A program made the position numbers and the translations under genes. Shown piece after piece: positions 1 through 64,000 of a stretch of 64,000 nt of DNA. The stretch lies in assembly GCA_043228905.1 (NCBI GenBank), contig JBHGNT010000004.1, positions 15,066,001 through 15,130,000 of the forward strand. The letters are read 5' to 3'. Below the pieces are notes generated by a model, which was not told the DNA's origin, did no database searches, and worked only from the letters and a program-made list of their open reading frames with translations. Source of the DNA: Azolla caroliniana (taxonomy: Eukaryota > Plantae > Polypodiophyta). The stretch's first letter is position 1, and each line of letters starts with the position of its first letter.

Positions 1-1786
1 GGCAATGGAGTAGTCCTTGGGGATACGCAGGTGCGTATCTTGCTCTATGCAGACGACATAGTTTTGCTCTCTGAATCCGAACACGACCTACAAAGGCACC
101 TTAATGCCTTAGATGACTTTTGCACACAACGAGGATTGGTAGTGAATCTAGGAAAAACTAAAGTCCTTATCTTCCACACATCGGCCCAAGTTAGAGTTGA
201 GTGTCACCTAACTATCTCCCATAGCCCAGTTGAGGTGGTTGGATCATATGTCTATCTCGGAGTCACTTTCAGTGCCCGCTCAGGTAAATTTTCGATGACA
301 CAAGCAGCGAAGGATAGACTTACAAGAGGACATGCATCCCTCTCACTCCTTGAGAGACAATGCCACCAAGCATACTTCCAAGAGCCACGAACTAAAGGGT
401 GGCTCTTTGACTCATTAGTGACTCCCTCTCTCATGTATGCATCAGCGGTTTGGGCTCCAAGACTACCATCTTTCATGTGGACGCAATTAGAGAGACCATT
501 GGTGATGATGTTATCACGCCAACTCCGACGCAAATCATCGGTCCCACATGACATTATTAGGGCTGAGTTCACTCTACCCCCTGTGTTAGTAGAAGCACTT
601 TTTCAACTTGTAGGCTTTATCCACAGGATACATAACCAACCACTTGATAGAATATCCCACGAAGCCTTTAAGGCTTCTCGAGCACTGTATGAGTCCGGCT
701 ATACTAGCTCATGGTATGGCATGATGGGGAGTTGGCTTCTTGCCAACGGTCTAGAAATTAATAACCTCCCCCCCCTTAAGTACGACCACACCACTAATAA
801 CACTTTAATCTCTCATGAGGACCGTAATAAAGTAATACACCAAGAAATATGGCAAATTTATACTCGGTATAAATGGATCACCCCACTAGAGCCACTCCCA
901 TCTAAAATGTCGTACTATAAGGAACACTTTATGCACTTCGCTGAGTTAGGTTTTATCACGCGCCCAAAATATCTAGATGTATTCTTACCACATGCACTAA
1001 GGGTTGCCATTGGTCAACTTAGAATATCATCTCACCAACTTGAGATTGAGAATGGACGTACTGATGGAGTCCCTAGGGAGGAAAGGATATGTAGGTTATG
1101 CCACGTAGAGATAGAGGATGAGTACCATTTTACATGCAAATGCCCCACCTATGCCGAGATAAGGGCAAAATACCAAGACATACTTGGTTCCTCTCCCACC
1201 CTCCCTAAACTATTAGATACACTAGATATAAAGAAATTAGGTAGATACATCTTAGAATTGAAACAACACAGAGAGAATAAGTTACAAAACGTTGATAATA
1301 ATGTTGCTAATGTTTACCAACATGTAACAAATGAAGTTTTTCAGGAACAGGGGGAGACAATGAATGTCGACACACCTGCACCACTCGGGCTTTTCCTTGA
1401 TGAAGCAGAAAATCAAAGAAGAACCAAACGCCCTTGGATGCCGGGTTTCAAAGCAACTCGACGAGATGGAGAAGCAATAAAGAAAATAAGGGAACGTGAA
1501 CTACACCGCCTAGAAGCCATGGCTAGGGCACTCTATGCATCATGACCATGGGTCACACCCACACCAAAAACTTTTGACCTCCCACTTCTTTTTGAGAGAC
1601 TTGGGTGGAAATGAGATTAGGCTTAGTGCAAAGTTTTGTACACTACTAGAACTTTCTTAGCTTAAGCTATTTTCTTTTATTTTAGTTTTGATGATTGGAT
1701 AAACACTCATTTTTGTTGTAACCCAATTGTCTCATGGGCCAAATTTGGCCTTAGAAGACGTTAATATATCTTTCTTTCTTTCTTTC
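1..1786 (+). mobile_element. 3' part of a non-LTR retrotransposon (LINE, RTE/RTEX-like) inserted in the (CT)n tract of the 5' LTR of gypsy A; 5' end outside window
   Basis: ORF 31-1545 has the RT motif LLYADDIVLL, thumb YVYLGV and a C-terminal LRISSHQLEIE..CRLC..EDEYHF..C zinc motif. It ends in a hairpin, GAAGACGTTAATATA and a (TTTC)n tail at 1771-1786, after which the LTR sequence resumes. Confidence 0.85.
31..1545 (+). CDS. LINE ORF2, C-terminal part (RT, thumb, Cys/His domain), partial
   Basis: 504-aa open frame with YADD and C-terminal zinc-binding motif. Confidence 0.8.
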   Translation: MRILLYADDIVLLSESEHDLQRHLNALDDFCTQRGLVVNLGKTKVLIFHTSAQVRVECHLTISHSPVEVVGSYVYLGVTFSARSGKFSMTQAAKDRLTRGHASLSLLERQCHQAYFQEPRTKGWLFDSLVTPSLMYASAVWAPRLPSFMWTQLERPLVMMLSRQLRRKSSVPHDIIRAEFTLPPVLVEALFQLVGFIHRIHNQPLDRISHEAFKASRALYESGYTSSWYGMMGSWLLANGLEINNLPPLKYDHTTNNTLISHEDRNKVIHQEIWQIYTRYKWITPLEPLPSKMSYYKEHFMHFAELGFITRPKYLDVFLPHALRVAIGQLRISSHQLEIENGRTDGVPREERICRLCHVEIEDEYHFTCKCPTYAEIRAKYQDILGSSPTLPKLLDTLDIKKLGRYILELKQHRENKLQNVDNNVANVYQHVTNEVFQEQGETMNVDTPAPLGLFLDEAENQRRTKRPWMPGFKATRRDGEAIKKIRERELHRLEAMARALYAS

Positions 1787-1990
1787 TCTCCCTCCCTTTC
1801 ACTCACTCTTTCCTTCCCTCGAGAGTTCTTCACCTCTCTTAGTACTAATACTTCTTTTAGTACTAATTCCTTCTCTGTCTTAGTATTGTTCCTGAAAGTT
1901 TGAATCAATTTTGGTCGATCTTCCTTCTATATCTTCCTTTCCTCCTATTTCTTTTATCTTCTTATTAATCCTCTTATCCTCCCTAGTAAA

Positions 1991-3133
1991 ATGGAAACTG
2001 TTAGCGCTCAGGAATACCAATCTGTTTTCTCGGAGCTCCAGTGCTTAAAAGTGAAATTTGTAGCACTAGAACAAGAAAATCATTGTTTGTTGGGGGATCT
2101 TCAACAAATAGCGCTGGAAAAACAACAACAACATGGGGAGCTGACGTTACGTGTACAACAACTCGAAGCGACTATCATATCATTACAACAACAAGGATCA
2201 AGCACTCAAGGGATTCACAAAGAACCCAAGATCGGTCTTCCTGCAAAATTTGATGGGACTCGATCACAGTTTAGAGGATTTTTGAATCAGGTACGTTTAG
2301 TGATACAAATGCATCCTTCTTGATATCCCACCGATGCATCACGAGTGGGACTAGTAGGCACTCTCCTTAGTGGCTCAACGTTAGCATGGTTTGCTCCATT
2401 GTTGGAAAAGGAATCTCCATTACTAAATAGTTTTGAAGAATTTATAAGTGAGTTTAAGGCCTGTTTTGGAGATACTGACAGCATAAGGACTGCAATCAAC
2501 AAATTCCGGCAATTACGCCAAGGTGATCGTCCAGCCTCCGCATATGCTGCAGATTTCCGCCTACTCGCTGCTGATATCCCTTGAGATGATCACGCATTGA
2601 TGGAGCAATTCCGTTATGGCTTACGCAACGATGTCAAGGATTTACTCTTGACCTTCCCCGAAGAGCCAAAATCATTAACAAAAGCAATTAGTTGCGCGGT
2701 GAGATGCGACAACCGCCTCTTCGAACGACGTTCGGAACGACAATTCCAGATTCCGAGGGTAAGATCAGAGCCTACCTACGCCTCAGTGGTAGCAAAACCT
2801 TTTCCGAGGGAGTCATATAATGTGCCTCCAGTAAGTACTCCAACTCCGATGGAAATTGACACCACACGTCGTCGTGGACCTCTATCAGAAGAATAAAAGC
2901 AACGACGTCGAGCAAACCGACTATGTCTTTATTGCGGTGGACCGGGGCATATCGCGGTAAATTGTCCCCATAGGCCAAGAAGGCAGGTAAACCAAATAGT
3001 TGCTAGTTCTAATTGTACTAAACCCGAGTCTATTTCAGTAGGGATATTTGATAGTCCTAATAGTACTAATAGCCCAAATCTAGCGAACAAATTTGATGTC
3101 CTTAGTCAGTTAGAGGAAGAGTTAAACGACTGA
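1991..3133 (+). pseudogene. gag of gypsy A (premature stops)
   Basis: EPKIGLPAKFDG, WFAPLLE, LRQGDRPASAYAADF, PMEID and CLYCGGPGHIAVNC, broken by stop codons. Confidence 0.85.
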
Positions 3134-3760
3134 GTCCAGCCAAAATAGGAGTCGTTTGGTTGGACAACCCTAGATCTGTGCAGCCCATTAGTGGTTCCAT
3201 TCCCTCTAAGCAAGTTAGTTATGTGTTCGTAGCCCAAGTAACAGTTAGTACTAAAAGTACTCCTCCAGTACATGTCTTAGCACTTCTAGATTCCGGAGCT
3301 AATTCTTGCTTCATAGATAGGAAATTTGCCCAAGCTCATCAGATATCTCTCAGAAAACACCCGTGTCCTGCCTCTGTAGTAGTCATTGATGGTCGTCCCA
3401 TTGCTTCCGGAAATATCATAGAAGAGTCAGAGCCCGTTAATATTGTCCTAGATAATCTAGCATGTGTCGTATCATTTAATATAATTAGCATCCCAGAACA
3501 CCCCATTGTCTTAGGATTACCATGGTTCGAATTACATAACCCAGTCATAGATTGGTGGACAAGAGAAATCCGGCATCGAAAAGCCCGAGGGTCTACTCAT
3601 GAGATTGCAACGATTTCACTACATCAGTTGCATGAGGAAGGACGCAAGGAAGAAATGTTCCTCTTTGCAATATCAGTAAAACCCTCCAGCACCACCAAAT
3701 GTTGGGAGACAGGTCCCTCCGGATGGGAAGGGAGAAGAACAATGCCGATGAACAAACTCA

Positions 3761-4030
3761 GATGAGGAGTACCCGGCTACGGAGAGTCGGATGGTGCAGG
3801 CCCGGTGAGAACCGGATGAGGAGCACCCGGCTACGGAGAGCCGGATGATACAGACCCGGTGAAGACCGGATGAGGAGTACCCGGCTATGGAGAGCCGGAT
3901 GGTGTAGGCCCGGTGAGAACCGGATGAGGAGTACCCGGCTACGGAGAGCCAGATGGTGCAGGCCCGGTGAGAACCGGATGAGGAGCACCCGACTACGGAG
4001 AGCCGGATGACGTAGACCCGGTGAGAACCG
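3761..4030 (+). repeat. 5 x 54-bp CCGG-rich tandem repeat in U3 of copia E 5' LTR (also ~8650-8920 in the 3' LTR)
   Basis: GATGAGGAG recurs at 3761, 3815, 3869, 3923 and 3977. Confidence 0.92.
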
Positions 4031-4532
4031 AAGGAAGAGACATATTCGTAAATATGTTTCTGAGAGCCCATCGAGGCTACATTTGTAAATAGCCAAAAAG
4101 TCATATTAGTATAAATATGACTTAGGGCAAACTTTTTTTGTTGTTGTCATTGTTGTCATTTTCTTGTTGGTGTAAGAAGAAGAGAGAGCGCGTAACTGTA
4201 CAGAGAGAGAGAGAGAGAACGAGGTCGTTGCCTCTGTTGTAACCGCCGCCTGTGGCGAAGATCGTGAGCACGAGGTCGTTGCCTCCGTGAACTCACTGTT
4301 TGTACATTCTTACATAGTGACAGTTTGCAGCCTGTGGGTTGCCGTGGTTTTTCCCCTAGTTTGGGGTTTTCCACGTAAACCTCCTGTGTATTGTGTGTAT
4401 CCTCTCTCACCTCGTGTCGTGCATTTGTTTCCCGTTTTCTGCGTATGAAAAGAAGCTCGATTGTGGCCAAGCGTTGGACATAAGGAGCGTTGAGTTCCCG
4501 TCAAGTGGTATCAGAGCAGGAGGACACAAAAA

Positions 4533-7500
4533 ATGGACGAATCGTTAGGCGGCATGTTCAAGCTCACCGGCTCCAACTATTCAGTGTGGAAGTCGAAGAT
4601 GAGAGACATGCTTGTGGTTAAAGACCTCTGGCTACCGGTTCAGTTCGGGGACAAGAGACCGGACAAAATCGACGCCGCGATATGGGAGGTGATGCATATG
4701 AAGACAACGGCGTACATACGGTGCTTCATCGACATGAGCCTATACAACAACTTCAATGAAGAGAGCAAGGCTCATGAGCTCTGGGAGAAGATCGGCATAA
4801 TGTTTCAAAACAAAAATGCTGTCAATCAGGTGTCGGTATTCCGGAAGCTAGTAAGACTCCGGTACCAAGATGGCTCCAGCATGGCGGAGCACATGAATGC
4901 CTTCCAGGGGCTGATACACCAGGCAACTTCATTGGAAGTACCTCTTGCCGATGAGGTACTAGCGCTACTCCTGCTCGGTTCCCTCCCGGATAGTTGGGAG
5001 ACGTTGGTTGTCACTTTGGGCAACGCCGGGCCGGAAGGAAAAAGGTTATCCCTAGCAAGGGTGAAGTCAAGATTGCTAGATGAGGAGGCGCGCCGGAAAG
5101 ATAAGGACACGAGCTCCGACTCCAAAGCGCTCCTTACCGAATCGGAACGAGGAAGACAAAGAAACCGTAGTCCCCAGAACCAGGAGAAGTCGGGGACACG
5201 GTCAAAGTCAAGGGGGAGGCCCACTTGCTTCTATTGCGGCAAGCCGGGTCATTTCCAAAAGAATTGTCAGCATTTCCATAAAGACAAGGAAACCGACGGT
5301 ACCGATTCGAAGCGGACCCCGGACCGGAATGGTAAAGACCGGAGGGGGCCGGACCGGAAGGGAACGACGGCAATCGCGGCGAGTGAAGAAGAGTTGATGC
5401 TCATCACCGAGGAGAGTGAGATAAACCTTGCCGGCGACGAGATGACCTGGGTGGTAGACTCCGGAGCGTCGTTCCACCTTACCCCGGACCGGAAATGCTT
5501 CTCATCCTACTCAACCGGTGATCACGGCTGTGTCCGGATGGGGAATGAAGGTACATGCCGAATTGTCGGCATAGGAGACGTGTGGCTGACGACACCAACC
5601 GGATGCAAGTTGTTGCTGAAGGATGTACGACACGTTCCAGAGGTTCGACTAAACCTGATATCAGTCGGTCGGCTAGATGATGAAGGCTACATGGGTAGCA
5701 TCCGGAACGGTGTCATGAAGTTCAGCAAAGGGAGCCTGATTGTGGCTCGGGCCCAGAAGGTCAACACATTGTACCTGATGAATGCCCAGTTATGCCCGGA
5801 AGAAGTGAACGTGGCATCCGACACTGCCGGTGAGCTGTGGGACAAGAGGCTGTGCCATATGAGCGAGAAGGGGATGAAGAGGCTTGCAGACGACAACCTC
5901 ATTCCAGTGAAGAACGTGCACTTAGAGAAGTGCGATGATTGTCTGGCCGGTAAGCAAAACCGGACCTCCTTCCGACCAAGGCCACCGATGAGACGTAATG
6001 CACCACTGGAGTTGGTGCATATGGATGTGTGTCAAGTAGACACGAAGTCACATGCTGGAGCGCAGTACTTCGTGACCTTCATAGATGACCACAGCCGGAA
6101 GTTGTGGGCCACACCGTTGAAGACGAAGGATCGGGTGTTATCCGTCTTCAAAGAGCTCCACGCGAGAGTGGAAAGAGAAACCGGCCGGAAGCTGAAGGCG
6201 GTTCGAGCAGATAACGGAGGAGAGTACCGGGGGCAGTTCGAGGAGTACTGCCGCTCGAAGGGAATCCGGCTCGAATTTACCGTGCCGAAGACGCCGGAAC
6301 TAAACGGACTGGCCGAGAGGATGAACCGGACCATAATGGAGAGGGTCCGGAGTATGCTAGCGCATGCAAAACTAACCAAGAAGTTTTGGGTTGAGGCATT
6401 GTCGACAGCGACATACGTGATAAACAGATCACCCTCAGTACCCTTGGACGGACACATGCCACAGAGAGTGTGGACCGGTAAGGACGTGTCCTACCGGCAT
6501 CTGAAGGTGTTCGGGTGTCTCGCGTACGTGCATGTAGCTAAGGACCGGAGAGGAAAGTTAGATCCAAAGACCCGGCCATGCATATTCCTCGGTTACGGTG
6601 ACGATGAGTTCGGCTACCGAGTGTGGGACCCGGTCGACAAGAAGGTATTCCGGAGTCGAGATATTATCTTCATGGAGGACAAGACGCTCGCCGACTGGGA
6701 GTCGGAGAAGAAGATGATGAACTCCGAGTCGACCGGTAAGGATCGACTCTACGATGAGCAGACCCAACCGGCAAGAGACCGGTTAGCACTCGAAGAACCA
6801 GCCGGATACGGTGAGGATACCGAACCGGCAGAAGAAGAAGTAGAGGAAGCAGAGACTGGAACCGGCCAAGACCCCAAATCGGATTCGGAAGAAGAGCAAA
6901 TGGAGGAGCCGGTTACCGAAGCCCGAAGACGTAGATATCCTCTCAGAGAGAGAAGGGCCCCCCGGAGATTTCCGGATGCAGAGCATGTTCTACTGACCGG
7001 TGAAGGGGAGCCGGAAAGCTTCGAAGAAGCGAAGGTTGACACCCACAACCGAAAATGGTTAAGTGCCATGCAGGACGAGATGGACTCCCTGCATGAGAAC
7101 CATACGTACGAATTGGTGGAGTTGCCGAAAGGAAAGCAGGCACTCCGAAACAAGTGGGTGTACAAGTTGAAACCGGGAGATGCCGGAAACCCCCCGAGAT
7201 ACAAAGCCAGGATCGTGGTGAAGGGGTTCCAACAGAAGAAGGGTGTGGACTTCGACGAGATATTTGCCCCGGTAGTAAAGATGACCTCCATCCGGACGGT
7301 GCTGAGTATATCAGCAAGCATGGACCTCGAGGTAGAGTAGCTGGACGTGAAGACGACATTCCTTCACGACGACCTCGAAGAGGAGATCTACATGCAGCAA
7401 CCAGAAGGATTCATGGAGAAAGGGAAGGAGCACCTGGTATGCCGGCTGAAGAAGAGCCTTTACGGACTGAAGCAGGCTCCCCGACAATGGTACCGGAAGT

Positions 7501-8579
7501 TCGACTCCTTCATGACCGATCAAGGGTACCACAAGACGCAGGCCGATCATTGTGTGTTTGTGAAGAAGTTCGAAGGAGGCGACTTCCTGATACTCCTTCT
7601 GTACGTGGATGACATGTTGATCGTCGGACGGGATCAAGTCAAAATACGGATGCTGAAGAAGGCTCTCAACCGGACCTTCTCAATGAAAGACTTGGGTCCG
7701 GCAAGACAGATGTTGGGGATGCACATCATCCGGAACCGGTCAGCGAAGCAATTATGGCTGTCACAGGAGAAGTACGTGACAAAGGTGCTTCACCGGTTCA
7801 ACATGTCAGAAGCAAAACCGGTCGGATCAACACTTCCGGAAAACTGCAAGCTATCTGGCAAGCAAAGCCCGAAGACGAAAGCAGAGAAGGCGGATATGAT
7901 GAAGATTCCATATGCCTCTGCCGTCGGGAGCTTGATGTACGCAATGGTTTGTACTCGACCGGATATAGGATACGCAGTCGGAGTGGTGAGCCGGTTCATG
8001 AGCAATCCCGGCAAGGAGCACTGGAACGCGGTCAAATGGATACTCCGGTATTTGAAGGGCACTTCAAATATGTGTCTCCGATTCGGCTCCGGAAAACCTC
8101 AACTGGACGGTTTCACCGATTCGGACATGTCGGCTGATGTGGATACCAGCCGGTCTACATCCGGGTATGTGATGACATATGCAGGGGGAGCTATTTCGTG
8201 GCAGTCGAGGCTGCAGAAGACGGTTGCATTGTCAACCACGGAGGCGGAGTACATGGCAGTTGTGGAAGCCGGCAAGGAAATATTATGGATGAAGGACTTC
8301 ATCGGAGAGCTCGGTATCCAGCAAGAGGAATACCGACTCTATTGCGACAGTCAAAGTGCCATCCACCTTGCTAAGAATGCGGCCTATCATTCTCGGACGA
8401 AGCATATCCAGCGGAGGTACCACTGGATCCGGGAAAGAATAGATGACCAGGAGTTCGCACTGACGAAGATCCACACGGCCGAGAACGGGTCAGATATGCT
8501 GACCAAAGTGCTGACACCCGACAAGCTTGACGCATGCCGGAAGAGGATCGGACTGGTAAGACACCCCATGCCGGAGTGA
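4533..8579 (+). pseudogene. Copia E gag-pol polyprotein with a single in-frame stop (TAG 7338-7340)
   Basis: CFYCGKPGHFQKNC, WVVDSGAS, integrase, YVDD RT and RNase H in one frame; VE*LDVKT where VEQLDVKT is expected. Confidence 0.93.
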
Positions 8580-11500
8580 AGGGGGAGTTTGTTGGGAGAC
8601 AGGTCCCTCCGGATGGGAAGGGAGAAGAATAGTGCCGATGAACAAACCGGATGAGGAGTACCCGGCTACGGAGAGCCGGATGGTGCAGGCCCAATGAGAA
8701 CCGGATGAGGAGCACCCGGCTACGGAGAGCCGGATGATACAGACCCGGTGAAGACCGGATGAGGAGTACCCGGCTACGGAGAGCTGGATGGTGCAGGCCC
8801 GGTGAGAACCGGATGAGGAGTACTCGGCTACGGAGAGCCGGATGGTGCAGGCCCGGTGAGAACCGGATGAGGAGCACCCGACTACGGAGAGCCGGATGAC
8901 GCAGACCCGGTGAGAACCGAAGGAAGAGACATATTCGTAAATATGTTTCTGAGAGCCCATCGAGGCTACATTTGTAAATAGCCAAAAAGTCATATTAGTA
9001 TAAATATGACTTAGGGCAAACTTTTTTTGTTGTTGTCATTGTTGTCATTTTCTTGTTGGTTGCAAGAAGAAGAGAGAGCGTGTAACTGTACAGAGAGAGA
9101 GAGAGAGAGAACGAGGTCGTTGCCTCTGTTGTAACCGCCGCCTATGGCGAAGATCGTGAGCACGAGGTCGTTGCCTCCGTGAACTCACTGTTTGTACATT
9201 CTTACATAGTGACAGTTTGCAGCCTGTGGGCTGCCGTGGTTTTCCCCCTAGTTTGGGGTTTTCCACGTAAACCTCCTGTGTATTGTGTGTATCCTCTCTC
9301 ACCTCGTGTCGTGCATTTGTTTCCCGTTTTCTGCGTATGAAAAGAAGCTCGGTTGTGGCCAAGCGTCAGACATAAGGAGCGTTGAGTTCCTGTCACCAAA
9401 GAGGAATCCACCGTTCAATTTCGAGAGAAGTATCGTCATTATGCCGATGTGTTTGATAAAGTACAAGCCAATACGCTTCCTCACCATCGACCATATGATT
9501 GCCCCATCGATTTACAACCGGGGAAAGAGCCACCATGGGGACCGATCTACAATCTGTCACCAACCGAATTGGAAGTCCTTCGAGCCTATATAGAGGAGAA
9601 TTTGGAGAATGGTTTCATACGGCATTCGAAATCTCCAGCCGGCGCACCCATTTTCTTCGTCAAGAAAAAAGATGGCTCACTTCGTCTCATTGTAGATTAT
9701 CGTGGCTTGAATAAGGTTACAATCCGAAATAGGTATGCACTCCCCCTTATCTCAAGTCTTTTAGAACGGATCAATGGTGCCAGGTTCTTCACGAAGATCG
9801 ACTTACGGGGAGCCTATAACCTCGTACGGATCCGACCAGGAGATGAATGGAAGACCGCGTTCCGCACCAGATATGGGCACTTCAAGTATACGGTCATGCC
9901 GTTCGGCCTCACTAATGCGCCAGCAGTCTTCCAACACATGGCAAATGATATTTTCCGAGATCTCTTGGATGTATGTCTAATCATCTATTTGGATGATCTA
10001 CTGGTTTACTCAAAGACCCAAGAAGAGCATGATTCTCATGTATTGTTAGTACTAAAATGACTTTGAGAACATGGTCTTTATCCAAAGCTGGAAAAATGTA
10101 GTTTCGGGTGCAACCAGGTGTAATTTCTCGGCTATGTCATCTCCTCAGAAGGCATCTCCATGGACCCAGCTAAGGTCAAAACGGTGGTAGAATGGCAGAC
10201 TCTGCGTTCGGTGCGGGATGTGCAATGCTTTCTCGGCTTTGCCAATTTTTACCAAAAGTTTATAAAGGATTACTCAAAGCTTGTTTTGCCTCTTACACAA
10301 CTTACTAGGAAGGGACAATCGTTCGTTTGGTCTGAAGAAGCGGACATGGCTTTTGAGAATCTTAAACAGGCATTTACATCGGCTCCGATTCTAGCTCACG
10401 TTGATCCAGAAAAACCATTCATCATCGAAGCGGACGCATCGGATTTTGCATTGGGGAGCATTCTATCACAACGAGGTAATAATGAAAAGCTACATCCTGT
10501 GGCTTTTCATTCACGCAAGTTTGACGCCGTCGAAATCAACTACGAAATTCATGATAAAGAGCTATTGGCTATAGTGGACTCTTTTATGCAATGGAGGCAT
10601 TTTCTAGAGGGATCTTCTCATCAAGTCATTGTATTCAGTGACCACAAAAACCTCGCCTATTTTCAAGACGCTCATGTATTAAATCGACGTCAAGCTCGGT
10701 GGGCCCATTTTCTCACACGTTTCGACTTCAAGATTACATATCGACCTGGGAAGCATCAAGGGAAAGCAGATGCATTATCACGACGTTCGTACCTAGCACC
10801 GCGTCTCAGCGAGCCAGCTTTCGATAACCAAAAGCAAGTAATCTTGGAACCGGCACAACTGCAAGCAACACAGGTCTTTGGCATGCCCATGGATTCCCAC
10901 GTTATCAATATCATACGTGGAGACCTGAAGACGGATGCTTTCGCCCAAGCTATACTAGCACAAATTGATCCCTCTCGAGCGTTGTGTTCACAGTCGCAAC
11001 CACCAGGTACGGACTATCGGCAATTCAAATACCATGATGGATTACTCTTCTTTAAAGAACTTTTATATGTTCCTAATGGTTCTTGCCGCCTTCGAATAGT
11101 ACAAAACTGTCATGACACATATACATCTGGGCATTTTGGTAGTACTAAAACATTAGATTTAGTACAACAATCATTCTGGTGGCCTCGTATGCGACAATTT
11201 GTCGAAGATTTTGTTCAAACTTGTGATATATGCTATAGAGAGAAAATGCCAAGGCATCATCCATATGGTTTATTAGAACCATTACCAATTCCAAGCAAGT
11301 CATGGCAATCCATTGCTCTAGACTTCATCACAGATCTTCCAGTCTCTAAGGGGTTCAATGCAATTCTAATAGTGGTAGATCGATATACGAAGATGGCTCA
11401 TTTCTTGCCATGTACTAAGGAAATCTCTAGTGAAGACACCGCTGAAATTGTCATGCGTGAAGTATGTCGGCATCATGGACTTCCCGATAGTATCATCAAC

Positions 11501-11759
11501 GACCGTGAACCCCAGTTCGTGTCAAAATTCTGGAAGCACCTTTTCAAAATGCTCAAGGTCACTTGTAACCTCTCCTCCGGCTACCACCCACAAACCGACG
11601 GCCAAGCCGAACGAACCAATCAAACGCTAGAGCAGTATCTGCAGTGCTTTCTCAGCTATCATCAGGATGATTGAGCAGATATTCTCCACTTCGCCGAATT
11701 TGCCTATAATAACTCTATCCACGCATCGACTAAAGTTACACCATTTTATGCTTATACGG

Positions 11760-12610
11760 TGTCGCGATGTTTCGTGCTTGCGTATAGAAGGGGCGGGACC
11801 ACGGCGGTCTTGGACTAGGGAGTGACGGAGCGTAGGAAGCCGACTTCTCTCCGGTCCCGGTTGCGCTGGTGGTGGCGCGAACCGGAGCGATTCCGGACAC
11901 GTACCGGTGGCTACCAAACGCGAGAGAGGAAGAGAGGGCGAGGACACGCGTGCAACACCGACACAACGCACACCTCTTATGTACAGGAAACACAGGGAAG
12001 GGAAAGCACCCGACACCGAGAGAGACACAAATATGCACAACCCTGTATATATATATAAATATAATGACAAGAGTGAGTAACAAACGCTACTCCGACTCGG
12101 ACTGAGGTAGGCTAGATCGCAACGGCAATCTGCCGCCAAGCCGTCGTCGGGGAGCTCTCGGGCTCATCGCGCCGAGTGTGGTCTTGCACAGGAGGCCGAG
12201 CGGAAGCAATCTACAACAGGGAGAGATACCACCTCGGCCGCGAGCCGGCTATGCACAGAAGAAGAAAACTAACCTAACAGCTTGTCGTCATAGCTCCTGC
12301 TCGACTCCTCGAGAAGAAGCAGAAAAGAAACGAAGAAGAGAAAGAATGTAGCTAACCCTAGAAACACAAAATGGTATACCCTTAGGACTCAAAATGGGCA
12401 ACCCCTCTACAAGGGACCATCCCTTCCTTTTATAGAACAAGGAGGGGGATGCGTTATAATGTGGGATAAATCCCGATTTACATGGGATTCTTCGTCCCAA
12501 CTTAACTCCTATTATTCACACAATTATACGAGGGTGAGTGCACATGGTGCATCCCGCCGATGTAGCCAATATTTCTTGGTTTCCGCCTCTGTCTGAAATT
12601 CTTCATGACA
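11760..12610 (-). mobile_element. Solo LTR F (851 bp) with 4-bp TSD
   Basis: TGTCGCGA..TCATGACA termini, ACGG on both sides; removal restores the pol frame YAYTGCHPR; TATAAAAGG on the minus strand. Confidence 0.8.
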
Positions 12611-13264
12611 ACGGGATGTCACCCCCGGTGGTGTGTACTTGAAATCCTCGAGCTGTCCACAAATCCTTGCGCGGAGGATCATTTGGCGCGGTTACGCAAG
12701 ATACAAGCGGATTTATCTACTCATCTCCAACAAGCTCAACAAACATACAAGGTTTATGCGGATCGTCATCGACTCCCATCCAGTTTTAACATTGGAGATC
12801 AGGTATGGCTACTACGACGACACATCAAGACTACCCACCCATGCGAGAAGTTGGATTTTCGGCGATTAGGTCCTTTCCGCATTATAGGAAAGATTAATGA
12901 TGTTGCTTTTCATCTTGATCTACCTCCGCAACTTCGGATACATCTGGTGTTTCATAGTTCTCTCCTCGAACCCTATCAAGAGAGCACCATCCCAGGACGT
13001 ATTACACAACCTCCACCCCCGATCAAGCTTGAAGATGGACCTGAGTACGAGGTTGCCGCCATCCTTGATTCCAAGATTGTTTGCAACAAGCTCTACTATC
13101 TAGTCGATTGGCTAGGATATAGTCCCAGCGAGCGTACTTGGGAACCTATAGAGAATGTCACCAATGCTCGTGCTCTTCTTGAAGACTTCGATCGTCAATA
13201 TCCAGACAAACCGGGTCCTCAATCCAAAGCGACTCGTTACACTTGTCGTATGAAGGGGGGATAG

Positions 13265-13563
13265 TGTCATGATATGGCAAGACTCGAACCCATGACCTTA
13301 TGCTACATGGGTCGAGCTCTTGACTATTAGACCATACATTGTAATACGTAGAATATTATTTTCATTTATGTTTTATTATAGAAAATTGATGTATATTCCA
13401 GATTTCTCTAGAACATTCTAGAAACTTCAGGAGTATTCCTTAGAACATTATAAAAGGAGGCACAGGGCATTATTTCGAACCAAATCGGTTCAATGCCAGT
13501 CTTAAGCCTCCTAGCTATTACTGTACATTCTCTTCACATAATATATATCTTCTCTTATCATCA

Positions 13564-13598
<35 letters not shown>

Positions 13599-13721
13599 TC
13601 TCGATCTCTCACTCCCTCCCTTTCACTCACTCTTTCCTTCCCTCGAGAGTCCTTCACCTCTCTTAGTATTAATACTTCTTTTAGTACTAATTCCTTCTCT
13701 GTCTTAATATTGTTCCTGACA
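13265..13721 (+). repeat. 3' LTR of gypsy A
   Basis: Follows the PPT, TGTCA..TGACA ends, TATAAAAGG, (CT)n tract. Confidence 0.92.
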
Positions 13722-13976
13722 GTTGCAACATGAATTGATTGATCAGTTCGATCTGGTAACTGAGGTCTGGCCGAGTAATAGTCAAATAGATGAGGCTTTC
13801 GACAATCTGTCAGAACCGTGTCGAGTCACACGCTTTTCCCGAATATAACAGAAGGCTTACCGAGCCGTGTTGACCTTACCGAACAAATAATGAAGAGTCT
13901 GACTTCGATGTCGAAAACCCCATCTTACGCAACCGTTGCGTAATCTTTGCGTTCCAAGATCGCGGGGCTTGCTTGA

Positions 13977-16900
13977 TGTTAATCCTTAGGGTCGGACAAT
14001 GGCCTAACACAGGGTGTCTCCGGAAGCCACTTCACCAAAGGGGTGTTATGGCGAGATAACTTAAGACACAACGATTAATCCAACTTAGTTGGCTACTTAG
14101 CAATAAGGCATTCACTTAATACACGCGTAAGATATAACAATTAAGACAGAACGGTAATCAATACATGAAGATAAAACCAGACACTTATATTAATTCTCCA
14201 TTAAAGTTTTACATTGTAACCGGGCCTTTATATAGGTCACCAGTGCTGCGTACAAAACGGTGCCAACCGGCACCTGTTTGGAATCGGTCCGGATCCGGAT
14301 CGGCATACCGATTTCAGTCCGTCCGTTCACTACATAATTATAATCTACTTTACTTAATTAAATATATTCCGAATAACCATCCCTTTCACACTCTGGTCTC
14401 TGCTCCTTTGTTGGCCGGGTAACATATGGCACGCCCGTGGGACAGTACCTTGTACGTCGAATCCCACTATCCGGCCCTTAGCCTTCGTCCAAGATATCCA
14501 AAATACTCTACTCCAAGGTATCTAATGGTTGTTCGGAATTCGGTTGTTGCTGTTGTTGTTGTTGTGGTTGTTGTTGATGTGGCTGTTGTTGTGGTTGTTG
14601 TTGTTGTTGTGGCTATTGTTGCTGCGGTGGCTGCGGCTCCTCCGACTGTTGCACCTGAGAGGGCGTTTGTTCGGCTCCCGATACCGGCGGTTGTGACAAT
14701 GATTCCTCTGTTAGCTGCTCCGCCGGATTTGACTCCGGTTGACTCGCCCCGGCCTTGTCACCGTCCGGTCCTTGCTCCGGTGATGGCTCCTCATCGTTGA
14801 GGTTGACGATCGCTGCCTGCTTTGCTTCTTCTCTCCGTAGCCTGTTCCGCTCATAGCTCTCAAACTGGATTTGAGCATCCAGTCGATCATCATCTAGTTG
14901 GGTTACAAGTTCCCAGACCACTACTACCTACTCCTCCGCCAGAGTTACAAAATCTTCGGCTAACTCATCTCTTATGGTGGTGAAGTCCGCCTTCGTTAGC
15001 ATGTAGCAGTCGTCGCCCTCCTTCTGCCGGTTTTCCGCGTCCGCTCGTAGCAACTGGAGCTCGGCTCTGTGCTTTGCCCATTTGTCCCACCATTGCACGG
15101 AGCTTTCGTCAATCAAGTGTTTGGTCTTGTTCCTCCATGCCTGGACAATGAACTGGATCCGCTCCAATCCCATCTTTGATTTGTCCTCCGCAGCTTGTCG
15201 TTCGTCCTTCAACTGCTTGATGAGTGCCACTGTATCCACCTCCTGCTCCTGATAATGTGACAGTTGGGTTTGATAAGTGTTTTGCCGCCTTTGCAAGATC
15301 ATCGTCGCTCTTTCCTTCTCTTCATAATGCTGCTTATGCAGCTCCAGCCGTTCTTGCGCGGCTTCCTCTAACAGCGTGGTTTTTTCAGCCCGTTCCTCCG
15401 CCAACGCCGTCTCAACTCGATGTACCTCCTATCGGAGCTCTGCCATCTTCTCCTGTTGTTTCTTATGCTCCGTATCCAGGTGCTTGTAGTCCCGGTGCAA
15501 GTTCTCAAAATCATCGGTCTTCTGCTTCAGTTTTTGGTTGAGTTGTCGGCGGGCGCGGTCTTCCCGGTCCTTCTGCTGACGGAGTTCTTCTTTCAGCCTT
15601 TCGATCTCTATTTCCGCCATCCTTCGCAGCTTCTCCTTTTCTTGCAGCGCCTTCTCTTTCTCCTCCTTTAGCCGGTCGTAGGCTTGATTGTCTTTCCACA
15701 TATTCTCTTCTACCCGGCGGAGGTTCTTAGTAGTCTTTCGTTGTTCTTCTTCTGCCGCTTTCTTCAAGTCCCGCTCTTGGGTGCGTAATGCTTCCTGTGC
15801 AGCCAGTTCATCTCTTAATTCAGCAAGCTCTTTTGCTTGCGCCGCCACTATCTCCGAGACTGGTTCCGTCTCCGGGGTCTTATTGCTATGTATAGGTGTC
15901 GATGCTTCTTTATTTTGTACATCTACCGGAGTCACCAGTGCTTGGAGTTGTGGTCTGGTTAAGGCCATTTTGGCCAATTCTTCTGTGGCCAGGTCCAAGT
16001 CTTGTTCTAGGCTCCAAATCCTTGACCGGGCCGTCTCTAGTTCTCCGGTTGTGACGAGTAACCGGTCCATCTACGCTTTCTCTTCCGCCTCTATGTAGTG
16101 TACCACTCTGGCAATCTGTTCTCCAATCCACCGGAGCCATTGGCTGCCGGTGCCCTGTTGTTGCGTCTGCCCGGAGGGTTGGCTGTTGGTGTCGTTGGCC
16201 GGTGGTCGGTTTTGTCCAGTTGCGTCGAGCTGCGTCGAGCTGCAACTCTGGCTCTTGTTGGTGACCACTTTGCCGTTCTGGTTGCCACTCCATTGGCCGC
16301 TCCGCCTCTGAATTCTCTTGGCCTGCCGGTGGGGTCGGCAAATGTACTTCCGGCGCTTGCATTTCGGGTCTTGCCGTATCCTGACCCGCCGGTAGAGGTT
16401 GTTGTGCAGGGAGCTCTGTGGTCGGTTCGTCCGAACTGGTTCCGGTTCCATCCTTGGTGCGGGCTACTCAGGGCGGGGTACAAGTGTTCCATCCTTCTTT
16501 GGGTTCGAACGCTCCTCGGCATGTTCAGAGGTGCTTGCCTTCTAGCGCCGCTGGAGGTGCTCTAACGGTTCCTCCTCCGCTTCCTCCTCCTTAGTCCCGA
16601 TGCTGATTTTCGCTACCAAGGGGTCCGGTGCTTGTTGAACCGGTCGGCTAAGCCTGATCTTGATAGGTCGTACCGGTGGCTCTTCCTGCGTTTCCGCCTG
16701 CTGCTTCCTATTGGCGCGCTCCTTTGCTGCCTGGTCCGTGTCGGCCGCCTTCCCTTTGGTTTCCTTAGAAGCCAACAATTGTTGTCGTTTCGAGGCCATT
16801 TTCGGGGTGCCTTCGGTTGTCCTTCCCCGCTTCATGGTCTTGACGGGCTCGATAGGTGGTGCCAATAGGGTGAGCCATTGCGCCACTGCCGTCCATATCT

Positions 16901-18536
16901 TCCGACCCTCTTTGCCTCTGACAGAGTCGATGGCCGCACAAAGGCCATCCGCAATTAGTACCGCCCAGTCCACCTTCACGCCTTCATATGTGGCTATGAT
17001 TAAGCCGGCCCGGTTCTGGGGCATGCACGGGGGTCGAGGGTATACATGTCCGAATTCATGGAGTACACGGGCAATCTCTCGAAAGAGAGGATCTTCGCCG
17101 CCCTATGTCCGGTAGGCCTTGCTTGCCAGAGAGTATTCCCCAAAATATTTTCGGAGTTGTTCCGGGGTAGGGTTGTCGATATTGAAGATTCCCCCTTCCG
17201 GATGGCCAATCAACACATGGATGGCCTCCTCAGTAATCAGCTCCGTGTCGATTTCTTTGACTATCTTCTCCGCCTCCTGGTGCGATGGCGCCTCCATGAT
17301 GGTGAGGAAACCCTCTAAGCCATGTTGCCTTCGCCACTTCTTGGCTGCTTTAGAGAGTGCTTGGCAGTCCATGGCTTCGTCGAGGTCGGTGAGCGCTGGT
17401 GAGGGTTGTGTGTGAGGAGTCTCTGTGTGTGTGGGTTCATGTCTGTTGATCTTCAATCGTCTGTCTGCGTTTGTGCTCCTATGTTCGCGAAATGTGAGGG
17501 TTTCTATGTGGCGGGGGTCTTTCCTGCTCCTCTTGCGGTGTCGGAGGCTTCTCCTCCTCAACTTCCGGTGTCGGAGGTCTCTCGTCCTCGACTTCTAGTT
17601 CCGGAGTGTGGCCGACTTCCGGTACCGGAGTTTCCAGCCTTGTCGATTCAGGTTCTGGTGTCGGCAAAGTATCTGATTCCTCGTCCTCTGGTCCGCTTGG
17701 GGTGTCACTACTGCTGCGGTAGTTTGTCTGCGCGTTGTATTCCCCGTCTAAACCCGATTCAAATGTCGAAAATGCTTCGGATTCGCCTTCCCCCGCTGCC
17801 AATGCTTGGAGAAGGGATTCCGCTTCCCGGAGGCTGCTTAGGCTGCTTCCTTCGTCCGGGTAGGCGTTTTGTGATAGCCGAAGTGATTCCTTGGCCACTC
17901 TCCGGATCACTTTCGAAAATGAGCGATCCGCTCTGATTTCTTCTACCGCTTGCTAGAAAGCCTCTCGCTTCCTCAGTCGTTCAACAAGTCACCTTGCTCG
18001 CTCCGTAACCAGGTCGTTCGTTGGTCGCGTCATTCATTCCCACCGTTGTTCGCTGCGATTGTGCAGGAATCGTGATCGCCAAAAACTGTGTTAATCCTTA
18101 GGGTCGGACAATGGCCTAACACAGGGTGTCTCCGGAAGCCACTTCACCAAAGGGGTGTTACGGCGAGATAACTTAAGACACAACGATTAATCCGACTTAG
18201 TTGGCTACTTAGCAATAAGGCATTCACTTAATACACGCGTAAGATATAACAATTAAGACAGAACGGTAATCAATACATGAAGATAAAACCAAACGCTTAT
18301 ATTAATTCTCCGTTAAAGTTTTACATTGTAACCAGGCCTTTATATAGGCCACTAGTGTTGCGTACAAAACGGTGCCAACCGGCACCTGTTTGGAATCGGT
18401 CCGGATCCGGATCGGCATACCGATTCCGGTTCGTCCGTTCACTACATAATTATAATCTACTTTACTTAATTAAATATATTCCGAATAACCATCCCTTTCA
18501 CACTATGGTCTCTGCTCCTTTGCCGGGCGGGTAACA
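13977..18536. mobile_element. Element C: non-autonomous LTR element with 448-bp LTRs, no gag/pol, minus-strand accessory ORFs
   Basis: LTRs 13977-14424 and 18089-18536 (TGTTA..TAACA), 5-bp TSD CTTGA; PBS-like TGGCACGCCCGTGGGAC after the left LTR. Confidence 0.92.
14478..18033 (-). pseudogene. Accessory ORF(s) of element C: acidic N-terminal ORF (~18033-17479) plus a long coiled-coil, Q-rich ORF (~17372-14478)
   Basis: ORF pieces ending at 17561, 17024, 16451, 16070, 15404 and 14921 share one frame and are separated by single stops. The VDWAVLIA segment resembles plant LTR-element accessory proteins (inference). Confidence 0.7.
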
Positions 18537-20156
18537 CTTGAGTTCGTAAAGTGACTTCTTCAGTCGGCAAACCGCCGAAGTGTTCTGTTCTGATAGACTT
18601 CGCTCTTCTTCGCGATTTTTCACACCCACGTGTGCCAAGTGAAGTCGTCGATGAAGGTTACAAAGTAACGGCTTCCACCGAGACTCACGTTCTGTGCCGG
18701 TCCCCACACATCCTAATGGATCAAATCCAGCGGATTTCAACTACGATTACGCTCATTGGGGAATGGAAGTCAGTGTTGTTTTCCCATCTAATAGGCTTCG
18801 TAGACTTTGCCATTCCGGCCACGAAATTTCGGCAACCCGAAAACAATGTTCTTCATCTGCATTTCACGAAACCGTGGGAGGTTAATATGGCCGAACCACT
18901 TATGCCACAGGTCGATGTCCGACGCGACCTTCTGCCCTTTCACAAACATAGTGGTGCCCACATTATTGGTTTCGAGGATAAACGTCCTACCTTCACGGTG
19001 CCCTTGCACGATCACTTTACCTTCTTCTTCAATGAAGCAGCCGAGATGCGTGAATCGAACCTACATCCCTTGGTCGATGATCTGACCAACCGAAACCAAG
19101 TTCTTCATTATTGTTGGGATGTGTAGCTCGTTCAAGAGTTTCCCTTTCTACCCAACATGGTTGAGGGGAACATCACTGACATGTTCGATGGTATGCGGAG
19201 TGTCATCTCCCGTTTCGACTACCCCCTGCTTTTCCGGCTTCTCAAAGTACGAGAACCATTCCTCGTGACTCGTCATATGATTTGACGCTCTGGAATCAAC
19301 GTACCACACTTCGCTCGATTTCGAGGTATTCACGGCCATTGAATTAGCCTTGTGCTTCATTACGAAGGTAGGGCCCGATCCATTTCCGGCTCGTTCGAAG
19401 CCCTCAACGCAGTGCGACTTTTGACGCCTTCCTACGTCTCTTCCGCTCAATCCAACTTTGTTTGAATCATCTTGCTTCTTCCAGCACTCACTCTCCTTGT
19501 GGCCTATCTTGCCACAGTACCAACATTCCGATGCGACCTTCTCTTGTCGGCTTCCGGCGCCACCACAACTCCCCCTGTTTCCGGAGGGTTCAGAATTGCT
19601 TCCGACATTTCAATTATGCCGTACATTCTGCTCTTTTCAGCCACCTCCATTACGTGCTGATCCGCCTCGTCCACCACGACCACGGGACATATCTTCCTCT
19701 GTGTACAGCATCTTGCCGTTAGCGTGCATACCCACATGGTATTCCTCCACGAGCAACATTGACTGAAGCTCGAAGAATGAAGGCGTACTCTCCCTCGTAC
19801 AAACCGTCGGTCGGAGAGCTCCGAACTTGGACATTAACCCACCAAGACAAACCTGCACCATTTCGTCCTCCTCGACGTTCACATTGACAGAGGCGAGAGA
19901 GTCTCAGATTTCCTTGATTCTGGTCGTATTATCGACCACAGACAAATCTTTCTGTTAGACATTGTTGAGCTCCTGTCTGAGTTGCAGCTTCCTGGTCGTT
20001 GTGCTTGCAGTGAAAATCCTTTTGAGATTCTCCCACGCGTCCTTTGGCGTCTTAGTATCCCGAATGTAGCTCAATAACTGGTCGCTCACACAGGAAGCAA
20101 AGTAGTAGAGAACTCTGCTTGTTGCTTGCTCCCAAGCCGAAAAATCTCTGTGTGTT

Positions 20157-20600
20157 TGTCATTAACACATGACCATTATGGCATCACCCAGACTTGAACC
20201 TCGAACCTTGTAATCCATACTTGAAAACCTCAACCATTAAGATAGCTTATTGTTATATGAAACAATAAAAGCTACTTCTTGTATTACATTGATTATTGTA
20301 AAACCTCTAGATTATTCTAGAATGTTCTAGAATGTCCTAGAGCATTCTAGGTCTAGAACATTCTAGAACATTCTAGAAATCTCTAAGCTATTCTATAGGA
20401 ACCTATAAATAAGGGAATACATGTATTCTCAAATCAATTTGAATCAACACCAGTCTTTAGCTCTCATTACATATCTTGTATCCATTCTCTTTCTTTCTCT
20501 ATCTTATACATCCATTCTTCTCTTAGTATTTCGTTCCTTTCTTCTCGTGTTCTCTAATATCCTTCTTCCATCACTCTATCTTTTATCCTTGGTTCTGACA
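20157..20600 (+). mobile_element. Solo LTR D (Tcn1-like, 444 bp) in the gag of copia B
   Basis: TGTCA..TGACA, TSD GTGTT/GTGTC, TTCTAGAA repeats and TATAAATA as in LTR A. Confidence 0.85.
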
Positions 20601-21244
20601 GTGTCAAATTTGGTGCTACATCATTAGCTCCTTCGACATAACTCCAGTAGCCATGACCAAGCAGGTATTGGTGCATATTATACGACCAAGATGCGTAGTT
20701 GCTCCTGTCGAGCTTCTCGGTCAGTAGTGAGCTTCCCATTCCTCTGTCCATGTTGTTGTCTTTTTCTTTTCCAAAAAAAAAAAACAAGGAACAACTTCAA
20801 CTCTGTTTTGTGGCAAGCTTTTCTTGTCGGCTGCAAAGGACTTCAACCCTCGTGCTCTGATACCATATAAAAGAATATGTGTGCGGAAGCGTGTGCGTAA
20901 ACACAAAGTACACTGTTTGGAAATAAGACAGTTCGGTAAACGCAAAAAACAAAGAGATGGAGATGGAGATGCAGAGAGAGAGAGAGAGCATACAACTTAG
21001 TGAGCACCTTTTATACAAGCCCTGACTATCAGGCTGACACAAGTACTAACAGTACTTGATTGCTCATAAATGAGCCTACTACACTAACTCCCAAAATTAT
21101 TCCTTACGAGGAATACCATACTAACGGCCTTTCGGTTTACGCACCGATACGGCCATGTTATGTGTATTGTTTTACGTACCTAGTCTATGCACTGGGTTAC
21201 GCACCGTATTACGCACCCAATGTTGAGCTTGTCACTCAACACTT

Positions 21245-21540
21245 AAGAATTCCATTTGTTTGCAATCAAAACTGCACTTCTCTAGTTTTGCATAAAGGCC
21301 ATAGACCATATCAGAAGGTGGGCACCTCTTGTGCGTTTAAATAAATTAGTAGATCATCTAAATAGAATATCTAAAAGATGTTCAAGTGATCTTGAAAATA
21401 TCATTAGCCATATGGTGGAAAATTATTGGGGCATTTGTGAGACCAAAGGGCATGAATGTATACTCAAAATGACCATATCAAGTGTCGAAGGCTATCTTCC
21501 ATTTGTTTGCTAAGCGAATCTGTATAGGGTTATATGCACA
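21245..21540 (-). mobile_element. Degenerate gypsy RT fragment
   Basis: Minus strand gives GHFEY..MPFGL, HMAND, YLDDL and KLEKCSF remnants. Confidence 0.65.
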
Positions 21541-21661
21541 TTTGTGTCATTCCTGTGTGATACATCGATGAAGTTATCCTTTTTGTCGATGTCATTGGCC
21601 TAGGATCCATAGTGCCTATTATCTTTTTTGTGGCGAATAGGGCCAAGGTGGTTATCAAGCA

Positions 21662-23300
21662 CGTTAGAGCTGCGAGCTTACTTAACTATGATTATTAGTA
21701 CTTAAGCTCACACACACACACTTTATTCTCTCTTGCACGTGAACATGAATGTAGAGACAAATAAGATATAAACAAATTCACCCCTTCTTATTGCAAAGAG
21801 GTTTAACACCATACAAGAGGAGGAGATTAGGGTTTGGCTTATTCACAGCTTACTTAGTTCTAATGGAATATTAGGGGGATACACTAGGAGCTTTACTACA
21901 CCAATGAGAAGGATAAAGTCTAAGATTGGAGAAGAGCTAGAAAATTCACCAAAATGTGGCATTTATAGCTTTTTACAAGGTGAGGCAGTTCCTTTCACAC
22001 TAGGTTACCCATTGCCTTATATTGCTTCCTATTTGGTTTGTTCTATCCCCCTTTTCCTATGATTAGTTGAACTTGGTGTCCTTTGTTGGTGCCACAATCT
22101 CCACAACTGGTGTCTACCGAGTGATGAATACTTAACATTCACCCTAACCTAATGAATGTGCACTCTGGGTGGACCACATTAGGTGTGCGTCGTGAGTGAA
22201 GATTGTGGAGGCAAAGGAGGGGGCTCAGGAGTGAGCCTAATGAATTATGGTGGATTGGGTGGGTGAGAGGGGCTGAGTGGGTGTTGTGAATAGGGACGAG
22301 GTTGAAGGCATTGGATGTTGATGGGGGAAGTCTTATATCCTACATTTGGTCAGTGGTTATGAAGAACTCTTTTAATATGCAAGAGAGTCATGTGGAGATG
22401 ACATAGTCAACGAAGAGGGAAGGAGGTCTTCTATTAAAGCTAACATACGCGGCTATGAACCATGTGTCAATCATGGTTTAGGTTGTAGGGAGAACGCTGA
22501 CATGGGTCTAGAGACCAACCATTTGTCGACGTGTTGGTCCCTTATTTAAGCCGAACACTAGACCCCATGATGAATGGCTATGGTTGCGAAATTCATTTGC
22601 GTCAATTTGAAGTGAGTCAAGTAAAACTATCAAAAGTCGCAAAATGTGAATGTTGGGTTCAATGCTTGAGTGTTCAACTTGAATGCAAAATGTGAATCTC
22701 GATAGGTTTGAATGAATTGCCACATTACCCAGAGGGCTTATGAAAAGGGGTTGGTGCACCTTTGCCACACCGCAAGGAAGTTGGGCACAACCAATGGGTA
22801 GGGAAGTGGGAAGAAGGTAGGATTGATGCAGAAGTTCATCTGGTGCATCGTGAACCCTTGCCGAAACTGTTGGCAATTGTGGGAGTTCCACAGAGGCTGA
22901 AGGCCAAGTTAGGGGGTCAACAACTACACCTGACCATCCTTGTGCATAAATTGGCTTTCCATTGAGCAGATTTGATATGTTTCTTTCCCTATTGAGATGG
23001 GGTCTTCAATTTGAATGAGCCTTGGATTTATGCGAGGTTAAGTTGTATGGGACGTGTGGCATCGCTAAGTATTTCCTCTCATTCGTTAGGAACATTGTTT
23101 GTTATGTATGCAACATAGTGATCTAGGTTGGTTCCACAGGTAAAATTATTTCACATTAGGAACAACCATTATGGGGGCAGCGGAGAAAAGGTCAAGCACG
23201 ATAAAAAGGATGGCTTAAATTATGGCAACAAAGTTTGGATGGATTGGTCAATGTTTTACCAATTGGAGGGTGGGGGTGTCATGTCGAGATTGTGGCAATC
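21662..23300 (-). mobile_element. Old gypsy remnant: LTR-like ~21662-22137 plus integrase-region fragments
   Basis: LTR-like end CTTAACA, minus-strand TATAAAT, decayed integrase-like text (PLPTSLP..LFISPLGN). Confidence 0.45.
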
Positions 23301-24889
23301 ATGTTACGCCAAACCTGATTTTATGTATTAATTGTGTAATACTAGGTGTTTGTGAGGGAGCGTACATATAATTTATGTATAAATGAGAGAGAGAGAAGGA
23401 AGGCATGAGGCATGAGTGGAAATTCTTCTGTGTGTGTGTGTGTGTATATAACGTAAATATGTTGTTAATGTCATGCCCCTACCCCTGGCCTGGACCATCC
23501 ATATCCATATATCCATATATATCCATCCCATTCATAGCTCTTACTTACCTTTTGACCTTTTTGTTTTAACTTACTTACTACATCTCCTCTTCTTTTTTCC
23601 TTTATTATGTTTGTTACATACTACTGATACTAACGCTTGTTCCTATTTGCAACCAAATCATAATTAGGCCTGGTGAGGAAATTGCAGACACAAACGGTGC
23701 AGGACACGTTTTGAATGGCGCATGTGATTTGCACCGTTCAATCTCTATCCACAAAAAGCGCACACCTAAAACCTAACCCGGGTATGAAGAGCCTCTATCA
23801 CATCTAACCCGACTCTGACAATCGGATCTGTCACATCTAACTCGGCTTGGGTCTAACAGGCCTTTGTCACATCTAACCCGTGTCTAACAAGCCTCTGTCA
23901 CACCTAACCCAGGTCTAACAAGCTATTCTGTAACACATAAACCTAACCCTGGTACCTGATCCTAACCCAGGTACTTAAACCTAACTTGGGTACACAAACC
24001 TAACTCAAGTGCATGCACCTAACTCGGTACCCGATTAAAATTTCTGAAGAGATCATTGTTTAAAAGAGATGCTAAGATTACTCAAAAATATCAAAAACCT
24101 TTTTTAAAATACAAAATTGCACGATTTTACATATAAAAAACACATTATGTAATGTAATAAAAAACTATGAGATCAAGGCCCTTATTCAAAGCATGGCAAG
24201 TTATAGCCACAATTTTTGTAGCATTTTGGATTGGAGTCTCTTGAAGTCAATGTCAAACCATCACAATGCAAACACCAAACCTTCTCAGTGTCACATATTG
24301 GCAACCACCTCATAGCACGACGAGCACCTCTTTGTAGTCTGCAAGTGTGTGTTTTGGTCGTGTTTGGGGATCTGCCAATAAGTTCTTGTGAAATGTTAGG
24401 CATGGCTCCTTTTTTCGCACCAATTTGTTGCTTCTGACTTATTGAACCTCCTGATGCCATATTGGTTGTTGCCGATGCACCCATAGATAAGAGAAATTCC
24501 TTTCGAAAATCTACCATGAGTTGCTGACAACGCTTAAGAGCCGCACTATTCATTGCTCCCCATCCTTGCTCAAGAAGTTGAAGTGCTTCCATAGTTTGAT
24601 GTGCTTCTAACTTTATTTCTTCCCTTTTGTCAACTTCTACATTCATCTCGACTTCTACTTCTTGTGTCAACTCTAGTTCTCTATCCATTGTCGCATCATC
24701 CATTCGCATTTGGGTTGCATGATCTATAAATGGCAATGATCCACATAGTGATGGCATATGTCTCTCAATGATCATCTAAATGGCAAGCAAATGCTTACAT
24801 TTACTTGCAACGTCTTGACAATCACAATATGAACATTGGTGTGAGACATTGTACCATATTATGGGAGTGCTCAATATTCGAAACCAATA

Positions 24890-26753
24890 TCGAGCCTCGT
24901 CCACAATGTGCACTAAGTTGTTATAGGTCACATATCAAGGGAGTCACCATCGGACTTCCGACCTTCGAGTCAACCGAGTATGCGAAGCATGTCAACTTGG
25001 CAAACAACATCGACTCCCATTCCCGAAGGAGAGCCACGCGAGCAAAGGCCTCCTTGACATCATACACTCGGATGTATGGGGACCGGCTCAAACGCCGACG
25101 ATCGGTGGATGCCGATTCTACGTCACCTTCATCGACGACTTCTCACGCTACGCGTGGATCTTCCTGATGAAGAAGAAGAGTGAAGTGTTCTCCCACTTCC
25201 AAAAGTTCAAGGGCCAAGTCGAAAAAGAAACCGGTCGGAACATTCGATGCCTACGATCGGATGGAGGCAAGGAGTACTTCTCCGATGAATTTACCTCCTA
25301 CCTCCAAAGTGAAGGCATTAAGAGAGAATTCTCGTGCTGACACACGCCCCAACAAAATGGAGTAGCTGAAAGGAAGAAATGGCAAATACTCGAGGTAGCA
25401 CACACCATGATGCATGAGAAGCACATGCCGAATTTCTATTGAGTCGAAGCGGCATCCACGGCCGTCTATCTCATGAATCGATGCACCACTAATGGAGTGC
25501 ATGAGCTAACTCCATACGAGCTCCTCGTCATAAGGAAGCTAATCTTGTCGCACCTCAAGGTGTTTGGAAGCATTGCGAATGTACGCATCCCGAATGAACA
25601 ACAACAGAAACCTAACGCGAAGTCGAAGGAATGTATCCTCATAGGATACTCGTCCGAGAAGAAGGAATACCAGTGCTACAACCCTTCTACCCAAGCAATT
25701 CGGGTAAGTTGAGACGTAGTCTTCGACGAGTCCGCATCCTGGTACGCACCAGAGACAACTTCGACTCTGACTCCGCTCGACCCGGAATTCTCCGAACAAG
25801 AGGTAGAAGATGGAGATCGCTTCGAACACATGTTCGAAGAAAGTCCGATTATGGCAAGGCCTAGTGGGCCACAAGAGCCCCCACGCGACCCAACCACGTC
25901 ACGACCAAGTACGAACTTGGACAAAGGTAAAGGTAAGATGCCCGAATACGAAGTCGATCACCCCGACGACAATGATTCGGATGTGTCGGCTTTGGTATAC
26001 CCATCATGCAGACACCCGGAGCAAAGAAGGTGCTCACATCAGGGAGCAAAAAACTTTGACGCTCATCTAGAGCTAAGAACCTCGTCGCCCGGCTCGACTA
26101 CAACGAGTACATGGCCCATCACTATGCCTTCGCAATGAAGGTAGCGGCCGAACAAGAGCCCAAGAGCCCCATTGAAGCGGCTCATAACCCAAGATGGGTG
26201 GACGTAGTCGATTTCGCCCACACACTACAAGCCTTCGTCACCAGCTTGAGGGGGAGGAACCGAGATTGCCATGGCAAAGAAAGCTGATGGATGGACGGAA
26301 GCACACGAAGCCGACGAAAGCCAAAGCGGATGTCGGACGCCTCACGCTTAAGCTTGAGGGGGCGTGTTGAGAGATCAAGCTCAACTTAGTTTAGTTAGTT
26401 AGTCAACCATGTAACTTCGTAGTTATCTAGATAGAATCTAGTTAGAAGTGTTGACTATAACGCCTTAAATAGGACCTTGTACTTAAGTGGGATATTCTAG
26501 ATCCTCCACTCCTAAGTACATTTAATATAGGACTTACACTTTTCTACCTATATTACCCTCACACATGTGCACCCTTGCACATGAGATATATATATACCTC
26601 ATTGTAGGTATTTTTGTATTTGATGATGATAATGCTAATTTAATATAGTTACTCATCCCCCATCTTGTGTTGTTCATAATCTTCCGCTTATCAACTAATC
26701 ACATAATTAGGTACTAATTAACCCTTGCTTAATTACTTACCTAATTCTTAACA
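24890..26753 (+). mobile_element. 5'-truncated, internally deleted copia (family of H) with 3' LTR starting at 26365
   Basis: CEACQLGKQHRLPF, integrase, EYMAHHYAF, PPT TTGAGGGGGCG then TGTTGAGAGATCAAGCTCAAC; right boundary uncertain. Confidence 0.75.
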
Positions 26754-26764
26754 AAGATAAATGG

Positions 26765-26872
26765 TGTTACGGGCATGACCATATCCCGTGGTAAGTTTTA
26801 CCGTAGTACTTTATCCACGTGGATAGAATACTACCGTAAAACTTACCACGGGATATGATCATGCCTGTAACA
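26765..26872. mobile_element. 108-bp fold-back mini element, TGTTAC..GTAACA, 5-bp TSD AATGG
   Basis: Near-perfect palindrome centred on CCACGTGG; AATGG at 26760-26764 and 26873-26877. Confidence 0.85.
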
Positions 26873-28389
26873 AATGGTTGTCGAGTTGGAGACCCATTTG
26901 AACCAGGCAAGTAGGATTGGACATGTGCCACTTTGCATAGATCTCAGAGTGCATTGGCATCTTGCATCATCAAAGACTAATCAACTTCCGACAATGCACT
27001 ACCTATTTTTAACGTATTGGCCATGTTATGTACCTCCTTTGGTATCATAAAGAATCTAAAAGTGACAAGTTCTAATGGAGTAGCCTTGGACTTGTGATGT
27101 GCTTCTTTTCGCATGCTCATCCGTGCAACATGCCTTGCACAACCAACATAAAAATGTTATCTTTACAACATTCTATTACATTAGGATGGACCAGCAAGTG
27201 GTACACGTCGGGTCTCGTTCCTGGGACATGACCTGAATGGCATCCGTATACATAAATGTTCATGATCCCATGTTTATCCCCTTCATTCACTCTTACATTC
27301 AAATGAAAACTACATCCAAAACGTTTCGAACCCTTGTGCAAGCGAGAGCATCCGACGACTCGTCGAGGCACACCTGCACAATGACAATCATATCTAGTCA
27401 CTTTTGGGACTCCTCTATGCAAGCATGTATGATAGTTGATTTGAATCTCTGCCAAAGTATCATCTAACTTACTAGCTTCTACCTTTATCACTTCTGTGAG
27501 CATTGTAATCTTATCATATTTACTTACACTTGTGCTGAACATGTCAATAGAATTCACCTTTTGTATTATTTGACATCCACATTGGTCAAATAGTGCTTTT
27601 ATGTATGAACTAGTTATTCCATGATTGCGAAGATCCATGGCCCAATGTTTCTTCAATAAGAGTTTGTGAGAGCGGGTAATGGGATGTCCCCCCATGTGTG
27701 TGCAATATGATGGGCCGCCATTGCTCTACACATGATACCCTTAGATGTGGCGACAACTTTAAGTAGAGTTCATGCTCATTTTTTAGCATGAGTCGAGTCT
27801 TCATGCGTCTCCATGCTAAGATCATGAGAGGTGCACCCTTTGAGATCTCTTTTAAAGATTCTATCATAACCTTTATGTGTCCTGATAAATCTTTAACCAT
27901 TAATTTATATGTACCTTCATTAAACACAAAATACCTTGGCGAACAAAACACGAAGGGATCTAAGTCGTCCTTGATGTTGGCATCGTCGGACCCTTGACCA
28001 TCAATTGATTCATTCGAAGTTTTTGAATCTGAGAACGAATCCTCCAATTCGAATTTTGAGTGAAATAGAAATTGTGTTTCATCCACTAACCCACATGAAT
28101 CATCCTTGATCACAAGTTTGAAACGAGAGCTAAGTGTTAACAAGAACAATGTGTAATTGAGAGCAAAACGATAATGAGAGTGGTATGATAGTGTGGAGCA
28201 ATATGACAATGAGGGCGATAATATGATCCTAATCAGAGCAATTATAATCGTCTGATTCAATTCACGTGATTATGGTAGCTCTAATAGAGTTAACTACTTT
28301 TGTATCGGTATCATATAATCATTTGATGGAGGTGACCGTTTTCTAAACGTTGAAACAAAATCATTGCACATAGTTGGATTGAATCTGGC

Positions 28390-28605
28390 CCCGGCTTAGG
28401 TGGATGGATCTAGTAAATTGATCCCGTGTTAGGTGCAGAGAAATACTTTTTCCCTAGGTTAGGTAGACATACATTACTTTCCCGGGTTAGGTGCAGGCAA
28501 ATACTTTTTTCCCTGGGTTAGGTAGACATACATTACTTTCCCAGGTTAGGTGTAGACAAATACTTTCCTGGGTTAGGTGCAAATATTACTTTCCCGGGTT
28601 AGGTG
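28390..28605. repeat. Cluster of (TTACTTTCCC)GGGTTAGGTG motifs inside the MULE; same core as subterminal repeats at 23770-24030 and 31520-31610
   Basis: About eight GTTAGGT-type cores at ~20-30-bp spacing. Confidence 0.8.
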
Positions 28606-29158
28606 ACAATGTACAACACATCTACCATATATATCTGACATCAATTTTCAATTTCTTGTTGCACTATTATTGACAGATATAGATATGTTTGCCCAATTAT
28701 GACGTAATATTGAAAGAAGCAACATGTCTAATTGATTGTTTATGGCGTAATATGCACGAACAAAAACTACAATATGCACAAGAATTTATCAAAAAGTGTT
28801 GCTTTATATTGTGTAAAATACAATATATTATGGGCAAAATTACATGCCGAAATTTACAATACCTACAAGAGAGTCAAAACAAGTTTGTTTACACACGCCA
28901 TATGGCTTTGACAAATGGACCGATATTACGTCTTCGAGATACAAGTGTGGCTATTACAATACCGCGGGGTATAATAACAACATGTACAAGCCATATAGAG
29001 GATGAGGTTACAAGTTCAGAAACCCAAAACACGTCGTGCCCATTTAGCAATCGTAACGCGTAGAAGGTAGACGCCATCATCACCGTACCAATGCTCAAAC
29101 CCCTACCAAATAGGATGTATAAGAACCAATAATCGAGGATGACTATATAAAATGGAAA

Positions 29159-31250
29159 TTATAAGATACTTACAAAGTTTGGTGATTTGAGGCCATAAGC
29201 AAACTCTTCGACAAACATACAAATTGTTTGCATTACATAATATCCGTAATCTGTTCTATTGGGCTGAGTTGGGATGTGGATTTCAGTATATCGGTTCTCA
29301 GGTATGATGTTATGGTTTACAACAGTGCTTGTGACTTTGGTTATAGCCATTTCTGCCAAACTCTTCAATTCCCTAGTAGCAGGATTATTCATTGGGTCAA
29401 TAAATACAACTGGACTTGTTACCTTGTCTGCATGTAAATCAGTTGGAGCATGTTGCATTTTTACCCAGAGGACCCAATGCCCTTCATGCAATATGGGTAT
29501 GAATACAAAATCGCATTTGGGCACTTGTCCAAGGATGTTGTTGGCATTATTGGTTTGCTTGTATAGTTGGACCCAAAGTGGATCGACTATCCAATATCGA
29601 TCGGATATGTGTTTGTGGTTGGGTGTATTCCATCCACATATGGAAGACATTCATGGACCATGTCGAGGCCATCTCTCTGTGGGTGCACATTGATTGCAAT
29701 TCACCTTCCCCGATGTAAACGGACAAATTCAACCTTCTACAAAAAAGTTGGAATATGTTTTGCATCATAATATTACAACATGAGAATACCCTTCGAATGT
29801 TGATTACTAGGACACTAAACCAGAATGTACAACCAGAATACCTGGTGAATGTCTTTCCATTTGTCATGGATAAGGATATGATGATTTCCTCGTATGCGAT
29901 CTGAATGTAGCTGACATCTTCACAATCCTCCTCTGACTCAGATGGAATCCGTACCCATAAGGTCAGGTCCAACTTTGGCCATCTCACTGGGATTTTGGCT
30001 CTACTCGATGGGTATGCTTCCAAGTTAAATGGTGTCTTATGCCCATTGGTAGTTGAGATGTTCCCATCATCTTTGTCCATTTGCACCTTCTAAGCCCTAC
30101 ACTGTAAGGTATCAAATTGTCAACATATTATTAGTTCGATGAGTATTATTAAAAATACATCAACCCAAAATACAATACTTACATAAAAATCATAACCTTT
30201 TGCAATCTTGGCCTTAATCTTCTCTATCCGCTTCTCTTTTGTAGAATCGTATTTCTCGATCTCGTGGCATGTAAGGTTTTGTACAAATTCTGCCTCTGTG
30301 TAGGATTGAAGATCATTAGGGATTGCCTTTGTATTCCTCAAGTGGTTTTTGCTTTATTGTTCTTAAGTGGGACAGACGAGCTCTATTATATTTTTGATCA
30401 ACATTAAAAAAGCGCTTGATTGATCTCGCTCGTTTGTAGTTGCTGAAGTATTTAGGACTACCTTCCAATGCTTCCTCCTCTTCCACTATCTTCAACCCTC
30501 TTGGAAGCATGGTCCTAATGCCATGTTCCTTCAATAAATGTGCATCTAGATCCACTTTATTGTGAAACCATCGTGGGTTTTCCTGGCACGACTTTGCAAC
30601 TATGCATACTCGACATTTGATCCCCATCGAATCTCGAACACACTTGAACATTGGGAGGGTGTCAACTCCACTTGATTTCACAATGACGACAATGTATAAG
30701 ATGCATTACAAAAAAACATTTTGTATTAATTAGCCTTATCTAAACCCTTACATGTTGGAGTCACATCAACATCTATCGCATTTGTGGGCTCAAAGTGGGT
30801 CTGTTGGCTCACGATGTCTACGCTTTCAAAAGCCCTTGCCCCCTCCATAATTGTCTTTGGGTCTCCATCCATCTTGAATTGTGGGGTTTTTTCCTCCTTC
30901 GTACATAAACCTTCTTGCCATTGTTGAAAACAGAACATCTTCATTAAAACCTTCGATGACATGAATGAATCTGAATAGTACCTTTCCTCACTGGTTTTTC
31001 TTTCACCCCAAAATCCATCCATGTCAAGGAAATGTAAGGATTGAGCAACCATCAATCTGACAATGTTATACATTTGAAAGCAATTGAAGAATCGTGACAT
31101 GAAATGTCTTCTATTTAAAACAATCGGTGCAAGAAGCCACAAACGACAAAGCTCATAATGAAGCAAAAGATATAGAATCATGCAACTTAGAAAGCTCATA
31201 TCCAAGAATAGGTTATGAGAAGCCGTACACAACATATTGATAAAGCTCAA
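29159..31250 (-). pseudogene. MULE second gene: C2H2-like zinc-finger region plus Ulp1/C48-like protease domain; exon structure unresolved
   Basis: FVFIPILHEGHWVLWV..FIDPM..QPNRTDYG (Tyr at the catalytic Cys position); KCRVC..DAHLLKEH in 30316-30681. Confidence 0.68.
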
Positions 31251-32131
31251 ATCACATGTTGAGACTCAACATATGTTTCGTAAATCCCAAAACAAAGATA
31301 AATATAGACGGCGTGGTGGAAGAAAGTTACTTACTAGGCTCGAGTACCTAGGAGCTATTCTGATGCAGGTGCAAGTGCAAGTGCAAGTGCAAGTGCAAGT
31401 GCAAGTGCGGGTGTAGGTTTTGGTTTTGATGAACTTGCAGATGTAGGTGTAGCAGGTTTCAAAATTTGAAAAATTGGGGAAAAAGAATTTATGCAGGGTT
31501 TTAACAATGTTGAAGTTGTGCCCGAGTTAGGTTCGAAGAACTGCGTTAGGATTATAGGATTATAAGGCCCGGGTTAGATGTGATAGGGGCTTGTCAAATC
31601 CAGGTTAGGTTTTAAGCGCACACTTTTTATAGATAGAGATCGAACGGTGCAGATTGCACACGCCATTCAAAACGTGTTCTTGCACCGTCGGTGTCCGAGA
31701 TTTCCTCACCAAGCCTAATTATTATTTGGTAGCAAATAGAAACGTCGGATACTGACTACTACTACTACTGATGATACATACATACATACATATATTGATA
31801 TATTTATTATTATTCCCACCCTAAAAACCCCTCATGCCTCCCTCTCCCTCCCCTCTCTTTTTTCTTCTTCTCCGTCTCTAAAACCCTCCCCCTTCCCTTC
31901 ATACCTCTCTTCTTCTCTTGTCTGTGTGCCGCCTCTGTTCTCTCTGTCTCTGTCTCTGTCTCTGTGTGATGAGTGTGATGAAATAGGAGAAGAGCCAAAC
32001 CAAGCCATACATACTGATACATACATACATCCAGCTCTCGGAATATGTAGGTACAGAAGGCAGAGAGAGAGTAGTGAGTCGACAAGTAAAGAGTTTTTGC
32101 TGATGCTCTCTGCCTGCCCTACCCATCATCC

Positions 32132-35100
32132 ATGGCTGCTGCTTCTACGCACCTCTTTTCCGCTCGCAGGAGGATCTTATCGCGATTTCGAGGAGGATAT
32201 CAGACCTCCTCCTCCTTCAAAGTAGTCAGCCATTACAGAATCCTTCCTACTTCTTTTCTGATCCCTCCTCACACTCATTCTTCTGTTCCACAGGATTTGC
32301 ATGGGAAGTATGCAGATCAACATAACAGTTCTTGTTTTTTCTTAAAAGAGGTTGGTTTGAGGTCTTGGCAGAGTTGGTTAAAGCAAGCTGAAGCTGAAGC
32401 TAAGGACAAGGTGAAGCTACCTTCTCCTTCTCTTTCTGCTGCTGCTGCTGCTGCTGCTCGGAACTCCTCCTCCATGGTCGATGCAAACAATGTTGTCTGT
32501 AGAAGGTACTAAGAATGAAAATACCCCCCTTTATTATGTAGCTATGTTTCATGGAGATTATTACTAGGGACAGAATTGTGTCAATCGTGGTAGTTTTTTT
32601 TTTCTTTTTTTTTTTCCAATTCCAAAAACGTGTCTAACTCTATAGATATCTCAAGTTCCTCTTTTATTACTATGTTGTGCTGGAGTACCTCTTCTTTCAG
32701 TTTATAGGGTGATACTATTATTTTTCTAGAAACATCACAAATTTTGGATGTGTTCTGGAACTTGAATTTGGAAGTCCTTAATGATTCTAATCTCCAACTT
32801 TTGGTTCTGTGGACCTTCAATTTAGATTAGAGGTTTTTTATTAAAAATATATTGTGAAGCATCTAGAGAAAGTGGTAATATCTGTACGTTTAGTTTAAAG
32901 CTTTTTCTGTTGTAAATTATCTGAAGTCTTGGTGATACATCAACTGCTGATTTTGAGTTTTTGCTATTTTAATTCATTTCAATATTTGGGTGCCTTTGAT
33001 TTCATACTGTAAGCCAAGTGACCAATAATTGTTAGTGCAAACTATACTAATTCCGATTCACTGTTTTGACATTGGATTGCAAACTCAATTGTTGACAAGA
33101 AGCTCTCCCATATTTGTCATTATTAGACATGCTTCTTCGGCTTCATCTGCGGCTGCTGTGAAGTATCATGATGACGATGGTGACAATGATGTTCATGGAG
33201 AGGAAGACAGGAAACCAAAAAAGAAGCATCAAAAGGAAACTTCTCCAGAAGAATGTGATCAGGCTGTTGCAGGATTAAGTTCTGCCAAAGAGAGAGCCAA
33301 GAAAGTAATGGAGATGCAGAAGAAAGGAGTGAGCATATTGAAGAAAATGTGGAGTATTGTACTTCGAATAGGCCCATTTGTGAGGACTGTTGCCTCAATG
33401 AGCAGGCAAGCATACCCCCTTTTATAAGTGAAAATCTGTTTCTTCTAACGAGCATATACTTTGTTCCAAGCTTGACCTTTAAATATGATAACGTTAAGTA
33501 ATACTCGATTTTCTTCATTCTTTGTTAAAGAGAGGATTGGGCTAAGAATTTGGTGCACCTTAAAGAGGAGGTAAAGGATACGTTCAAGCATTACTGGTTG
33601 GGTACGAAGCTTCTTTGGGCAGACATTAGGATTTCATCTAGATTGCTTCTCAAACTTACAAGTGGGAAGCATCTTACGCGAAGGGAAAGAGAGCAACTCA
33701 CCAGAACAACGGCAGATATTTTTCGTCTGGTCCCTTTTGCCGTTTTTATCATTGTTCCCTTCATGGAGTTTTTGTTACCAGTCGTTTTGAAGGTGTTCCC
33801 GAACATGCTTCCTTCCACCTTTCAAGACAAAATGAAAGAACAGGTAGTTTCTGAGAATATTTTTGATATTTATCTGAATTTTTGAAACAATGCTCTGTAT
33901 GTAATATTAAATTACTGCCGGTGCTTCAACTGTTCATCAATGCGCTTCTTTGTCCTTATTTTCATCATCAATTCTCTGCTTTAAGAAAATAAGGAGCTTC
34001 CAAACTCTATTTGAGTGTTTTCTTTGTTTCTATGAAACATCAAATCACAAGTGTCACTTCCTTGACTGTCGACTCGTCTGCTTCAAAAGTCTTTATTCAG
34101 CAATTAGAACCCATATCTACAATTATAATGCATCCGGAAACTTTCTACTGTAAAGTACTGTAACTGTCTACCATCAACAGCGATTCCTATTAATATCTCT
34201 GTTCCTTGACCTCAAAAGATTTATAACGTCCATTCTATTCATAGTGTAATCTTCTGTATCAAACAGGAGGCCCTTAAACGAAGATTGAACGCACGAATAC
34301 AATATGCTAAGTTTCTGCAAGATACTGTGAAAGAAATGGCAAAAGAGATTAAAAGTACCCGAACTGGTGCGATTCAGAGAACTGCTGAGGATCTCGATGA
34401 ATTCATGAATAAAGTATGTTTCTTGACTGAAAGTTCAGCTGGGTTATTTAGGTTGTTTTATGTTTAATGTCAGTGTGATTTGCCATTTATTTGATAGGTA
34501 CGCCATGGGGAGAGAGTATCAAATGATGATATCACTGGCTTTGCTAAACTGTTTAATGATGAGCTGACTTTGGACAACATCAGCAGGTAAATCCTTTCGA
34601 AATTCTTGAGCCCAGATTTCATTGTTTTAGTGGACCAATTGTTAATGTTTTCTTTTCTTTAATTCAAATGTCAGGCCTCGTCTTGTTAGCATGTGCAAAT
34701 ATATGGGAATTCAATCATATGGAACTGATGCTTATCTGCGGTACATGCTTCGTTCCAAATTGGCACGGTGAGTCAAATTAAACTAAGAGATTTTGATATT
34801 TTTTTATTCTTTACTTTCTACTTGTTTGCTCTGGACTGCATTTGTAATATTGAAATATTTCATAAAACTTGCTTAGCAATGGAGCATAAAATGTATCATT
34901 GTTGTGCATCATGAAAATGTCCGGCAGTGTATAAAAAGGGGAACAGGTGTCAGAAATATGCGGAGTCTGTGAATGTGTTGAATTAACAAGATCTAAAAGA
35001 ATTTGAATTCATGGTGTTTTGATTAAAGATATATATACGAACACATCTGGTGTATATGAATGTCTAATTATATGGAGATGTATAATTTGCAATCAATTAG

Positions 35101-38100
35101 ATTCTTATTATGCATTTGTATTGTAATGTTTAAAAAGGGAAACAGGTGCTAGTATCATGCGGAATCAGTGATTGTGTGTAATACGTAGAAGTGTTTCAAA
35201 TTAGTTTCTTTAGATGTTTTGTCCTTTGCAAATGGGTTCACAAGTTCCAAGGGACGTTGAATTCATTATATTATGATTAAAATTATCCATATAATTACAT
35301 CTGATGTATATGAATGCCTAATTGCATTGAATGAAGAGGAATTTACAGTCAAATAAGGTTATCTTACAAGAACAACTACGAATATAAAAAGATGGTACTA
35401 GTTTAAGTATCAGTTTATAATAGACGGTATAAAGTAATTTGTATTACAGTACTAGTTTAGTACCCAAAATAATAGATTGGATCTACTCTTATACCATCTT
35501 ACTCCAGTTTTGAAAGTCATTACTTGTTAATTTTATTAATTGTTTCATGGCCTTATATTAATAAATGTATCATGATCTTATATTAGTGCATCGGTTGTAT
35601 GTGTAAATTGGCTGCAATAATATCATATAAATGAACAGAAGAATATTCAAATTTCCAAGTGGTCAAAGTGTTAAAATTTGAAATCATTTGCAAAAATAAA
35701 CAGTGTCAATAATCTTGAAACAGAAAATCAAGACACTTCCGTTCAACCACAACAGACAGAAATTTAAAACAAGTCTCCAGTCTTAATAAAATGCATAGTC
35801 AGTAGAAGTAGAAAAGATTGATCTGAGAAATGATAGAATGGAAATTGGCAATATATACTCTCTAAAATCTCGACATAAAATTTAGGTTCTCATTCATTCA
35901 AATCTTCGATGAGTAATACAGAAATGCCACCCCGTTTAAGCATGGGTCAATCTATGCTGTCCTTTCTAGAGGCTGAGTTTGTATCTAGCTTTTCTATTTC
36001 TACATGCAGGAACTGATACTTTTGTTCTAATTGTGGTGCAGTATTAAGTCTGATGACAGAATGATCCAAGAAGAAGGAATTGAGTCACTCTCAGAAGCAG
36101 AGCTTAGGGCTGCTTGCAGGGAGAGGGGAATGCTGGGGCTGCTGTCCATAGAACAAATGCGCCAACAGGTGCTTTATATTGTCCACGTTTTCTTACCCAA
36201 ATTTGTGGTTGGAATTTTTAGAGAGCTTGATTTAAATTCTGGTGTACCTTACCTCATATCTGCAGTTGAAGGACTGGCTTGATCTTTCATTGAATCATTC
36301 TATACCATCATCACTTCTCATTCTATCAAGGTCTGTATTTGTTTTTTAGACTCCTTTTCCCATTATCATATTAACATGTGAGAATTAATGCAAAATTTCT
36401 GCATGCTTGGCTTTAAACAATCATCTTAAAGTACTTCTTTGTCTTTTTGAACTGTTTCAGAGCGTTTACTGTTGCTGGTAAACTTAGGCCTGAGGAAGCT
36501 GTCCAAGCAACACTCTCATCTCTTCCAGATGAAGTTGTGGAATCAGTTGGATTTTCTTCACTTCCTAGTGAGGATGCCCTTACTCGGAAGTTGGAGTATA
36601 TTCAAATGCAGGAGGAGCTTATCAAGGTATACTAGAACTACAACAACAGAATATCAATTCGAAGCTGTAGATTGAAATAGATCTCTATGCATTATTAATT
36701 ATTTATCAGAGTAAATTAATGATCTGTCTTTTTCTATGCATCTCTTTGACAGGAAGAGGCAAAGGAGGGAAGGCCGATGGATGAGGAAGATAAAGCGCTT
36801 CGTGAAATGAAGATAGCAACAGCTCGAGATGCACAGGAACTAGCTCTAAAGAAATCCCTTGAAAAGCAGGAAAATCTTTGTAAACTAAGTGGTGCACTGG
36901 CTGTTTTAGCATCTGCTTCTGTGAGTCTTTTAGATTTATTTGGAGACTGTTGTCCTTTTGTGGATGTTTTGTAATATTTAATGCTCATTTGAATGTATGT
37001 CAACTTTACAGTCAGTCAGCAAGGAGCGTGCTGAGTTTTTGAGGCTTGTTAACAAGGAGGTGAGACCAGTACTTTTCTTTGTCATCTCATTTGATGAGTT
37101 TAGAGTTCTAGTTTGAAAGGAGATTGGCTACTCGTGATTAGGTTCTTGTAGTTTTATCTTGTTATTGGGTTTACAGTTCTCTTCTTTAAGATTGGTGTCA
37201 TATAGCCTTGCTCAGAAATTCATTGTTAACCCTATATTTTAGGATTAGAAAATGTATTGCGGTTTCTTTTAAGAATGGATTGTTTTCTTAAAGTACTTGA
37301 GCTTTTTACTAAGATATAGTTCCTCAGTTGTGCAATACACTGACTTTCTGATAATTGATGTGATTGTAATTGTTTTTAAATTTATTTGACTATGCTTGCT
37401 TTAAATTCTCTGCAATAAAAACTGTTTATGATTCGTTGTATAATAGATTGCATTGTACAATGAAATGGTGGATAAAGAAGGAATGGAAGGTGCCCTAGAT
37501 GCACGGCAAGCATATCAAGCATCTTATGAAGATCGAGAAGTATCTGAACCTGAGTCCAAAATATCGACAGCATTAAAAGAAAAGGTGATAGGTTTTCCTT
37601 ATTGAACCTGCAACATGCTCTATAATTAGGAGAGCTTGACTGGATTCAGAAAATTGATTCTGACCTATGGAAATTATCTTTCATATATATATATATATAT
37701 TGACATAGGTGTTACTATGTGGATATATATGTGCAAATAACATTTAATCAAGTCAAAGAGAAGAATTAGTTGAAATGCCCAATACTTGGACATTGGAAGA
37801 TAGCTTAGTGCTGCATAAGATCGTCCTTGCATAAATATTAGAGAAGCAGAATTAGATTAGGATTTTATTTATTTGAGGTGTCATATAAGCCTGACTTTCT
37901 TTCTTTCTATGAGCCTGATCTTATTGTTGCATATTCTATGGATTGAGAAACTTGATAATCTCACATGAATAATTTGTATGAATAGGGCCAAATCTGTGGA
38001 AGTTTAATGATCAAAATAGTAAAATCCATGTTGCCTAATAGATGGTCCATTTTGGATATGCGTAAGAGCTGATTTTTCCATTGATTACTGTAGGTTGATG

Positions 38101-38533
38101 CAATGCTGCAAAATTTAGAAAAAGAGATTGATGATGTCGATGCTCAAATAGGTGATAGATGGAAACTTCTTGACAGGTATTCATTTTACTCAATTGCATT
38201 TTTTATTGTGCTGGATAATTGATACTTACTGATCTTACTGCCTCAGAGACTCAGATGGGAAGGTTACACCTGAAGAGGTGGCAGCAGCAGCAATGTTTCT
38301 TAAAGATAGTTTGGGTCAGATGCCTCTTGAAGAGCTTATTACCAATTTAGCCAAGGATAAAGGTAGAACTGGCTAACAGAGACAGTTATCTTTTTGTTTT
38401 TGTCCCATTGTTATTGGAAATCAAGTTGAGGGCATAAAGTAATCAATCCTTGATAATTGCAGATGGGAAAATTTTGGTCGAAGATATTGTAAAATTAGGG
38501 AGTGCAACAGATCCAGAGAGGTTGGAGAAGTGA
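32132..38533 (+). CDS. LETM1: Mitochondrial LETM1 / EF-hand protein, 15 exons: 32132-32505, 33127-33405, 33531-33843, 34267-34413, 34498-34586, 34675-34767, 36042-36168, 36266-36330, 36461-36626, 36753-36920, 37012-37059, 37447-37584, 38094-38176, 38247-38362, 38463-38533
   Basis: ASMSREDWAK..HYWLGTKLLWAD..RTTADIFRLVPF..FPNMLPSTF, LFNDELTLDNISRPRLV, EF-hand DRDSDGKVTPEE; splice sites keep frame; Arg/Ser-rich transit-like N-terminus. Confidence 0.95.
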
Positions 38534-39748
38534 AAGTGCATGATGATCGACAGTGACCCAAGCCCTTAATGTTTGTTCTATTATAGATACTTCAGTCTTA
38601 TATCTTCTTTGAATCATTGCCGTGAGAGAAATCTGTTGAGCAATGCATATTTTTGCAAAGATGTACATGTGGTCGGTCATGACCCATGGCACGGTCCCAG
38701 CTGCGTAAATTTTCATCATATTGTCACCATTCATTACCAATTGTATTGTGCAGCGCCAGGTATCTGCAAAAGGCTTTTTTCAGATATGTCTGGGATCTAT
38801 TATTCTTTCTTCCAAAGATTGCATGAGGAGACCATTGACCCATTGGCTCAGTGCTTCTTGCTTGCCTCAAAACATTACACATAGATAGCCATATATGAAA
38901 GAAAATGAACACTGCTATATAGAACGCACAATTGTGTATGTTGGGAGTTAAAAGTACATGAATTGTACAGTTAATATCTATTGAAAAATTTCATATATTG
39001 TTAACAAATACATGGATGCTGATTTTGTTCTGTTGTAGCTGAGCTCTAGAGTTTTTTGAATGCATGGCCTTCCTTTTGGGGATGACTATTTATGATTACC
39101 TAATGCAGTAATCAATTTAAGTTTGGGAATGACTATATATGATTACCTTCTGGCAGTAATCAATTTAAGGAAGCTTCATAAACCATAGTAGCAGACATAG
39201 ATTGACATATTCCCAATCACGTGATTGACATAGTAGCAGACATAGATTGACATGTAAATGTATTCATTTTCTTTATTTTTCTGAAAAAAATTTGTTTCTT
39301 TTTGTGAGTGAGTGAACAGAGAGCAGCAAGGAGGAAGCCTCACCTTGCTACCTGTGTGTGATGCTTACACCCTCGCCTCTCTCTGCATCCTGTTCTCGGC
39401 CAGAAATTAGGGCTTTGGCTGAAAACCCTAATTTCAGTCAAAATCCTAAATTTGACCGTATTTCTTCTTTCTGGCCTGCGTCCTCGTCTCCCTATCTTGC
39501 TCTGCACTAATCCTACATCCTGTTCTCAGCTGCAAACTCTAAGTAAATATTTTTTAATGAATTAGTAAATTAAGTAATGTACTAGTGAATTATTTAATGT
39601 TTAAGTGAATTAGTTAGTTATTAGTAAATTAGTTATTATACTAATGAATTAATTAATTATTGATGTATGTGTATATACATATATGTATGGAAGTATATGT
39701 ATGTGTGTATGTGTATGTATATGTATATGTGTTATATCAACTTATATG

Positions 39749-40323
39749 CATAGTTCCTAATATTCGCGTACGTCCAATTTACTGGACGTACGCGAACGTT
39801 TGCAAACGTACGCGTATGATACGCGATATTCGTTTGGCTTTCTTTTTTTTTTTGACTTTTTTTTGGTTTTTTTAATTTTTGATATTCATAATATTTTGTG
39901 AATAGAAGTGACATCTGACACACATACACACACTCTCTCTCTCTCTCTCACACGAGAACTGACAGATTTTCTCTCTCTACAAAATCTAGATATCTAATAT
40001 ACATATTAGATACTCCCTCACACAGACAAAACCCATAGCTCCTCTCTCTCTCTCTCTCTCTAGAGTCTAGATATACACTCAATCACTGTCTCCTCACACA
40101 TGCAAAACAGGGCTTCTCTCTCTAGACCACACACGCTCTCTCTCTCTCTCTCTCCCCCTCACACACACACACACTATGTACACCATATACACCATATGTA
40201 TATATAATATATCTATGTACCGCGTATGGATTTCAATCATACTTGGAGCCTTTTCACGTATGAGTATGATACGAATATTGGCGTTTGAGTATGACACGAA
40301 TGAGACGTATGGCTAGAACTATG
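39749..40323. mobile_element. Non-autonomous hAT-type element (575 bp)
   Basis: TIR CATAGTTC..GAACTATG, 8-bp TSD CTTATATG, subterminal CGTA/TACG motifs. Confidence 0.88.
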
Positions 40324-40659
40324 CTTATATGTATATGTAAATGAATGGTTTTATAATATTCTTGGGGCCATTTCCTATTCTCGAATTGTGTGAATATTGC
40401 AAATGTAGAAAATCACAAATGCCACGCATGTGTCAATATATGGTAGCAAATATGTGTTATGTTTTCCTTGTTTGTGCATGGTTATACTTACCAAGTGCTT
40501 TTGATGTTATTAATGACTATTATGTGGTGTCCTTAAGACACTATCCAAATGAGAAACATTTGGTCTTGCTTGCTTGAAAATATTGAAATCTAGGAGTTGT
40601 AGAATTTTTAGAGACATCTAGTTGTTAGTAGTTCAATTATGATACGAATATGCTAAATT

Positions 40660-41343
40660 GCCATGTGACTATTTCTAAACCCTTAAATTTTCTACTCTAA
40701 TATGTGTGCACAAATGCACCCCCTTTTGTACTAGCATATGTAAATACTAAGTAACGATAGGATTCTGGTGATTACTAGGAAATTAGGCTTTAATTGGTGC
40801 TTTAATGTCACGCAGGTGGAGGAGAATAATGGGGGGGAGGGCGATAACAAAAGGTCATTAGACTTGATCTAACAACCATCCCTTACGCTATAAAAGGGGC
40901 AACCCTAGATTGTTTTAGGGATCCATGCTTTAGGAGGAGGAAAGGCTATCGATCAGAGTATCGAAGCTCTCTCTCTCTCTCTCTCTTCCATTCGAACCAT
41001 TGCTTCCATGCGACTTAGCTCACATGCATTGCGATGTGAAACAGGGCGTTGGGGTACAAGTGATGAGAGTGGTCAGCTATGCACATTTTGCCCTAAACAA
41101 GTACGCGAGTCTGAGTATCACACTTTGATACAATGCTCTGCCTTTGATCATATTCGACCATGCTTTCCACATTTCTTCGCATCGAGCCCAATCTTTGCAT
41201 GAATTCCTCTCACAACCACAATGTGCACTCTCGATTGCAAAATTCATTGGTAAAGTTCTTGAACATCGAGAGTCACTACTCACTTTCACACGTATCACGT
41301 GAAATGTAATATTTTTGGTCATTTGACCTCCGAAGACGATAAT

Positions 41344-41389
<46 letters not shown>

Positions 41390-41772
41390 TTCGACCGACG
41401 ACCAAACTCTAGAAGGTGCATCCTCTGCTTGCGTCAGACGTTCATGTGCTCCCGGCAAGAGGATCATCACTTTGCGTGCGTCTACTGTGGAGCTCGAAGC
41501 TCTGTTCCCAGCTCAGACCGGTTGTACTCCTTGCGCATCATGTGCACATTCTAATTAATACCGTTAATCTATTTTGTTGTCTGGTGTTGCAATTTCGTCA
41601 TATCGTCTTGTAACGGTGACCTATGACCGTCTCACTCCTATCCCTCTCTATTTTGTCTACGGTTTGCTTGTACACAACGCGAGGGATATTCTTCGCCTTT
41701 TGCTCGATTCCTTGGTTCAAGACCCCCGTGGTCCTGCCCCAGTTCTAAGCGTCCACGCGGAATTATGCGACA
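40660..41772 (+). mobile_element. LTR related to solo LTR F; left boundary uncertain
   Basis: End CAAGACCCCCGTGGTCCTGCCC..TGCGACA matches the reverse-complement end of F; TATAAAAGG at ~40889. Confidence 0.55.
40987..41386 (+). mobile_element. 5'-truncated LINE (RTE/RTEX-like) inserted in a (CT)n tract
   Basis: MRLSSHALRCETGRW..CTFC..ESEYH..C motif; (CT)n on both sides; same 3' motif as the LINE at 1-1786. Confidence 0.82.
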
Positions 41773-42169
41773 ACGTTTCAGTTGGCTTGCAATTGGATGA
41801 AGACGATGCATTAGTCGCTAGTGAGGAAGAGGACGAGACTTCAGAATGTGCTACAAGTTCATTAGATGGGTCTGAAAATGATGGAATAGACTTGGAAAGC
41901 GACAATTTCAACTCATAAACTATAAATATTGTATTCTAGATTAAACTGTCAAATACCGACTATATATCGATTTAGATGTTGCCATTTTGTATACTATTTT
42001 GTAAGTTTGGCTTGCCAATTATTTAGGTGGTTTTGGACATGCCACAATTATTTTTAAATCTCCTTTACGCATGCGCATACCCTTCTTGTGAATCAACCTA
42101 TTTTTGGTCCTCTTTTTACGTGGCGTTCTCAAATTGTGACATGTATTACCTGTTTCAAATGTCTGGGTG

Positions 42170-42940
42170 TTTTCTGTGTCTTTTCTTCTTTTCTCCGTGC
42201 TGCAGAATCTCTCTCTCACATGCGTGTACAAACAACAAACATCCGATCTTGTTGGTTCATATCAACACTCGTTCGAGTCTCTCATGCGTCGTCACCACCA
42301 TTTCTCGCACATCATTGTCACCATTTTCCACACATCGTCGATTCGATTCCTTGCTCCCTTGCACGTCACATACTTTTGTTTCCCGCACATTGTCTTCGCC
42401 ATTTCTCACACATTTCCACCACGTACATTCATCGACTTCTTCCAAAAGGGGTTCACTGTTGTGGTCGCCAAAAGAAGTGTTATGGGTTAGGGTTAGGGTT
42501 TATAATGATGGTAGTGATGAAGATGGAAATGGTGCATGTGATGATGATGGCAATGAATGTTGCGGGGTTGATGGTTATTGATAAGTGTTATCGTACAATA
42601 TGTATGGTTTTTTGTGTCTTTTCTTCTTTTCTCTGTGCTGCAGAATCTCTCTCACACATGCGTGTACAAACAACAAACACTTGATCTTGTTGGTTCATAT
42701 CAACACTCGTTCGAGTCTCTCATCCGTCGTCACCACCATTTCTTGCACATGATTGTCACCATTTTTCACACATCGTCAATTCGATTCCCCGCTCCCTTGC
42801 ACATCACATACTTTTGTTTCCTGCACATTGTCTTCGCCATTTCTCACACATTTCCGCGACGTATATTCATCGACTTCTTCCAAAAGGGGTTCACTGTTGT
42901 GGTCCAAAAGAAGTTATGGGTTAGGGTTTATAATGATGAT
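42170..42940. repeat. Two diverged ~340-bp direct repeats (~42170-42510 and ~42610-42940) ending in GGGTTAGGGTTT
   Basis: Colinear sequence from TGTCTTTTCTTCTTTTCTC to GGGTTTATAATGATG. Confidence 0.85.
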
Positions 42941-43690
42941 AGTGTTATCGTACAAGATGTACGGAGAGTTGAGTGTTATGGGTGAGGGTTTAAGACTATA
43001 ATGTTGTTGTTGTGTATGTGTAATGTATGAAATTACGACTGTGAGTATATCTAAATTGTTTGATTTTAATTCTAAATTATTAGGTGTTAAGTCTAAATTA
43101 TTTGACGTCTTTTTTTCGGTATCCCCTTTCTTTGTACTTGAATAACTAAGATTAGATTCTATTATTTTTAGAAAAAAATTGTTAAATTCCATAGGATCTG
43201 GAACTATCCATAACTTCAAATCAAAAATTGAATTTATCTTCATTTTTTATTCGTTATTTTTTTGTTGATAAAATTTTCTTGCATATGCTATTTCATTAAG
43301 ATAACCAATATCCTCAACATCAGGAATATCTTCAATATCACCAATTCTAGAAAATTTTGATATTTCTGGACACGTGTGCATGTGGACAAATAAGAAGAGG
43401 TGTGCGTGAGTGATTAGTGTGGATGGCTAAGAGGGCTTGCACCCCTATGTATCTACTCCCTCTTTGTACTATTTAACCCCCTTATGGGGAATGAATGGAA
43501 CATAAGAAAATATTTCTCTCTCTTGTCATCATTTTCATTAACCCTAACCCAAACCAATAACAATGTGAGCTCTCGATACCGGAATTGGCTTGATGCTCCA
43601 CGACATGTGTGACACCATGAAGGTCACCATGGGTTCCACCATCGTAGGGTTAGCACACCCTATTTCGCAAGGTGAGAAGGCAAAAGCCTT

Positions 43691-45192
43691 CCCATGACTC
43701 TCAAGCATCTTTTATCCTCGAGAGGTAGGAAGTCACCCCCACCAATCTCGACCTTCTGTAGCGTTTCATCGGTGAACTCGTGCCCTATGTTGTGCAAGTC
43801 TTGTAAGCTTGGATAAACTACAACCCCTTTCATCTGCTCCTAGCCATCCCATGACTCTCAAGCATCTTTTATCCTCGAGAGGTAGGAAGTCACCCCCACC
43901 AATCTCGACCTTCTGTAGCGTTTCATCGGTGAACTCGTGCCCTATGTTGTGCAAGTCTTGTAAGCTTGGATAAACTACAACCCCTTTCATCTGCTCCTAG
44001 CCATCCCATGACTCTCAAGCATCTTTTATCCTCGAGAGGTAGGAAGTCACCCCCACCAATCTCGACCTTCTGTAGCGTTTCATCGGTGAACTCGTGCCCT
44101 ATGTTGTGCAAGTCTTGTAAGCTTGGATAAACTACAACCCCTTTCATCTGCTCCTAGCCATCCCATGACTCTCAAGCATCTTTTATCCTCGAGAGGTAGG
44201 AAGTCACCCCCACCAATCTCGACCTTCTGTAGCGTTTCATCGGTGAACTCGTGCCCTATGTTGTGCAAGTCTTGTAAGCTTGGATAAACTACAACCCCTT
44301 TCATCTGCTCCTAGCCATCCCATGACTCTCAAGCATCTTTTATCCTCGAGAGGTAGGAAGTCACCCCCACCAATCTCGACCTTCTGTAGCGTTTCATCGG
44401 TGAACTCGTGCCCTATGTTGTGCAAGTCTTGTAAGCTTGGATAAACTACAACCCCTTTCATCTGCTCCTAGCCATCCCATGACTCTCAAGCATCTTTTAT
44501 CCTCGAGAGGTAGGAAGTCACCCCCACCAATCTCGACCTTCTGTAGCGTTTCATCGGTGAACTCGTGCCCTATGTTGTGCAAGTCTTGTAAGCTTGGATA
44601 AACTACAACCCCTTTCATCTGCTCCTAGCCATCCCATGACTCTCAAGCATCTTTTATCCTCGAGAGGTAGGAAGTCACCCCCACCAATCTCGACCTTCTG
44701 TAGCGTTTCATCGGTGAACTCGTGCCCTATGTTGTGCAAGTCTTGTAAGCTTGGATAAACTACAACCCCTTTCATCTGCTCCTAGCCATCCCATGACTCT
44801 CAAGCATCTTTTATCCTCGAGAGGTAGGAAGTCACCCCCACCAATCTCGACCTTCTGTAGCGTTTCATCGGTGAACTCGTGCCCTATGTTGTGCAAGTCT
44901 TGTAAGCTTGGATAAACTACAACCCCTTTCATCTGCTCCTAGCCATCCCATGACTCTCAAGCATCTTTTATCCTCGAGAGGTAGGAAGTCACCCCCACCA
45001 ATCTCGACCTTCTGTAGTGTTTCATCGGTGAACTCGTGCCCTATGTTGTGCAAGTCTTGTAAGCTTGGATAAACTACAACCCCTTTCATCTGCTCCTAGC
45101 CATCCCATGACTCTCAAGCATCTTTTATCCTCGAGAGGTAGGAAGTCACCCCCACCAATCTCGACCTTCTGTAGCGTTTCATCGGTGAACTC
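43691..45192. repeat. 157-bp tandem array, 9 full units plus an 89-bp partial unit
   Basis: Units start at 43691 + n*157; only one substitution noticed (~45017). Confidence 0.97.
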
Positions 45193-45620
45193 TAGCCTCA
45201 CCTTCCGTCCATCGTCTTATACCTGGTGTTACAATCGACTGTCTAGTTCTCCCTGGCTATCTATCCGAACTCCTCAATCACTTCATACATATATACAGGA
45301 TGCCACATGGAATGGTGGGGGTTGAACCCATGACCTTCTGGTCTTATTGGGCAACCTTACCAATTGAGCTACATCCATCTATGCATTATTGTATTGTGTA
45401 AGACTCAACTTATTTCATTATAGATTGATCACTAGAACTTTCAAGAACCTTCTAGAGAATGCATCTTCATGCACTCTCTAGAAGTTTCCATGCACTCTCT
45501 AGAAGTCTTCTAGCTTTCATGCATACCTCCACATTCTTGTATAAATATTGGGGTGCACCTTGGTTACAATCAAGGTGAACAACACAAGTTACGAAAGCAT
45601 ATACAGTTCTTGTTTATTTC

Positions 45621-48600
45621 TGTAGAGAGTAACGTGCGGAAGCAAGTATGAAGACCAAACAGAAGGGAGGAAACTCAGGTTTAATGGAGAGCTTGAGCTT
45701 ACACAGTATACGCAGGAGAGACAGAGAGAAGGAAACACAAAAAACTATATTCAACACTTTATTCACCACTCTCTATACATATGTGTGTTCAATGAACACT
45801 TTTATACAAGTCCTAGAAGGACTGACTGAAGTACTGACAGTACTTCAACACTCATTAAGAGCTCCTACACTAACTCCCAAATATATTCCTCACGGAATAT
45901 CTTTCCTAACGGCCTCCCGGTTTACGCACTCGGCCTAACCGATCGGTCCCAACCGATCCGGTCCTCGGCTTCTTCAGCCGATCCGGCCGATGTTGAGCTT
46001 GTCTCTCAACACTCCCCCTCAAGCTCAACTTGAGGCTCTTCGGGATCTTCGGGCTCACAGCTCCGGTTCCTCCTGGCTTCACGCCTAGCTCGCGCTCCTC
46101 GACCTGTTCGACTCCGCGCACTTCGACCCTTCCGGTCGGCTTGTCTGCTCATGTGGCCCTTATCAGCTCTTTTGTTGTTGCGGTGTTGACGCTTCTCCTA
46201 CTGCCTTTTCTTCTGCTTGGGCCTCGGTTGATTCAGTGTATCTGAATCAAACATCCGAACCAACTTGGCTACCACTGATGGGTTTTCGCTCTCATCCGAG
46301 TTGGCTGTCTCCAACTCGTCTTCGGTCTTCTCGCCCTCGATGGCGTCATCTCCCCCATGCGTGGTTGGCTTCGGCTCTCTCCTTCGGCTGCTCCCCTTCT
46401 GTCCACTTTCGGCCTTTTCCGCGGGTCCGCCCTCGTCGAACTCGACAACCGAGTCCACCGACTCGGACTCGATGTCACGGTCTCCGCTCCTTTCCTGCTG
46501 CCTTGCTTGGTTGTTTGGGACTATTCTCCCCCTCAAGTTTGGCACGTTGAGGTGACGCAATCCGAGCGCACCTGAGAATTGCCGCAACTTGTCTAGACCA
46601 AGAGGCTTTGTGATGATGTCGGCAGCCTGCCGATCCATCGGCACGTACTGAAGTTCGACTTCACCGGACAGGACACGCTCACGGACGAAATGGTAATGCA
46701 CCTCAATGTGCTTGGTCCGTGCGTGGAAGACAGGGTTCTTCGCGAGCTGGATACTGCTGAGGTTGTCGCAGTAGATCGTCGTCGGATCTAACACCTCCAC
46801 TTGCAGGTCCTTAAGTAGCCGCTTCAACCATATGGCTTCGCATGTCGCGACAACCGCTCCTCGGTACTCAGCTTCGGTGCTCGACAGTGCAACTGTCGGC
46901 TACTTCTTATTGCTCCACGCGATCGCGGCACTCCCGAGGGAGAACGCGTATCCGGACGTGGATCAGCGATCAGCAGCATTGCCAACCCAATCAGCATCGG
47001 TGTAGCCGACTAACCGCGCGGCTGCACCAGTCCGATATAGCAGTCCCCGGTCCTTAGTGCCGTTGACATACCGAAGTATGCATTGCGCACATTGAAGGTG
47101 CTCCTCGGTAGGTCGCGCCATGAACTGACTGATCACTCCGACCGGATAACTGAGGTCGGGTCGGGTGATGGTCAAGTATATGAGGCTTTCGACGATTTGT
47201 CAGAACCTCGTCGGGTCGCATACCTTTCCCGTATCGGGACGAAGCTTGACGGTCCTGTCTAGAGGAGTCGAGACGGACTTACAGTTGGCCATCCCGAATT
47301 TGAAGAGCATACTCAGCACGTAATGGCGTTGGCTGATCAATATGCCTTCGGGGGTACGGATCACTTCGATCCTGAGGAAGTAATGAAGGTCCCCCAGATC
47401 CTTCATGTCGAACGATGCCGCAAGCTGGAGCTTCACGCGGTCGATTTCACCTAGGTCGGCACCGGTGATGACCAGGTCATCAACATATAGTAGAATACTA
47501 ACCGGTCCGAGTCGACCTTTCCGGATGAACAGGGAAGAGTCCGATTTTGACGTGACGAAGCCCATCCAACGCAGTTGTTGCATGATCTTCGCGTTCCAGG
47601 CACGCGGGGCTTGCTTCAGTCCGTAAAGGGACTTCTTCAGTCGGCAGACTGCCGAGGAGTTCGTTCCGGAGTGAAATCCGAGGGGTTGTACCATGTACAC
47701 TTGTACCTCAAGGTCACCTTGCAGGAACGCATTCTTTACATCCATCTGATGTAAGTGCCACCCCTTCACCGCAGCTACTGCGAGCAAAACACGGACGATC
47801 GTCATTTTCGCGACCGGCGCAAACGTCTCATCGTAGTCGATGCCGTGTATCTGCGCGTAGCCCTTTGCCACTAGCCGAGCCTTGTACCGATTGACCGAGC
47901 CATCGGTGTTATACTTGACCTTGTACACCCACCTACACCGGATCGGTTTTACCCCTTTTGGTGCGTCAACCAGGTCCCAGGTCTCGTTCTCCGCCAATGC
48001 GTGCATCTCTTCCTCCATCGCGGCACGCCAATTCGCGTTTTTAGCCGCTTCTGCGTAGCTCTCCGGCTCACGCACTTCCGCTACACGGGTCATGTACGCA
48101 TAATGATGCGCCATGTACTCGTTGTATCCGAACCGCACAACTGGGTTCTTTTGGCGGGTAGATCGGCGCAATCTCACATTAGCCGATGTCGAGGCCTTCT
48201 CGGTCGACGCGGTCTTCATCTTTAAAGACCCATCACCGGTTCCCTCGGAGTCGGACTCGCGTCGGTCTGACTTGTTCCTATTCGTGCCGGAATCCGACAC
48301 CTTCTTCTTCCCTTTCTCTTCACGCGTAAGCCGTCTCCTCGGCTTGCTACGCGGGGAATGCACGGCCGAGTCTCCACTACTCGTTGACTCTTCATCGGAC
48401 TGGTCGTACCGACTCAGTCCACTTAACCGGAGTGAGATCGGACTCTCTTCGCGGGTCTCGATTTCGGGCTCATCTGGAGGCATCTTGGCCTCGCTGACCT
48501 CATCGTCAGAGCTCGGATTGGGGGCAGGGTTCGGAGACGGGGGCAGGTACCAGGACGCGGACTCGTCAAACACAACGTCGCGGCTGACACGCGCTTGTTT

Positions 48601-51278
48601 GGTGCGAGGGTTATAGCACTTATAACCCTTCTGCTCGTCCGAGTAACTGACCAAGATGCATTTCTCGGCCTTTGCGTCCAGCTTCCTCCTTTTCTCCTTC
48701 GGTATATGCACATACGCAATGCTACCGAACACCCTCAAGTGTCGCAGGTTCGGCTTTGTTCCGAAATATTGCTCGTGCGCTGACACTTTGTCTCCGATCC
48801 GGTTCTGGATGTATACCGCGGTCCTTACCACCTCGGCCCAATAGAACTTGGGCAAGCTCTTCTCCTCCAGCATTGCCCGTGCTGCTTCCACAACTGACCG
48901 ATTCTTCCTCTCGGCCACGCGCGTTCTGCTCCGGCGTGTATCTGCAACTGAATTCGTGCCGAATTCCCATTTGTTGTAGATAACTATTGAATTGACCGGA
49001 AAAGTACTCTTTCTCGCCATCCGACCGCAAGCACTTGATCTTTCGTCCCGTTTCCGTTTCCACGAACCCTTTGAGGTCTCGGAAACAGTCGAAGACTTCG
49101 CTCTTCCTCTCAATGAGGTTGATCCACGTGTGCCGCGTGTGGTCGTCGATGAAGGAGACAAAATATCGGCTCCCGCCAAGACTAACGTTTTGTGCCGGCC
49201 CCCATACATTGGAGTGTATAAGGTCGAGCTTGTTCCAGCTCCAGTTTCGCTTGTTGGGGAAGGGAAGTCGGTGTTGCTTCCCGAGCTGGCAGGCTTCACA
49301 AATTTGTGCCTTTCGGCTACTAAATTTGGGCAAACCGAATACTACCTGTTTCGATTACAGATCTTGAAGCCGCTAGTAGTTGACGTGGCCTATCCGCTTG
49401 TGCCACAAGTCGATGTCCGACTTGGCTTTTTGTCCCTTCGCGAACATTGCGGTGCCACCGTCAGTGGAATCGAGGATGAACATCCTCCCACCTCTGCGCC
49501 CTTGCGCAATCACACGGCCTTCTTCCTCAATGAAGCACCTGAGGTGTGTGAACCGAACCTCCATCCCTTGGTCGACGATCTGTCCGATCGAGACCAAGTT
49601 TTTCGTGATTGTCGGAACGTGCAACACGTTCATGAGTTTCCCTTTCTGCCCGACATGGCTAAGGGGAACTTCTCCGACATTCGCGATCGGATGTGGAGTG
49701 TCGTCTCCAGTTGTGACTACTCCAGGTTGTATCAGTTTTTCCAGGTACGAGAACCACCCCTTATGGCTCGTCATGTGGTTTGACGCGCCGGACTCTACGT
49801 ACCACACCTCGTCCGATCTCGGGGTGCTATGTTTCATTGAGTTTGCTTCGTGTCTCGACACGAAGGCAGACCCTTCTCCGTCTCTCCCGGAGTCTTCGGC
49901 GTAGTGCGATCGCTGCCGATTTCCCTTGTCGGTATGTTCGGAGCCATTTCCGGAGCCGGTTCTCTCCAAATCGGCGCGCTTCTTCCAGCACTCACTTTCC
50001 CTGTGGCCTTTCTTGCCACAGTACCAGCACTTCGCGATGGCCTTCCCTTGCCGGTTCCCATCGCTTCGACTCCCCCTGTTTCCGGAGGGTCCGCAGTTGC
50101 TGTCGGCGTCACTTCGATGCCTTCTTCCTTGATCTCGTCGACCGCTTCCATTGCGTACCGACTCACCTCGTCCGCCACGACCACGGGGCCTTTCTCCCTC
50201 CATGTACAACATCTTGTTGTCGGTGTGCGTGCTCGTCGACGCACCCGCATGGTTCTCCTCTACCAGGAGCATTGACTGTAGGTCGAAAAAGGACGGCGTA
50301 TTCTCCCGGGTACACACAACCGTTCGGAACGCTCCGAACTTCGACGCCAGACCTCCGAGACAGTTCTGGACCATCTCGCTCTCCTCGATGTTCACCTCTA
50401 TGGAGGCGAGGGAGTCGCAGATATCCTTGATCTTCGAGGTATAGTCCGCCACCGACAAATCGCGTTGTCGTAGGTTGCTCAACTCCTGTCGGAGCTGAAG
50501 CTTCCTAGCTGTGGTGCTCGCGGCGAAAATCTTCTTCAGATTTTCCCACGCACCCTTCGGCGTCTTTGCATCCCGAACATAGCTCAATAGTTGTTTGCCC
50601 ACACACGACGCGAAGAAGTATAATACCTTGCTCGCCGATTGCTCCCACGACGGGAAGTCTCTGTGTGTCGATTCGGGTGCCGCGTCATTAGCTCCTTCGA
50701 CATAACTCCAGTAGCCGTGCCCGAGCAGGTACTGGTGCATCTTGTAGGACCAAGACGCTTAGTTGGTTCTGTCGAGCTTCTCTATTGGAAGTGAGCTCGC
50801 CATGCCTCTATCCATCATTCTTCTTGTTCTTCTTCGTCAAGCTGTGTCGGCTGCAGAGAAGTTCTCAACCCTCGCGCTCTGATACCATGTAGAGAGTAAC
50901 GTGCGGAAGCAAGTATGAAGACCGAACAGAAGGGAGGAAACTCAGGTTTAATGGAGAGCTTGAGCTTACACGGTATACGCAGGAGAGACAGAGAGACAGA
51001 AACACAAAAAACTATATTCAACACTCTATTCACCACTCTCTATACATATGTGTGTTCAATGAACACTTTTATACAAGTCCTAGAAGGACTGACCGAAGTA
51101 CTGACAGTACTTCAACACTCATTAAGAGCTCCTACACTAACTCCCAAATATATTCCTCACGGAATATCTTTCCTAACGGCCTCCCGGTTTACACACTCGG
51201 CCTAACCGATCGGTCCCAACCGATCCGGTCCTCGGCTTCTTCAGCCGATCCGGCCGATGTTGAGCTTGTCTCTCAACA
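45621..51278 (-). mobile_element. Copia H: full-length copia with 391-bp LTRs
   Basis: LTRs 45621-46011 and 50888-51278, TSD ATTTC/ATTTG, Met PBS (rc) 50876-50887, PPT (rc) 46012-46025. Confidence 0.95.
46198..50815 (-). pseudogene. Copia H gag-pol with stops and a frameshift, plus a charged C-terminal extension
   Basis: CWYCGKKGHRESEC, WYVESGAS, integrase, LYVDDL, YCDN..KHIEVHYHF across ORFs 49373-50740, 48722-49333, 47200-49299 and 46198-46827. Confidence 0.88.
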
Positions 51279-51441
51279 ATTTGTCTATCCTCTCTCTTGC
51301 TTGTTCTCTTGTCTATGCTCTCTCTCCCGTTATCTCTTAATATTGAGCCTCCTCTACTTGTTTGTGACAATCTTGTGATCTTGCTTATGCTCTCCCTCGC
51401 TCTTAGTACTTAGCCTCATTCCACCCGTTCGTGACAGTTTG

Positions 51442-51797
51442 TTCACCTTGTAGTACAGCAAGACAGAGAGCTTCACGTTCTTCTTCTTGTGCTTGATCTT
51501 CTTCGACTGTGTGTATGTTTCTTCTTCCTTTTCTTAGCCCCACCGCGCAACCGCAACACGAGATGGAGAGTGGATTCCTTCTGGATGTTGTAATCAGCTA
51601 GGGTTTGTCCATCCTCAAGCTGCTTCTCGGCGAAGATCGACCTTTGTGTTCCGGGGGCATCCCTTCCTTATCTTGGATCTTGGCTTTGACATTGTTGATG
51701 GTATCGGAGGATTCTACCTCTAAAGTGATGGTCTTACTAGTTAAGATTTTCACGAAGATTTGCATCGTGTCCTACAGTCGAAGCTCTAGACTTTTCC
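51442..51797 (-). pseudogene. RPS27A: 3'-truncated ubiquitin-RPS27a (eS31) fusion retrocopy with short 5' UTR
   Basis: ATG at 51765: [81 protein letters not shown]; two frameshifts. Confidence 0.92.
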
Positions 51798-53838
51798 TTC
51801 ATGACAGTTTGTTCACCTTCCCATTTTCTAAGCCTCAACATGTCGGATCTTACCGAGAGAATAAATCACCTCATGGCAGCCATGCATCAACTTCAACTTG
51901 AGAATGACAACCTTCGGTAATCGTTACTGAAGCTTCAAGTTGGAACACCGATGGAACTCGAAGAAAATAACAACTCTCCTACATCGACAAATGTTCTAGC
52001 TATAGAGCCTGGTTCCTCGTCTATGCTTTCTCTGACTCCTTCCCATCCCACTACAAGTATGGATCCCAATATTAGTTTACCTGACAAGTTCGATGGCATG
52101 AGGAAGCACTTCTGAGGGTTCATAAATCAGATCAAGCTTATTATCCAACTACAACCTCAATGGTATGCGGATGATTTTCGTCAAGTTGGTCTCATTGGGA
52201 CCCTTCTGTCCGGAGCTACACAAGCCTGGTTTGCACCATTGGTCGAAACTTCATCACCACTTCTACAAAATTTTCCTGCCTTTCTAGCAGAGTTTGAGGC
52301 AACATTTGGGGATACGGGCCGACGCCGAACTGCCATCACCAAACTCTATTCATTACATCAAGGTATGCGTCTGGTATCCGTTTATGCCTCTGAATTTAGA
52401 CAATTAGCATGTGATGTTCAGTGGGATTGCCAAGCTCTTTGCGACCATTTTCGTCGGGGACTTCGAAGCGAGATTAAAAATTTACTTCTCAACTTTCTGG
52501 ATCCTACGTCATTGTCGCAAGCCATCACACGCAAGCAGTTAGTTGTGACAATCGGTTGTTTGAGCTTCGTCAAGAGGAACGAGCAACTTCAAGGTGGAAA
52601 CCCTCTTCGAGATCTTCTCCATCATCATCGTACGATGACCCCGTGCCAATGGAAATTGATCGAGCTCGCGCCCCGCCACTCACCGAGGGTGAACAGAGGT
52701 ATCACCGAACCAAGGGACTATGTTTATATTGTGGTGTATCCACCCATCTCATTCGTTTTTGCCCAATCAAGAATAATCAATGACTAATATCTACAAACAA
52801 GACGACAAGACGACCCTAACAACAGGAAAACGACAGTGTCCAACTACAATAGGAGCCATGTGGTTGGACAATCCGCATTCGTGTCGCTCCCATAGTTCGG
52901 CTACATCGATAAAGGATTTCTCCTTTCCGGGAAGCCTCCATTTCAAGTCGATTTCAATTAGATCCTTAGCACTTCTAGATTCCGGGGCAACAACGTGTTG
53001 TATGGACGAACGGTTCATTCATAAACACAAATTCCCAGTTGTCCGGTTGTCCAAGCCAATCCCAGTGGAAGCTATCGATAGACGCACGCTTTCTTCGGGA
53101 GCAATCACCGAAGCCACTGTCCCACTTATCTTACAGCTCGGGGACCACCAGGAGGCCTTAACGTTTTATGTTATCACTTCACCGCGACATCCAGTCATCC
53201 TCGGTTTGTCTTGGCTGAAGGCACAAAATCCACTTGTTGATTGGCGCAATCATTCGATTACTTTCTCCCAAACTAGCTTGGAGGTACAAGCAATATCTCA
53301 TGTTGTTGCAGGCGCTCACCCTCCCATTAATGCAGGAATAAAATCCAAGGCAGATGCTCACATCCCAGTCACAACAAGGAAAATAGTGTAGTGCCTCGTC
53401 CAACAATCCAATGAGGACAACTACTGGCTCACTACCGTCCAAGTATGAAGGCTTCAAGGACATATTTGAGAAAAAGAATGTTGATCACTTGCCTGAGCAT
53501 CGATGCTATGACTGTTCGATCGATATGCAAGAAGGTGCCAATCCTCCCTTTGGCCCAATTTATGGGTTGTTGGAACTAGAACTCCAGGCACTCCGAATGT
53601 ATCTCGATGAGAACCTTGAAAAGGGTTTTATTCAACACTCAAAATCATCAGCAGGAGCTCCTATTTTGTTCGTGAAAAAGAAAGATGGATCCTTACCCCT
53701 TTGCGTCGACTATCGGGGTCTAAACAAGATTATTGTTTGCAACCGCTACCCACGGCCTCTCATCCCAGAGCTTTTGGATCGACTCCGGACTGGGATGATC
53801 TTCTCTAAGATTGACTTATAGGGAGCATACAATTTGGT

Positions 53839-53966
53839 CCTAAAGCCACTATAAAAAGAGGAACGTGATATTATCAAGAACCAAATCGGTTCAACGCCAA
53901 TCTTAAGCCTCCTCGTTGTTCTTGTATCTTTCTTCTTATAATATAATATACTTCTTGTTGTTATCA

Positions 53967-54023
<57 letters not shown>

Positions 54024-56594
54024 CACGTGGTTCTCACACACTCTTTCCCTTCTTAGGACTAATCCTCATTCTTTTCCTCTACCTTTAGTACTAATTCTCC
54101 TTGCCTCTAGTATTGTCCCTGACAGTTTGAACCGATTTTCCTCTTCAGCTTCGTATCCCTCCTTCCCTTCATACTAATCTTCTTATCCTTCCTTCCTCCA
54201 ATACTATGACAATTGTTAGCACTCAAGAATACCAATCTGTTTTCTCGGAGCTGTAGTGCTTGAAAGAAAGGTTTGTCGCATTGGAACAAGAAAATCAACG
54301 GTTGTTGGGGGATCTTCAACAAATCTCTTTAGAAAAGTAGCAAGCGCTACAACAAATGGGGAGTTGCAACAACAACATGGGGAATTAGTGTTACGCGTGC
54401 AACAACTTGAAGCAACCATTGTAGCATTGCAACAACAAGGATCAAGTACTCAAGGGATTCATAAAGAGCCCAAGATCGGCCTTCCTATGAAATTCAATGG
54501 AACGCGAACACAGTTAAGAGGATTCCTTAATCATGTACGATTAGTCATTTAAATGCATCCTTCCCGATATCCCACCGATGCATCACGAGTGGGTCTAGTA
54601 GGCACATTACTGAGCAGCTCAGCTTTGGCATGGTTCGCTCTGTTGTTGGAAAAAAGTTCTCCCCTACTAAATAATTTTGAAGAGTTTATAAGCAAGTTTA
54701 AAACCCGTTTTGGAGATAATGATAGCATAAAGACGACAATCAACAAAATCCGACGATTACGTCAAGGTGATCGTCCAGCCTCCGCTTACGCTACAAATTT
54801 CCGTCTACTCGCTTCCGATATCCCCTGGGATGACCAAGCATTGATGGAGCAATTTCAATACGGCCTATGAAATGATGTCAAAGACTTACTCCTAACTTTC
54901 TCCGAAGAACCAAAGTCGCTCACAGAAGCAATCAATTGAGCGGTACGATGCGATAACCGGATTTTCAAATGATGTTCGGAACGCCAGTTAAAAATGCCAA
55001 GGACTAGGTCAGAGCCCACATACACCTCGGTCGTAGCAAAACCATTTGCAAGGAAGTCATATCATGCATCTCCGGCAAATACTCCAACACCGATGGAAAT
55101 CGACACCACACGTCGCCGTGGACCATTGTTGAAAGAAAAAAAAGCAACGACGCCGAGTAAATCGATTATGTCTTTATTGTGGAGGACCAGGGCATATCGC
55201 AATAAATTGTCCACATAGGCCAAGCAGACAGGTAAATCAAATAGTTACTTGTACTAAACCTGAGTCTATTTCAGTAGGAGTGTCTGATAGTCCTAATAGT
55301 ACTAATAGCCCAAGTCTATCAAACAAATTTGATGTCCTTAGTCAGTTAGAAGAAGAGTTAAATGACTAAGTCCAACCAAAATAGGAGCCGTTTGGTTGGA
55401 CAACCCTGGATCTGTGCAACCCATTAGTGGTTCCATTCCCTCTAAGCAAGTTAGCAATGTGTTCTTAGCTCAAGTAACAATTAGTACTAAAAGTACCTCA
55501 CCAGTACATGTCTTAGCATTCCTAAATTTCAGAGCTAATTCTTGCTTCATGGATAGGAAATTTGCCCAAGCTCATCAGATATCCCTAAGAAAACTCCCTT
55601 GTGCAGCCTCCATAGTAGTCATTGATGGTCCTCCCATTGCTTCTGGAAATATCATAGAAGAGTTAGAGCCAGTTAATATTGTCCTAGATAATTTGGCATG
55701 TGTAGTATCATTTAATATAATTAGTAGCCCAGACCATCCCATTGTTTTGGGATAACCATGGTTCGAATTACATAACCTAGACATAGATTGGAGAACAAGA
55801 TAAATCCAATATGGACAAACTCGATGATCTACTCATAGGATTCCAACCATTTCGCTACTCAAACCGTATCACGACAACACTATTTCGAATCGTATTATAC
55901 CACCTCCACCCTCGATCGAGCTTGAAGCAGAACCAGAGTACGAAGTATCTACCATCCTTGATTCCAAGATTGTTTGCAACAAGCTTTACTACTTGGTTGA
56001 TTGGTTGGGCTATAGCCCAAGTGAGCGTACTTGGGAACCAGTCGAGAATGTGGCAAATTCTTGAGCTCTTGTTGAGGACTTTCATCGACGATATCCCGTC
56101 AAGCCAGGCCCTCCATCTAAGATGACTCGTAGCACTCGTCGTCTTAAGGGGGAGGGGGGGGTTAGTGTCATGATATAGCATGATATGGCATCATATGGCT
56201 TTAAAAGGATTTGAACCCATGACCTTGTGGCACGTGGGCAAAAGCCTTACCATTAAGCTATAAGTTGTAATACAAAAAATATTATTTCCATTTATTATTT
56301 CACTTAGGAAATCCACGTATATTCTAGATTTCTCTAGAACATTCTAGAAATGTCAAGAGTATTCCTAAAGCCATTATAAAAAGAGGCACATGGCATTATC
56401 AAGAACCAAATCGGTTCAACGTCAGTCTTAAGCCTCCTAGTTGTTCTTGTATCCTTCTTCTTATAATATAATATACTTCTTGTTGTCATCATTATCTCTC
56501 TCTCTCTCTCTCCTCTCATGTGGTTCTCACACACTCTTTCCCTTCTTAGTACTAATCCTCATTCTTCTCCTTGCCTCTAGTACTATCCCTGACA
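53839..56594 (+). mobile_element. Gypsy I: internally deleted Tcn1-like element, relative of gypsy A
   Basis: Truncated 5' LTR 53839-54124, 3' LTR 56166-56594; gag and protease closely similar to A; RT-RH-IN missing at ~55810; chromodomain remnant ~55930-56090; G-rich PPT. Confidence 0.9.
54125..54139 (+). promoter_or_regulatory. Self-priming PBS GTTTGAACCGATTT, complementary to AAATCGGTTCAA ~30 nt after the LTR TATA box
   Basis: Direct reverse-complement match to 53883-53894. Confidence 0.82.
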
Positions 56595-56750
56595 CTCATA
56601 TGTGTGGTTTTCATGCAGGGAATCCATTTCGTTATACATGGCACTTATCCACTTGCAGCTGTGGGTGTACCTCTTTGCTTCCTCAAAGCTTTCTGGCTCC
56701 TCCTTGTCGGTTAGCAGCACACACTCTTCTTTCGAAAATCTACGAGTGTT
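56595..56750 (-). mobile_element. Short Tork-like copia fragment related to copia E
   Basis: VLLTDKEEPESFEEAK..KWISAM..EMDSLHENHTYE. Confidence 0.8.
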
Positions 56751-58165
56751 GCTATATCGGACTGGTGTAGTCGGGCAGCTTGTCGGCCACACTGACGCCG
56801 ATTGGGCCGGAAATTCTGGGGACCGCAGGTCTACATCCGGTTATGCGTTTTCACTTGGAAGTGCCACGGTTGCCTGGAGCAGCAAAAAGCAGTCGACAAT
56901 GGTGTTGTCAAGCACCGAGGCCGAATATAGAGGAGCGGTTGTCGTGACATGCGAAGCCATTTGGCTCAAACAACTATTGAAGGATCTGCGAGTGGAGGTG
57001 TCCGATCCGACGACGATTTACTATGACAACCTTAACAACATCCACCTGGCAAAGAACCCTGTCTTCCAAGCCGGACTAAGCACATTGAGGCGCACTACCA
57101 TTTTGTCCGTGAGCGAGTCCTCTCTGGTAACTTGTGGAACTTTTGCATGTTCCAACTGATGAGCAACTTGTTGACATCTTCACCAAACCCTTAGGTCTTG
57201 ACAAGTTGCGGCAAATTTCGGGCATGCTTGGTCTCGAACACCTCGATATGCCTAACTTGAGGGGGAGAGATAAAGCCGAGAAGGAAGATGATGTCCGAAA
57301 AGCCGAATTGGATGATGAATTCGATTTTGGACCAACTGAAGAAGCCAGAATGTTTAGATCGGTTGAAGAAGATGAGGATGAATGGACATGTGCAGAAAGA
57401 TCGGCCAAGTGGAGACTAGTCAGACGCAGGGGGGGCGGCCACAAGGGAAAGCCGAAACCGGAGCCAACCGAATCGAGGGATGGAAAAGCCGAGAAAGGCA
57501 AGAGAGGCGACAGAGTCGAAAATGACAAAGCCGACCGAGCGAAGGCCAAGACCAAGACATGGGCAGATGTAGTCAAGGGCCGAAAGGAGGACGAATCGGA
57601 GACAACCGATTTGGACAAGGGCCGAAACAATTCGGTCAAAATGTTCAATTCAGAGGAGCCGAATCGATTGGCCAATGGGACAAGAGGGCAACCGAAGTCG
57701 ACGCTGACACGGAAGAGCCGACGGGTTGAGGAGCGCCAATACCACGACAACGAGGGAGTTGACATGGGCCAAGGGAGCAGACAAGCTGACCATGAGGGTC
57801 GAGGTGCGCGGCATCGAACGGGTCGAGGAGCGTGAGCAAGGCGTGAAGACGCCATGAGAAGCTGACAACAAGGGTCGGGAAAGATAGACACGATGAACCG
57901 ACCTCAAGTTGAGCTTGAGGGGGAGTGTTGAGCGAACAAGCTCAACCTGATCCAGATCAGCTCTGTAAGCCAGAGTCGGATCGATATTTGGAAGAAAGAA
58001 CCGGATCGATATCTGGAACCAAGAGCCGGATCGGAGTGTAATCGGTAGGCCATTAGAGACCTACGATCCTAGTCTAGTACGTAGGCATATTTTTAGGAGT
58101 TAATGTTAGTCGCTCGGTACAAGCATTGAAGTACTTGTCAAGTACTTATGTCGGTCCTTCTTTAA
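56750..58165 (+). mobile_element. 3' end of a copia of family H (RNase H, charged extension, PPT, truncated LTR from 57926)
   Basis: TDADWAG..RRSTSGY..STEAEY; TTGAGGGGGAG|TGTTGAG. Confidence 0.85.
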
Positions 58166-58256
58166 GGAAATGCTTTGCTTTGACGATGATGATGACCCCA
58201 CTTACATATGTACTTATTGATAGATTGTGGAAATACATACATACATACATACCCCC

Positions 58257-58287
<31 letters not shown>

Positions 58288-58360
58288 CTCTGAGTCTTCT
58301 CTTCTCTCTCTGCCCCGTCTTTCGATCTTCCATGGTTGCTTTCTGCTGCTAACTCTCGCC

Positions 58361-58704
58361 ATGGCCTCTGGGCGGAAGAACAGATGTTCACGCCACCGTT
58401 CTCACAGGCACAAGCAACAAAAAACTGACGATTCGGGAGATTCTGATGCAGACCAAAACCTCAGACATGGCCCAAACCCTAACCCAAACCCGACTGTAAA
58501 ACCTATCCTGAATCTTAATGTTAATGACAACCCTAACGCGACCGCGAACACAACCACTAACAAAACTCCTAACCCTAACCTTAATTCTTCATCTCCCTGG
58601 GCTATGGAACCTCTACACCCCAACGTCGAGGGTCCATCTGTGTTAAAGCAGCCCGAAACAGATAATGCTATAATTATGGACCCAAAAAACTCTTCTTCTT
58701 CTTC

Positions 58705-58740
<36 letters not shown>

Positions 58741-59577
58741 TTCTTCTTCTTCTTCTTCAAAAAGGTGTAATCAAAATTCTAAGGACGCTGCTAAAGGGCG
58801 ATACAATAACAATTTAAGTGAAGCTTCAAAAGGGGGGCATGATAAGTGTTTAACTGAATCTTCGAAAGGAGTGTATAATCAGAACTTTAATGACGCTTTG
58901 AGAAAAGGGCATAATCAGAACTCCTGTGACGGTTCAAAAGGAGGTTTCGATACGAATTTCCGGGAATCTTTGAAAGGAGGGGATAATCGCAATCTCAGTG
59001 AAAGCGCCAAAGGAGAGTATAGTCAGAATTTCAGTGAACCTTTGAAAGGGTATCAGAGTGGTGCGAAAAGGAGAAAGGAAAGCGAGATGGATCGATGGGA
59101 TGGTGGGATCAATACCAGTGAAGCCATGGTAAGTATTCTTGTCCGTCTTGTAGTTCTTAAATGGATTAAAGCCACAATCTTTCCATTGTTGTAGAGGGAA
59201 TATTAGAGAGGAAAAAGTTCATTAGTAAAAAATAAACTTAAAAGATTATTCCAGCTGCTCTGAGAGCAAAGCTTATGGCAAAGCTTGCAGTAGCACCAGG
59301 GATTCTGGGACCAATAGAACAATTTTTTGTATGTTTGCTGAGAATAACTTATGAGAAACATTGGAAACAGGGCTGATAACACGAGTTCTTTTTCAGGATA
59401 GTGATAAAGAATTCAATGGCTCTCAGATGAGTAATTTTATTTCAATGGAGCCTGAAAGGAAAAGGAAGAAAAACGACCCATCACAGAAGGTTTATAAGAG
59501 ATTGGAAGCAAGCACGAAGGTCTCCATTTTTGGATCTCATGGAAAGGAGGAACACAACAAGACTTCCCATGACAAAG
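58361..59577 (+). CDS. First two exons (58361-59128, 59397-59577) of a low-complexity charged protein, possibly HIZ2/At5g53440 (ZC3H13-like) family; continues downstream
   Basis: CT-rich leader, good ATG context, GT/AG sites in frame; SRHRSHRHK..SDAD and KRRKE..DRWDGG motifs recalled from that family (unverified). Confidence 0.6.
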
Positions 59578-60360
59578 GTATGTTTTTTGCTTATTCAGTT
59601 ACATATAACTTAATGCTAACAAAGAGCTCTTCAAGTTTTCATTCTTTTGAATGTAGAAGATAAGAAATTGCATATCTGCCCTTTTGTGAGGATTAGTCTC
59701 ATAGTTTGCTTGTTAAACAATGATGTAATTTTTTGTGTAGTCATGAAACATCCCCATCACATGGATAATGACCCTCGTGCTTCATGAATGGATCTTCCAA
59801 TCCCGTGGAAAACATTACTAAGAGACATCATCACATTTAGTACCAACTTTGGCATGTTTTGGTTTGCCACCTTTGCTAAATTATTGTAGATAAATATGGC
59901 TTCTTATATATTTATTCATTAATCAGATATATGAGTGCCAAAGGTTAAATATGGCTTTTGGCATAAGGATCATAAAAGGGAGATGAGTGGAGATTTTAAG
60001 TAATTTGCCGGATCTTATCTTCATGACATGAAAACTGAGAAGCATGACTTATGGCTGTATATGAATTTGATGGCTATTTGAGGTTAAACGTTGCAACATT
60101 GACAAAAAGCTGTGTGAACAGTAAATGGCATGTTTTTTGACTTTATATGTCACAATGATAATGATTGATTTGAGGGGTCATTATAGCTGATCAAAATGCG
60201 AGGCTCTTTCTCATAGCTCATAACTGAAAATCTATTCTTAGGTTATTCAAAAAATGAAATATCGCAAAGTGCCTCACGATTTCCTTCGTTTTGAAAACCA
60301 TGAAATAATAAAGAAGCCCCATACCACATGGAATCCACATTGATGAGCCCAAAATAGCAT

Positions 60361-60640
60361 TGGCCTAATACAGGGTTTACTCTACTGAAGCAAGGTGGTT
60401 AATAGGGAGACTAATTAAGGCAATTAAATAATGATAACCAGATTAATGTTACCCAAAAATGGCGAAATGCAATTGTTATATAAGAGAAGAGAGCTGGCCT
60501 AATACAGGTTTTACTCTGCTCAATTAAGATGGTTAAGAGAGTGACTTAATTAAGACAATCAAATAATGATAACCAGATTAAATTTACCTGAAATGCATGA
60601 AGTTCAAATGAGTGAGTCTTCTTATATAAGAGAAGAGAGC
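60361..60640. repeat. Diverged ~135-bp tandem duplication in intron
   Basis: TGGCCTAATACAGG..TTATATAAGAGAAGAGAGC occurs twice. Confidence 0.8.
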
Positions 60641-61599
60641 TGCATATGACAATCTAAAAACGATATTCTTTGCATGTATATATCCTTACTTAAACAAATT
60701 TTTTTAACTAGACTTTCTTTACATGAAGAAAAGGTTTTTGAATGGTTTGAAAATTCTGCCAATCTCTTCACATCATGTTACTTTGGATTTTGTTCAATGC
60801 TATGGCTGAAAATCTTACATGTTTTTAATCCTATCGGTAAGAAAATATATAGTGCAAATTGACATGATCGAAATTATGTACTGAAATATTGACATGCAAT
60901 TGAGCTTCTAAGGGATATTTGGAAACATTGAAGCTCCTAGACATTTTGAAATAGCTGGTTCACCTATAGTCTGATTCGGAGTAGAGTATGCCATTAGGAT
61001 AAAAATTTATGTATTGGTCAACCCAAATATGGTTGTAAGACCATATGATGCGAGCTTAGGAATGATAGATGGTGGAATGTCACAGCTATTTATAAGCACT
61101 TGATATTTGCCATTCTTTAGGAAAAAAGGGGTATGAGGAAAGGGGTGTACTGGAGTTCTGAAATTTTTAACGATATGCAAGAGCTGAAGGTGTTAACGTT
61201 TATCAGATACTTTGATGTAATGTATATATATGGCGACACATCACTGAAACGTCATAAGTACAGAAGACAGCCACCTTCTTGAAGGGTACTGTATTGTCAT
61301 CATTGTTTGCAATGGTTAATTGTGTGTGGGTGGAATGGCTGGGGTTTTTCACCAAGATATGAAGGAAAAGATGATATATGTGAGTAGGCTTAACAAAACA
61401 TAGCAAGCATTAACACAGATTCTTATGTCTGTCTGCAAATGGAATGATGCAGTGGTACTGAAATAGAGCAAGCATTAAGAATTAATATACTTTTGCAAAG
61501 AGTCAACTTGACAATAGATATTGCTAATAATAAAATTTGTATTGTCGTTGTAGTTCAATGACATCGATTATAAAATTTGTTTGTATAGTAGATTACAAA

Positions 61600-61850
61600 A
61601 GTGGAATAGGAAAATCTCCTCCATAAGCCATTTTACCAGATGATTTACCATGGAGTGTTTTGTTCTAAAACTTGCTTGCCCAAGTGCTTGTTTATTTTGA
61701 CTTTCAGCCCATGCACCTACCTTCTGCTCCATGATAGTGCTATACAATTTAGCAATAGTTGCGCTTACCATGATTGTGAGATAATTTGATACTTGATTCT
61801 TATCGCTTGATTTAAAAATAGGCTTAATCCAATTCATGAGCCAATCATTT
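61600..61850 (-). mobile_element. LINE RT N-terminal fragment
   Basis: WIKPIFKSSDK..NYLTI..AKLYS..QASFR. Confidence 0.78.
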
Positions 61851-62832
61851 GGTTACACTTAATGTGTATCCTATGAAAGCTTTGATGTGAACATAATTGG
61901 GATGGTTTGAATCTAATTAAGTGTTTGTTGGGTTTCCAACTACCTGTAGATATTGTTTATGTGAACCATTCTACATCTTTGTAATTAGAAGCTCGTTTTT
62001 CTTAATCTACTGATTTTTCCTCAAATCTTCTAAGTGATCTTGTTGTGTGAGACTAGTCTAAGATCCTTGCATTTTCAACAAATGGTATAAGAGCAGGTTT
62101 AGGTTACTTTTTCTATTGTATTCTTCCTACTAGGCATACACAGATTTTTCTTGTTATCTCTTTCCTTCCAAGAACATGTTGAACCTCTCTACCTACAACA
62201 AAAAGTTTGAACAGCGGAAAACTGTAGCAGAGGTGATTTTTCTCTATTTTCACATTTTTCGAAAGTATATTTCGAGTTGATTCTTTTGACTACTTGCACA
62301 CCCAAATCAGATTTTTGGTTCTGGAGATACAAACAAAACAAGTTTTGTAGTCTCACACCCTAATTGCACAGCAATTGCAGTGACCAGTTTTTACAACAAC
62401 AAAACCTGTTTTCAGCACAACACAGTAACTCCTTTATTTCTTTTAGCCCATTGCGTATATGATTCTGTAATATTATATTGCTTTAGTACATTTTGGTGAA
62501 CAAAACCCCAAGTACTTCAATATCTCATCCATGTTTCTTGTTGTAAATTATTTTTGCAATGGCTGAGCAAACTAATATTATTGGCATGCTTAATGCTGAA
62601 GACAAGTTAGATGGTACTATCCTATGTGGTTGCAAAGCAGCTATGGGATGTTGTCATCGGATTTGATGAACGTCCAACTTCAAGAACAACTAACGCAAAA
62701 AATGCTTCAAGCCCCATTCCTCAACAATCCACTTCTTCACAACTTAATTGGGATGGTAAGGATGCTCAAGCCCATGTTCTCATTGCATTGTTAGTCAAAT
62801 GTCACATTGTTCCACATATCCGATCTTGTACC
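61850..62832 (+). mobile_element. Degenerate copia 5' end (LTR 61850-62080, Met PBS-like TGGTATAAGAGC, gag start)
   Basis: LTR matches the reverse complement of 62833-63155; KQLWDVV..WDGKDAQAH gag text. Confidence 0.72.
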
Positions 62833-64000
62833 TGTAGAAAATGCAGGGATCTTCGACTAACTCTCACATAGCAAGATCACTTAGAAGCCTTAAAGAAATA
62901 TCAATAGATTAGGAAAAATGAAACCTGATAACAAAGATGTAGAATGGTTTATATAACCAGTATCTATAGGTAGGTGGAAACCCAACGGTCACTTAATTAG
63001 GTTCACACTATTCTAACAATATTCACACCTAATAGTTACTTAACAAGGTTGATACTATTCTAAGTATGTTCACACTTAACAATTACTTAACTAGGTTCAC
63101 AGTATTATAACTATATTGACACCAAAGCTTTCATAGGATACACATTAAGTGTAACAAACCCCCTTGAAATGAATGGGGTGAACTTGAATGTTGTCACTAT
63201 CCAAGAGTTGGAAGAATGCCCACTTGTGAAAATATTCAAACTTTTCTCTTGATAGAGCTTTTCGTGAATATGTCTGCTACGTTTTCATGAATTGCACCTC
63301 AATGTGTTTTGTTCGTGCATGGAAGACAGGATTTCTTGCAATAACCAAGGCACTTCGACTATCTTTAAGTATACAAGTAGGAGATGGTTGTTCAAGTGAC
63401 AAATCAGGCAATAATCTCCTGAGCCAAACACACTCTACTGTAGTGCTGAATGCTGCTCTATATGCAGCTTCACAACTTGATGTTGCCATTATTGGCTCCT
63501 TCTTGCTGAGCCAGGAAGCTAGGAAACATAGGAATTGCCGATCATGAAACAAGGCCACTATCTGAGACACGAGTGTCGTAGCAGGCAGCCCAATCACTAT
63601 TAGTGAAGGCTGTTAAAAGTAGATGAATTGCCTTCTCCATAGAAGAGGCTGAAATCCATAGTGCCTTTGAAGTAACGGAAAACTCGCTTGGCTGCTTGCC
63701 AATGCTTTATTCTAGGGCTATGCATAAACCTGCTTAATTACGAAACAACATATTGAATGTTAGGTCGCGTGTTGCACAAAATAATCAAAGAACCTACAAC
63801 TTGCTGGTATAAGGGTACATCAATTGGTTCTCCTTTGTTTTGATATAAGAACTTGAATCCTGCTTCTACTAGAGTGGAGAATGAAAGGGTCAGAAATTGT
63901 CAATAGGGCTGAGGAACACTCAAGGCTTTGGGTGTAGCAGTAGAGCGATGGTTGAAAAGATACCTATGCTTGGTTGCGATAGCCAGAGTGCCATCAGTTT
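62833..64000 (-). mobile_element. 3' end of a same-family copia inserted in opposite orientation (LTR 62833-63155, PPT, RNase H/RT)
   Basis: SSCEAAY..ARNPVFHARTKHIEV; PPT reverse complement AACCCCCTTGA next to the LTR. Confidence 0.8.

Follow-up and report, generated by a model that had tools for sequence, protein, structure and literature searches.

How a fragment of a cellular message came to lie, in antisense, between two copies of the PBS of an LTR retrotransposon is the question raised by a stretch of the Azolla caroliniana genome of 64,000 nt, hereafter the window, whose numbering is used throughout. The duplicated PBS with antisense RPS27a between its copies lies where a sequence-only reading of this DNA had placed it, and the order of LTR, PBS, antisense message and PBS is as described there; the LTR is not continuous, being split by a Ty1/copia element. 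The element that carries the insert is referred to below as the host element, and the features of the locus are as follows.

45287–45620, plus strand: host 5′ LTR part 1, U3 and the start of R (96–99% identity to the LTR of L005, L013, L016, L020 and L022)
45621–51278, minus strand: nested Ty1/copia element splitting the host LTR (self-BLAST; Pfam RVT_2, copia gag, Pol_BBD)
51284–51436, plus strand: host 5′ LTR part 2, R/U5, ending ...CCGTTCGTGACA (95.9% identity to seven outside copies)
51432–51449, plus strand: left 18-nt repeat, with the U5 end TGACA, the spacer GT and the PBS TTGTTCACCTT at 51439–51449
51450–51538, minus strand: eS31 (RPS27a) N-terminal extension, AKKRKKK...LLYY, with one private 1-nt deletion next to 51518
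51539–51765, minus strand: ubiquitin coding part, ATG at 51765–51763, with one private 1-nt deletion next to 51646
51766–51801, minus strand: putative 5′ UTR of the captured mRNA (sequence read directly; its identity as a UTR is presumptive)
51802–51819, plus strand: right 18-nt repeat, with PBS copy 2 at 51809–51819, preceded by TTCA (TTCG in the canonical element)
51820–53837, plus strand: host leader of 21 nt, gag (ATG at 51841) and protease (Pfam Retrotrans_gag, RVP_2)
53838–56590, plus strand: LTR element of family B, directly next to the truncated host, outside the capture and used as a self-priming control

Read from the assembly, the insert is a 352-nt antisense copy of ubiquitin-eS31 (51450–51801), which extends from about 36 nt 5′ of the ATG to the YYKV codons and is decayed by two 1-nt deletions. 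Ubiquitin was recognized by Pfam in two frames of the minus strand (residues 1–37, E = 8e-11; residues 38–72, E = 2e-10), and a PDB sequence search matched eS31 residues 80–109, ending YYKV, to the plant eS31 8auv_N (E = 2.5e-6); the eS31 piece gave no match in Pfam. The translated pieces of the pseudogene are 32–64 aa each. Both frame breaks are private to the insert, as RNA-like contigs carry an extra letter behind 51518 and 51646. The putative 5′ UTR measures 36 nt, or 32 nt if the TTCA is counted with the duplication. The insert had been described as tailless, and no A-run was found at its 3′ side in the insert and junction sequence; it is moreover 3′-truncated, the opposite of an ordinary LINE retrocopy. 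Decay by C>T and G>A amounts to ~2.7% in the insert and ~2.4% in the host element, levels that are compatible with equal age. The DNA contigs gave no sign of amplification of the insert-bearing element, the depth over the insert being far below that over the flanks, and over the eS31 part they show the letters of the parent gene instead of those of the insert.

The 18-mer that flanks the insert, TGACAGTTTGTTCACCTT, occurs exactly two times in the 64 kb (51432–51449 and 51802–51819), where the chance expectation for an 18-mer repeat is 0.08 even with 3 mismatches permitted. It consists of the final 5 nt of U5 (TGACA), GT and the 11-nt PBS. The duplication of ~22 bp that had been proposed is exact over these 18 nt and reaches 22 nt only with one mismatch of CpG type, when the preceding TTCG/TTCA is included. 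In the host element 28 of 117 CpGs are decayed. The step from CpG to CpA, by which TTCA differs from TTCG, is the most frequent kind of decay in this copy, which makes an original target-site duplication of 22 nt plausible. The element is continuous around the insert, with nothing lost and 18–22 nt duplicated. An assembly artefact was considered and is judged unlikely, since misjoins do not typically enclose a decayed pseudogene between exact 18-nt repeats.

The host element reads as a Tf1/sushi-Tcn1-style self-priming chromovirus, in agreement with the sequence-only reading. The TATA box TATAAATA occupies 45540–45547, and 32 nt downstream of it, at 45572–45582, comes AAGGTGAACAA, predicted to be both transcript start and self-primer. 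The PBS (TTGTTCACCTT) is the exact 11-nt complement of this AAGGTGAACAA, and the match is the longest complement within the host LTR. The spacing of TATA, 32 nt and AAGGTGAACAA, together with an identical PBS, recurs in at least five further LTR families (10 outside LTRs, from outside contigs). Primer and PBS co-vary, the R start AAATCGGTTCAA of family B pairing with the PBS TTGAACCGATTT that follows TGACA-GT. A PBS of the tRNA-3′-end type (TGG... beside the LTR) is absent from the host element, in which GTTTGTTCACCTT comes after TGACA; the copia element beside it has the classical TGGTATCAGAGC. Plant Tcn1-clade chromoviruses are predicted self-primers (PMC6317226), and the Tf1 rule is an 11-nt duplex with cleavage between nucleotides 11 and 12 (PMC7175516). 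The host element is like the Tf1/sushi-Tcn1 systems (Levin 1995–98, as given in PMC7175516; PMC6317226) in that an 11-nt PBS complements the transcript start with no PBS of tRNA type, and in that its relatives have a chromodomain and a Tf2-1-like SH3 domain. This likeness covers the host element and not the capture event, and no cellular mRNA captured at a PBS is described in the Tf1/sushi-Tcn1 literature that we examined.

Element copies were compared pairwise. The gag-PR region of the host, 94% identical to that of L005, L016 and L018, contains stops and frameshifts through decay; intact relatives match it as far as 53838, and the window copy keeps gag and PR only, its 3′ half being missing. 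The relatives L019 and L016 encode PR-RT-RH-IN-SH3_Tf2-1-Chromo, the Ty3/gypsy pol order with a C-terminal chromodomain. The first 4 nt of the host LTR are unlike the canonical TGTC terminus, and the canonical LTR start comes after the PPT AGAGGGAGGA. As the host copy is without its 3′ half and the canonical first 4 LTR nt, normal integration of a chimera can only be presumed. An antisense tRNA-like block at the LTR start was examined as a candidate canonical tRNA and rejected, ARAGORN finding no tRNA gene over 45000–57000. The nested Ty1/copia element has LTRs of 391 nt that are 98.2% identical and a target duplication ATTTC/ATTTG; other host-family copies are uninterrupted at this site (...TTCTTGTTT-ATTTG...), and the copia insertion is later than the host LTR. 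The family B 5′ LTR is without its first 12 nt; its LTRs also end in TGACA, followed in the 3′ copy by unrelated flank.

The empty form, that is the PBS without an insert, was found in 8 outside copies of the host family, and one contig of run X3 joins 51431 directly to 51802 with 18 letters shared, which is again the empty form. No second PBS-anchored capture was seen, either elsewhere in the window or among 15 outside copies. Of the 22 metagenome matches, 7 were set aside as unrelated, and three 19-mer matches in IMG/VR were dismissed as chance, lying in unrelated contigs without LTR context or primer motif.

Contigs from an RNA-like run give the parent message, which reads AAGGTG-GACGA at the left junction and so matches the expectation that this junction would fall at AAGGTG(G)AC of the actual mRNA. 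They run on past 51444 as ...TACTACAAGGTG/GACGACTCTGGG (YYKV DDSGKVQRLR). The CACCTT of the left repeat (51444–51449) is common to the mRNA codons AAG GTG, the contigs aligning down to 51444, and owing to this 6-nt overlap the priming point could be any of ~7 positions; within the overlap, the insert starts where strong-stop DNA should end. At the junction the message (AAGGTGGACGAC) pairs with 11 of the 11 PBS positions, 9 by Watson-Crick and 2 by G·U pairs, at a pairing energy of -13.2 kcal/mol as against -14.1 kcal/mol for the true primer. The mRNA had been said to resemble the primer, and the same 11 nt do pair with the PBS; the junction is the best PBS-pairing site within 388 nt of known mRNA. 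Microsimilarity at the right junction is TTC only, compared with 6 nt perfect, or 11 nt including two wobble pairs, at the left. Close to the ATG, the most mutated part of the insert, the alignments of the RNA contigs peter out, and the low depth at 51749–51809 is uninformative on the right junction. The ubiquitin-eS31 mRNA is very abundant, and run X21 covers the insert at a depth of 12,000–59,000, with a depth of 0 over gag. In a relative, a probable genomic contig (X10 record 9) is collinear over 51444–51743 and shows no intron in that stretch, so that DNA and mRNA templates are indistinguishable there. A search of public metagenome contigs for the parent gene, with an exact 24-mer that spans the mRNA junction, gave 0 matches.

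The explanation that we favour, and to which we give about an even chance, is that plus-strand strong-stop DNA was mis-transferred inside the particle onto a look-alike mRNA, copied this to its 5′ end and rejoined the element. The first 11 nt of the element RNA (AAGGUGAACAA) would pair with the PBS and prime the minus strand, and plus-strand strong-stop DNA would end in ...TGACA-GT-TTGTTCACCTT-3′. The minus strand carries the PBS complement at its 3′ end, but the 11-nt tail of the strong-stop DNA would miss this partner and anneal to a co-packaged ubiquitin-eS31 mRNA at AAGGUGGACGA, from where RT would copy as far as, or close to, the 5′ end of the mRNA and yield the 352 nt of antisense. The nascent end would rejoin minus-strand DNA 18–22 nt upstream of its departure point, possibly via the TTC microhomology, re-copy the U5 end and the PBS and proceed into leader and gag; the looped product would integrate, and replication or repair would fix the looped strand. 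We infer that the mRNA was packaged, that the jumps took place in this order and that RNA served as template. A DNA primer with the PBS at its end would leave the element's letters in the left PBS copy, as observed, and synthesis that starts inside the message and runs to its 5′ end accounts for an antisense copy that is 3′-truncated, long on its 5′ side and without poly(A). For the role of the message itself we lean slightly towards an mRNA that mimicked the 11-nt self-primer and acted inside the particle, as a decoy for the second transfer or, with less likelihood, as the primer itself. Against the particle model stands the return jump, which lands 18–22 nt upstream and needs a special account, either a loop in the plus strand or extension of the minus strand past the PBS. 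A single case cannot prove that reverse transcription went astray.

Target-primed reverse transcription (TPRT) of LINE type into an element already integrated is a serious rival, though we judge it less likely. A plus-strand nick in or just after CACCTT would provide a 3′ end that anneals to the internal AAGGUGGACGA and not to poly(A), LINE RT would copy the mRNA to its 5′ end, and a second nick 18–22 nt upstream would lead to the target-site duplication. Such a duplication around a continuous element is a TPRT signature, and it is by this combination that Tan et al. (PMC5131818) recognize insertion into a pre-existing element; the plausible original 22-nt form of the duplication, with TTCG/TTCA as a CpG-to-CpA change, adds to the case. 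The element's letters in the left PBS copy are predicted here also, the primer being the end of nicked chromosomal DNA. Like LINE (L1) processed pseudogenes, the insert has an 18–22-nt target-site-like duplication and resembles the cDNA of a highly expressed gene; unlike them it has no poly(A), is truncated at its 3′ and not its 5′ end, the reverse of LINE habit, and would have been primed internally through 6–11 nt of pairing. The nick would fall at CCTT/CC, without the T-rich/purine site that the L1 endonuclease prefers. In addition, the priming end would have to lie only a few nt from the PBS edge by chance, for which a rough estimate is 1e-4 to 1e-5 per insertion, and pairing at 5 more positions beyond AAGGTG would be expected by chance in 1 case out of 32.

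The sequence-only reading had itself preferred a different route, in which the message paired in trans with the PBS, was cleaved in the manner of the self-primer and started the minus strand, to be copied afterwards to its 5′ end within plus-strand strong-stop DNA. The duplex of mRNA and PBS has the same 11-nt extent as that of the true primer and nearly equal stability, and trans priming between Tf1 RNAs was reportedly observed by Haag, Lin and Levin in 2000. RT also copies an unmodified primer RNA through to its 5′ end (PMC13191261). However, copying of the primer's end (GGACGA) predicts TCGTCCACCTT at the left PBS, where TTGTTCACCTT is observed; TTGTTC stands in place of the expected TCGTCC, and the element's letters are thus kept at both discriminating positions. 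Two independent C>T back-changes would be needed, at ~0.12 x 0.05 = ~0.6% from the copy's own decay rates, and a rescue requires either mismatch repair in a heteroduplex or a cut after only 6 nt, which would go against the Tf1 rule. Use of the mRNA as minus-strand primer is consequently quite improbable. We give a still smaller chance to an origin at the DNA level, in which a break or staggered cut near the chromosomal PBS would have been followed by microhomology-primed copying of the ubiquitin-eS31 gene as filler DNA and by duplication of the overhang. The gene seems intronless over the captured coding part (X10 record 9, 51444–51743) and the left junction has microhomology, as this would have it, but the ~36 nt that the copy holds 5′ of the ATG would be typical in length for a 5′ UTR, a duplication of 18–22 nt is unusual in filler-DNA repair, and the positional coincidence at the PBS edge weighs against this origin just as it does against the LINE model.

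That LTR retrotransposons capture host messages is already known, the cases on record being replacements in sense orientation. LTR-mediated retroposition by template switching is described from Ty1 in yeast, Bs1 in maize, Drosophila and vertebrates (Tan et al. 2016, PMC5131818). As in those cases, a partial host mRNA lies in an LTR element without poly(A), with microsimilarity at the fusion and a presumed capture in the particle. In those cases internal element sequence is replaced through minus-strand switches and the message is in sense orientation, whereas in the present insert nothing is lost, 18–22 nt are duplicated, the orientation is antisense and the point of entry is the PBS edge, the end of plus-strand strong-stop DNA. 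A second comparison is offered by tRNA read-through, in which strong-stop DNA over-extends into the primer when m1A58 is missing (PMC13191261). The two share antisense, RNA-derived sequence directly 3′ of the PBS and an RT that reaches the 5′ end of an unmodified RNA; the present case differs in that the RNA is an mRNA of which the 3′ 5 nt were not copied, so that it looks like an acceptor and not a covalent primer.

If made by a LINE, the insert would be just an unusual, internally primed retrocopy at a striking site. If misdirected plus-strand transfer is the true origin, it would be the first natural fossil of such an event and a natural read-out of the end of plus-strand strong-stop DNA in a plant chromovirus. 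It would then represent a PBS-anchored route by which self-priming retrotransposons acquire 5′ parts of host mRNAs in antisense, with a testable rule, namely that the messages open to capture are those with a primer mimic, and the short self-primer system of Tf1/Tcn1 type would be open to look-alike cellular RNAs.

The foreign sequence near the 5' LTR of the host element, an LTR retrotransposon of the chromovirus type, is an antisense piece of ubiquitin-eS31 (RPS27a) lying between two copies of the same 18 nt, and both of its junctions rest on the genome assembly. The locus is organized as follows.

45287-45620 and 51284-51436: host 5' LTR, 96-99% identical to uninterrupted outside copies
45621-51278, minus strand: Ty1/copia element inside the host LTR, with Pfam RVT_2 and copia gag matches
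From 51432: left 18-nt repeat, made up of the U5 end TGACA, the spacer GT and the 11-mer TTGTTCACCTT
51450-51801: foreign sequence, 352 nt
Directly after the foreign sequence, to 51819: second copy of the same 18 nt
After the second repeat: leader of 21 nt, then the gag ATG at 51841

Read on the minus strand, the foreign piece starts with 36 nt without a reading frame, continues with ubiquitin in two frames (Pfam; residues 1-37, E 8e-11, and 38-72, E 2e-10) and closes with eS31/S27a residues 80-109, YYKV standing at the end (plant eS31 match, E 2.5e-6). The piece has no 3' UTR and lacks the final third of the coding region. No poly(A) was found in the insert, in agreement with the sequence-only reading, which had described an antisense, tailless copy ending in the YYKV codons. 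Within the 64-kb window the 18-mer has exactly two occurrences; shuffles gave 0.08 matches with three or fewer mismatches. The letters before the two repeats, TTCG and TTCA, differ by a CpG-type change, so that an original duplication of 22 nt is plausible.

Each of the eight host-family copies found outside the window, in metagenome contigs, reads ...CCGTTCG-TGACA-GT-PBS-CCCATTTTC...ATG with one PBS, and in the DNA run X3 one contig joins 51431 to 51802, with 18 letters common to both sides. The insert is thus the derived state. Coverage in the DNA runs was far deeper on the flanks than on the insert, and contigs across the eS31 part carried the letters of the parent gene, not those of the copy; neither coverage depth nor contig letters in these runs gave any sign that the chimera had multiplied. 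In the outside contig L019 two LTR-PBS units, at 2686 and 7637 (4951 nt apart), enclose an intact gag and a pol of 1183 aa, and its coverage of 62x is ~10 times that of its sister contigs; a tandem array, a circular form, or a very active family collapsed in assembly could each account for this. Many chromovirus contigs of this plant, some apparently intact, were present in the 'metagenome' assemblies ERZ10343xx-ERZ10344xx (L005-L022), showing that plant host DNA is abundant in those samples.

The region 50888-51436, previously taken for a single LTR, proved not to be one: the host LTR is interrupted by the Ty1/copia element, whose own LTRs (391 nt) are 98.2% identical, with the PBS TGGTATCAGAGC and the target duplication ATTTC/ATTTG. 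Downstream of the host LTR lie a decayed gag and protease (Retrotrans_gag, RVP_2), and homology to intact relatives, which encode gag and PR-RT-RH-IN-SH3_Tf2-1-Chromo, ends at 53838, where another LTR element adjoins. The 3' half of the host copy is missing, and its LTR opens with four letters unlike the canonical terminus; in the relatives the LTR starts with TGTCA directly 3' of the polypurine tract. Directly upstream of the host LTR is a tandem array (43685-45241; period 157 nt, ~10 copies, 99.2-99.8% identical). An antisense tRNA-like block at 45308-45377, starting with TGGAATGGTGGGGGTTGAACC ~20 nt inside the LTR, is kept in outside copies, and ARAGORN called no tRNA in it. The junction with family B, the second LTR family (53838..56590), is non-canonical at 53837|53838, the family B 5' LTR being without its first 12 nt. 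The left flank of the host LTR, TTCAT (45282-45290), matches the right flank of the family B 3' LTR, CTCAT (56591-56596), at four of five positions; this could be chance, at a few percent, or could hint at an A/B recombinant integrated as one unit.

TGACA-GT is followed by 11 nt exactly complementary to AAGGTGAACAA (45572-45582), which starts 32 nt after the TATA box TATAAATA (45540-45547); the whole LTR holds no longer complement of the PBS region. Scanning public metagenome contigs with a 20-mer (PBS plus 3 nt) gave 15 plant retroelement contigs, eight from the host family and the others from at least five further LTR families with the same PBS, and the order TATAAATA, 24 nt, AAGGTGAACAA was present in every contig reaching far enough. 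Family B has a different predicted start, AAATCGGTTCAA, matching a different PBS, TTGAACCGATTT. Self-priming as in Tf1/sushi has been predicted for the plant Tcn1 clade (Neumann et al., PMC6317226); Tf1 itself pairs its first 11 bases with the PBS, and RNase H cleavage falls between bases 11 and 12 (PMC7175516). The host element fits the plant Tcn1 clade and is, by every criterion tested, a self-priming chromovirus of the Tf1/Tcn1 type. In the standard scheme plus-strand strong-stop DNA ends once the primer is copied (PMC13191261), and by analogy that of the host element would end at 51449. An older family B relative (1856-3626) has the PBS TTGAATCAATTT (1892-1915), two transitions away from TTGAACCGATTT, and so reflects decay, not a new primer pair. 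All LTR families carry a 10-bp inverted repeat, CACCTTGATT-AC-AATCAAGGTG, immediately before the predicted transcript start (45550-45582; L005, L007, L009, L014, L019). The first 6 nt of the self-primer form its right arm, and the 3' part of the PBS recurs in its left arm (TTCACCTT in some families); such a PBS-like copy at the U3 end could be a competing site for the primer or influence the shape of the 3' U3-R RNA.

The parent message was recovered from run X21, which behaves as RNA-like by its coverage: depth was 12,000-59,000 across 51444-51748, 0 on gag and almost nothing on high-copy LTRs. X21 contigs are ~5-6% divergent from the copy and are a letter longer behind 51518 and again behind 51646, which makes both frame breaks of the copy private deletions. 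Their alignment ends at 51444, and in mRNA sense the loose end is TACTACAAGGTG followed by GACGACTCTGGGAAGG... (YYKV-DDSGKVQRLR). These loose ends bear out the earlier proposal that codons of the message overlap the PBS complement, AAGGTG being common to both. The message segment AAGGUGGACGA pairs with 11 of 11 PBS positions (nine Watson-Crick and two G.U) at a predicted duplex energy of -13.2 kcal/mol (true primer, -14.1), and is the best pairing site within the 388 nt of known message; by our own calculation, the five further pairs beyond the six shared letters have a chance of ~1 in 32. RNA contig alignments fade near the ATG. The probable genomic contig of a relative (X10, record 9) is collinear with the copy over 51444-51743, with no intron there, and an exact 24-mer across the mRNA junction of the parent gene had 0 matches in public metagenome contigs.

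Three readings yield an antisense, 3'-truncated, tailless copy starting at CACCTT: an mRNA primer, mis-transfer of strong-stop DNA and a LINE-type nick. In the sequence-only reading, cleavage of the mRNA behind the 11-nt duplex lets it prime the minus strand, and the strong-stop DNA later takes in a copy of it. Because G stands in the message in place of the primer's A, the left PBS copy should then read TCGTCCACCTT, but the window has TTGTTCACCTT. The window copy is 95.6% identical to intact relatives; C>T and G>A on its side make up 61 of the 111 changes, and it has lost 28 of 117 CpGs to decay. At the copy's own decay rates, two later changes restoring the exact letters of the element have a chance of ~0.6%, and we therefore rank this reading low, as unlikely, although a heteroduplex-repair variant could still rescue it. 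We favor mis-transfer, to which we give about an even chance of being the origin of the insert. Strong-stop DNA ending in the element's own PBS would anneal not to the minus strand but to the look-alike message, be extended to the 5' end of the message and rejoin the minus strand 18-22 nt upstream. As the primer end is then the element's own PBS, the observed letters of the left PBS and the entry point at the PBS edge are both explained, and few messages in the cell are more abundant than this one. Insert (~2.7%) and host (~2.4%) show similar deamination-type decay, which is weak evidence for joint arrival.

In LINE copies it is normally the 5' end that is lost and the poly(A) end that is kept. 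A chromosomal copy nicked in LINE fashion, with priming on the same internal message site and a second nick afterwards, would also give the observed left-PBS letters and would explain the 18-22-nt target duplication without special pleading, the full 22 nt included, given the CpG-type change. Tan et al. (PMC5131818) moreover take a flanking duplication around a continuous element as the sign of insertion into a pre-existing one. Against this, the copy has the reverse pattern, its poly(A) end being lost, and a random priming end would fall within a few nt of the self-priming PBS edge with a probability of roughly 1e-4 to 1e-5 by our estimate; we regard the LINE-type origin as less likely but a serious rival. 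A DNA-templated repair event appears very improbable.

Compared with known systems, the window copy has the flanking duplication of LINE-made copies but neither their poly(A) tail nor their complete 3' end, and the event resembles primer over-extension, but the letters at the PBS disagree with it. Mis-transfer would work like LTR-mediated retroposition by template switching, in which the retrocopies replace internal sequence of the element (Tan et al., PMC5131818), whereas the window event is antisense, shows a duplication and no replacement, and so falls outside the signature of that class. The event, seen at this one locus, would be a variant of host-message capture.
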